In this document: positions 1 to 64,000 of the stretch, one piece after another
Numbering within the stretch: position 1 is the first letter of the stretch
How the letters are laid out: every line of letters starts with the position of its first letter
Assembly (NCBI GenBank): GCA_002633005.1
Contig: NMRA01000137.1
Span: forward strand, 744,001 to 808,000
Origin: Phoronis australis
Taxonomy: Eukaryota > Animalia > Phoronida
Direction of reading: 5' to 3'
Length of the DNA stretch: 64,000 bases
Made by a program: the position numbers and the translations under genes
Notes under the pieces: model-generated
Seen by the model: the letters and a program-made list of their open reading frames with translations, nothing else
What the model was told of the DNA's origin: nothing
Database searches by the model: none

Positions 1-893
1 ACGAAATTACCAAGCTTAGTGCTGGAAAAACATCTATTTTTCATGTAAGGTGTCCTTAATATCAAATTACGGCAACACCCACGGCAATATGCCTGATTGC
101 ACTGCGGCACTGGTCGGTTCCACTGTTAGTGCCGGAAAGCGGTCCCGGCAGACGATCGTCGTGACTTGGAAAAATGCGTCTCGTTTTTTTATCGTGAAAG
201 ACAGCAAATGTGAAAATGACATCCGAATTAATCGCCAAACGACGGGCATGTCTTTACGCGCTTTCGGCATAGTAGAAACCCACACCGTCGTTGTTGTGAA
301 ATTTGCAGTGAATTGTTTCCGCGTATCAATGTCATTCAGCGAGTAGGGCAACGTTTCACGAATTTCTTCCGACAGGATGTTTTTTCAAACGTTAAGTTGA
401 AAAGTTTGGCCTGCGAACAGATGGAAGGAATTCGCACTCAGCAGAGTTATCAGTCTTTGTATCCTTAACGACTTTGATGACAGTCATATAGCAAGTCAGT
501 CCTAGAAAAGTCGCGGATATTTTTTCAACATGTATTTTCTTCTTTTTCACGTTGCACACTTAGCCAATCGAATGCATGTGTCGGTTAGAGAGCACTGATT
601 TAACTTTCACGTCGGCAACTGCCTTGCGCTCCAGGGTCTTTCACTGGATGGCGCCAGTGAAGAATGGTAACGCGGTGCATTCATGATATGCTTGTAAGAA
701 CTCAGTTTTGCGACATGAAGAGCATAATCTAGGCATTTTCTTATGACGTAAAAGCCAATTTTGGTCCGTAAAAATGGTGGGAAATTTTCGCGACCTGTAA
801 TTTATGATTGCGAGCTGAATTTTGAAAATGCGACCTAGGATTTTGGCTTGGTCGCAAAATGCGACCTGGCAATTTTCATAGCGTCGAGCCCTG
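1..893. mobile_element. Right end of a non-autonomous hAT-like DNA transposon in a PPP4R2 intron
   Basis: Ends in GTCGAGCCCTG (883-893), the reverse complement of CAGGGCTCGAC that opens the related element at 60382. Both carry clustered subterminal TGCGACCT/TGCGAGCT repeats. Left end lies outside the window or is unrecognisable. Confidence 0.55.
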
Positions 894-1037
894 GTGAGTG
901 GAAATTAGCGCCTTTGAAGGAAACTATCCACCGTTACATGATTACTCTAGTTAGTCAGCTAGTTGGTTAGGCGGCGCTATCGTCTCTTATAGGCGCTTCA
1001 TACACCTGAAGGTTTTCAGTGAATTATGCCTCACACT

Positions 1038-1582
1038 GATTAATCCGTCTAAGTCACGTTGCTCTAGGTACCTTTTGCGCATGGGGGGACACCTTAGGAG
1101 GCCATCGACGTCTAATTCCTTCCAACTCGAACAAATACTCCTTTAATCAAACTGTACCTCGAGCAGTCTTTCGTTCGGTTGCCGAAATTGGCAACTGGTA
1201 GTTTTTACAGTGCAGGTGCCTGGAGATTGACTTCATATCACCGTGTATGCTGCTCAGTAAAGGCAGTGACACTGTCTAGCTAGCTGGTAGCTGTATAGAC
1301 TAGAGAGTACCACTGTCTGAACTGACTCCATTAGAGATGGTGGTCATCCCATGGGCCCTTCATGCACCAAAAGCTTTTTGACAAATTGTGATTAAGCCAT
1401 CAAAGTCACATTGCTATAAGTATCTTTTGTGCACCTTAGGAGGCCATTGATGTCTCGAAATCTTCCCAGTTCAAACAAATACTCCCACAATCAAACTTTT
1501 TTCAAACAGTCCACCGTTCCGTTGTCCAAATCGGCAACTAGCCGTTTTTATACTAGTCGCGCCAGGGGATATGACGTCACAT
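1038..1582. repeat. Diverged direct repeat, two ~200-bp copies (about 1038-1238 and 1389-1582)
   Basis: Colinear shared blocks TGATTAA..AAGTCAC, CACCTTAGGAGGCCAT, AACAAATACTCC..AATCAAACT and GGCAACT..GTTTTTA about 350 bp apart. Confidence 0.7.
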
Positions 1583-1994
1583 GTTAGCCTCTGTCCGTCC
1601 TGTCCTGTTCCTTTTGGTGCATGAAATAACTTACTACCCATTTTAAACCAACTGGTTTTTGAGTTTTTTTATTCCAAAGTCATTTCCAATTTTGTGTTAC
1701 AGGTGTAGACCAGTTTGTCAGTTGCAGTAAAATCCCACCAGATAATATGATTGATAAGTGAAATTTTATTTTTTTCATTTTTTTCTTGAAAGATAACTCG
1801 CACCAAATTTATTTATTGCTTTACCATGTTCAAACTCTATACCCTGTCATCAGATATTTTTAAATGAGACCATTCACAACAATGTCACAGGCAAATGAAA
1901 CATGAAGAAATGGCCGTTTCGGCAAATATGTTTGTCCGAAATTGGGGAGCTCTTACTGTATACCATTAAATGGCGAGTCGTATTTACGTTGCAG

Positions 1995-2165
1995 GTTTCC
2001 ATGGCCAAAGTTACTTCCGTTGTTTGCTCGAAAACTGGACAATGTCATGCGATGGTTCAATGAAGAGTGTCCGACAGAAAACCTGGCGATGTCCAAGAAC
2101 TCTGAGAAAGTGCTATTTGAAGAGATGCGCTCGAGATTACTGAATCAACTTAATACATTCACAGG
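1995..2165 (+). CDS. PPP4R2: PPP4R2 internal exon (FPWPKLL...NTFTG)
   Basis: ttgcag|G acceptor, GG|gtaat donor, phase 2/2; lies in ORF 1942..2169. Confidence 0.88.
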
Positions 2166-5100
2166 GTAATAGTTAATACCACCGTACTAAAATTTACAAA
2201 CCCTGATTTTTTTGTTGGCAGGTTTTTGTGGCTTAGTAAGATTATGCCTTCAACTTTTACCATTTTTAATTTGACGTAATTTTTTCTCAGTGAAATTTCA
2301 AGCAAAATTCTGGCTAATTTTAAAATAATTCAGTGTTATTTTTTGTCTGGTTCTATTTTGCCTTTTTGCCACATTTTCAAGGATGTCATGCAAATTTTTA
2401 TTAATTTTTTTTTGACTTTTTTTGGAAAATTACTGTCAGTAGTTATATTGTAAAATAAAGCAGCGTGCTACTTTTTCATTAACCAAGTTTTGATTTACGC
2501 CACTTACTGTTATGAAATTAGTCTGAGATTGTTCCTTTAATCAAAGGAAAGAAGTGAAAATTCACTATTTCTCAAGACCAATTGAAATTTCATGGGCTTG
2601 GTTTGAAGAAGTAAACAAATCCGAGACCAGGGGTGACTTCAAAACTCAGTAAGGAACAAAACAAAGGTCAGTTTTATAGCGCTATGTAGCTTATATCAAA
2701 ACTTGTTTTTGACGGAAACCAAATTAAGCAGATACATAAAAATCTCACCAATTTCAGACACAAGTGATTGCCAAAGTTGCTCGTTTTTTTTCATTTTTCA
2801 AGGGCTTCTAATGTTGTAAATGTCCACAGTTCGGCAAAATATTATCTATTGATTGTGATGGTGCAGTGCTCAAGCTCAGAAAATTCGGTGCTGCAAATCT
2901 TACATGGAAAAAATGAGCAATTAAGATTTGGCTCGTCCGGCATATTATGTCCCCAAGTGAGTGAGATTTCACCTTACTAATTTTTTTACACCATTTTGCT
3001 CTTAAATGTTGTATTTTCTCCTCAGAGCTCCCTTTACAATACAACGACTGTGTGAGCTGGTGACGGAACCTCAGAAACACTACAAGAGGACAGACAAGTT
3101 CTTGAGGGGTATCGAACGGGTGGGTTGAAATGCTCGGTGTTTTTTGTTGGGCTAGCACATAGTCGACCCTGAAACATGGAAGCCTTTTATTGGAAGGGGT
3201 GGAGTACATTCCGCGCTTTTGCTGGAGTTTAAATTTGTGAAGACCTGCAAGACAAGTTAAAATCGCAAACTTCGGACTAGAGTAAATGAAGTGTTAGGAA
3301 TTTTAATTGTCTGTATTAACAAAAAAAAAAACAAAATAAGGTTCCACCCCAAATGTGAACCAAAACGAAGGTTTGCAGAGAAGATTTGGTGTTTATTTTT
3401 CTTTGAGAAATTTGTCTAAAATGAAATTCCATCTTGCAGTCATAGGCTGTGCTAAATAGGCGAAAAATTACAGCGTACTCCAGCGCAACATGGCTGATAT
3501 ATGACTACTGACCATGGTACTCTGGTTGGATTGTAACCTGTTATTGCTCCCACATGAGAAAGTTTGCCAACGTGACAAGTATAAGTACAGGTCTGATACA
3601 GGTTCTGTTAAGAAGTAACGTGTTGCAGATTCTGTTGATTAAGTGCTGTACACCTTCTGTTTAACTTGATCATTTAAAAGGGTCGCTGTTGGTTTTGTGG
3701 ATGAAAAACACGCTTTTGAGATTCTTTTTGGATGGGAGAGTCTTTGAAGTTATCAGCTTTGACCAGTGCTGTAGAACAGTGAAATTTCTTGTGGTTTGTA
3801 CTTCTATTGCATATTGTCATTTCTTCCATTGTCTGCCAGACGGTCACTGAAACCAACTTGTTCTAGAGATTTTACCAGTTAAATATGCCTGATTGCTCCG
3901 AAATGTATCGAGTGTATTGTCAGACTGCAGCCGTGGGAGTTGCAGATTTAATTCCGCGCTGAGGTTGGTCTCGGAAAATCATTTTCCTCATCGATAATAT
4001 CCCTCTTTAAAGCTGTAAGATCCGTCAAAATATTTCCAGTACCACGATAGAATTTTATGTACATCACCACGGTGAACATTGAAAGTATTTACAAATCAGA
4101 AAAGACGGTCCAGAAAAATTTGTCTGCTGCCATGCATTCACAGGTTAGAGTAGATGACGTGCTGTGGAATAACGTTATTAATTTTATTTTGATAACTAAG
4201 TACATGTAACTTTTTATTATGTTTCAAGGTAAACTGTATCGATTACTGGAATTCAGGACAACGGGTGGCATGTCTGCCTGCCTCTAGTGAACATCAGATT
4301 GTCTATTAATGATATGGCCACTAGTCGTGGCTTTATTTTATATCTTAAAAAATTCATAATCACTCCTCATAAAGCACAACATCGTGTCTTCAAAATTAGT
4401 ATCCAAGTCAAAATATGCGAGAGGCAGCTGCAACATGATGATGTCCACTTCTTTTCCACAAGTGGTTCAATTTCTTAATATCTTCCTCAACTGGATGACG
4501 GAAAACATAGTAATGTTGTTCATAACCACTGTGGTCTTATAGAATGTCCTCGTCGTCAGTACCGTCGACACGCATGGCAGAAAAATTGTGCGGGAGGAGA
4601 CCAAAATGCCAGTGGTCAATGGAGACCTTAACGGCTCACCAGATGGTGCTTCGGCCACACACACAAATCCTCATGCCTGGGTGACAGGACAGATCACCAC
4701 ATCATGGCTAGCCACTGACCGGGACGGTGCGTAACTTTGGATCAATTTTGAGACGACGCAGTCTTGTGTTAACTGTGATTAGCGTGTAATCGTTGACCTT
4801 CTTGTACATCACTTCCGTCACAAATTCTGAAAAAAAAAATTCTGCCATCAATTTTACGCAGTTTTAAACAGGCCCTTGATCTGCAGTGGTTTAAGGAATG
4901 TTATTGCTGTATTCAATTGAGAGAGCCCTCCAGTGTAAGTGCCACCTATTGTGAAGTTGAAAGTTTCCTGAATACCTACTATTTAGCTTTTGATTTCTTT
5001 AACATGTCGGGCACAATCAATCTCACTTGCAGATGAGAGCGAGTCTTGTGAGAGTCCCAGCAAGAGGCCGCGCCTGTCCAACGACGGTGTCAAAGTGACT

Positions 5101-6601
5101 GATACCACACCTACCTCAGCCAACGAAACTCCGCCCAGCAATAGCACATCGACCATAGGTGAGTTTCATCCAAACATTGTCGCTGTGAAACACATTTGTT
5201 CATAAGTACAGTGGAATACATGANGTTCCAATATTCACTTGACATAGAAGTATAAAAGAGTTCGTGGAGACAGTTTGAGATTCATAGATCCTTATAAATG
5301 AAAAAAATGTTCATTGAAATTATAGACACATGGTGAACAGAGACACCTGGTGGCTGCCAAAAGTATTGCTCACAGCTACTTTAGTTTTTGACAATATTGG
5401 ACAAGACAACTAGTTCTTGTCTGTCAATCATCCAAGTTCTTAACAGATCCTCCTGGAGGCAATTTGTTTGCAAGTGTTGGATTTTATATTTTAACCTCTT
5501 AAAAATAATTTAAAAATTATGGAGAAATAAATGAAAAGTATGGGCGGTGGGTACGAAATAAAAGTGCCTTCCCCCCTCCCATACAGATTTTGCTGGAACA
5601 GCCCTAAATAAAATTCCACCTGAGACGAGTAAAAATGGTGTGGGATTTGTTTTTCTTACTCATCGTTAGGGTAATCATGGCGTTCCAAACCTTTACCCTT
5701 GGTTATGTGTTTTTGTATTTTTTTTCAACAAAAACGCCAAATCTTTGGTGAAATTGGTGTAGGTGGGTATTTTTTCTTTCTGTCTTTCTTTCTTGTTTTT
5801 AGTCAGTGAGCGTAGGTCTAAAAGTGAGTCGGGGTAGAGACCAGAGCCAACTACACTTCTTTGACCTTACAGAATTACTTGGTGAGGTTGGCTAAATGAT
5901 AGCACCTTGTGTTTGTAGATACGAACCCTATGGAAGAAAATGAAAGTCCAGCCAGCTCCACCTCTGTCTCTGCGTCATCTGAAGCCAGCGACAGTTCTCC
6001 TGACAACAGCAGTTATCCATCACCTGGTGTTGAACATGTGAGTTGTGTCGGTGAGAGTCAGATGGACAGGAATACAGGTAGTAACTCTTGTGAACACGCC
6101 GCAGAAAAGGACGAGTTCAGTGTAGGTGCTGAAACCGATTCAGAAAACTCTAGTGTAACCACTGGCGACACAGTGTCTTCTTCAGATTGTGTTTCTGGTA
6201 GTTGCGAGCAACTTAAGTCCGAAAATGAGGTTGGTCGGGTGATGTCTGAAGCTTCCAACTCGGATTTGTCGGCGTTTCAGATCGAGGATAGCATGGGTTT
6301 CGAAACGTCCAATTTAAAGCCAGACAGTGCCCCTTCCGCCAACAGCGGGGACAGAACTGCATGTAGCCAGTCGGAAAGTGACACGTCGCCAGTCATGAGT
6401 GAAGGGGGAGATCGACTGGCTGGTAGTTCTGGGGATGCTGACGAATCAAATAGTGCAGTGTCCAGTTCAGATGCATCAGGCGATGGTGGAGAAAGTCGAG
6501 GAGTGCTAGAGTCCCCTGCCAGCACAACCGCTGACTGCGAGCCAAGCACACAAGGGGGGAGTGTAGTGGTGGAAAGTGAGGAGCCAATGGATGCTGAATG
6601 A
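1995..6601 (+). CDS. PPP4R2: Serine/threonine-protein phosphatase 4 regulatory subunit 2, 5'-partial. Exons 1995-2165, 3026-3119, 4543-4726, 5033-5158, 5919-6601
   Basis: Spliced translation [18 protein letters not shown]...[17 protein letters not shown]|[31 protein letters not shown]|NVLVVST matches the PPP4R2 signature ([12 protein letters not shown]...Y...DKFLRG.EKNV.VVS). The acidic Ser-rich tail ends EEPMDAE*, like human EEPMEQD*. All junctions are GT-AG and phase-consistent. Confidence 0.92.
3026..3119 (+). CDS. PPP4R2: PPP4R2 exon ([31 protein letters not shown])
   Basis: ttctcctcag|A acceptor, CGG|gtggg donor; most conserved family motif; absent from the ORF track. Confidence 0.92.
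4543..4726 (+). CDS. PPP4R2: PPP4R2 exon ([14 protein letters not shown]...DRD)
   Basis: ttatag|AAT acceptor, G|gtgcgt donor, phase 0/1, open frame. Confidence 0.85.
5033..5158 (+). CDS. PPP4R2: PPP4R2 exon ([16 protein letters not shown]...STI)
   Basis: ttgcag|AT acceptor, G|gtgagt donor, phase 1/1; contains NLS-like PSKRPRL. Confidence 0.85.
5919..6601 (+). CDS. PPP4R2: PPP4R2 last coding exon, acidic Ser-rich tail
   Basis: tttgtag|AT acceptor; ORF 5909..6601; ends EEPMDAE-TGA. Confidence 0.88.
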
Positions 6602-8878
6602 GGTTTTGTTGGGATTCGTAAGCCAATGAAGTGAAGAGTAGCATGAACGAATGCAAGGAAAAGGCCAGAGGATGTGTACGTACTCAGTAGTCCTCAAATG
6701 CCGTTGCGGGTTGTCGTTTTAACGACTGTCTCTTGAACTGAACTCATTGCCAAATGAATGCTCTTAATCTGTGTGAAGCAGAGATCTCACTTTTTTACGA
6801 GAATGACTGATAATGTCCTCAAAATGAATCTTAAGCATTGAGCTGGTACTTGTGAAGGACTTCTACTATGTGATTGCTAAAGGAATTGCCCTCAGCCTTC
6901 AAAGGATCAACCGTGCTTTGACTTCCTGTCTCCACATGATGTTTTGGCCATATTGGCTGAAGGTGCGTTGGATGTGAAAGATTGACAAAGTCATTCTTGT
7001 GCTGTAACAGCAAAGCATGCACAGGTTGGAAAATTTTACCCTAGTAAGGTGAAATCCAACTTATTTGAATGACGTGGTCGAGTGCTCGTATTAGAACAAT
7101 GGTACCACGGAACTTTGTCCAAGTCGGGCAAAAATCTGACTTTTACGTGCCCAACTTATGCGAGGTGTACTGAAGCTCTTATGCTCTTTACAAGTTGAAA
7201 CAGTACAGGTGAAAATCTGCATAAGAATACATCGCGACAGTAAAAATGCTGTTTACACTTTGTGTGCAAATACGAGCAGATTGATACTTTTAAGTGTCGG
7301 CAATAAAGTGAATGCGCTAAGTAGAACATCCCATGTGATTGTAATGACGGACTCCATGCTTACTGGGTGGTGCATGCGGAGAAAACCTGCTTTTTGACGT
7401 CTGAATAAATAGAGAGCAAAGTGCCGTTCATCACATGGCTGTTTGGGATAAGGTCCCCCGTGGTTACCTGATCACTTTCCTTCACCAGCACCACCTAGTG
7501 GATTTAGAGTTCCCCATTTCAAATTCCCACTTGTCGTTCCTCATAGAGGTCAGATTGAGTTGAATCCTTTTTCAGTCGTTGTAGGTTACCGAATAGATTG
7601 GTTAGTCACCATCATACAGAGATTGGAATTTCCCTGTTTTAGGAGGATTTCCTCTTTTTTGGTTTAATTTACTCTTTTGATTTCCAGTTCCCTCTCTTTT
7701 TATCTCAGTTATCATTTTGACGTTATTCAGGCAAAAACGTTGATTTCAGTAAAATTTTACACCAAAAAAAATTCTATCTCACAAGCCTGTTTATTTGTGG
7801 AATGGTATATCACCTGGAAATTTTTTGTCTTTTTGTCATTGGTCACTCCAAGCCCTGATCATAATGGTAAAAAAGATAGGATTCCCTTATTATCTCACTG
7901 CCTTTGAGGTTGTAGGTAGCCGTTTACCAGTATTGTGTTTTTTGTGGGATAAGATCTCAGGACTGCCTGAAAGTTATACCTTTATGTCATAGTCTTATCT
8001 AGTGAATGTCGAGTTCGTTATCGCCATCTTGTGAATGCTCAACTACCATTTTTTTATCCAGAGCTGAAGACCGTAAAACTTTCATTGAAGGTTGACCAGT
8101 CCGTAAAGTTTTCGACTCTCAAGTATAATTTTCCGGTCTTGCACTGTAGGCTTGATATTGTTAGTGTCTAGGAACTGGGGCGAACTGCTTGTCTGGTTTG
8201 AAATTTTTAGTTTATCTAATCTTTGGTTGAGCAGGGGTAAATTATTGTAAAGCGCATTCTTAGAGCCAGTCCGCACTGTGTAAACCATTGTATTTTGTTT
8301 CCTGAATGGCGTAACTGGATATCCATTTACAAACACTTTTTGCCTACATCTTGCTCACCCTGGTTTTACAGTACTAGGTATCACTGGTTTACAAGTATTT
8401 GCTTTGAAAAATACATTTAGATCCTTAGATGATAGAATGTTATGTCACCAAGCAAATTAAAACACTGAAAAGGTAATTACCACTTTGACATTAGAGGTTA
8501 TGTTTGTATGTAATATTGACATGAAAATGTGAGGTCACCAAATGAATGCAGAGGTGGACTCTGGAAATGTTTACATTCAGTACAAATTCCAGGGTCAAAA
8601 ATTGAAATGTCCAAGGTCACCAAACTCCGCTAGACTCAACATTTTAGGAAATCTACTAATTTTGGACACCATCCGAGTAAACCCTCTTCTTGTACTCTGC
8701 GATTGGTCAGTTTTCAAATCAAGTGGTCTATTCAGGTTTCCTAGCCAATCAGGCTAATACTTGGGAGTTAGTTAATTTGTTTGTTTTACTAGACAGCACA
8801 TATATCAAGGGCAACATGTTGTAAATGTATTGTGCTGGTGCTCTTAATATTCACATTTGTAAATGTAAAATGTGTAGA

Positions 8879-8884
8879 AATAAA
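8879..8884 (+). terminator. Candidate distal polyadenylation signal of PPP4R2 (proximal candidates at 7302 and 7404)
   Basis: AATAAA preceded by several TGTA motifs, as is typical of 3' UTR ends. Confidence 0.4.
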
Positions 8885-9323
8885 TAATTATTTATCGTTA
8901 AAGCTACATTTGCAAGCTACAGGCACGCTCCAAACTAGAGATTCTGTATTGAGCTGTGTTAAGAAGGGATGGCTCACATTGGAGATGTTTCATGATGGAA
9001 ATTACTTTTTGAGATGTCAAGAAACATAAGGTTCGGCTGGGGGTTAACATCAGAATTCAGTAAGTCGTCTGTAGATTAGGAAAAATTATGCAAGTACTCT
9101 GAGGGAGCAACAGATGTCCGCTTTTGAAAATGTTATCTCAGATGGTACCTTCGCTGGTCTTGCTCTGACCATAAGAAAAACAACTGCTATTATTCAGGTT
9201 ACGTTTACTGGGATTTTTACCCTGGTAGAGATTAACTACTAATTATACTATACATTAGTCTAGTTACAAAAACATTGGATATGTTTAATAACTTCCACAA
9301 CTTGGTCCGCATTACAATTTTCA

Positions 9324-9662
9324 GGGGCGCATTCAACAACTGAGAGGCCACTCGTGCAAGGTTGTTGATAATCAGTGAGTGAACAGGGCTCTCGCTCATC
9401 TGAGGAAAGTGCGTGCCTTCTGAAGGGGAAAATTTTTGGTTGACAGAGGAATCACCGTTGCCACAAATTCATCCCCCCCCCCGCGGTTTTGTAGAAGCGA
9501 AGCATCGAAGGCCCTGGTGTGAACAAATCATTACTAATTCAACATTTTGGAGTAGTCGTGCAATCGCACAGCAGCATACATTTTGCTAGCACCTTTCCAG
9601 CGAGACCTTGCATGGTTTTGTGCAATCTCGCTGTTCCAAGAAGCTCCCGTTGAATGCGTCCT
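9324..9662. mobile_element. MITE, PIF/Harbinger-like, between the two convergent 3' ends
   Basis: Terminal inverted repeats GGGGCGCATTCAAC ... GTTGAATGCGTCCT; target duplication not clean. Confidence 0.5.
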
Positions 9663-9769
9663 TTACTTAATGAGGAAAAGCCAAAGTGATACTAACATGC
9701 CAGTGATCGTTGCAGGACATGGCTCTTTGACAAAACTGCCCACGTCCAAGATAAAACCATAAAATCAAT

Positions 9770-12604
9770 TTTAATAGAAAATCAACTACGACGAAATACA
9801 AGACACAAAAGAATTGCACTTAGTGGGAAACTGGAAACGGGACTTGGAATTCCCAACATGTTCTACTGTACTTGCTCAAGTACACAGAAATACAAATGTT
9901 CTACCGTACTTGCTTATGACAAAAATACCAGTTCATGTTGACCGTCTGCAGATCTATACAAATTCATCGGGTACTTGAAGAAGTTACAAACAAAAGGAAA
10001 GAATGGAGATTTCCTATGTTCACACGTAACAAAGAATTGTACATTGGCATATCCTAAAGGAACCTTCCAACACATTTCAAGAAGAACAAGGACATCTGTC
10101 AGATTTCATGACACCAGAGTACTTAAGAGACATTGACCAACCAAAGCAATAATCCAGTAAAGTCTCGCCAATCTGAACAGCAAACTGAATTCTGTTCTTC
10201 AATTCTAGTTTTTCAATAAAGTAACCGGAAAACCAATAGAGAGCTGTTACAGTATTATTTTCAAGGTCTTATTGGATATTTTGAAAACTTGTGAGGATCC
10301 ATAACGTACGAAGTCATTGACCATTCATAAGCAAATTCTTCTGTCCAAAATTGGCGAGATTCTCCTGCATGAAGATTTTTGCATATGTTGCCCAGCAAGA
10401 TATTGCGGTATGGACATGACTGACCAGAACAGTGTTTATCGAAGGCCAAGCGTGCCAAATAGTACACGTTTAGAAGTTTAGGTGGCGCTGCATTTCCATG
10501 AAAGAACATCAACTCATCAGAAATTAGGTTCTCTTTGCTTCGACAGTCTCTTGGCATCTGGATAAACAATACTGTTTCAGAAAGTTGACAGCATATCCTC
10601 ATGTTGAAAACTGCCAAAAATTCTTAACAAAAATTTCCAACTAACTTTCAAATTATTCAGTGTTAGCTTTTGTCGCAGCCCCTTCTGGACTTTCAACATA
10701 GCTTTCATGAAACCAAATAATTTTTGACAAAAATTGTCAACATTTATGAAAACTACCGTATCATTTTCTTAGACCTGAAATACTTTTGAGTGTCACTGTC
10801 ATTGCTGACCAACAGTGGTGCTATCTATGCAACTTCATCAATTCGTAGCAACACAAGACGTGTTGGGTTTTTTGGAAATAACAGAAAAAAAGCACACGGC
10901 AACAACTTCAACTGGTTCGAACAACTTATTGTAGCTGTCTGTCGCTATAAATCACCAGAGAAAAGCAACACCAAGCTTTAGCACAAGGAGACATTTTGCA
11001 ACTTCAGAGTTACAAAATTCGTTGAATGTAAAATCGAGACTGAAAAGGTTTCACAAAGAAACAAAATGGCTAATGGGCTAATTTGGCAGAGGCGGGAGCA
11101 TTCTGTTTTTTGCAATTAATAAAATGATGCAATAAATATATACATATACATATGTTGAAAATGGGTTCAAGCTATTTTGGCAATAATACAATTAGAATAA
11201 CAAGCTCCGCCTTCGAACACTGATTGGTCAAATGACTAGTCAATGACAAGGCAAAATTTCTAGAAAAATAAATATCTCTGCAAGTGTGGCGACTAAAATA
11301 TACAATGTTAATTCCTAATTTAAACACTAATAATATTAATAATTATCATTATAACAACAACTATGTGCTCCTTGCATCTATATAAATACAAAGAAACAAT
11401 TCTAACAACTAACGAGCAAATATACAATGGAACAGACGAACAAAGCAAGAATCAAAATAGAAACATCACAAGGGAGCTTTTGCAAATTACAAGATTGAAG
11501 TTCATTTGAAGAATGCATGAGAAAACAATGGACAAATTTCCATCACTTCCAACTTAATGACCCTAGACACGTTGGACCTGATGCCACAAACAACAATAGG
11601 AAAGAGATTCAAACAGTGAATCTAGACATTGAATTTCACACAATCAACAATGAAATCGTGTAAAATTAGAAACCCTAACAAAAAGTAATACAAAATTACA
11701 TCCATATGGGTTTGCATGCCGATTCCGTCGAGTTTAAATACAGTAATGAAAGTGGCACCAAGGAAGAGAAAGATAACCTTTGAGTGTGTACATTTTTGTG
11801 GGTTGACTGAATTAAGGAATGAAACATAGCCTTCAAAATTCAATACAGAAGTCAAAGTAATTTTTTTGCGGACAGCGAACACGGTATTAGTTAGTGATGG
11901 TTTTCAAATGTCTCATTCAAAAATGGCTACAGTACTAGAGGCACACATGTACAAATACAATAACAATTTTTTAAGTCATTCAGAGTTCATTTCATGGATG
12001 GAAGAACAATGAACATTAATATCATTTACGATCAATAATCAACTATAAGGATGAGCAATACTTACTAAACGATACAGTCTGTATTTTCTCAGTCCAAGAA
12101 AGAATATTAGTCTCTATTTTGACAAAAATTACATGATGTTACGTTACAGACAAAACAGTATAAAATAACAACTATCCATTTCCACGGATTTACGATTCAT
12201 TTCAACTTAAAATAAATTATGTTCAAGAAAATTTATACCAGTAACTTCATTAGCTAACCACTACTACATAACACAACACTCAAAACCTAATGAAGCAGAC
12301 GTGATTTTACAGCACATAAACATGTGGAGACAACTACTGATGATTCATTGGTATTTATGATGAAATGATTCATGACGACGTAATGAAAAATAATTTGACT
12401 TGCTTTGATCACAAAAATAGTTAATCATTTCCATGAAGGCTGCGCAGTTAATAAACCAGTACGCATCGCCCAAAGAGTTCGCATGTCTCGAGGATCCCGG
12501 AGCATCAGCAGGCACACGTACCACTCCAATGACAACTACTTTGTCGTGGGAATAATCTCCTTGGGGTCACCGTAGCTTTACAACACCGAGAGTCTGCAGC
12601 CATA
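9770..12604 (-). other. Probable ~2.8-kb FoxP 3' UTR with candidate ATTAAA at 9770-9775
   Basis: Strongly U-rich on the - strand from the stop codon down to about 9750; no evident transposon insertion. Confidence 0.45.
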
Positions 12605-12797
12605 CTAATTGCACTCTGCTGAAGTGACAACTGTTGGCATTGGGTGCACGACCTCCCTGTAAGCCGATTTGATATCATAGCGACCGTCTCCGTATGCTGA
12701 AGGACTACGTCGAGGGGATCTACTGGGTTCCCCCTGTTGGCCGTCAACATTACTGTTCTCATTGCAGTCATCCATCTCTTCATCCTGAGGCTCATCC
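12605..12797 (-). CDS. FoxP: FoxP last coding exon ([13 protein letters not shown]...TSAECN*)
   Basis: tgtttcag|G acceptor, phase 2; open acidic frame to TAG at 12605-12607. Confidence 0.75.
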
Positions 12798-15700
12798 CTG
12801 AAACATCAACAGAACTTTTAGATGGCAATTCACAGTAAATACATTCCTAGAAACAAGATGATCACTATCAACAAGAACAATGTAAAAATTGATGAATCGA
12901 AGTTTTAAGTTGACAATTTTTGGTCCAGCGAAAGAGTATGTGATGAGCCATTAAAGCAAGATCGAGTGCACATCCCAGGCTCACGACTAGTTTGAAGATT
13001 GTGTTGAGACAAGTGTGTATTTCAATGCCGAGTCTTGCTATGACTTCACTTTTTGTCAGAAGAAGCAACTGAACTCTATTATAAGGCATGTTAATAGCCT
13101 TGCACAACTGTATTATGTCCCTGGTAGAGCTCACAGACAACATTTACGACATGCTTATCAGTCTCAGCCTTTTCATTATCAAAAGTAAAATGACATTACC
13201 TGACAAAGACTTCGGAAGATTCCCTTCTGGACATAGACAAGTCTTGAGCGCCCTCTACGTCACCATGACTGTCTGCATTGTTGAGAAATGGGAGATTGCT
13301 CTCGGCTAGCGCTGCCTGCGAAGAGCAGTCAACATATACGATAGGTCAACAAAAACAGCATAATTTGTTCAGGGGGTCCATTTCATGAAGAAAACTCAAG
13401 ACTTCAGTCAGAAATTTTGCTTTTCCCTCAACACAACTATTTCTAAAAAACAAAAAAAATTTATTTTTTCTCACCTCAGCAAAACAACATCAAGATCTTT
13501 GAAAATACACTTGCCATTTTTAGCTGCTCAGATTATTTTCGTAAGCTATTTCCAAACTGTGAGATGCTAACAATCACAAAAACTTTGCTAAGTAGTAATT
13601 AAGAGGGAGGATAAGTCAAAATTTCTGACTTAAGCCTAAAGACACTTTTTCTGAAACAGACCCCTGGTCTGTGTTTTCTAGAAGTTGCTGCAGTGATTCA
13701 GCGTGCTTTCCTGTCCCTATTTCCAAAACAAAAATCACACGATAACAGCTGGAATGGGCCAGCCACCTTTTTTCTTTAACAAAGAGTCACAGGTTTCAAA
13801 ACGTTTCGAGCATAGACCAGAACAAATAATGCTTTTTTCTGGCCTAATAGCAATGATGAAGGATTAAAACATAACTTTTTACTATACAGTGATAAGTCAA
13901 CATGGTCACAGAGTTTGGCATGCATGTAAGTTTCATAATCCATAAAGCTCTTTTCAGAGGTTAAAATGTTCACCATTTATCGCTGTACACTGAGAATGAA
14001 AACTGTTTCGTTCGAAAATGTTTGATAAGCATTTTGTGCCGTTGTGCAACCCAGAGGTGTGTTTTGTATCCAAGAAACTAGCCAAAAGCAGGATCAGACC
14101 CAACTATGCAAAATCACCCTAGTGAAAGGTGAACATTACATAACTGTGATCAGGAGCTTACGTACTAGCCACAGCTTGGAATGACCCACAACAAAAAAGA
14201 GGAAAAATTTCCAGGTGATGTATAGTTCTACTTGGCCCTGTCCACTGTCTTACTTGTGCACAACCTACCCCAGCTCTTGCCTTTATGTATAAGTAAGCAA
14301 CCAGGACGTAATATCCACTGAACGCCAACACTTACCCTAAGACTAGCATTAAGCCTCTCACCAAACAAAGAGGTGGGACTAGGCTGTAGTGATGGACTCT
14401 TGATCTGCAAACTCCTGTAGACAGATTCAGTGGGACTTTCCTCACTGTAACAAAGATACGAAACAGGGAACATCAACGGATGTTTGTAAACAAAATAATT
14501 GTGTTTACAGTTCTGTCACATCAAAGTGATTACCAAAGCATTCGGACAAGTACTAAAATCTCCATGAAACCGGATGCCACAATGGAAAACTACAGACAAA
14601 AATATGAATTGAATGCAACACCATCTACGGGGGTTTCATGCTGTAACACGTTTCGACAATGTTTATTCGGTTGCTGTTTCACTTTAATCCCTTGTATCAA
14701 AATTCTCGAAAACGTAGTAAGGGATGTCTTGGTGTAACAAGGCTCTTGGACTAGGTCCCATGCTGAGAACGACCAACATGGCTCCCTTCTGACGTGTCGT
14801 ATCAATGTTCTAACATTACTTAGAAAGGAAGGTTGGCTGTACTATCAAGAACAGAATGAGGTCAACTCAGTGACCTTAACAGAATACCGCTTGGACTCTG
14901 CTCGGACACAGCTAGATATCTATAAGGTCACACCTCACGTACGGTACATCAACAGCGTGGACACCAAACATATTTGTCTTTGTAATACGCTGCTCATGGG
15001 ACAAGAAGTTGTTATTCTCACATCATAAGCCAAGCGTGTTGTCAATCCTTCACATGACGGCGGCCCAATTTTCGAAAACTGGATCGGTGATACGATGCGT
15101 TTTTCTACCTCCGAATGAGGAGATAAATCTGGGATTTAATAATTTGCCAGGCCTAGTTGATTCACTCACCCGCTCATCTTTTGAGGTCTTCTCTTGTAGA
15201 ACTCCACCTCATCCACCGTCCACACCGCCCCCTTCACATTCTCAACCCTCATGAAACACTTGTGTAAGCTTAGGTTATGTCGCACAGCGTTCTGAAACGG
15301 GAAAATTTAACGCAAAGAGATTAATCTTTAAGTATCATAGTTTTCAAAGAGACAGCTGGATTTTTCGAGAAGGAAATCACAATTTTTTTAGACAATACCA
15401 TGCTTTCAGCATTTTAGTTTTGACTTAGACAATGAACAAACGATTTTTCAAAGATGCAGAATTACTACTTCATTATTGACTCTATAACAATTAATCTCTT
15501 ATTTTGCAATTTTTATTGTGAAAATTGTAATTTTTCTATTTTTCAAAGCCTGATTACCACCTTCCTCCAAATAATGGAAGCTTTACCAAAGCTTTATGAC
15601 ATAGATTATTCAATCCTAGCTAATAGACGATTTGGGTTTTGTCGAAAATTTGAAAAAATAAACTTTCACTTTCCGGTCATAATGTGTGCTAATGGGTGAA

Positions 15701-18700
15701 GAATTACTGAATGTTTTAGCATTGCCTGACAATTGCTCAGTAGACTAAACCCAGGTCACAAGATTTTATTCCATCAGCTGAAGCGCAATTAACTGGAGAT
15801 TGACCTCAATACATCTGGGCCCAGGGTCTAACCTTTTAAACAAAACCAAACTTGAAAATAAAGTTGGCATTTATCATTCTCTTTTCATACAAACTTAAGA
15901 TAATTATCTATTATGATATGGCATGAATTTTGCAAACCATCATGTAGTCCAAATCTGTAATCAGGATTTCGAGTAAAAACTCGATATTCCGCATCCAGAC
16001 TCGACCTCATGGCTTTAAAGGCGAAGGCAATCTTTTTTTCTTATCATTCTCAATAAAAATTACGTTTGTTGATTATCACAGACACATTTTTCAGCTAATT
16101 ACAGCTTCTCGTTAAGTAATTAATTACTTGTGTCATACTCCGGAAGTGACGTTTTGGGAGTCAAGAATTACGCTCTTTTTCTTTTAATATAGTCTGACTG
16201 TGTGAGTTGTCGAAACAGTCATTGTTCTACCTCGGTTGTGATAAGTTCGGACGTTGTTTGCTTTAAATTTGTTTATGAGTCAGTCAACATGTCGCACAGT
16301 TGCTACGTACCGGGATGTACTCATTATTGTCTCACACGCACTAAGGGTGTACCATTACATCGCCTTCCAAAAGAAGACACACTTTGCCGCACTTGGCTAG
16401 TTCGTGTGAAGAACATAGCGTCCACGCACTGTACAAAGCAGTGGAAAATTACCAAGTGTGTGGCAAGCATTTTCTGCCATCGGATTACGAAAGAGATGTG
16501 TACGCTTAATCGATGAAGGTCCCTGCAAAACAATGCCTGAAGAAGGGGGCCATACTGTCGCTACTGATTCCCGGCAGTGACCCGTCGCCATCCCCAAGAT
16601 GTGTATTTTTGAAGCGAGAAGCCTCGCGAGCTGTAGCCACTAAAGTGACTGGAAGCACTTCATCTACTGTCACCCGTGCCTCTGAACGTACCCCAGAGTG
16701 TGCAATGCCGGAAACTAGCAGTAATTCGCCGAGTGCTGCTGTCTCCAGCCCAGAGCCTGTAAGCAGCCCTGCAGTGATGTTGAGTAGTGGGAGTGAATGC
16801 AGGCCCAGTTTGACACCCACTGAGCAGCCTAAAAGATGGGGAGCTCGAACTCTTGAGAATGTGAACATCTTACTAAAAAGGGTACATTCAATGTATTGTG
16901 CATTTGCCGAATGTTGGTAGTTCTTGCCTTTTTAGTGGACCTCTGTTTTCCATTTTTTCAGACTAATTGTTTCTCTGAGGCGGACCTTTTGCCCACTTCG
17001 CCAAATGGGGGGGCTGTGATATAGGGTCGCCGACTCCAGCCATTTTCAAGTTACTACAAACTAAACAATCCCCAAATCCAGACAAATTGAGTTCTCTAAC
17101 AACCTGGCTTGTCGCAGAATACTCGTCGATGGAAAGTGGTGACAATTTTAGAAAAACAACACGAAAACAACAGTAGTATAGATCCTCACAGTAATCTCGA
17201 ACACAGAACCAAATTTCGCATAATTCTTGACTTCCAAAACGTCACTTCCGGAGTAAAAAGACGAGTAATTAATAAAATTACGAGAAGCTGTAATTAACTG
17301 AAAAATATGTCTGGGATAATGAAGGAATCTCACTTTTACTGAACATGACATGAAAAAAGGTTTCCTTCGCTTTTAATGCTAGAGTCAGCAAGTGCAAAAT
17401 AGGATCATGCAAGCCTCAAAGGAAACGATGATATTCTTAAACACAGTTCATACACAAGTAGAACATATGTTAACGTAATTTTGAGTCCGATTTCAAGTTA
17501 AAAGGTTATATCCTCAGCCATGATCAGACTTTCAACAAAACACATTAAGAAATATGATAGTGTTGAAGATCTACAATCGTGTCAATGTTTTCACTACAGT
17601 AACTGGTCTAGTAACAACGCCATCACCAAGGCACATTCTCACCTCGAATATTTTATTTAATCAATAGGAAATGTATATCAAAATATGAAAAAATTACATT
17701 CACACTTTCGAATTAGCATAATTGAAGAGGAGATTGATGCTGCTTTTGCTTCCGCAGTTTTCAGCAAAAGGGAATCGATGCTAAATCTGTATGAACAATA
17801 AGACGAAAATAGCCACCCAGGAAGCAATCACAATAAATAAATCTCCCAATACAAGCATTACAGCTGTTCAACTGTACAGTATCCTTCATATAAAACACTC
17901 TTCATTCGTAAATCATCCCTTTCCACAATACCTTCCACGTAGCCTCGTTGCGACGGAAGTACATGAATGTGCTTTGAAACCATTGGTAGATCTCATTTAG
18001 AGTCAATTGGTGATTGGGCGATTCCACTATAGCCTGGTAAACAGAAACGACTCATCACGAAGCTGACCACTAATACAAGGGGAGCTAACTCCCACATCAG
18101 ACAGTCTTTCCTCTTTCACGGCAAATGAATTTCACTGAAGAATTTTTTTTCTGGACGTAAAGAGTTTGAAATTCCCGAACATTTCATAAAACAATATTTA
18201 GTTGCTTGAAACTTCCAGAGAATTCAGTGCCAATCATTTTCTTTTTTAATTGTTTGATGAAAAGAAAACACTGAACGCCATTCTCCCACTGTGAAACCAC
18301 TTCAAGAATGTCGCAGATTATGCTGTTTGGACAAAGACTGTCATGGAGGAATTAGCTCAGTGTTTTATAGAAAACACTGCTCGTACCTTCCAAGTAGCTG
18401 CGTTTTTCCTGAAGAAGGCAAAAGTGTTTTGAAACCAGAGGTATATTTCATTGAGTGTAAGCTGCCGCTCTGGCGATTCAAGAATTGCCTGCAAACAGAA
18501 CACATGCTGGGTGTCACAACGCACTCTCAAAGTTAGAAAAAATATCTGATTCAAAGAATGATATTTCACATTAGTAAACTTTTTCTAATATCAAAAACAG
18601 TGTTTATTAAAAACCTACTTGAACAGAAAATGATGGAGTCCCATAATTTCTAACTTTCAAGAAAGGATAATTTCTGCCATTTACTTTAATACACAACAAA

Positions 18701-21700
18701 TGCTCAACACCGGAACATATTGTGCAAAACGGATAATACTGTAATTTCTTGATGCCTTTGAGAAATGTTCAGCACTTCTGTTGATCATGTGTCTTAGAAT
18801 TTTATTGACACAACAAAACACCTTTGATAATGTTTGGCACGTTTGCTCATAATGGGACTTAGTCAAACATAATGATTCCAAATTTATTGACATAAAACGC
18901 CTGTGATAAGGTTCAGCACACCTAACAATAAACATGCTGGTCAACGTCATGCCAACGGTGTATGGTATAGGTGCGAGGACAGTGTGTGTGACACCAAACA
19001 TGCGGTCTCAAAACTCCGACCAGTCTCAACAATGTTAGAACAACACAGAAAGTTAAGAAGTTTACTGGCTGTAGGAAGCAAGCATTTTTTAGGAACAGTA
19101 CATGGTTTCCTGGTTGAGAAGTATCAACACTTAACACAAGAGTAGATTAAAACCACTGAAAATACTATGACATGAGAGGAACGAATTGATGCATCGAAAC
19201 CAAACAACGCAACATAAGTGTTGGAAAACACAAGTTGAAGTGCAGCTATGCTACATAAAAACATTCATCTCTAACTATTTGACAGGCCAATAAAAACAAT
19301 GACTATCACCAAAACGAGCTACGCTGGCAAGACTTTACCATTCATGTTAGTGTACAATATCATTAAATGAGAGAGAGCAAAGTGTGTTCAAATAATTGCT
19401 AGGTACCAACTTAAGCCATGATGACTAAAACATAAACGTGGAAAAGTCCCGATACATCGGCCTGAGCCAATAAGCATTTGTATGTAAGTCACGTGACACT
19501 CCATGCAAGCTAATAAGCAACTCACCTGACGAATCAGTGAGGCGTACGTGAATGGCGGCCTCACATCCGTGGTTTTATAGAAATCTCTGTTCCTTTGGAT
19601 TTCTGCAAACAGAGGGCAGTAAGGTTACTAGCCAAGTTCATGACCAACTGTCAAACGTCCTCAGAACAATCAAACAATTGACAGTGAGACACCACGGAAA
19701 CCTAAGTGATGTCAACAATGACAAGCAATAATAAAAAGCGTGGAAGAGTTGGACAAGCAGAGAATATATCAAGATTTCATAAGGAATCCGCAGTAGAGCA
19801 CCAAAGATGGAGTAAACATAACTATGAAAGGACTACAGTTGCAGTGCTCGATGCTTAGGTTGACGGCAACTCACATTTGGTGACTTGGCGAAAATCCCAG
19901 GCTGCCAAACGAAATCTGAGGTTGCCGTGACCTATGCTCAAATCGTTGACTCAAAAAAGGTTGCACTGTACCCTGTTCTCAGGAACTTATGTATACCTCT
20001 TCAATTTTTTTTCTGGGAAAGGATATGCGCCATTCAATCTTAAACTCAATTGCTCCTGCCAACAAAGATGGAATGCAGATGATTGAATACAGTGCAGACA
20101 CCTTTTTCAACAGATTTTTGCTGAACAATCCCGACTTCCACGTTTACTTCCTGTTGTAATTTAAGCATGTGTTTGATGTGTGCCGACTGATGAGGGTGCC
20201 AAAGGCATCGATTTCACAAAATAAACAGAACAACTATGAAACAAAGGTATTAAATCTATGAAAAGTGTTTGCAAGTCACTACAAACTTTGAAATGAATTT
20301 CGGGAGAATTATTGTCTGACTTTGATACTCGCTGTGGTGACAGCGGCAACTTGGGTTTTTCCCAGGTCAAAACAGACTGAGATCGCATTGGCAACCTGTT
20401 GGATGCCAAATTGAGCATTGACTTGTCAGAGGTATTTGGTATTCAACAATTTGAAATGTTATCACAAACAAATCGGAACTCACCAGCTGATATTGGAAGA
20501 TTGCACTTGTCGGACACACGCCGTCTGATTGGTCCACTTGCTCCGCTACTGCTGTCAGAGTCCTGACGATGACGGGACATAGGCGACTTTGGAGTGGACG
20601 TAGGCGTGGCTGGGGTCGACGCCATGGTGACGGCCAATAGGTTGGTCAGAGACTGGGGAGGGGCGGTGGGAGTGGAAATGACTGGCACCTGGGGTACACG
20701 GCTGGTTGCCGGGGGCGACTGGAAAATTTTGAATAATGGGATTTAAAAAATATTGATGAAAGTTCATGCTATTGGGAAATGCTCATTTTAAGGCATCATA
20801 GCACTAAAAAAATCAGGGAATAAACGTAAAAGAATTGCGAACAGATTCATACACACAAAATTCCCAATACATTGATTCTCAGGAGATGGAGGGAAAGAAT
20901 GATTAACAATGAATTCAAACCCACGACAAAAAAAAATCTTGCACGCACCAAGCCCACTCAAAGTGTGACGACGATGCATTTCAGGCCAACACAACTTTAA
21001 GGGAATTATTCCCCAGTACACCATAGAATAATAAATTGAAGGTAAATATTTCTCAACCACTGAGACAAGGCTTATACTCAATACACAGTGAGAGCGCCCC
21101 TTAACTACTGGCACCAGAGCAATCTCACCTGGGGTTCACGCTTAGGCTCGGCCTGAGGTTTCATATGAAGATGGTGCATCATAGCTTGCAGTCTATCACG
21201 TTCTTTGGTCAACTAGAAATATACAAGGGCAGCTTGATAAACTTTCGTTTCAGACTATGCTATGTTTCATCTGTTTGCAAACTATAACATTTTTATGTGA
21301 TCCACGAAATAGACTTCTGATGACATGTCTCAAAACACTGTTGGTTTTAGTCATCACTTTCTTTACAAACGAAAGCTATCACCAGCGATCTGTTTCATCA
21401 AAATGACATAAGATTTAAGACAGAATTTTGGTTTTACATTCACATGTCACAATTGGTGAATACAAGTTTAGTCAAGTATTCATTAATGAATCACAGCCTA
21501 GTTATAACCTATAGGAAAATCTTAGTAACAAGCAATCACGCGTATATTCACAGTCTTTGCACTTTTGCTCAAGTGAGATTTAATTATTTTTCACAAATAG
21601 CTGGGTGGAGCATAAGACCATTCTCAAGTCTATAGAATTAACTAAAGGTAAATCAGTCAATATGGCACACGAGTGGAATTTTCATCATAAAAATTAATCA

Positions 21701-24700
21701 CAAAGGTAAAGAATTCAACTTAGTTTTTACCATTTACAGCCATCAGCAGGCAGTGTTTGATACAAATTTGAGCGCTTGCAGCTATGGAGTTAAGCTTCAA
21801 AAACTGAGAAATAGCCGTTGTAGCAATTCAGTTCACAAGTCCCAAATTGAGCAGAGGTACATAGAAAGTGAGCGATGTGTTTCGTTAAGATTATCAACAT
21901 CTCCTACAACTAACCGGGCAGACCGCCTTTCACTCTATCCGTAGAAAGACACGACAGCTATCACAAGGGTTCGAGCTGGCTACTAATACTAACACACCAT
22001 TATCCTTTCACAGCCAAATGTGCAAAATACAGCAACCACGGAATGACCAAAAGTCCTCAACTAATCTATGGGTGACCAGTAGAGTCAGCGGTTAAAAGTT
22101 CACAGGGATCTCGCGGGAGTTCACAACAATTAGGGGGAAAATTGATCGACGTTGCACCAATTAAACACAAACCACTGCCATATGTATCAGCTCCCAAAAC
22201 ATTGATCCGCGGTATGTACACTGACAAGCAGAACTAACAAGTTGTTCTCACTATGAGGCATGCAACAAATAGGTGGCGCTAGTGTACCCAACAGAAATAT
22301 CAACAATCAGGTATTGCGTGGACCGTTGTCACACCAAGATCCTTAAGCTGATAATCTACTTTGTGCTCTCAATCTAGAAAAAGGGTCCTTTCTTCGTCAG
22401 CGCCACCTACTAAATACCAAATCTCCCACTGGTCAAGTCAATTTCGTAGCACCAGACCAGGGTTGCAACAGCAATCCAACAGGAACTACCACATTGATGC
22501 TTCCATATCTAAACTGTGGAAGGCTTGAATTTAAGCCAAGAAGTGCACAACAGCTGATAGAATTAGTGACAAACATCAAGAAACATCCTCAGGGGCTAAT
22601 TGTCACGAGTTCGAACTTGTTCCACTGTTTTACATCGCATACAGAAGTCAAATTCATCACCACGAGTCAAAGCACTCCTCAGAGAACGGTGTTTGTTTGA
22701 TGTAAATCGATCACAGGTCATGGAGATGATATAATATATCCTTAATACACTACCAGTAATGCTAGGACCTACGCTAGGACCTCACTAAAATTTGGCGTGT
22801 TCTTATTTAAAATATCTGGCAATATCTCCCGTCATCTCACGAAGTCTAGCTATTGAGTGAGGTCCAAGTGCTACTGAACTCTACCCAATAAACAAGTATT
22901 GCATAAGGGCCACAGGAGGTCAACATAACACTATAACAACAGGCAAGAAATCCGGAGATTTGGAGAAAAATCAACTACAGCACAGGATATGAATACCAGG
23001 GAAACCCAGCGCTACTGTTTCAAAGAGTAACTTTTCAGATGTAATACCCGACCATGAATTCCATGCCACACACTACAGCATACTTGACCGTTTTTTAACA
23101 CACCACATGAGACAACTCCAACACAAACATTTGGGGTCTTGTTATCCCAACGCCTAATCGAGCCTAAACCAGACTGACTAACCCAGCCTCATCGATTCAC
23201 AGAAATGCTCCTGGCTTACCCCGATGCTGAAGAAAACCTATTCGCTAATTTCTTTCATAATGCATTGATTTTAAAAATTCAAAGACAGCTATTTTTTACT
23301 TATCAATTTTAAAAACAGTCATGTTGGTTGTTTGCCTTATTTATTATTTGTTTTTTGATTTTGAAACTCGCTCACTAAACAGGCGTGTTGGTTTACAACC
23401 TCAATTATCTCACCCAACACATTCAGACAAGCCCATGAATAGTGACTAGACTACTTCAATCCGTGACGGTACCATCAAGCCTTTGATTTGCCGAGAAATT
23501 TGCTGGATACTCTAGGGGTAAACAGTGCATGCTTTCTCCTCCACTTGTGTGCATATCTTGTTGGCGTAAGATTTGCCTAACGTATGCCTTTAAGAAATTG
23601 AAAGCAAAATTCCCAAAGTAACATGCACATTCGCGACATTCATCGATTTTAAATACAAATTTTGAGTCTGTCTTGGGTAAGGTTACCTGGCTGCAAATCC
23701 ACACATCTTACTGTTACCATCTTATATCACACCTGTAATCGTCAACCTACCTGTACCTCCAACTGGGTGACTACTTGCATCTGTACGCGTGCCTGCGCCG
23801 TGCTGCGATCGTCCAGCACATGTTCAGTATTCAGGTGCCTGGAAAAGCACGATTTTCAAGTTAGTACTTACATATATCCTTCAATATTCAAAAGGCTTTC
23901 CCTTAAACGTATCAATTTTATATTGTTTCTTCCATTCTCACGAACATGGTAATATGATATAAATGCAACTTTTCATGTCCATTTTCATTTTGTCCATAAC
24001 TTTTGTATCATTTTTCCTTTTCATTTGAGGTAAGGGCTTTCGATAAGCTGTATTTCCGTTGTCCACACAAATATAAAGAAAACAGCTTTACGAAATTGTT
24101 ACACTCAAGAGATCATTTTGAAAAGGCAGATGATATGTGTAGACATAAAGAAGAGCTAATGATAAGAAAATGCTGTTCTTTCAAATAAAAATACAATCAC
24201 ATAATTGGGCCTGAGTCCAGAAAAGTTGTTACTTTTTAACTGTACTTGAAAATGTGCACGTACTTAAGAAAACTTGCGTAGTCTTCTGTGGCCGTGTCAC
24301 ATCCTGGCCATTTGCACAATCCATGCCCATAGAGAGGGTTGGACGGTTCCTCTGCTTTCATAGCTAGGCCCGCAATCAACGGATTCATGAGACCTCCCAG
24401 GGGACCTAGAGAGCCTGTGGTAAATGGGTAAAGAAAACAGAAAGAATTACAAACTATGGAAAACTCTTTAAATGTTACCAAATCCTTGTTTAGTCAAACT
24501 ATTACCATACATTAGCTCCATATACATCACCTTAATCGTTGAAACAAACTGATATATAAATATGGACCAATGCCGCAGGGGATATCTTGTCATATGGACC
24601 CAGGGAGTGCAACACTGTTCTCCTGAGGTCCATATGAGCTGGTATGCCGGAGGAATTGGTCAAAATTTGTTTTATTGTATAACCACCGACATTTTGCTTC

Positions 24701-27700
24701 TATGATTTCTTCACCTCTTACACTGGCATGTTTTTGCCTTTTTTGATGTTCATCCAGCATATGCTCACAAGTTTGCATGGTCGAGGTTTATGGTTTCTGT
24801 GGCACGTAATTTGTCAGATCACGAATAGCGATATTTGACATAAGAAAAAACAAAAAAAGTGCAAGTCGTCTGATGTCATTTGCGGTGCATCAGACGTGCA
24901 CAGGCCTCATGGTTGGGCCCATTGCGCAAAACACCTGAGCAAAAGCACGAGAGCCCAATTATGGCTCCTCGTGAAGAAAGTTTTCAAGTCTGCCAGTCTC
25001 CTTTAAGAAAACGGACAGATGTTGACATCCAGGCAACATGAATCAAAAGTAATATGTCACCTCATAATGGAAGTTATCGCACAGTGTTATACCCAATCAA
25101 AGGACACTAGACACTACTGCCACCTAGAGGAACAATATACACATACAATGAAAACCATAAAACAGAAAGCACATTCTAATATGTAAAAGCAAATGAGTAA
25201 GTGGCTATTTAAGCCACGTTTCACAACTGGTCAAATGACACGCTTTCAAAGGAATCCATGCATGAGAAGGCGAGTTTTGAGGATTAACAAATTGAAACAC
25301 ACAGTAAACCAATGGAAAGCAATCAGCATTGTTCAGTGCTGGGCCTGCGGTTACGCTTACTTCTGTAAAAACAGTGGGAGTTAGGTCCCCACAAAAGGAA
25401 ACCAAAGCAGAAATAGACATGGACAAAAGACCAGGCCCAGACCACCAGCGTCAGTAAACAACACCTTTCACTGTTTATTTGCTGATAGCTCGACCCAGAT
25501 TAATGCCTCTGATTCCCCACTGGCGGTTGACCCCTCTGACCTGTGTGAAAGTAGTCCCATCCTGTGATCAATGCTTATTGGAGGGAATTGTTGACATCCC
25601 TGGACATTTGGCTGGCACAGAGTTTGAGTAAATAAACAACAAATATGGGGGCATTGTGAGGGTCTGGATCCTAAATAAATAGGTCTATTTTGAGCACAAA
25701 CAGCAGCATTGAAAATCTAAACAGGTCAATAATTTGTAAAGAGACCAGGTGATGTAACAATGAACAGCAGTGGGAGATACTGTGTGGGAATCATATTTCA
25801 CTTTTTCTTTTCGGAAATCAGGATGTTGTAGATTTTGAAAGGAATCGTTCCTGCTGACTGTTGTTTTACAAATTTAACATAACAAGTTTTCAATTTTCAT
25901 TCTTACGTTACGTAGTAAAACGGAGAACTTGACAACAACGTTCAAACCGCAACAATTTAAGATGCATAATAGTGGAAAAGAATTGTTTTGCTTTTTCCAA
26001 AAAATCAGAAGCCACAAAATCAGTTTCAAGTACCATCGCTGCCACCTAACAGCGCTTTGAGAAATCATGGAATATGACAGTAATGTTGGAAACCTTTGAA
26101 AATAAAATTAGTTCAATTTTGGCAGTAATTTTTGCCCGAACTATGTGAGATTTTAACGTGCACACTTTAGCACTACATTCCACCTCTGTACACATCTATG
26201 CACTATGAGCGACAGCATTTTTCAGCCAAAAACAACCCTGTTGAACCACAAATTTTAAATGAACACCTGTAATCAGTGTGTAACCATGCAGCCGTAATTA
26301 GCCATAGACCTTCTTGTATTTAGAAATTTGCAAAAATGATTTCCAGGTTACTTTCTGTTAATTTGTCAAAGACTTGCTCTGCAACAACTAGAGCTCAAAA
26401 TGTTAGCATGTGTTTCAGGTAACTATTGTTTGTCCGTGTTGTTGAAATTCAGAAGGAAAGAAATAATCGCACGCTGTTAACAGTCACCTGAACCTTTGTG
26501 GCTCCTATAAGGCGGAAATTAACTTGTAACCAAAATTAGTTAAAACACTTCTTCACTTAGTAAGGGTGCAATATGGCAGGTAAATTACGTTGTTAAATTT
26601 CCACAACAAAACATATTAAAATACTCATTTCAACATGTGTAAGTCAACATTGAGTTTGAGTAACCAACCGTAACACATGAGCACAACTCAAATCATTTTA
26701 TGTCCAATCTCACAAAACAATTTTTCAGTTGTAAAGAGGAAATATTTTTGCAACAAAAATGATCGTGCCGCCAATAGTAAAGGGTGGAAATGTAAAATAT
26801 TTTATTTTTACCGCTCCACCCATTTCAGAGGAGTGTGTTAGGATGAAGGAACACAAACTATGTAAAGGCCAGGTATATAGCCTTTGCATTAGCATAATAC
26901 ACATTAGACAATTGTACAACAAAACCCAGAGAAATTTTGATAATTCTTAAGGTAGTGATCTAACCAATCAGTGAATTTGACAAATTAAAAGGAAATGCAA
27001 TTTGAAGGTGGAGAATGCAAAACAAATATATCTGGTATGCAACACTGGCTTGTGCATGTACTAACTAAAGCTAACATTCAGTAGTTATCCGAACTCCGCA
27101 GTTTTCATCAATTCTCTTCGCAGAAATCAGCAAATATACAGACCAAACAATCGGATTTTAATAATTTCAATTTTTTGGCATTTTAATTTCAGCTTGACTG
27201 GTGACCTGCAGAGTTTCACATCCCATTCACACAACGCGGAGTTGATTGCTTTGATTCAATTTTCTGTTGTGTCACAAAACATTGAGTCGTGAAATAATGC
27301 AAATAAGCATTCGTTTCCTTGGTTACACTATGGTCGGAATGCAGAGATCATGGGTTGTTATTTTGCCTTGATACCTATATCATCCTACTTTAAATTGGTA
27401 AATTTTTCAATCATCCAAAGTAATGCTAAGATGGTAAAATCTCGCCAATTCAGTGCAGAATATGACAGGCAAGTGAAATTTTATTTTCTCTTTTTGCATA
27501 AAAGACGTGTAGCCTCAGACTAATGTTTTACCATGTTCAAGCTGGTTACCATAGCTACAGTAAAAATTCTTCAGTTTGGGACACTAATTGGCGGAGAGGT
27601 GAAAATTCGTTTTGTCAAATATATCAACGAAAAGAATCCTTCAGGTCTTTTCAGGAGAATATACATTGGTTTGTATGGCATAAATATTAGAAAACATTTG

Positions 27701-30700
27701 GTGAAGTTTTGCAACAATGTGGTTAGCCTCTGACAAACTGAAATATCATAGTTTCAGCAATTTTTGGTCTTGTCTGGAGAATTTTTATATTGCCATCAGA
27801 AAATATTTTTTTTAAAAATTGACATTCACATCAATATTAAAGGACATTGAAAAACAAAAAGGGTAATTTAGACAAATATTTGCATCTGAAATCGGTGAGA
27901 TATTAAAGCATATTATGACGGTCTTAGAAAAAATATGATATATATATATTTTTATTACGAATACAAATAATTATGGCCACACTTCTTCATAACACTTTAC
28001 GGCCATACAACTACGAAAACAAGTTACATACAGTAAACAAAAGGAAGCCATATCTACAGAATAATTGAACACGCACAATGAAAAGTCAAAACTAATAGTA
28101 ACAGGTACTCGTAAAACGGCAATAGTTCAGTCGGCCAAATTAGTAAAGATCTTCGGGAAATTTGGTTAAGAAATTGCTCGATTTAAACCCACAATCAGTT
28201 TTGTAGTGAGAGAAACAGAAAAAGTCTGAGCAGGAGACAACTCGATATACACTGGGTAGCGCCGACGAAGAAAGGTCCCTCTCATGTTAATGGATTGAGA
28301 GAACACAGTATATTAACACTGAAGGGCTTTGTAGGACATGAGCCCCCACGTGATTATCTGAATACAGGCATTTCTATTGGTTGGACCTTCGTATCGCTAC
28401 CTAGTGAATTTCGGGTTCTCATTGTGACTGGCGTGAAACAGAGAGAAGCTCTACCGCAGGTCCAGACTAAGGCTAAATGAGAGCTGGACAAGAGCAAAAG
28501 CTAAATATGAAACCAGCACTGGCGTTAGTAAACAGAAACTAGCTTTGTTAAAGAGGTAAGAAACTACGTTTAAGAAACTAACTTATGATTCACACCACTT
28601 AGCCTCAACTTGTTCTTTATTCAGATGATGTGATTTTTGGTTTTGCAAAGAAATGACACTGCTCAAAACCCGATGAATTGATTGACACTCTGTGGCAACT
28701 AAACTTGAGAATTAGCCTTGTCTCAGGTAATAACAGACTGTCACTTCTTTCAACGAACACAACTACTTTGACTAAGGAACAATTTGAGATTAATTTCATA
28801 ACAGTAAATGGTCTAAAGCAAAATACATCCGCAATGGAAGGCAGGTTCATAGCTACTCTAAAAAATAATCTAACACTGCATCTGTGCAAAAAACAGACTT
28901 TACTATCAATAAGCGCCAACCTTCACAGAGCCAACTTAAGGAACCAGAAGCCAAAACACCAACCCCACTAAAGACCCAAATTAGAACCTGACTAATCCCA
29001 AAGCATGCTTAAATAGAGCTTTTAAAAATTCCATGCAATGTGACTGGAGTCTTTGAGTCTTGAGTAAGGTCTATTGGTCTTGGGACCAGAACCCCCATAA
29101 CAACGACCACTGAATTGTGCCCAGCACTGTAACATGTGGTCACAGAGTCCGCTTTTAAGGGGGGGGTAAGGGTTCCACTCCGTTCTTTTGTTACATTCAT
29201 GAAAAAAACAAGTTTTCTATGATTCTTGGTGTCAAAGATAGCGACATTACTACAAGACCATTTTTTATTGGAAAATAGACGGAGCTCTCGTGCATGTGCT
29301 AAAAAAACAAAGAGAGGTGCAGTTGCTTCTAACCTTGCATTAGAAACCCGTCCGGAATGGCGTTGGAGAGGTAGCTGGGATTTAAAGAGGGCAGACCGCC
29401 GCCCAACGAGGACGGTAGACCGGTGGTCAGTTTGTCCGAGCTGCTGCCAACGTCGGAAGAACCCTGGCCGGAGACCTCTTTCCATAACTGGTGCATCTCG
29501 GTTTGAGACATTGCTAGAAAAAGTAACGGCGTGTACGTCACAAGGGAACTTCCAGGAACGTTGAGCAAAATTGTAGAATTGAAATTTGTCACATTCTACG
29601 TTTTTAACTAAAGTCCAAGAAAAGGGCACTTAAACTTCACACGGATCATTTTCATATTACATATTTTTTTTAATTCATATTACTTAAACACGAAAACAGA
29701 TTTGTTTCAAAATCACCGCCATGATCCAAATCTTTACGCTAATGGTTGATTCTCTATGTCTGCCTAATAATTATTATAAGAATTATTGAACTCAAACAGG
29801 TTCCAGTTTATTACTACCGTGTCTGGCACTGACAACAGCTGTAAATGGCTCACATGCCGTAATAAAACGTGATGCGATTGAGATGAATTATGAATCAATT
29901 GCTTATTATGGTGTGTACTGACATTAAAAGCCATTGCCCACTTTAAAGAATCCCCACAAAGTGAGTAAAACTGAATAGAGCCGCTCCCGTGTGAAAATTG
30001 GTGGCAATAGTACTGTGTATTTCCAGGCAAACTTTTATCAAAATGGTTTGCTTCGGTTCAGGGTTTGACTAAATTTTGCTGGATAAATACCAGGAGAAAG
30101 TATTTATGAGCTAGGTGAATTGGTTAAATTCAAATTCCAATTGCTATCTGTATCATTAAACCATTGGTACTGACTGCGTGGTGTTGTACAGTACTGACTG
30201 CGTGGTGTTGTACTGTACTGACTGCGTGGTGTTGTACTGTACTGACTGCGTGGTGTTGTACTGTACTGACTGCGTGGTGTTAGTGTCTGCCAATAGGGGT
30301 GACATAAACTTCCCGGTATTCATGAATCCTTTGGGGAAACAAATGTTTGTGGAATTAATGCTGTGTATTTCTTCCTGAAATATTTGCGGGAATTCAAAAC
30401 ACATAGGAAGGGTACTAATGTTCTATATACAGACTTTTCACAGTGAATTTATATCACATTTGCACATGAGCAAGCGTTTAATGCCTTTGTCGAATGTTGT
30501 TTTTTTTCATTTTGGATGAATTGGATTATCAAGATAGTCTTAGCATTTCTTTAGCAATGGAAGAAAATGTGATTTCAATATTCAAACGCAGGCACGTCAA
30601 GCGCTACGTGAAGTAATCTTCACAAGTCATATTGCGTTAGCACAAGACAACAGCAAAGAGCCATATGACAGCAATAGATTGAAAAATTCACATGTAGCTG

Positions 30701-33700
30701 TGGTAAATCTATCTGTCACACTCACCAGAGTATGACCAGTAGTATAAGTTTTGTGCATAGCCATTGAATTAACTTGGGATTCCCGCGGTGATGTAGGCAA
30801 AAGATAGGGATATTTGTCAGTGATGCTTTTAACATATTGTGGAAATAAATTTACACACGCAGCCAGCGGCGCGTTACCATTCATAACAGGATTTGACATC
30901 AAAATGGTTGGATTCAAGTCAACAACCAGTATTTACTCAGTGCAAGCTATTTACAGGATTGGATGTTTGAAAACCAATTCACTCTTGTCATCATAAATAA
31001 ATCAAACTTTTTTTCAAACTTCAAAATGGCCATTTCTCCCTTTCCATCTCATAAGCGGAAGTGTGTGGCAAACTTTTACGGTCAGAACACATGCACAAAA
31101 TGTAAGAATCATTTTCAAAGCACTTTTGAAAATGAAATTGATCAGATTCACCTTGTTGTCTAAAACTTTTAAAACTCAAGAATGTAACAGAAAACACGTG
31201 AATACTGAACTTGGTATTCAGAAAAGCAGTTCAGAGACAGTTATACAGTTGGTACAGCTTTTAACGCACACAAATAGTAATCTCTCTTCAATTGAGTCCA
31301 AAGAAAAATAGTGAAATAGTAAAAATGTTTTTGTTTTGTTTTTTTTGTTTCCTAAAACTTCTATTACACAAACCGTGATCAACCAAAGAAAACATTTTAA
31401 ATTTTGTGGTTTTTTTTGAGGAATTTGACAACATAAAATTCTTTTTGTCCACCAAACTATGCTAAATTGAAGAGTTTTTACCATAAGGCTTGTTTGGATA
31501 ACTAAATTTTGACTAAACTAAGGTTAATAGTACTAGCAGAAAGCAGAAACATGGTTACTCTAATACCCCGTTTACATGACATGAAATTCAGGTAGAAGTT
31601 GTTCCGGATACTTGTTTTACCACAACAACTCGACTCCACAAATGCAATCTCACATCAGTTTTTCCCCAGGTCAGAAAGTCATGTAGACTGCTCTAGGTCA
31701 ACATGTCACACCAGAATGCCAATGGCAACAAAACAAGAACGCACTAAAGAGGCATCCCAGGTGTCACACATGTGAACTGGCATTGCATGAAATTCTTGGA
31801 CACTTCATTTTTGAAGACACCAGTTACCACTGGCATATGTAATGCTACAATATCCACCTTGTTCTGGTTTTCAGTTGCGCAGTGTTGGTATCAAATTGGA
31901 AAAAACCTATACTGGGAACAGCTTCAATCAATTTTCAAACCTTTGTAAACACGTCTGAAAATAGCCAAAATATTAACCTGGAGGTTTTAAAAAGCAAGTT
32001 AAGTCTATGACACTAATTAAGTATTTTTAGGCAAGAACAGAAAAGGCAGACTGACCTAGAAGTCCAAAAAACGAATGTGAAAATAACGACTTCTTATTAA
32101 GTGGTGATGTCATCCATGACTTGTGCATTAAATCAAATTTTCAAGCTCGACCCCTGGATCTGCCTATTACAGAATGACAGGTAGAAACACAGCACACACA
32201 AATAATCAATATTCAAAGAAAATGTACATTTACATCTACATATTAAATTCAACATCATGGGACCGTGGACCATTGCGAAGTCTCAACTTTCCAGAAACAC
32301 GCAAACGTGGATTGCAAACCCAGAGAAACACCATTTATGAGACGTAACACGAATAGAAGCCTCACACCAACTCCAATTCAGTCCTACATAGCAAGCACTT
32401 AAATTTGAGGTGAAACAAAGTGAAGTTTAGTCACTCACCACCCTGATACAGAATGCAGTATTTTCTGACCCAAATCACCACCAGGTATGCTATCTTCACA
32501 TAATGGGTAAGGGGGCACTGGCATATTCGAAATCAAGATCAGCGCAATGTGGTGATAAGTCACTAACTCCACATTTTGCTCACATCCCAATAAAAAGACT
32601 TTTCGTAATCCTAATGTGAAACAGGCTAGTGTCTACTCAACCCACGCATTCCCACAAGATGCATGGTTCATCATCAACCAGGTGGTACTTTCAGAATCAA
32701 AACACTTCACATCGAACTCACATCCCATGTAAACCAACTGGATTCCATCCAGCGCATCGCATTATGGCGATAAGTCATCAACTAATTTCACAGTGCATCA
32801 AACAAAAAACTTCACGTTGCTCCCATCCCAAGAAAAAGATTTTTCGTGACCTTAACGTGAAACAGGCCGACGTCTACTCAACCCAAACATTCCCAATTCC
32901 CACACAAGATGCACCCCCGTTCATCATCCCGGTAGTACTGTTAGAATCACGACACTTCACACAGAACTCATATTCCACGTAAACCAACTGCATGCTATCC
33001 GAACGTGAAACCGTATGATATGTACTCACCCGGAGGCATCCCCATATGCTGCATGCCAAGGCCCTGGGCCAGGAGGTAATTCCTTTGCTGTAAATGAAAT
33101 TGCTGCACAAGCTGTTGTTGCTGGGCCTGCAGCTGTTGAATTTGTGCCTAGAAATAGATGAAGAGCAAATGACAGATAGCAACCGGAGACGCCTCCTATG
33201 GGCCAAGTTAGGCCAGGGTAGTTTTCACTAAGCTCTTCTGAAAAATTATGACATAACGGCTGAAACTGAGTGGGAACCAACGGTAGAGAAACTTGTTACA
33301 CTCTTCGTAAAAACCCCCACGGATGGTGTCGCATTCAAGACCTTTTTGGCAAAGCTGTAAGCTTCCACTCGTTCCCGGTCCACTCATAAAGATAAGCACG
33401 TTTCACGTGTGCTGACTGTTGTTGTGGCAAATGCAGATTTCACAAAATAAATGAAGGAATTGTGAACCAAAGGTATTTAATCTAAGAAAACTGTTACAAA
33501 TTTAAAGTTTAGAAGTCAACACAAACTTTGAAACCAATTTTGGGGGAATTATTATCTAACTTTGGTACTCACACTGGTGACTTCTTGGCGACTTGGGATT
33601 TTCCCAGGTCGCCAAATACCTGCAATGCTGAGAGAATGTCTTGGATTCTGACATCCAACCATAATTCCAACAACATTTCCGGAATAAAAAAGGAACACCT

Positions 33701-36700
33701 CAGGTTTTGCCTTCCAAGGCAAATAGCGTAAAGCAAAGTCATGAAGTGCGCTTCCGTTTGGTAAAATACATCCGGTGTCTACAGGTGCTCCCAGTGATTT
33801 ATTGGAACAGTCACATTTTAGTGAGTACTTACCAAGTAAAGTTCACTATTTTTACCACGTAATAAAACAACAATAAAAGTTGGAATTTCACTCAGTGCAT
33901 TAAAAATNGACGATTAATATTGCAAATCAAAATGCCGATTAAGAACTTCCATGTAAACATGTATTTAGTTTTATTGCCTGCTCTAGTCAAAGGCAAACTG
34001 TTATGTAACAGAAGAGGGAGAGAAAAATCTGCGGGCATCTGTCATTGAGTACAGTAATCAGAATTAGAAACCGAGGGAATACAATTAGCTTGTGTGAATT
34101 GACACATGTTTGAAACGCGTCAACTACGTGACACATCCTGTTTGAGGAGCAATTTTTATTAATATTTGTTTGCAAATCAACAAAAAGGTTCACCTTTTCC
34201 TAATGAGTAACATTTTCGAAATTTAACCAAAAAAGTCAGGAAAAAGGTTAATGTCACGAAAAATTATCATCTTCAAAAAATAATAGAATCACCGACACGT
34301 GTCAAAAGAACACGATCTGTGCAGCTTCCAAGTCACACCATACCGCGAAGCTGGAATTTTAAAGAAAAACTAGATTTTACATGGCTTACCGAATGTGCAT
34401 AGGGTGCAGCTTCGTTGTTCTCCCAACAAAACATGTTTTCTAGACGCAAGAAAACAATGAAACACTTGACCGTGGCAAAGGACGACCACGCGTATCCAAC
34501 AGTTATTAGCTATACAACTAAGCAGCACTAATACCTATGGCCCCTATGACAAACAGACAAACATGAAAGGTGGATGACATTGCTCATTATGCAAAAATAG
34601 TCAACAGCCAGAGAGAATGGAGATTTTATTTGCAAACACAACAAGGGTGCATTCAAACGTAAACAATACACAGGGTGTATGGTAAATCTTCTCTAAAGTA
34701 CACAACATGGTGAACACGTGAAGAAATATTTTGTCAAATTTCTTCATGAAAATAAAGACTCAGATAATTTTTAAGTCTGTTGTTTGCCTAGTTTGTACTG
34801 CGTTGTAAAACAACATTTGGGAAAGTTTTTTTGGGAGCAAAATAATCAGACTTTAAATTTGAAGATGGAAAATTTGCAATTTTGACGATTAAGTTTAGTG
34901 CGCAAGAGGAGAATTGTGGTGTAGTTTTTAGAAATTTAAAGTAAGGCACGTGAGTGTACTGCCACCAGGATATCCAAACATGGCTTAAACTGCGTGTTGT
35001 AATTTCACATCACGAGACTCCTTTTTATTAATATTTAGAAAACCTATCATGTTCCACCAAAGGAATTAAAATTATACCACCAGAATTATGTCCCTTGTAA
35101 AATGTGGAGTACAAAAAGGCTCAATATTCTCAATGACTCAAGATTTTAAACATGTCTCAGGGGGGTCCAAGGGAGATCATTGGGAAATGAATTAATCGTT
35201 CATGAGCTACTGAGGACAGACTTCAAAAATAAACTAAGAACAATCTGTAGTTGTAAAAATACCAGCAAATCAGTCGTTTTTTATCAATATTACATATTTA
35301 GGTGTTAACTGTTAATGGCGTGGTTATTTTTACACCCTGCCATGGCTGGAGGTCTTTGTTGTTATTTACAAAGACAGTTTTAATCAACCCCAAGGCATCC
35401 ATTTCATTTACAACCCAAAGCGTGAGCAGATCCTCATCATATAATACCTTGTTCTGTCTATATTTACTCTGGCTTTGTCTAAAATGCTCATGAGGGTATT
35501 TATTTATCCACTCTGCAGGCGATGACTGAGCTGAACACCAGAACAAGTTATTCAGATGCGGGACCAGACACGGATGTCAACAACTGTATGAAGGTGTTAC
35601 GAACATTGCCAGAAGACAAATAATAGGGGCACAGACTGAAAAAGTACTTTGTTCAGTGTTAGGGTGTGCACATGTACACCAATGGGGCCAAAACCCCAAA
35701 TTGCAAGAATTTGACGTGGTGCAACCAAACTGTCCCGTCGCCTCAGGATTTATCCATTTTCAAAGCTATGATTTAGGGTGGTAATGAATTTTGTTTAACA
35801 TAAACCAGATGAATATTTTTGCAAAAACATGACTGGAGAGAAGATTCATAAAAATATGGCTGATCAAGCATTAGGGTGTTCCTCTGCACATCATTTCAAA
35901 GACACTGTTTCCTTGTCAGAAACATGTAACGAGTCTCACCAATCGAAAGATATACCGTATTCGTCGTAATAACCGCCCATGCCCCTATAAGCGCCCCCCA
36001 CGCGTTTTCAGACTTTGCTGAAATAAGCGCCCAGTCCATGAACGTGTACATGCGAACAATGACGTACCTTCAGTCCTAAAACTTGGTTACAGTAACGTCT
36101 TCAATTTATCAAAAAAGTTTTGCACGGGTCTTCTAGACCAGCAGCAGCACTGCTACGTTTGTATTTAGCCGTGACTTTACACTTCAAAGTAACACAGCGC
36201 ATCAAAAAGAACGCAACAACGTTGCTACTTTCACGACGACCGTGTACCACTATGGTCTGACCTTTCAGTAGACACATCGACTGCCTCATGAATGAAAATA
36301 ACTCGGTGTTGAACGCACGTGGCCAGAAAGCGCGCGCTACATATATGAACTTACATTAGTCGGGAACTATCCATTCATGAAACGGGTAGCATAGCATCGG
36401 TAAGAAATGAATATTGGCCCTAATTTCGGACAATTTCTAATACTATAAAACATATTTGCGTTATTTTTAGATGGATTGTTTGATTAACCATAATTGGTGT
36501 TTTTAAGCCGAATATCCGATAAAATGACAAGTGTCAGCAAATGCTTACACACCCTTACACCGAAAAATAACTGTCAGACAGTTACGTACGCATCCAGCTA
36601 CACGGCGACTAATGGGCCTTACCGAAACAAATGTCGAACGTTTTTAGCACGAGACCGGCAAGTACTGAATGAAACACGCTCTGGTTTAGGCCTACTGCTT

Positions 36701-39700
36701 GTGCAAATTTCTTTAGACACAATGCACATCTAGCTCGTTAGATTGCGTGGCTCTGGCCAAAAGACAGTCTCTGCTTTGGCAAATGAACTCTGGTTACACG
36801 CACGCGCTCGCTTACTCGCAGACGAACTTCAAAACAAACGTCACGTGACAACAACATGTGTGTTCGTCCAGACATTTTTCTCGCCGTGTTGCCGATCATA
36901 CATGTAGATGGCACGATGTTGCGCAGATTTGTACTTAAAACTGCCGTAAATCCAGACTCCACGGGAACTTAAAAAAGTCATAGGGACGCTACTTAGAAAA
37001 CTTAATAAGGATTTCAGGTAATTTGCTTGAGTCGAAACTATTTTTATTCAAGCATTGAAGTCGCCATATCGAAGACGGCGATTTTGAGGCAGTCAGTCGG
37101 CGAGTTTTCACCCTGGGATTTCAGCACGATTTGCTGTAAAATGATCGTAATTTAGCAGTAAAGTTTGATAGCAATGCACAACAGTTTTGTTGGAAGTCTT
37201 TCATAGATTACAGATACGTCAGAGAACGTCAATTTGATGAATCTTAGCTTCCGATTTCACCCGTTTCGGAGACCGGGTTTCAACCACCTTGGGTTATAAT
37301 AAGCGCCCCCCTTGAACCGAACTTTTCTAAGCGCCCTGGGCGAATACGGTAGCTTAAATACGCGAACAAAATGAATACGACCAAAGGTTCAAATTATCAA
37401 TGTTATTCCAAAATCATGAAAGCTGTCAAAAGAAATTGTGCGATGCATCGACGGCATTGACAAAAGCGACAACAGGAAATGAAAAGTTGAAGGTCAAATA
37501 CTGCAGTTCTGTGATCATCACAGCTAAGCAAATATGGGCAACCATGATGACTGGCATATCATTAGTTTTTTGACACTGCATGGATTGTTTAGAGCTTCCA
37601 CACATGGTGTCTTGAAAATTCACTGCTGGTCCATTTAAGACTTCTGATAAAAACATCAGAGTCTATTGTAACTGACAAGTAAAGATTTCTTCTTAATGCA
37701 GTTAAAACTGATAATCCTGTTTTGGAAACCAGCATACAAATGAGCAAGCCTCAACTGTTGAGAAATTTATTTAAAATACTTTTTGCAGTAGTTCGACCGA
37801 GGCCCACTGAAAGACAATGAGAAACTACAACCAAATATCAAGACAACAGAACTAGTGGTAATTGGTCACATTGCAAAAAGGTCACAGACCCCATGAATGC
37901 CTTGTAAAACTCAAACCTCACAAAATCTAACTAAATCTACTAAAATCTCATGAAACTCCCTGCATTTTCACAAAATCTACCTAAGTTTTACTAATTCTCT
38001 TGCAGAAAACCCAGCACAATTGTTGTTAGTATTCTGTACCTACATAAATACGCTAATACAACGGTTCCCTAAAGTTCAATTCACCATCCTCAAGCAGTAT
38101 ATCCATCCACAACAGACATGATCACAAGTAACACAAGAGCAACGCAGAGCGTTGAAATGCGCCCACAATTGCACCGCATACGGTATCCTTCTAGGGTTGA
38201 TTATTGGTACCACAAAGTGGCCAGTAGAGAGCATATATGTAGTATGTTGTACTTAGCAAAATGGAAAGGCATGGTCATTGTCTCCTCAATAGGCTAGGGG
38301 CAAAATGTGAGTAATCTTCATAATACAAGCACATCCTATACACCAGTTGCTTAAAGCACCACAGAAAAATAGAATAAAAACAAATTTACCAACATACGAG
38401 ATTAGCATAGCATTAGAATGCCAGAAACAAATTTCTACTTGGAACTTTTCCTTCATAGTCACGAAGTAACACAAAGTATACACCTGAAGACCTATGAAAA
38501 TACAGAGGTCAATGTAAAATACTATAAATTGCCACTAGAGGCAAATACTAAAATTGCCACTAGAGGCATACCGGTAGTCAGAATCATCCTAAAGTCGTCA
38601 TCGTCCGTTGTCAACATCNAAAATCTAACTAAATCTACTTAAATCTCATGAAACTCCCTGCATTTTCACAAAATCTCCCTAAGTTTTACTAATTCTCTTG
38701 CAGAAAACCCAGCACAGTTGTTGTTAGTATTCTGTACCTACATAAATACGCTAATACAACGGTTCCCTAAAGTTCAATTCACCATCCTCAAGCAGTATAT
38801 CCATCCACAACAGACATGATCACAAGCAACAAAATCAACAGAACCAAAACTCACTTGGAAAGTGCGTACCTGAACTGGAATAGCTTCACACCTATTATGT
38901 ATAAAATGTCTCTGGTTTGTGGTCTATATTGGTAGAGCTAAACGGATTTGCTTAAACACTAGAAAGAATACAAGATAATGAAATTTCCTTTATTAAGTCT
39001 ACTCTCGTAGATAATGGTTATCCAGTGAATTTGATACAGTCGTGTATTAACAAAGTCATTCCTATTTCGGGTGACCTGGAATATGGTCCTGAGAGTCACA
39101 AGTGTTACTTCGTTCTTCCTTATAGTCGCCACAACAGTGTCTTGCTTAAACAGGGCTTGGAATGACCCATGACAAAAAGAGGAACATTTATACTGCCCCA
39201 AAAACACATTGCAATCTAAACAACCATACCTCAACATATCGAAAGTAAGCATTATTATCACAAGATGCCCTGTAACTGTGTCGTGTTGGCAAAACGGAGT
39301 CATTTTAAGCAGTACCTGACATCTATTTCAGCAACAACAATGAAGGAAATTAGATGCAACAAAAGATTTTTTTTTAATTAAAATTTTAAAAATAACTATG
39401 CAAAATTTGCAGTGTGACTGAAAGAAAGTTATTCTCAGGGCTTGGAATGACCAATGACAAGAAACGCGGAAACTTTTATGGCCTAAAACATGGGCGCTAC
39501 CCAGCCTTGAAACAGTCGACGTGAACCTTTCGCCGACAAAAAATCGGGACTAAAAAAAACGTTACCACCATCAGTAGCATGCGTCTGTGTGTTTTTAGCT
39601 CGTCCGTCCACTCCCACCCCCACACATTTTTGGCTGCACAGCCGCAGTATTTGTCACCGCGGTTTACAATCACACGAGACGCCATTGAAAATCCCATCAC

Positions 39701-42700
39701 GCTATCCCAGATGCCCCGGCAATGTTGACAATTTACGTTCCTCCGAAACATAAGGAGCAATTTCTGCTTTTCGAGGTGAACGTCGTCGGCAACACCGCGG
39801 TAAGAAAGGAATTTGCCGCGGAAATTTTATATCAAATCCGATTTTTTTTACGCGGAAATATAATAAAATGCGCGGACACAACATTTGAAAAAAGCGGAAA
39901 TCCGTGTTTCCGCGGAAAATTCCAAGACTTGATTCTAGATTTGCTGCAGGGGGACCTATAAAATTATTTTCATTATTTTAAGTTCTTATAATTACGATAC
40001 AAAATTATAAAAATTTTTGAAAATTGGCCCAGATTATCTAGAAAGCCTGAAATACATACACATTTACGGTAATTCAACAAAAATTTAATTCCAACGCAAT
40101 GGAAAAAAGTCAACACGACAACCTGTGGATCATACCCCAACTGTTAGCATGGAAAAAATGAAAGTCAAAAACAACATACTTTAAACTATAGAACACATCA
40201 ATCACAATCGTAAGTTGGCCAAACTTTTCAGATTAAAACAATACTTACAGGAGATAATTGCTCATAAGCCATGCCGGTGTAAAACAAACTATGTGACATA
40301 AGAAATAACTACAAGAACACTCAAAATAGGCTAGCAGAATTTGTAAACAATGGCTTGGACCAATCAGATCATTCAGAACCTGCCACGTGACCACTTCTCT
40401 CTTGAACTGCATAACTCGAGTCGGTCAAAATAGGACTTTTTAACAAAAATAAAACATGAAAAATGTCAAAATAAATTGAAATACATCAACGGCAACTTAA
40501 AACACATTTGCAGTAACAAAAATAGCACTTTGTATCCTGTTTCGGCAGCATGTGGAAAATCGGCAGACTCTGGCCTAGCAGCGAACTTGGCAACTGCCAG
40601 CACGGGCTTGCACATGAGATCAAACAAAAGAATTTCATACATCACTCACATCCCATGATTCCAATCCAACATATTACCGGTTACGGTTGAATTTCCCTTC
40701 AGAAAGCGTTTTTCTTTCTTGTGTTTCATTGTTTTCAGGTGGTTCTCCGCGATTTGGCCACACACACCGTAATTGTCCCTCTATCAAAGTTTACAGAGCA
40801 CAAACCCAGACCTTTGTTGTATGCGAACACATTGACCGTTTCTTTTATCCACTTTTTCCACGAAATATTCTGTCTACTCCAAGCTCCAGGCATTTTTGGC
40901 CGCAGAATCGCACTATTTGTCACCGCGATTAATACCATATGCAGACGCCATTGATGAACCACGCAATCCCAGGTGCCCCGGCAATTACGACTTTCGTTCC
41001 TCCAAAACATAAAGAGCTGTATCCGCTTTTCGAGTGGTCGGCAACGCCGCGGTTAGAAACCAATTTACAGCGGAAATTTAATGGCAAATCCGATTTTTTC
41101 GGTGGAAATATAACAAAAATGTGCAGAGGGAATAAGAGAAAAAAGTGGAAATCCGCATTTCCGCGGAAAATTCCAAGCCNATTATCTAGAAAGCCTGAAA
41201 TACATACACATTTAATTCAACAAAAATTTAATTCCAACGCAATGGAAAAAAGTCAATACGACAACCTGTGGATCATACCCCAACTGTTAGCATGGAAAAA
41301 TGAAAGTCAAAAACAACATACTTTAAACTATAGAACACATCAATCACAATCATAAGTTGGCCAAACTTTTCAGATTAAAACAATACTTACAGGAGATAAT
41401 TGCTCATAAGCCATGCCGGTGTAGAACAAACTATGTGACATAAGAAATAACTACAAGAACACTCAAAATAGGCTAGCAGAATTTGTAAACAATGGCTTAG
41501 ACTAATCAGATCATTCAGAACCAGCCACGTGACCACTTCTCTTGAACTGCAAAACTCGAGTAGGTCAAAATAGGACTTTTTAACAAAAAGTAAAACATGA
41601 AAAATGTCAAAATGAATTGAAATACATCAACGGCAACTTAAAACACATTTGCAGTAACGAAAATAACACTTTGTATCCTGTTTCGGCGGCATGTGGAAAA
41701 TCGGCAGACTCTGGTCTAGCAGCGAACTTGGCAACTGCCGGCACGGGCTTGCACATGAGATCAAACAAAAGAATTTCATACATCACTCACATCCCATGAT
41801 TCCAATCCAACATATTACCGGTTACGGTTGAATTTCCCTTCAGAAAGCGTTTTTCTTTCTTGTGTTTCATTGTTTTCAGGTGGTTCTCCGCGATTCGGCC
41901 AAACACACCGTAATTGTCCCTCTATCAAAGTTTACAGAGCACAAACCCAGACCTTTGTTATATGCGAACACATTGACCGTTTCTTTTATCCACTTTTTCC
42001 ACGAAATATTCTGTCTACTCCAAGCTCCAGGCATTTTTGGCCGCAGAATCGCACTATTTGTCACCGCGATTAATACCATATGCAGACGCCATTGATGAAC
42101 CACGCAATCCCAGGTGCCCCGGCAATTACGACTTTCGTTCCTCCAAAACATAAAGAGCTGTATCCGCTTTTCGAGTGGTCGGCAACGCCGCGGTTAGAAA
42201 CCAATTTACAGCGGAAATTTAATGGCAAATCCGATTTTTTCGGTGGAAATATAACAAAAATGTGCAGAGGGAATAAGAGAAAAAAGTGGAAATCCGCATT
42301 TCCGCGGAAAATTCCAAGCCTAGCTACAAGACAGTTAACCAGATTAGTGCATCAGTTTATGCTCAATATTTAATTCATTGCACTAAAAACATCTTGCAGG
42401 TTATGCTCTCAAAACTTAAGCATCCTTTGTCAGTACTGCAGAGATCTAATGTTGTATACAAGTTTGACTGACAGTGTGATGAGCTTTATGTTGGCATGAC
42501 AACTTGGAGATTAAGTCAAAAAGCAAAAGAACATTCTAATAGTGACAACAGTGCCATCTGTGTTCATTCTATGGTAACAGGCCATGTAATAGATTATGCC
42601 GATCCTACAATTCTTCACAATCATAGATTCAGATTGGTTATTAAAGAGAGACTTGCCATTGTTGATCTAAATGCAAGGGCTTTCCTGAACGGCAAACCGT

Positions 42701-44895
42701 GTTGGTTGAGATCACCCTTTGGGGATAGCTTTGACTTTTAAATGTAACTGCTTTACAAGTGTTTTATTTCAATTAACTTTTGTAACTTGTGACCATGTCT
42801 GTTGTGGATTGATATACTCCTCGAGGATGAATATTGAACTTCATCGAAACATTGCACTTGTGTATATATGTCAATACAGAATGCCAACAACAATTGTGCT
42901 GGGTTTTCTACTATTTGTTTGGTCCAAAACCAACATCGTCAATAATTTCATTGCAATTTCACAAAACCTCAAGAAATCTCACGTAATATCATAAAATTTG
43001 ATAAAGTTCTCTTGAATTCTCACATACCTGCAACTGAGGCTTATTGTTATTTTTCTTCTCCGTTGTCTGTTGCATTATCTGTGTCTGCTGCAGAACATTC
43101 AGCTGCAGCTGCTCGTTGAGTTGCTGAAGCATCTGCTCCTGTAGCTTGGTCTGTTGCTGAAAACACACAACAGCAATGCGATGACAATGCTGTACAGATA
43201 CACTGACACTTGGGTGAATTGCTGAAAGCACAACACAGCAATGCAGTTGGCAATGTGACGGAACAACAAAACTTTGTATAGTCAAAAAAATGGCAGTATT
43301 ACTACATACCTTGCATGATTTGCACTGTGCAACCATCATCAAAAACATATAGCAATTTGTTTAGCTTAAACAATGTGACAAGTTTTAGCCTACGAAAAAT
43401 GGGTACATAGCAAATGTAGCAATCAATTTCGTGTAACTATCATCCTGCAATGTTAAACATCTGCATGACAAGAATTCTAATTGCATAAACTGCACAATAC
43501 AAGAGTCCCCCACCATGAATACAAATTAGGTAGAGTAAAAAGTAATTCATGTGTTTTCCATTTACTTGATGAAAACCGATATTTCTAGAAAGATATCGAC
43601 TGGATTGTCAAACGTTTGCAACTATGGCATTCCAATAAATTTCAAGATTGTGACAAACTCATTCTTCCATCTGAGAACCATATATTCTCAAGTTGGAGCG
43701 AAGTGTAAGAATGCCGATGTCGGATGTCGTCAGCAAAAATTCGGTCCACCGTTCGTGGCATGGATATTTGCGATTCGTTGACTGAGCCTGGCAGTATCAC
43801 CACCATCCGGACCCGGATAATCTGTCGTATCTCCATCTGAGTCAACATCAGTATCTGATCTCTCGGTTTTTAAAATTATCCTAAGCAGTCTGTCTACACC
43901 TTCTCGTGGCAGACGATGTTACTAAGTATGTACAATACGCATGTCAATCGGTAACTATATAATATCGAGATCGCAAGATGCACCACTAATAAAATAATAT
44001 CAGTGAGTACACAGTAAGAGACTGCATTTCTTGGATTATGATTGGTCCAGAGTTTCCGCTAATGCTTTGGGATCAGAAGAGCTGCAAGGGAGGCAATGGC
44101 ATATAAATAGGTGAGTACTCTCTTGATTCGTTAGGCGTGATCAAAAATTTCCGATCGCACTTATCGTGACATGCGCTGAAAGTTGAATACGGAAACTACC
44201 TGTTGATGTAGAAACAAAGACTGCTGTTGCATCATCTGCTGCAGCTGCTGCGGGGTCAACACATGCTGTTGCAGGAGCATCTGCATTTGCTGTGATGTCA
44301 TCAAATTCTGCGGTGACATCGGCAGGGACGGCTGAGACGAGGGGGTCGTTAGGGGAGGCGGCGATACGTCAGTCGGAGCTGCTGACTGTGATGCCTGTTT
44401 GCTGATGGTTTTTGGCGTGTTCAGAATTGTCTAAAGGAGAAAATAATAATAAAAGACTATTCAAATACTCAGAATCGTGAATTTCAATTTCAAAACATCT
44501 AGGTTCCATGAGTTTCCCAACATGTTTCAAGTTCTCGAGGTGCAGTCCATCCAATGTGATTTTGTTTAACAACCGCGCCTGGCGAAAGTCCAGAATAAAA
44601 CTCAGATAAAACAAACAATCAAGATATTTACACGCCACGTCTCCAAACTAGGTCCGCGTGGCCTCATTCAAACAAGTTTTCTTAGTTACACACCCGACTC
44701 AGCGTCTAATGTTGCTTTTAAGTTCAACTAGGTAACACATTTCCAATGCACATAGTCCATCCTCACCTGCATTGAGTCCCCATTCTCTCGCAACGCTCCC
44801 TCCCCGTTGGACGTTGTCTTTCCCGCCTCTTTCACCCGAGACAGATTGATGGCCATATCATGTCCGCTGCTCACACTTTCCGTTAGTCCATTCTC
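12605..44895 (-). CDS. FoxP: Forkhead box P transcription factor (FoxP1/2/4-like), 5'-partial multi-exon gene
   Basis: Chain of GT-AG exons with consistent phases. Encodes a Q-rich region, QLWKEV motif, zinc finger ([13 protein letters not shown]...FLKHLNTEH), leucine zipper ([39 protein letters not shown]), GPIRRR.SDK and the forkhead ([12 protein letters not shown]...[28 protein letters not shown]). Confidence 0.97.
13200..13315 (-). CDS. FoxP: FoxP exon ([14 protein letters not shown]...[16 protein letters not shown])
   Basis: Matches vertebrate AALAESSLPLL; cgcag| acceptor, AG|gtaat donor. Confidence 0.9.
13373..13663. mobile_element. MITE, PIF/Harbinger-like
   Basis: Ends GGGGTCCATTTCA / TGAAACAGACCC, inner AGTCAGAAATTTTG / CAAAATTTCTGACT, flanked by CAG/CTG. 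A related right-end remnant lies near 50940-50990. Confidence 0.6.
14336..14414 (-). CDS. FoxP: FoxP exon after the forkhead ([26 protein letters not shown])
   Basis: LNASL motif conserved with vertebrate FOXP; ctacag|G acceptor, AGG|gtaagt donor, phase 2/0. Confidence 0.9.
14684..14762 (-). CDS. Candidate alternative terminal FoxP exon ([25 protein letters not shown])
   Basis: gttctcag|C acceptor in the required phase 2, stop at 14684-14686, AATAAA at 14662-14667. No transcript evidence. Confidence 0.35.
15170..15291 (-). CDS. FoxP: FoxP forkhead C-terminal exon ([40 protein letters not shown])
   Basis: tttcag|AAC acceptor, GG|gtgagt donor, 122 nt; near-identical to the FOXP recognition helix and wing. 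Confidence 0.97.
16019..17372 (+). mobile_element. Kolobok-like DNA transposon derivative with long TIRs and a decayed THAP gene
   Basis: TTAA on both sides (16015-18, 17373-76); termini AGGCGAAGG / CCTTCGCTT; ~155-bp imperfect TIRs including TACTCCGGAAGTGACGTTTTGGGAGTCAAGAATTA and its inverse near 17220-17255; internal THAP remnant. Confidence 0.8.
16289..16920 (+). pseudogene. Disrupted THAP zinc-finger (transposon protein N-terminus)
   Basis: [10 protein letters not shown]...[15 protein letters not shown], then after a frameshift [11 protein letters not shown], an in-frame stop, and LKKGAILSL (AVPTIF-box like). No catalytic domain seen. Confidence 0.8.
17932..18033 (-). CDS. FoxP: FoxP forkhead middle exon, variant B ([34 protein letters not shown])
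   Basis: tttctgtttaccag|GCT acceptor, AAG|gtattg donor, 102 nt, phase 0/0, no stop; paralogous to 18387-18488; absent from the ORF track. Confidence 0.9.
18387..18488 (-). CDS. FoxP: FoxP forkhead middle exon, variant A ([34 protein letters not shown])
   Basis: ttctgtttgcag|GCA acceptor, AAG|gtacga donor, 102 nt, phase 0/0. Confidence 0.95.
19526..19602 (-). CDS. FoxP: FoxP forkhead N-terminal exon ([26 protein letters not shown])
   Basis: tttgcag|AA acceptor, CAG|gtgagt donor, phase 1/0. Confidence 0.96.
20484..20718 (-). CDS. FoxP: FoxP exon ([10 protein letters not shown]...[17 protein letters not shown])
   Basis: Conserved GPIRRR.SDK motif; ttttccag| acceptor, G|gtgagt donor, phase 0/1. 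Confidence 0.92.
21129..21212 (-). CDS. FoxP: FoxP leucine-zipper exon ([28 protein letters not shown])
   Basis: tttctag| acceptor, CAG|gtgag donor, 84 nt. Confidence 0.95.
23751..23838 (-). CDS. FoxP: FoxP zinc-finger/zipper exon ([29 protein letters not shown])
   Basis: ttttccag|G acceptor, CAG|gtagg donor, phase 2/0. Confidence 0.96.
24264..24414 (-). CDS. FoxP: FoxP zinc-finger exon (GSLGPLGG...[25 protein letters not shown])
   Basis: ccacag|GC acceptor, AA|gtacgt donor, phase 1/2. Confidence 0.95.
29334..29513 (-). CDS. FoxP: FoxP exon ([16 protein letters not shown]...FLMQ)
   Basis: QLWKEV motif; tttctag|CA acceptor, AG|gttag donor, phase 1/1. Confidence 0.92.
30167..30281. repeat. 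Minisatellite, 24-bp unit GTACTGACTGCGTGGTGTTGTACT, ~4.8 copies
   Basis: Head-to-tail, nearly identical units with no spacers. Confidence 0.95.
32570..32992. repeat. Diverged direct repeat, two ~175-bp copies about 240 bp apart
   Basis: Shared colinear blocks TTGCTC.CATCCCAA.AAAAAGA.TTTTCGT, GTGAAACAGGC, GTCTACTCAACCCA, CACAAGATGCA, CACTTCACA and GTAAACCAACTG. Confidence 0.8.
33030..33147 (-). CDS. FoxP: FoxP Q-rich exon ([39 protein letters not shown])
   Basis: tttctag|GCA acceptor, G|gtgagt donor, phase 0/1; absent from the ORF track in this frame. Confidence 0.92.
34390..34439 (-). other. Candidate 50-nt alternative FoxP exon carrying an in-frame ATG ([15 protein letters not shown])
   Basis: Acceptor tttcattgttttcttgcgtctag|, AAAACATG, donor TCG|gtaagc. 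The ATG frame joins exon 33147 in phase 0. Confidence 0.4.
35955..37349. mobile_element. Non-autonomous Tc1/mariner-superfamily (pogo/Tc2-like) element, ~1.4 kb
   Basis: TA|CCGTATTCG ... CGAATACGG|TA ends, with subterminal TAAGCGCCC repeats at both ends; no transposase ORF. Confidence 0.75.
37922..38830. repeat. Near-identical ~210-bp duplication (37922-38132 and 38620-38830) across the N at 38619
   Basis: Few substitutions; the second copy starts immediately after the N. Confidence 0.85.
38133..38618 (+). mobile_element. Truncated Helentron/HINE-like element, same family as 53278
   Basis: Begins ACAAGAGCAACGCAGAGCGTTGAAATGCGCCCAC, as at 53279; contains AAATTGCCACTAGAGGCA units; cut by the N. 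Confidence 0.65.
39436..39931. mobile_element. ~500-bp MITE (TIR CAGGGCTTGGAAT) nested in a related element, 5-bp TSD ATTCT
   Basis: ATTCT|CAGGGCTTGGAAT ... ATTCCAAGACTTG|ATTCT; highly similar full-length copy at 54868-55367. Confidence 0.85.
40033..42320. repeat. Near-identical ~1.14-kb tandem duplication (40033-41179 and 41181-42320) across the N at 41180
   Basis: Both copies start ATTATCTAGAAAGCCTG and end TTCCAAGCC; the ORF track shows duplicated ORFs. Confidence 0.9.
43028..43156 (-). CDS. FoxP: FoxP Q-rich exon ([24 protein letters not shown]...KPQLQ)
   Basis: gttttcag| acceptor, CAG|gtatgt donor, 129 nt, phase 0/0. Confidence 0.92.
44200..44430 (-). CDS. FoxP: FoxP exon (TILNTPK...[40 protein letters not shown])
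   Basis: Resembles vertebrate [27 protein letters not shown]; tctcctttag| acceptor, CAG|gtagt donor, 231 nt open. Confidence 0.9.
44767..44895 (-). CDS. FoxP: FoxP N-terminal exon ([23 protein letters not shown]...GDSMQ)
   Basis: ttttacag|GAG acceptor, CAG|gtgagg donor, 129 nt, phase 0 donor matches the next exon. Confidence 0.8.
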
Positions 44896-47428
44896 CTGTA
44901 AAAGTAGACAGATTAGATACACGAATTACACAATAAAATTTGACTGCCACTCCGTCCCTACCACATCTATTCTGGTTAGAGTCCTTGTTCGGCTCAAATG
45001 CCTACCAATGAAATTCAAAAAGTTAAATGACAGTGTTGTACAGCCAACCGTCAACTTACAGTCACTCACAGCGTAGAAAATGTTCCTCGCTCACGAACTG
45101 CTAGGAAATTCTCAAAAAAGTTCTTTCCTCATGAGTTTCAGTTCTTTACTGACATGTGCCAACCATAGATACAAAGATATAGATTGGCTTATCACGTGAC
45201 TTTGTATATGTACAGTGTGCGGCCATTTCTTGTGTGGAACTGAGTGTTACGGAATGTTCAGATTAACGACAATTTTTAGCACCCATAACTTGTTAGCTTC
45301 ACCCAAGGAATAGTATACTTTTTAATATCATCCATTTTGGGCTCGATCTTCTACTTCCCTCACAGGTAGTTCCAAAGCTGTATTGTACCATGGCCAGTGT
45401 AACTCACGCTTACTCTCAGACATGAAAAATGTAGTTTCAGTAAAATTCTTCAGTTTGGGGCACAATATGGAGGACAAAACAAAGTCGAGTTGAAATCACC
45501 AAACAGTATCTCATATCCCTTTAAATCATCTGTTCTTCAAGACGAGCTACAGAACCCATAACATTTTGCATCGTTCATCATACCTAAAACAAGCCGCTGT
45601 TTACATTTTTACTCCCGATTAAACTCCGAAGCATTGTAATGACATGTCAATGATTTTTACACAAACAGATCCTGAGAATCTCAAGTGCAACAAATTTCCT
45701 TAGCACAACAGAAAACCAACTCAGGTGCACATTGTAATCTTGCACAATGTTTGAATAGCTAACACAGTGAAATATCTATTGTAAATCCATTTTAACTATG
45801 AGTTACGTTTGTCAGCTATAGGAAACAATGGCTGGTGTTTTGAATTTACTTCACATTCAAGAAATTCATCAGTCGTGATATTTTCTCCTTTGTCTAGTCA
45901 GAGTCGAAACTGCATACCGTGTCAATCAAAAGATGGCAGCACCTTCCCATGTAAGAAATCCCCTACTTTTCATCTCCACAAAATGGGTGTGGGGGGGTCC
46001 TTACTAATAAATTGAGTAATTAGTACCAAGCATCTAACATTAATAATTTCTAAGAGTGACAGTCAATAAACAGTTGCCAGGCAACAGAAGTATGTCAGGC
46101 ATGAAAAACACACTACATCCCAAGAGTACTGAATGTTTATCTTACGTTATTTACCAAGCAGTGTCCATACAAGGAACCACGGAATGCAAATCTTGTCTTC
46201 AGGAAATTGAACATAAAGCAAAGAAAACACCACGCCTATTCTTGACTTGAGAACTGAGCACAACACTGCCAGCCAGCCAAGGGAGACAGAGCGTTTATTT
46301 ACAAAGACCAGCATTAGAATCTAGTTTTCGCCCTAGACTTGGTTTCCCAGTTCAAAGCAAACATGTTTAATTACTTAAAGCTCACTGGCTGGTTGTTTAT
46401 TAAGATGTTGCATATTATGCAAAGCGTGTGTGGCAGCCCCAGGCCATGGGCAGCCATATTGTTTTTCTACACGTCTGCTACAGTGTTTTCACATATGTTG
46501 AAATTGTTTCAAAATAGCTTAAACACAACAAATTTGCAAATATAAACTGAATAAGAAGAGTCTCAGAAAAAGAGGCATTACACCAACATAAATCATTTTA
46601 AAATTTTGTTTCTATTTTTCCATTGAATTTCAACTCTTAATTTGTTTTCACACAAAATCACCTTGACGTATGTGCCAATATCAAATAAAACCATGGCTGA
46701 ATTAAAAACATACCCGACTTCAGTCACTACAACATACCAAAGAATGGTAACTACTTTTTGACAAACAATACTGGCTGTTTGAGCTGGTGTTAGAAAACAC
46801 TCAAGACAGGTGGCAAAACGAAAAACTCACTGGGGGGTCATCTGCCATATTGCTTTCTTGTTGTCTGTATTTATTTGTAAACCACACATCACCCAGGGCA
46901 GGTCTTGGGCAAGGTGTCAAGCTTGAACTTGTCAAAAATCACAGCTTCCACCCATAGACACAGTGTGTGTAAATGGTGGGTCTTCGTTTTTTGAAACTCA
47001 ATGTTAACTACAAGACTTTACACACTGTGAATCAAAACACACTATGGAAGAACTTGGTGTCTACTTGGCTCAGAATTTTAAAATGCACCGACTACATAAA
47101 CCTATTAAAATACGAGCTTTTGCAAATTTTGTACTTGGTTTTATTTTCAAATGCACACAGGATGTCTCGCCCCTCGACCAGTGTATATAAAACATAATTC
47201 ACCCTTCCAATCTAATGATGTGTCATTAACGCTCCAGATTTGAGACATTTAAAAACTTTCTTTCCTGTAAACGGGTGTTTACTCACATGAAACACAAAAA
47301 TTACCAGACAAGCACCCACAGACTGTCAGATCACTGACACACGCACTGTGGACACACAGGCTGGTGTCTGTCTTCACAGGGTGTTAAATTACAACGCAGG
47401 GGCACATTTTTTATATTATCAGTCTCAC

Positions 47429-47455
47429 AAATGTAAACAACGTTTGTTTACATTT
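47429..47455. promoter_or_regulatory. Perfect inverted pair of forkhead consensus sites
   Basis: AAATGTAAACAA-cgt-TTGTTTACATTT: 12-bp arms each containing GTAAACA. Function is inferred only. Confidence 0.35.
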
Positions 47456-50400
47456 CACAATAATGCATTTCCTATCAGATGAGTGTCTGACGGGACTACT
47501 TTTCCCTGAATGTGGCACCGCAATAGCTGTGTCAACTACTTTATGCACGAAGATGTCTGAAGACAGTTGACTGAAAGAATGACATAAACATGGTTTTGCT
47601 GTATGATCATGAAATACACCATCATAATTGATTTAATCCTTTGTACATGCATTTCCTTACAAGAACATGATTTCTAAAGATGAAACCAAATGAACCCAAC
47701 TTCATCATTACAACGTTATTACACAACTGGCACAAAGTGACAATTGTCAGAATCTAAACAGGAAAACAAACAAGTTTACTTTCACCCCCTTATCAATTTC
47801 ACTTAATCATCATGGGGTACTGTATTTCATCATATGGTCTTTGATATAACCTGAGGTTGTCCAAGAAATTAACTTCTGACTTATACCACTTGTAGCATAA
47901 AATTGATCTCAATTTGTTTGGTATATTCAGATGAGGAAAGACTGCTGGGTTTGCTGTTCCTCAAGAGAAAATGACCGAAGCGCATAAAATTACAAGTCAA
48001 CTTTTGGAACCTGTTCTCGAACAAAAAAGAACTGTGCGAAAAACATCCCCAATTTCACTAAGGAACTATTATTCAAAACCAACTTGACAATGATAAGTTG
48101 CCTAAAACAAAGGATATTTTTTACGATGGAACGTGGGTTCATAATTGCTGTAATAAGAGTTTAATATCTAAGCCTGAATTTTTCGGTAGAATTAAGCAAA
48201 CGAGGAGGGGGGTATCTCTTTCTCAGGCTGAACATGTTTAAACTTAAGATGCTCAATGTAGAAACAAGAGCTTATGCAAAAACTGAGGGCCCAAATGTTT
48301 TTGGTTTGGTCAACTCTGTTTGTAAACATTTAACCAAGAAGCATGCCAATGCTTATGACTGTTCTCAGTTTGCTTTGTGCATTTGTACAGGAGAAAAAAA
48401 AGTTTTAACTTACTGGTTTGGCTTTAAGTGGAACATTAATCAACATGGAAAATGTACCTTCAAGACAACCAAGCATTTATATAGTTACTAGAATATATAA
48501 ATAGAAAGGATGTGATTGTATTCAAAAATTTCAGTTGATCCGTTATTGTTGTTTTATCTTTATAAATATTCTACATTTAGTCCCACAATAGTAAAATTTA
48601 GAGGATCTGGATCACCTCATTTAGTTTCAGATATATTTTCTTTTAATATATATTCACTAAACGCAATATCAAAAAACGTTACATTCACCTTAAAGATCTA
48701 CCCCAAGTCTTGAACAAATGGTTCCAAAAAGTTTCCAACATCAAAGTCTGGGATCATTAAACATATTAACCAACACTCGAACTCCATAACGGACTATTCA
48801 AGTGACACAAACTCCCAAGATTTATGCGATGTGATTGGCTAACTTTTAGTCGCGTCTCGATTATAGTTTGGAGGCATCGAGCTTCAATGCTTCACAGAAT
48901 ACTTGTGTCATTTGATAAAAAAACCTTCACATGACAAACATTAAAAACATATCTAGGAAACTGCTCCATGCAATTACAAAAAAATCACGAAACCTTCTTC
49001 AATAGTATTACTTTAAAAGAAGATTAATACCAAATGGTTCGCGAATCTTTCTTTTTCAACTGTGGCGTAAATGTATCCGCACTGTACAGATTTCAGCAAT
49101 TTGCACGAGAACATGCTTGACATGAGAAACCTTTGTCTGCAACAACATGGAAAGGAAATCACCTCGAGTCCACGGCAGAAAAAAATTAAGAGGAAATCAA
49201 CCACAGCCACCTCCCGTGGAGAACAGATTATCCTTTTCCAATCACACTGGAGCAGACGTTTTTTGCGGCTTTAGATATGCATTTCCCATGAGTTTTCTAA
49301 ACAGATGTTTGTGTTTATCATTAGAGTGTCCGCTAAACAGTAAAATAAACAAACGGCAGGGCTGTTTCTCAGGAATGGACTAGACATCTAAACAGCACCA
49401 AATGTGTGAACCATTAGAGCTGACAAAAAACAACATCAAACTTCACTGACAGTCCGGAGAAAAAATGCTGCCAGGATAAGGAGACTGGCATCAGAAATAT
49501 ACCTGAGTGAAATGTCTTAACACTTCTTTTTATGCGGAGGGGGAGGTGGGGGGCATTGGTTCAGTACCCTTAATGTACCATGTCTATTTCAGTGAATGGG
49601 TGGGGTGTTTAAAATAAGAACATTAAAATAGCTTTTTAACCAGATCTATAGAAGATAAACGTTGAAATAAGAGATGATGCTGTGTTGAGAAGGACGGCAT
49701 TTTAGTAACTTTTTATTCTTCAAGGCCCAGTTGTATTCAAGTTATAAAAAGTTTGATGTCACACAATGATCAAACTCATACATCGACTAAGTTTTGAAGT
49801 TTTATGCAAAACAGCTCTTTGTACCCAACTAAGAAGAAGCAGACCTTTCAGCAATACAATGTTCGATTATAAACTTACATCCACTCAATAAACTAAAGAA
49901 AACAGGATTCCATTAAAAGATATCTCATGTCTTCTAAACCTGATATAAACCAGGAAAGACTCAATCCAACACCATGTCAACAACAACTGCCTATCCAGGG
50001 TAACTGCAAGAGTTGAGGCTCCAAATTTCTTTTATTCATCAATCAACAAGCATAAATTCCTTTGTCAACGACACCAGAATCTTGGTTGTTGATGACTATA
50101 GGTCTAATGCAAGGTTTAGTTATTGCAGTGCTTGACAAGGGCAGGGTGGCGCATTCCACAAATGAACCCGTTTAAATTCTGGCTTTACATTAGGATGTTT
50201 TCGCAAACAACAGTCACATACAAAAGTCGTCTACAAGTTGTATACAAGTCGCATGTAACAGTTGAATACAATAGTTATTGGACCAGCAAAAAATCTTTGC
50301 TTATGGAAAAGGAAGTGAATTCTATCCCACAATTCACGAATTCTGCCCCATAATGCAACATTCCACCCTGATTCATCCGGCTATTCACTCGTGTGATTTT

Positions 50401-53277
50401 ATGTCGCCCGTACATCTCGGGTTTTCTCACAAGAAACTTAGTCTGCTCAACTCTACCCATTTATTTAGATGCCTTTGTTTCCGTCATACATTCCTAAATG
50501 ATTTTACTACTTCCTTAAACATATAGCCTCACAACAAGGAAAAGAAACAAAAATATTTACACATCGAAAACAGGAATAACTAGAAACGATGTGTTAAACA
50601 ATGGACAAAACCAACTCGCTGGAAAGGACCAGGGGTAACCACACCGTGGATGGAATGAACTGCTGTATCAATCAGAAATGGGTTTCTTTCTTTCATAGGT
50701 TTTTTATAACCGGTGACAGTATTCCGTTTTGGGGCTAAATGGAATCTGGGGTCACATTCATAAATAGTGACTTACAGCAGAAATTTGGTGTATTTCAGAA
50801 AAATAATTCTCACGAGAGCAAAATTGTAAATTTGCTGAAAATAAACACATACAGTAACTGACTAATTGATAGTTACTAAGACAATTTCTATACACTATTT
50901 CTAGACTGTGATGAGCGATTGCCAAGTGGGAGCGTAAGACCAAATTCCGGACTTAAGTCTTAAAGTCACTTTCATGAAATAGGACCTTGGGCTACTTACG
51001 GAGGTGATCACTGAAGAGGGTGCTCACTTCAATGACACACACTCCCAAAAACCCCAGTAACAATAGGAGCAACCAATCCCCCCAGGGTAAGGCCAGGGGA
51101 CAGGCTATCAGACCTTGTCAACAAGTACAAAGAAATACCTAACTAGAAGAGATATCACTGCAAATCTATTGAAGAGAGCTTTCACAAACAGGACTGGTAG
51201 ACCCCAACACAATACCCTTATTATCAGCATTACTCAATATAAACTGGTTGCCTATGATGCCTGTTTGTTTAATTCCCTGATAATGCCACCAGAAAGTAGT
51301 CCATTGCTGATGTTTGTTCGATTGATAAAACTCTGACTCTAGCACAAAGAACAGCCATCCAACTCAGCTTAAGCCTTTGTTTACCACTGTCAAAACAAGT
51401 AAACAGCGCCCAACAATACCAAATTGTTTGGTCTATTTATCAAAAATGGCATTGCCATGGCAACAGCCAATTCTAGACATGCAATGGCTTTGTTTGGACC
51501 ACATAGATTGGAGCATATAGCATGATCTTTAAATAAAAGTTGATAGTGACTCAAGCAGTTTAACAAATGTTTGATCAGCCTTCTCAATGTGAATCATAAT
51601 AAGGGACTGAACAAAGGAAGAGATTCTTGACAGGAGACTCATGTCAATTTTGAATGCAAAAGCCGGTAGCGTTCTTACGAAAAAGTACAGAGCCGAGCAA
51701 CATTTCAAGCAACATTTTGCAGACGTGATGCATCCAGGAAACTTCACTTTTTATTCGGGAAACTGTTTTGCACTAAGAGCTCAGAATAAATCATATTTTG
51801 AGCTTTACTCATCACAATCGGAAGATGACATCACTATTTAGTATGCATGGGAATGACACAAAAGAAACAAATGTAAAATGAAGTGAAATTAGACCACTAG
51901 GTGGCACAGTGAGCAAACATGAAAGTACTAAAATATCTGCCAAATATCAATTCCATTCTTTTAACTTTTTCTGCAGCACGTTAACAGACTTGAGATTTTC
52001 ATTCAAGTTCTGTAGAAAACTTCAAAAATGCACAGTTATCCATTTGAGGTCACAGCTGAAGTGAACAAAGGCTTTATATCTTTATCATGTCACTTACTGA
52101 ATAAGTAAACACCCTGGTGTTTATTCAGCACATTTTCCAGTCTGATAGAGGGAACACAGAGCAGGAATGCTTGTCAACTAGAAGTATAGACTGTTTGTAA
52201 CTATTCCCTCCCCTCTTCTCCCGGGCCTTTCCCACTTGTTCCAAAGCTTCAGTGTCGCTGAACCTTTGGTCAATGGGAACACTTACCTTGGGTCTTGAAT
52301 CAATGATAGTAGCGCGAGATAGCTCCAAAGTAAAGAGGTGGATTTAACATCCAAATGGCGAGGCTTCGCTACAACGGGAACCCTTAATTGCGATGCCATC
52401 GGAGTTATGAGCAGGCGTCACTGCCTGCATTTGTCAACAGCGGGCAGTGATTGATTACTATTTGCTAATATTTTGTTCTAATTATTACTTAGGTAGCATA
52501 AGCATTGTGTTTCAACTGGTCTCCATATTTCCTGGATTCTTTATAATAAAAAATCACAGAACGCAAAGTGCATGTAAAACGAGTTGATCACACCATACCA
52601 TACTGCCTTTAGCTGTTAGTCTACTGAAGAGTTGATTTTTTCACGTGTCATTTTCTAGTACATCATCGGCTTCCCAACGTGTCAACCGTTGGTGCCTTGT
52701 AAACATGACATACTAGTTTCCATAAGGGGAGAGGGAGAGGTCCTTGCTATTTTTGATGGCAAAAATAGCAAGGCATACGACAAAGGTCATATTCATAACT
52801 TCGCTGAACTAACTCCGAAGCCGATGGAAACACTGAATGCTAACCATTGTGCTTAACCACAGTTATATTGAAGCTTCGGTAGTAGCGAAGTTAACTGTAT
52901 GGGAAAGGGCTTCTAGGAAGCGAGCTCTACGAAAAATTGTGTCATAAAATCAGAGTGATGCTCGTTTTCAGTCCTGCTTAGACTTCAAATCTTCGTTGAA
53001 GGTTGAGACACGATCTTATTCAACAAGTCGTATTCAGATACATACAGTAGCCCTATCAACAATAGTTGTATTTATGGAAGCCAGGTGTAAACCCACTGTT
53101 ACCACGGGCGGGCACTCTTACCAAACACACACCGCAAAAACTCTCAATTACCTAACACAAAACAAAAAATCCTACTGTGTAACCTGAATTCCAACCACGC
53201 TCAGGCGTAGACAACTATACAAGTGATCCAAAATACAACACATAGAAACTGGGCAATACATTCCAATCACTTGTACA

Positions 53278-54523
53278 AACAAGAGCAATGCAGAGCGTTG
53301 AAATGCGCCCACGAATGCACCGCAAACGATGTGCTTCTAGGGGTGTTTGTATGGAACACAAAAATGGTCACTAGATGACGCAAAATAAGTCCAATCCATC
53401 AGAAATTTCATAAATATCCATCAAGGAACTTCTGAGAAATTGCAAGAGGAAAACGAAAAAGATGAAACTGTCGGTAGGAGGCTATAGGCTCGAAAAAACA
53501 TAACTGCCACTAAGAGGCACCACAGCAGATGAAGTTGTTGGAAAATCGTCAGTCTTCCTCTTCACATTAGGAACAATAACATGTCAATTTCCACAACTAT
53601 TCTTAGAGTGGTTTGGTTGACAGAGGGACAGACGCCAATTAACAAGACTTGACAACAGTAAAAATGACCATTAGGTGTTGCAAAATACAACGGATCAAAC
53701 CGAAAACCGAAGGATAGCGTCAGCTCACTAATAGATGCCTATCTTCCAAATTTTATGAAAATCCGCTGAGAACCTTTGAAGTAACAGTGGTGAAACTAAA
53801 AATAAAATTGCCAACTAAAGGGCGCACCGGTAGTCTGATCCATCCGAAAGTCATCGTCATTTGTTGTCAAGTTCAAATACACTTGACTTGCTAAATTCAA
53901 TAAAGATCTTGCAGTGGGTTTAGGAGATACAGCCATGGGCATAAAAAACTGCCATTAGGAGGCGCGCCACAGTTAGCGAGGACATCAGAAAATCATCGTC
54001 AGCCTTCCTCTTCATATAAGGCACATACATGCCAACTTCTTCAATCATCCATAGACTGGTTTGGTTGACAGAGGGGCAGATGCCAAAAACAGACCAGAAA
54101 AACAGTAAAAATGGCCACTAGGTGGTGCAAAATGTCTCGAATTCAACTGAAAACCTGATGATAACGTCACATCACTAATCGATGCCCAACTGTCAAAGCA
54201 CCTCGAATCAATCTAAAAATGGAAGGATGGCATCATCTCAGTAATAGATGCATAAATGACAATTTTCATGAAATCCGTAGAGGACCTCCTAAGACACAGA
54301 GGTAAGCGTAAAAAAATAAATTGCCACTAGGGGGCCCACAGGTAGATGGAGTGGTTAGAAATTTGGCGTCATCTGCCATCAGCGTCGTGGGAACACATCA
54401 GCTAAATCTCATCACGATCCTGGGAGGGGTTTAGGAGATACAGCTGCGGACGCTTGATGATGGACGCCCAGACTGAGATGACAGCAATATGCAACCACAT
54501 ATAAATATGTGAGTGCATAAAAA
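53278..54523 (+). mobile_element. Non-autonomous Helentron/HINE-like element with internal ~150-bp tandem array
   Basis: 5' AACAAGAGC; recurring TGCCACTAG(R)GG units with a ~445-bp higher-order period (53505 vs 53949); 3' hairpin ATGCAACCACATA-TAAA-TATGTGAGTGCAT followed by an A run. Confidence 0.7.
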
Positions 54524-54867
54524 TGTGTGAGGTAAGAGTACCCTCTCCGATTGTGGTTGGGGTTCAGGTTCCACGGTAAGTGTCCTTTTGTATGGTAAAT
54601 TATTTGAGCTGTTTTGTACAGGTGGTTTCAACCTCCCACATAAAGTTTTCTCAGGAATAAGATAAAATTGCAATACCGGCCCAGTTTAATTTTTACACAA
54701 CATTACCCGAGTCTCCATCACGTTGATTTTAAAACGAAGATGAAAACGTGACTGACTGACGTTTGATATGTCAAGACCAAAAAGCACAGTTGGTTCTAGT
54801 TTGTTCTTTTTTAGACAATCAAGTCCATGGTGAGAAAAAGCAAAACTAACGCGAGATTTGTTTTCTT

Positions 54868-55367
54868 CAGGGCTTGGAATGACCAATGACAAAAAAAGCG
54901 GAAACTTTTACGGCCCAAATCAGGCCCGCTAACCAGCCTTGAAATGGTCAATGTGAACCTTTCCTCGACAAAAATCGGGACTAAAAAAAAACAAAAAAAC
55001 GTTACCACCATCAGTAGCATGCGTCTGCGTCCTTTTAGCTCGCCCGTCCACTCCCAACCCACACATTTTTGGCTGCAGAGCGGTAGTATTTGTCGCCGCG
55101 CTTAGCAATAACACGGGACGCCATTGAAAATCCCACCACGCTGTCCCAGATGCCCCGGCAATGTTGACAATTTACGTTCCTCCGAAACATAAAGAGCAAC
55201 TTCCGCTTTTCGAGGTGAACGTTGTCTGCAACGCCGCGGTAAGAAAGGAATTTGCCGCCGAAATTTTATATCAAATCCGATTTTTTTACTCGGAAATATT
55301 AAAAAAAGCGGAAAGCACATTTGAAAAAAGCGGAAATCCGCGTTTCCACGGAAAATTCCAAGCCCTG
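54868..55367. mobile_element. ~500-bp MITE (TIR CAGGGCTTGGAAT), apparent 6-bp TSD TTTCTT
   Basis: TTTCTT|CAGGGCTTGGAAT ... ATTCCAAGCCCTG|TTTCTT; same family as 39436. Confidence 0.88.
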
Positions 55368-55499
55368 TTTCTTACCCATTGTTTGGAAAATCATGGCGTT
55401 CCAAACCTAGCTTAACTATGCTTCCATGTATTTGTGCAGTTTTTCAACAAACACCAGACCTTGGCTGAATTGATGCCGGCAGATGTTTCAAAAAGATAC

Positions 55500-56130
55500 A
55501 GAAACAACTCCTAGGGTAAGATACTGGTACAAATTTTGTCATGTACAAAGATAACTTTAATTGCCACCTGGTGATCTCACAGTTCCAGCTTTTCTCAAAA
55601 TCAACATCAGATGTGGCGTCCTTAATAGGAACATGTATCAAAATTTCATGAAATCCATAAAAATTGGTAGATGTCAAGTCAGAAGTAAAAACAAAATTAC
55701 AACTAGGGGGCCCCACAAGTCGCACCTGTCCCAAAATCAATATCAGCATACTTTCTTCAGCATGAATACAATTCTAAATTCCAAATGAACCTCAGAGTGG
55801 CTTGGCAGAGATGGACACCAAAAAGAATCAAAAACAATAAAGATGACCACAATAGGAGGCACCAAATATCCCAAATCCATCCACAACTGAGAAGGTATGT
55901 TATCGTCTTGATAGAAACTTCTTTGCCAATTGGTTTGCAAATCCCTCAAAAACAACTAATGGCAGATACAGAGTCAAATGCAAAAGCCTAAAATTGACAT
56001 TAGGGGGCACAGCAGTAGCCAGATCCGTCCAAAAGGCATTGTCATCCATTAACAGATTAATAAGAATAAATAAGAATAAATTTCATGAAGTCACCCCCAT
56101 GGAGCTTAGGAAAACAGTACTGAGTAGAAC
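55500..56130 (+). repeat. Degenerate ~148-bp tandem array related to the HINE internal repeats
   Basis: Motif AATTGCCACYWGG/ACTAGGGGGC recurs near 55561, 55702, 55851 and 56000. Confidence 0.55.
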
Positions 56131-59130
56131 TCACTGGTCACCAGGCAGCCAACATTATGGGTCTAAAACGGTTATTTAAAGAAATTTGGATAAAAAGTGA
56201 GTGAATTCATGTTAGACACTGAAGAATGGCTACTCAGCAACCTTTATTTTCCTACCTTACAGTTGTGAAGAACATATTTTCCAGTGCAATGCAAAGATTG
56301 TCATCTACTTGACAATAGTCTCCTAAACACCTTGGGGCTAAGGGTGTTTATGGGCCAAGGATTACTATTCACTAACAAAAGTGTGACAATTTCCTAAGGT
56401 GGGGTTCAGGGTGACAGTAGACTGAATGATATTGCCAATAAAAGTGTACTGGAAACTGGACATCTGTATGTTCCAAGCTGATGTAACAGAAACAACTTGA
56501 CCTTGGATGTCTTTTGGTCCTAAGATCAAAATATACAGCAAAAAATGATGTTTTGCACAAGTGTTGAAAAACAATCACAATGATTATCACTTAGTTTTGA
56601 TATCACTTTTGGAGGTTCCCCTGTGACTTTTGCAGGTTTGCACTAGAAATTCTCATGAATATACAATAAGCTGGTCACAGTATGTTCCTACATGGTACAT
56701 ATTATTTCATAAAGATATCATAAAGAGGCTTGAACACTGACAAAAAATAACCAGGATTTTGCAGTCACTTATGAACATGTAAATTTCTTCCAACTTCACA
56801 AAATAGCAGTCAACTTTCTATTTTTTCTACAGGAAAAATTCCCTTTAATGAGGACTGTTTGATCGAAAACAGTCTGGTTAGGTAACCATTACATAAAATT
56901 TGTCTTTACCAAAAGTGGGAAAAATGACTTTTTTAACTGATCATTTTTGCAATTACTTGTAATTTTGTCCAATTCTGCTTTTCCTTTCTGCAAATTTTTT
57001 TCAAATCTGAAATCCAGAGCTGATCCGTCAAACTGTGCCAGTCTCTATAAAAATTCTCAGAAATGTCTTCCCAACTCCCCTAAACCAAAACTACCAATTA
57101 CATTTTTTTATACTATTTTACCCGAAACACAATTAAGCTCAGCTCAGCAGTGAGAATGCCACACCTGTGCCTTACCTGGTATCAGAACGACAAATTTACA
57201 GGTAGTATATACTCATTCCACATCAAGATAAGGTGTTTGAAGTACAGCTGACTTCCACTAATGAGGACAGCTAGCGAATAGATTCCAACTTCACCACCTG
57301 ATGTCTCTGGCGGAGTCAGTGACCAGCAGTTGCAATGGCGAACATCCAAAATTAAATAATACTAACTAATGTCAACAGAGCATAAAAACAACTCAATCCC
57401 AAATTCTAGAGGGCATGGCAAGCTGACTTGATGACTATGTAACATAATTTTTGTCGTTTACAGACATTTCACGATGCTAGCTTTTTAGCGCTTTGAATTT
57501 CCATCCACCTCACCCTGATAAACCGATTATCATAGCGACAAAATGCCAAGTTTTCCACAAGGAATTCCAGGTTTAAAGCAGCAGCACAGGGAACACATGG
57601 ACATTGAATGTCTAACTCCCACATCAGTCTTTAGTCTTACATGGTGTATCCCTTCCCTAGGTTAACACTGGGGACGTTCTGAACAATTTGCAGCATGTTT
57701 GTTTATTTTACAAAAGCCTGTAAATGTTAGCCTTAGGTAATGTGATACCAAGCAATCTGGTTTTAAATCATTGAGTGACTGTGTATGTCTAACACAAGCT
57801 TGTGTGCACAAACACAATCAGTGGTTTATTTATTGAGAAAATGCCATCTCATCCCTTTGTATACCATGTTGTTTATTTATAGCGATAAAAATCGGTCTCA
57901 ACATGGCTGGGGGCTTTGGTAGCCTAGGCTTTTATCAGGCTCTTATTGATTTTTTAGAGTTGCCTCAGATGAAATTTTGATAATTTCTGCTGTTATTTAT
58001 AGTTGGGCAAATGTTTGTCTAAAGATCCATCACGTGTGTTTACTCAGGGTATTAGACCACATCCAGACAAACAGCTCACTGCCTCAGTCTTAGACATCTC
58101 ATTCAGCCAGTCAACTGAATAATGGAAGGAAGAAGTGAACAAGAGAGAAACCAGCGTTTTCTCACTGAGGTGGATGACAACCAACGTGACAAACAAATTC
58201 CGTTCCTTCTATCCCACCCTTCCAGCTACTACTCCAAAACAGGCCTCGTTTTCACGCAAATCCTTAATGCCACATTCAATTCTCCTCGCCCAACTAAATC
58301 AACAATAAATGAGGTATCACAATTTGTGCCTTCACCTTAGCATAAATCCCTCTGGAAATGACAAACTAAAACTGGCCAGTGGCCAACCTGTGGCACCACA
58401 GCAATATCATAACAGGAGGGGAGTGACTTAAGCAACCCACCCCCCTCCCCCAGTTTTCAATGCATGTTTTAGGGCGTCACATGGATCTCTATACCCGACC
58501 AATTTTGTGAGGAAGTGCAGCACTAAATGTCTCATGACAACTTTGAACAGAGCGGGGACTCATTTCCTCAATCTGGTTCCATAGTTTGGACCGTTCATTC
58601 CAGAACCTTAAAACAAGTGCTTCAACACAAATACAGGACACTGACCTGGGGCAAATGGATCAGGTTCAAGTTGCTCTTCTTCCAAAAGGTGGGGTAAATC
58701 GCCACACCAGTGACATAATGTGCAAGGTTAGACAAGCTGAGAGCACTTTTAGTGACCACCACAAAATGGACACCCCACTTTCCAGTGTTCGCATCAACAG
58801 AAAGTTCGAGTTCGACAGCAACTAATAAATTCACGAACATGTTCCAAATTAAGTCGATATCTATGGCTGGGGATGTATACAACCCTACAACTCCATATAA
58901 TTAACCGGTGCCAATCATTCAAAATGTGTGGTGAATTTACCTTAACATCATTCAACAAAGAATGGACTCACTGGAGACAGCCCAAGAGTTGTTATCTCTG
59001 CGGCGAAGGATGTTAAAGTTGAGTCTCCGATGAGTTGCCAGCAGTCACTGGTACGGTGCGCGGCTTTAGACGCTCTGCGGCTGGGTTAAAGATCTTTTAT
59101 AGGCCTAACTATCCCCAATTCCCGTACCAG

Positions 59131-59531
59131 GGCCCGGTCTCCAATCTTTTTACTCGAAATGGAACTCGAAATTAGGTTTGGCATTTTCTACTCTACTTTT
59201 GGGTGAACTCAAGATAATTGTCTATTATTCTATGCTCGAGTACACAATAACGTACGTAGATAATTTATTGCCCTTAGTTCACAGTTTGTAAACTCGATAT
59301 TAAAGCAATAAGTTCGAGTTTGAACTCGAAATTTCGAGTTGTTACTCGAGTTTGTAGCACGAATATAAGGGTCTTCAAGGGCAAACTTGGACTAGAAACT
59401 CCTATGCATAAACTACAATGTATTCGAGCACAGTCTGATAACCAATTATCTTAAGTTCGCACAAAAGGAGCAGAGAAATTGCCAAAAATAGTTTCGAGTT
59501 CGTTTCGAGTACAAAGATTAGAGACCGGGCC
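59131..59531. mobile_element. PIF/Harbinger MITE, 401 bp, TSD CAG
   Basis: CAG|GGCCCGGTCTCCAATCTTTTTACTCGAAA ... TTTCGAGTACAAAGATTAGAGACCGGGCC|CAG; internal sequence largely fold-back. Confidence 0.85.
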
Positions 59532-60381
59532 CAGGATGAATTTCAAAAATAACTTAACTTGGCTGCGTCAGCTGTGATATGCGACGTTGATGTTGAAATT
59601 GCGCCATATTTTTATGTTGGTTTCCTTTGTTGGTTTATAATTCATATATTGCAATGTAGGCATCCAGGGGAGGCTTGGATGTACTTGACTAGTCTCAAAC
59701 TCGTTGTATTGTTTTTCATAGTCAACACTGGTGAGCTAAATTCATCATGGAAAATGCAAACTTGTTAAAGTGGCAAGTCAGAGTCCGTTACAGAGAACAC
59801 TGCTTTACAATTGTGGTAACTTTATTTTATCTTCCGGGGCCAACTCTGACAATGCTGTGCTGACCAGGACAGAGTACCAACACTTGAAAATCTCTACAGC
59901 GCCGAAGCCAACACCCGTAACTTTCTGGAGAAGCTGATCGTGAAAAATTCTCTCTTCTGAGCGTTATGTCATGTACACCAAGAATTGTAGTGGTTATCCA
60001 CGGGATTAAAACGAATTACTTTTTGAAATTAAGGCCTTGATCATAGTAATGAATTTGTCAAATTTATAACACACTTCCCTTACAATTAGGCGTAGGTCAG
60101 TTGTCTTTATCGACACGATTGCCATACTTGGCCACACGCGGCCACACAAGGATGCACTCTACTGCCCTTCAGTGACTATGCTGAATGCCTGTATCTCAGC
60201 CAGACAGGTAACAGTGTTTGTGCAAAGACCACAACAGTCAAGTTGTAGAAGCCAGGTGTCATTTAGGTAAATAATCAGAACGGAGCCAAGTCAGAGCAAG
60301 ACAACAATACTGCATTTAATCACATCATTTTTAACCGTTAAAGATGGAAAAAGTACTTTTCGGACTCTGTTACATCAATTG

Positions 60382-60812
60382 CAGGGCTCGACATAACGAG
60401 CTGCAGGTCGCATTTGCGACCTGAAATTTGGAAATGCGAGCTGAGATTTTTGTCAGCTCGTATCAAGTCGCAAAATGCGACCTGGAATTTCCATCGAATG
60501 CGAGCTGAGTTTTTACACTTCTCAACAGATACCTGGCAAATACAAAGCAGCTCTTGTTAATCCGACCGTTATTTGGTCGCTGCCAAATCCAAGTTCAAAA
60601 CAACACTATCGGGGACAGCCCTTCCGATGACTTGTAAGCAAGTCGCGTGAACATGGGATATGCAGTATCGATATTCGACGCGTATCATTGGCTAACACTT
60701 TCGGCCACTTTTGTAAATTCCCGGATTCGCCGAAGAAAGTTTCGGGCCACTGCTTAACACGTGATAAAACTTCACAAAACAACGCTGTTTCTACTAATTC
60801 TTAAGCGATTAA
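60382..60812. mobile_element. Left end of a hAT-like element (CAGGGCTCGAC), interrupted at the N at 60813
   Basis: Terminus and TGCGACCTG/TGCGAGCTG subterminal repeats shared with the element ending at 893. Confidence 0.55.
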
Positions 60813-63800
60813 NGATCCACAATAACATACTATAACTATTACAAGTCCCGTAATTCTTCAAATATTTTGCACCAAAATAATTGCCAAAATGGTGCTTTTT
60901 ACATTTTTCAATGGCTGATTTGCAAACGATATGAATTTTAGTAAAATGCTAGAAATATAATGAAATGTTCTCCATCTTTTAATTTTATAGACAAATTTAT
61001 CAACATGAATTTCACTTGTCGGTCATATTGTATGCTAAATAAACACAGAATAACTGTGTGACCACTACAGCTTTCAAAATTCACAACCAGATCGTAGGAT
61101 GTAGCGAGGGGACTCAACTACAATATCCGTTTTTGGCCCTTGATGAGACCACATGACTACTGCCAAATCTGGATGTGCTTAGGCAACAATACATAATGCA
61201 CTTTCCTCATAGGCCGTCATAATTGGCCAGCACCAGTGAAAAACCAGCAGGGGTCAAAGATACTATTAGTAAACCTTAAAATTCAATGAAACGTACAATT
61301 TCTTACAAGATACATTTGCAATTGGTAAAAATCATTCACGAGGACATTTTTGCAAGTGCACAAGCATGTAATCAGAAGTCAATGAACCTTGGACATGTTG
61401 AGTCATACCCAAACACAGCAGTTTCCTGCATGTCGAGTTCGACACGATTTTCTTTAAAATTCATTTTTGCGATGAAACATCATTCAGCGGTAATTCCAAA
61501 AGGCATGCTCACAAATGTCGGGCTGATCTGTAAGCCATATAAGTAAAAAGTGTCTTTATGAAAAGAGAAGCTGCATTGTTCGGATGAAACAGTTTTCAAA
61601 GAAACCCGTCAAAGTTATAATAAAAACCCAGACAAAAACAAGAAAAACCAACACGTTTATTATATTTCCAAATTAGGTTGGAAATTTTGCTCAACAATTT
61701 TGCCAATTTTTTAAACAAAGAAATATCGTCAATTTTTTGAAAAGTACTGCAGCCAGAATAACACTAACCAACACTCAATAACATTATTTGGCGTAAGGTA
61801 GATAATTTTTTCGGCATTCAATAACTGTTCTAAAGTGGTCTTAACAGTTATTGTTAACTGTTGGGAAAGGCTTGTTAATTGTTGGGAAAGACTTCGTTGA
61901 CACTCAACAAATGCTCAACGACCAGTTTATAAATCAGCTTCAGAAACGAGGTCAAGTTTTGATAGTGATGACATTTCGGGCCGTTCTTCAAATAATTTTC
62001 ATTCGCTAATAAATGCTACACTAACAGTGGGAACAGATGTATTTAAACAAAAGCCGTCTTATTTTTGTACAAGAGGGATCGTTGTGCTTGCCTGAGCGAT
62101 GCTGAAACATAACTGATCGAAACTGACGAGGTCCAGCGTCACTTGGCCACTGAATGTCCTCTTAGATGCTGAAGTTGAAGTGAAATTGGTCGTTTCGCAA
62201 GTCACGCGTGGTGCATGGATCCGATTGCACGACGTATTAATCCCCACATTAAATTAACACCATCTAAAACTAAACTTCCTTGTTCACTAATTGTTTCCAA
62301 TTTCATTAAAGGGGCATTTTGTCCCCATTTAACTGTCAATTTTGAATTCCTAACTGAAGCGCTCTGGAGTTTAAAAACATTACCATGCCAAATGAGCCAG
62401 CACCTCATGTCACCAGCAATGCATACAAGCACCATTTTCAAAAAAAATGAAATTAACACTTAAGCATTTTCTTGGGTCTCTGATGACTTTCATGCTCTTG
62501 TTAGCAAAAGAAATAGAATTTTATCACGGTAACAAATATTACGAAACCTATTTTATGAGAATAAAAGACCTACAATTCAAGTTTTGTTCTTTTGCAGCTA
62601 AACTGGGCAAAATGCAACTTCACGGATTCCATGTATGTATTTCCGTTTTTTTTACAAAATGCTGTTTTCTCAAATTATGCTTCATAATAATGAAATGAAA
62701 AACATGCGTAGCAACTCAACACCACCAAATAAACATGTACGGAATCATCTTCAAACGAGGCTGCCTTGACATACGTACATTTATCAATTATAGAAACCGA
62801 CAATACTACTTCTGAGCATGCTGTTGATTTTATTTCACAGTTAAACAAAGAACTTTGACAGTGTTCAATACAATGATACTAATTGATGAACTGGTCCTCC
62901 CTAATACTGCTCACAAATGACAAACCTTGGGGCTGCGTCCAAAGTATAATCAGAGATACAATACAGAGATACAAAAATGAGGGATGACACAGGCAAAAAG
63001 AGCTTTCGGTCGGAACACATCACAATTAAACGTTTTGTTTTAATTTGTTTTATTTCACCAATGGTAAAACGGGAAACATGCTAATGCGAAATCACAAAAT
63101 GGCCGAGGGATTTCAGGAACTATATGCTAGACACACTTATCAACCATGAGATCAAGCTTTATGTCCACCAAAAGGATGAAAAAGTGAAATATATCTTGAT
63201 TAGTTAGGTAACACCAAACGCCATCGGTTTAATTAGGATGAGCATGAAATCACGTTGTACTGCTGACTATGACTTGTAGTTTGCTCCAGAATTTCAAATG
63301 TCCCGGGTAGATAAGCTGGCTTCTCGAGACGATATATCATGACAAAATTGCACTACAACACTATTGATATAAGACGACCGAAAGAATGCTATATCAAGTT
63401 TTTAAGATGCCAAGATTACATTTTGAGAAAGGACGGGCTTTAACAACGCAATGTCAGAAGCCTTTGAAAAATCAATGAAGATCAGATTTGATCATTATTT
63501 TTGTGCAAAATGGTTGTAATGGTCAGAAATTTTGTGTGATGTGTCACCCTATTAATAGAGGTAATTGGAAACAGATGCTGAGGTTTGGCTTCAAAATGTT
63601 GATCACCTTTTGGATGCAAGTCAAATGTTTCAATGGAACAAATTTGTAGCCAATGGCAATGAAAACAGAGACTTTTAAAAGACTGGCAGCTGTCATTGTC
63701 TCATGAACATGCGCCACTAATTAGTGTTATTTTATGATACCTGTGTGGAGTTCAAAACGGCATTTGTCATCAATCAGTTTTTTTGTCAACAATATTTTGA

Positions 63801-64000
63801 GCGAAAATCTACATAATGCCAATGACCGGGAACAAAGTTATTGTACATATGTAAGGACCTCAGCACTACAGACATGGTTACTATGGTGATTTACATATGG
63901 AGATAAGCTACTGCACTTAATTTCAAGTCAACAATGACAATGTAACAAAAATTACAGGTGACAAAAATATCCAAGATCATTCCTCAAAGCTTAAATTTTC

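Follow-up and report, generated by a model that had tools for sequence, protein, structure and literature searches.

A tandemly duplicated forkhead exon in a phoronid FoxP gene and a candidate RNA-structured splice switch

The FoxP locus and its duplicated forkhead exon

The window, by which we mean the whole stretch of 64,000 nucleotides of Phoronis australis DNA analysed here, holds one lophotrochozoan-like FoxP gene on the minus strand. The nearest named FoxP to this gene is that of a chiton (73%). Its exons, in the order of transcription, are as follows.

12603..24414, minus strand: span of the FoxP coding exons located with single-base precision (tblastn, open frame)
24264-24414, 23751-23838, 21129-21212 and 20484-20718, minus strand: coding exons 5' of the forkhead exons
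19526..19602, minus strand: upstream forkhead exon, ending in ...IRQ, constitutive (20484>19602, 29 reads; 19526>18033, 26 reads)
18387..18488, minus strand: exon A, the duplicated exon of the helix 1 end, helix 2 and hinge, with Ala-Phe at FOXP2 positions 539-540, normally skipped
17932..18033, minus strand: exon B, the routinely used copy, with Met-Tyr at FOXP2 positions 539-540, mollusc/nemertean-like (26 reads per junction)
15170..15291, minus strand: recognition-helix exon, beginning NAVRHN, single (tblastn, profile search, RNA junctions)
14336-14444, 13200-13315 and 12603-12797, minus strand: coding exons after the forkhead exons

More coding exons lie upstream, reaching about 44900 by tblastn. 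At about 39500-41800 and 54900-55300, within the large 5' introns, translated stretches occur again in nearly identical form, indicating repeated elements.

Exons A and B had been predicted, from the letters of the DNA, to be two 102-nt phase-0 exons lying 353 nt apart, and their coordinates, AG/GT flanks and translations all match that description. Recomputation gave the same figures for their likeness, 25/34 identical amino acids with 13 of the 25 shared residues recoded; at the nucleotide level the copies agree at 69 of 102 positions and differ at 33. Each matches Pfam Forkhead positions 14-48, and the window contains no third copy. In fact, the pair has equal length, equal phase, homologous neighbours and intact splice sites, the features by which mutually exclusive tandem-duplicated exons are recognized, and all four splice combinations (A, B, A+B and neither) stay in frame to the same stop. 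The original prediction also held that the flanking introns do not align. This is so upstream of the exons, where 271 of 1000 shuffles align as well, and not so downstream of the donors, where a 15-nt motif is common to the two regions (11 of 1000 shuffles as good). That the pair reflects an assembly or haplotype artefact is scarcely credible, as had been claimed, because 33/102 nucleotides differ, the upstream flanks do not align, and reads of other individuals, mostly at 99% identity or more, are spliced over the region of A and also lie on the A-B intron.

Forkhead splice switches are known in this family. According to the accessible text of PMC3002244, the FOXP1 18/18b and Drosophila FoxP-A/B pairs duplicate the next exon, the one that starts at N550, and this isoform A/B pair is Bilateria-wide, with losses in nematodes and in FoxP2-4. 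The known switch changes base-contact residues and with them the DNA motif (PMC3002244; Gabut 2011 via PMC11701043; both from excerpts). Exons A and B resemble it in being tandem-duplicated alternative exons in the forkhead that keep the frame. In contrast, it is the preceding exon that is duplicated here, the base contacts are untouched and the hinge differs; the placement of the known pair in PMC3002244, as far as that text is available, thus agrees with the earlier claim that a different exon is involved. The NAVRHN exon is single, as had also been noted: tblastn with three mollusc/nemertean isoform-B exons matched only 15170-15291, a profile of 10 isoform-B exons run over six frames of the window matched the NAVRHN exon alone, and by neither method did the window yield an isoform-B exon, or a remnant of one, as its partner. 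Unlike the bilaterian switch, then, this gene has no duplication of the N550 exon, and its partner does not occur in the window. One forkhead switch seems to have been lost from our FoxP, which carries what looks like another. We found no description of a duplicated middle FoxP exon in a literature search that had most subscription papers outside its coverage, and the accessible part of PMC11998571 contains none.

Exon use in RNA and constraint on both copies

RNA evidence comes from three raw RNA runs (X2-X4) of one study, with 18-19% of each run examined and joints listed from 3 reads per run. The upstream>B junction, 19526>18033, is covered by 26 reads (5, 12 and 9 over the three runs) and the junction from B to the NAVRHN exon by another 26 (5, 7 and 14). 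Both junctions on which the original prediction would have B checked are therefore seen, and inclusion of B is established. The doubt which that prediction laid on B has to be moved to the other copy: B alone has listed junction reads, which makes it the default exon, and A is now the doubtful one. The reads represent about 20 independent B starts, so in these samples A can be no more than a minor form.

No upstream>A or A>downstream joint is among the joints listed, which are 15 of 28 in the wide mapping, or among those of the narrow repeat-free mapping. The latter lists upstream>B as its only joint, plus 28 loose read ends that continue from B into the NAVRHN exon, and in its listing for the three runs, at the threshold of 3 reads, there is no A+B joint (18387>18033), no double-skip joint, and no loose read end at A or from a double skip. 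Depth over 18410-18474, inside A, is 0 in X2, 0 in X3 and 2.25 in X4. In the last run the depth bins of both mappings require at least 4 reads over the A region, minimally an unspliced pair across the A acceptor and two short pieces over the 5' part of A. Where the two pieces both run past 18474, the sum of their ends is about twice 18487. Since 18487 is the position at which an upstream>A joint would appear, this depth hints at one upstream>A spliced pair, within an arithmetic that has many other solutions, with piece ends from 18449 to 18500. Unspliced reads over the A acceptor and the A-B intron stand at background depth, and the contig run X1 covers neither A nor B.

Two further observations concern the neighbouring sequence. 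Allelic changes occur in RNA reads at 19526 and 19538; the first of these is the final position of the upstream exon (donor -1), and splicing to B still occurs despite the change. The intron downstream of B carries, at 16029-17363, an element with inverted termini of about 140 nt, likely a non-autonomous DNA transposon, with a heavy two-strand pile-up of RNA reads from other copies; its two short ORFs have no Pfam match.

The claim of an old duplication under purifying selection is upheld by the substitutions that separate the copies. Between A and B, pS is 0.85 and pN 0.19; in a codon model dS is saturated and dN 0.18, and an omega of 0.5, the value for one copy being neutral since the duplication, is rejected (LR 32), the pairwise omega being a boundary estimate that is compatible with recent loss. 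Across 41 other FoxP peptides 15 of the 34 columns are variable, and these columns hold all 9 differences between the copies (p about 1e-4); A and B both retain the 12 columns that are invariant among 101 peptides. Constraint on both copies is established. We also simulated neutral decay (20000 runs), counting an exon as intact when it kept all of 19 invariant residues, its open frame and AG/GT; such exons made up 37%, 8% and 0.7% at 0.02, 0.05 and 0.1 changes per site. Together, the constraint tests and the simulation mean that A was held as protein until recently at least.

Could A have served for long as a working alternative exon and been silenced lately, staying intact through the short time elapsed? 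We regard this as unlikely. The lack of a listed A junction beside 26 B junctions fits such a loss, as does zero depth in mid-A in X2 and X3, and intactness would survive 0.02-0.05 neutral changes per site with a probability of 0.37-0.08. However, with dS saturated, the loss would have to fall in the last few percent of the history of the copy, the RNA represents three samples of one study at 18-19% of reads, and X4 holds a possible spliced A pair. If A is silent, it is a well-preserved exon fossil.

Predicted stems, the hinge and the proposed switch

Exon A is enclosed by strongly complementary stretches. The stems listed here are predictions, found by looking near the exons.

18987..19008, minus strand: stem I, intronic arm, able to pair with the A acceptor region, the pairing extending to about 18978 (predicted)
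18497..18518, minus strand: other arm of stem I, in the A acceptor region, 9-30 nt before exon A (predicted)
18358..18379, minus strand: predicted 9-bp hairpin, beginning 8 nt into the intron past the A donor (MFE and centroid of the A-B intron, self-match)
18333..18358, minus strand: 5' arm of predicted stem II, in the A-B intron (core -33.8 kcal/mol)
18082..18110, minus strand: 3' arm of predicted stem II, with 48 nt between its end and exon B (folding, duplex energy)
17889..17899, minus strand: weak possible competitor for the 3' arm of the hairpin, downstream of the B donor (11-nt perfect complement, -13.5 kcal/mol)

Stem I is the longest inverted repeat in 17400-19700 and is predicted to cover the polypyrimidine region of A. 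Between the upstream intron and the 40 nt that precede A, the predicted pairing energy is -39.9 kcal/mol, a strength reached by none of 300 shuffles and none of 367 background AG sites (closest -39.7). The ends of the A-B intron pair at -45.2 kcal/mol, again beyond all of 2000 shuffles and 631 sliding windows (closest -43.4), and the folding of this intron has a z of -3.0 (0 of 100 shuffles). For comparison, ten other acceptors of the gene give -13.6 to -24.6 and nine other introns -12 to -28, some control splice coordinates being off by one base, which does not materially affect the duplex energies. Neither stem has arms with a strong copy at another place in the window, and RNA reads do not pile up on the arms as they would on a repeat. 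Strong complementarity around A is established.

Pairing is not peculiar to A. In the local fold the splice sites of B are largely paired too (mean unpaired 0.22-0.29 versus 0.13-0.24 for A), so that accessibility alone separates the two exons poorly, and a 7-bp pairing of the A donor in the isolated intron is gone in the wider fold. We found no strong competing structure able to turn A on, each strong arm having one clear partner; the complement at 17889-17899, which would be ATE1-like and weak, is at chance level when taken alone and forms part of the motif common to both donors. The intron after the NAVRHN exon (14445-15169) has a strong pairing of its own, at -43.4 kcal/mol, starting near 14871.

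Several other ways of keeping A and B apart were considered and set aside. A Dscam-like dock shared by the A and B acceptors finds no support in the B pairing, which at -19.5 lies within background. U12 incompatibility fails because all four sites are GT-AG, coupling of frame and nonsense-mediated decay because all four combinations are in frame, and plain steric hindrance on the length of the A-B intron, 353 nt.

To explain these results we propose that A and B arose long ago by tandem duplication, with B as the default and A as a rare, mutually exclusive alternative, held off by RNA structure and shifting the protein toward domain-swapped dimers. We consider this reading probable. Stem I would hide the polypyrimidine tract of A and the upstream donor would, we infer, pass on to B. 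Stem II and the hairpin would fold the 353-nt A-B intron and leave only about 40-55 nt open; the shortened open intron would then bury the A donor, or set it too near the B branch point for an A>B join. The block by stem II would matter because A+B is in frame and could not be removed by nonsense-mediated decay. In some tissue or stage stem I may be opened, and A would be used in place of B.

The same observations can be read in other ways. A might be a cassette co-included with B, yielding a forkhead extended by a second helix-2/hinge segment: A+B is in frame, and the 353-nt intron, with GT-AG at both site pairs, is long enough in plain sequence. We find this very improbable, since no 18387>18033 joint is listed, predicted stem II closes the A-B intron, and A has the full domain pattern of a replacement, not of an insertion. 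Alternatively, A could be kept for a regulatory role, as a splicing decoy, in intron detention or as a structural element, its protein product hardly mattering. Its enclosure by strong predicted stems would suit such a role, as would the unspliced reads at background depth on the A acceptor and the A-B intron. Yet the constraint acts on amino acids and leaves synonymous sites free (13/25 recoded), which is not expected of a purely RNA-level role, and A keeps the frame and so is not a poison exon; we give this reading little credence.

Under the proposed switch, A and B would work like a structure-gated mutually exclusive pair, and we do not count them as a member of the 18/18b switch. ATE1 exons 7a/7b with their R1-R5 pairings (PMC7797038), the docking-site/selector model (PMC6071210) and Dscam (PMC11802352), each as presented in the portion of the source available, likewise have duplicated exons, and in them intronic pairings conceal a 3' splice site and block double inclusion. 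In ATE1 and the docking-site systems, however, two elements compete for one dock, as shown by compensatory mutants, whereas the two strong stems here are predicted ones that do not compete, and the only competitor found is weak. The two stems offer a testable model for how a newly duplicated in-frame exon can be kept exclusive without nonsense-mediated decay.

What would the exchange do to the protein? Aligned to FOXP2, FOXP1 and FOXP3 structures, the A/B exon runs from the last part of helix 1 through helix 2 and the hinge to K549. Excerpts of PMC3002244 give the FOXP2 base contacts as N550, R553, H554, S557 and W573, and name Ala 539 as permitting the swap. The base-contact residues all lie in the NAVRHN exon, which the A and B forms share, so that an A/B exchange would act through the hinge, Ala-Phe against Met-Tyr, adjusting dimerisation and affinity and not the motif. 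The residues concerned are columns 24-25 of the exon, equivalent to FOXP2 539-540. Column 24 is the Ala/Pro hinge position (2KIU mutant), a role described in the parts seen of PMC6443806 and PMC3002244. The Ala-Phe of A matches human FOXP3 3QRF; FOXP3 chain 7TDW has Tyr at column 25. Among 101 other peptides Met at 539 occurs once, and Phe at 540, which is common in invertebrate FoxP, is found in 25 of 101.

According to the accessible text of PMC8508939, changing Tyr to Phe at 540 lowers the dimer Kd of FoxP2 about 10-fold, and the same change affects, reportedly reduces, DNA binding (PMC7935712, in part). The A form is thus predicted to be more dimer-prone with an unchanged DNA motif, by extrapolation from isolated vertebrate domains. 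FOXP3 differs from FOXP1/2/4 by Phe versus Tyr at this very position, a difference linked to the stability of domain-swapped dimers (PMC8508939, PMC7935712 and PMC4333414, as far as available). In vertebrates, however, the Phe/Tyr difference lies between paralogous genes, whereas here it would lie between two exons of one gene, with an additional Ala/Met change at the neighbouring hinge position. The known FoxP switch alters the DNA that is read; the A/B pair would spare the reading helix and alter the hinge that governs the dimer. The cellular role of FoxP domain-swapped dimers is debated, and two natural isoforms differing in one 34-residue exon would be a clean test of the role of the hinge in an animal.

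Relatives and the age of the pair

B finds its best matches in mollusc and nemertean FoxP (29-30/34) and nests with them at 99/86 support; its Glu30 is shared by molluscs, the nemertean Tubulanus and Macrostomum. Phe25 and Lys28 of A are shared by Capitella teleta FoxP (P0290) and by 14 of 101 peptides, and the nearest rows to A in the larger tree lie outside this Phe25/Lys28 group. Lophotrochozoan FoxP middle exons thus come in two types, Phe25/Lys28 and Glu30. A clade of A plus B is rejected with 43 peptides (p-AU 0.014) and not with 103 (p-AU 0.40), in tests that use 34 columns and no mixture model, the 43-peptide run having been made after seeing the tree.

Clusters with 94 members, chiefly molluscs, supplied 80 isoforms bearing the forkhead; in no cluster did these show a second version of the middle exon, and 6 isoforms use the known isoform-B exon. 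Each of 16 metagenome FoxP loci, from distant animals and in many cases short or transcripts, has one copy, a count uninformative for close relatives. In the FoxP genes L011-L014 the middle exon is interrupted by one more short intron, which follows ...FAYFR. A search for close relatives with the zinc-finger exon gave no match, and the ESM Atlas returned only Forkhead clusters. It is plausible that the A/B splice switch evolved independently.

We can also envision an older origin, in which an ancient lophotrochozoan exon pair was sorted by lineage and both members were kept here, as an RNA-locked monomer/dimer switch replacing the lost Bilateria-wide DNA-specificity switch. In that case annotation of other genomes would have missed A, since A would be just as rare in those animals as in this one. 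We regard this history as possible, though doubtful.

Tandem copies of the middle exon were met once more. ENA ORF P0219 (118 aa, on a contig of 1277 nt) holds two of them, separated by a 39-codon intron-like spacer (V...Q); its first copy is the more diverged and the sequence type is different from that of A and B. On its sequence, P0219 is possibly an independent duplication in another animal, which suggests that the FoxP middle exon has been duplicated more than once. A second ENA ORF, P0226 (93 aa), shows a partial tandem repeat of the acceptor region and the first half of the middle exon.
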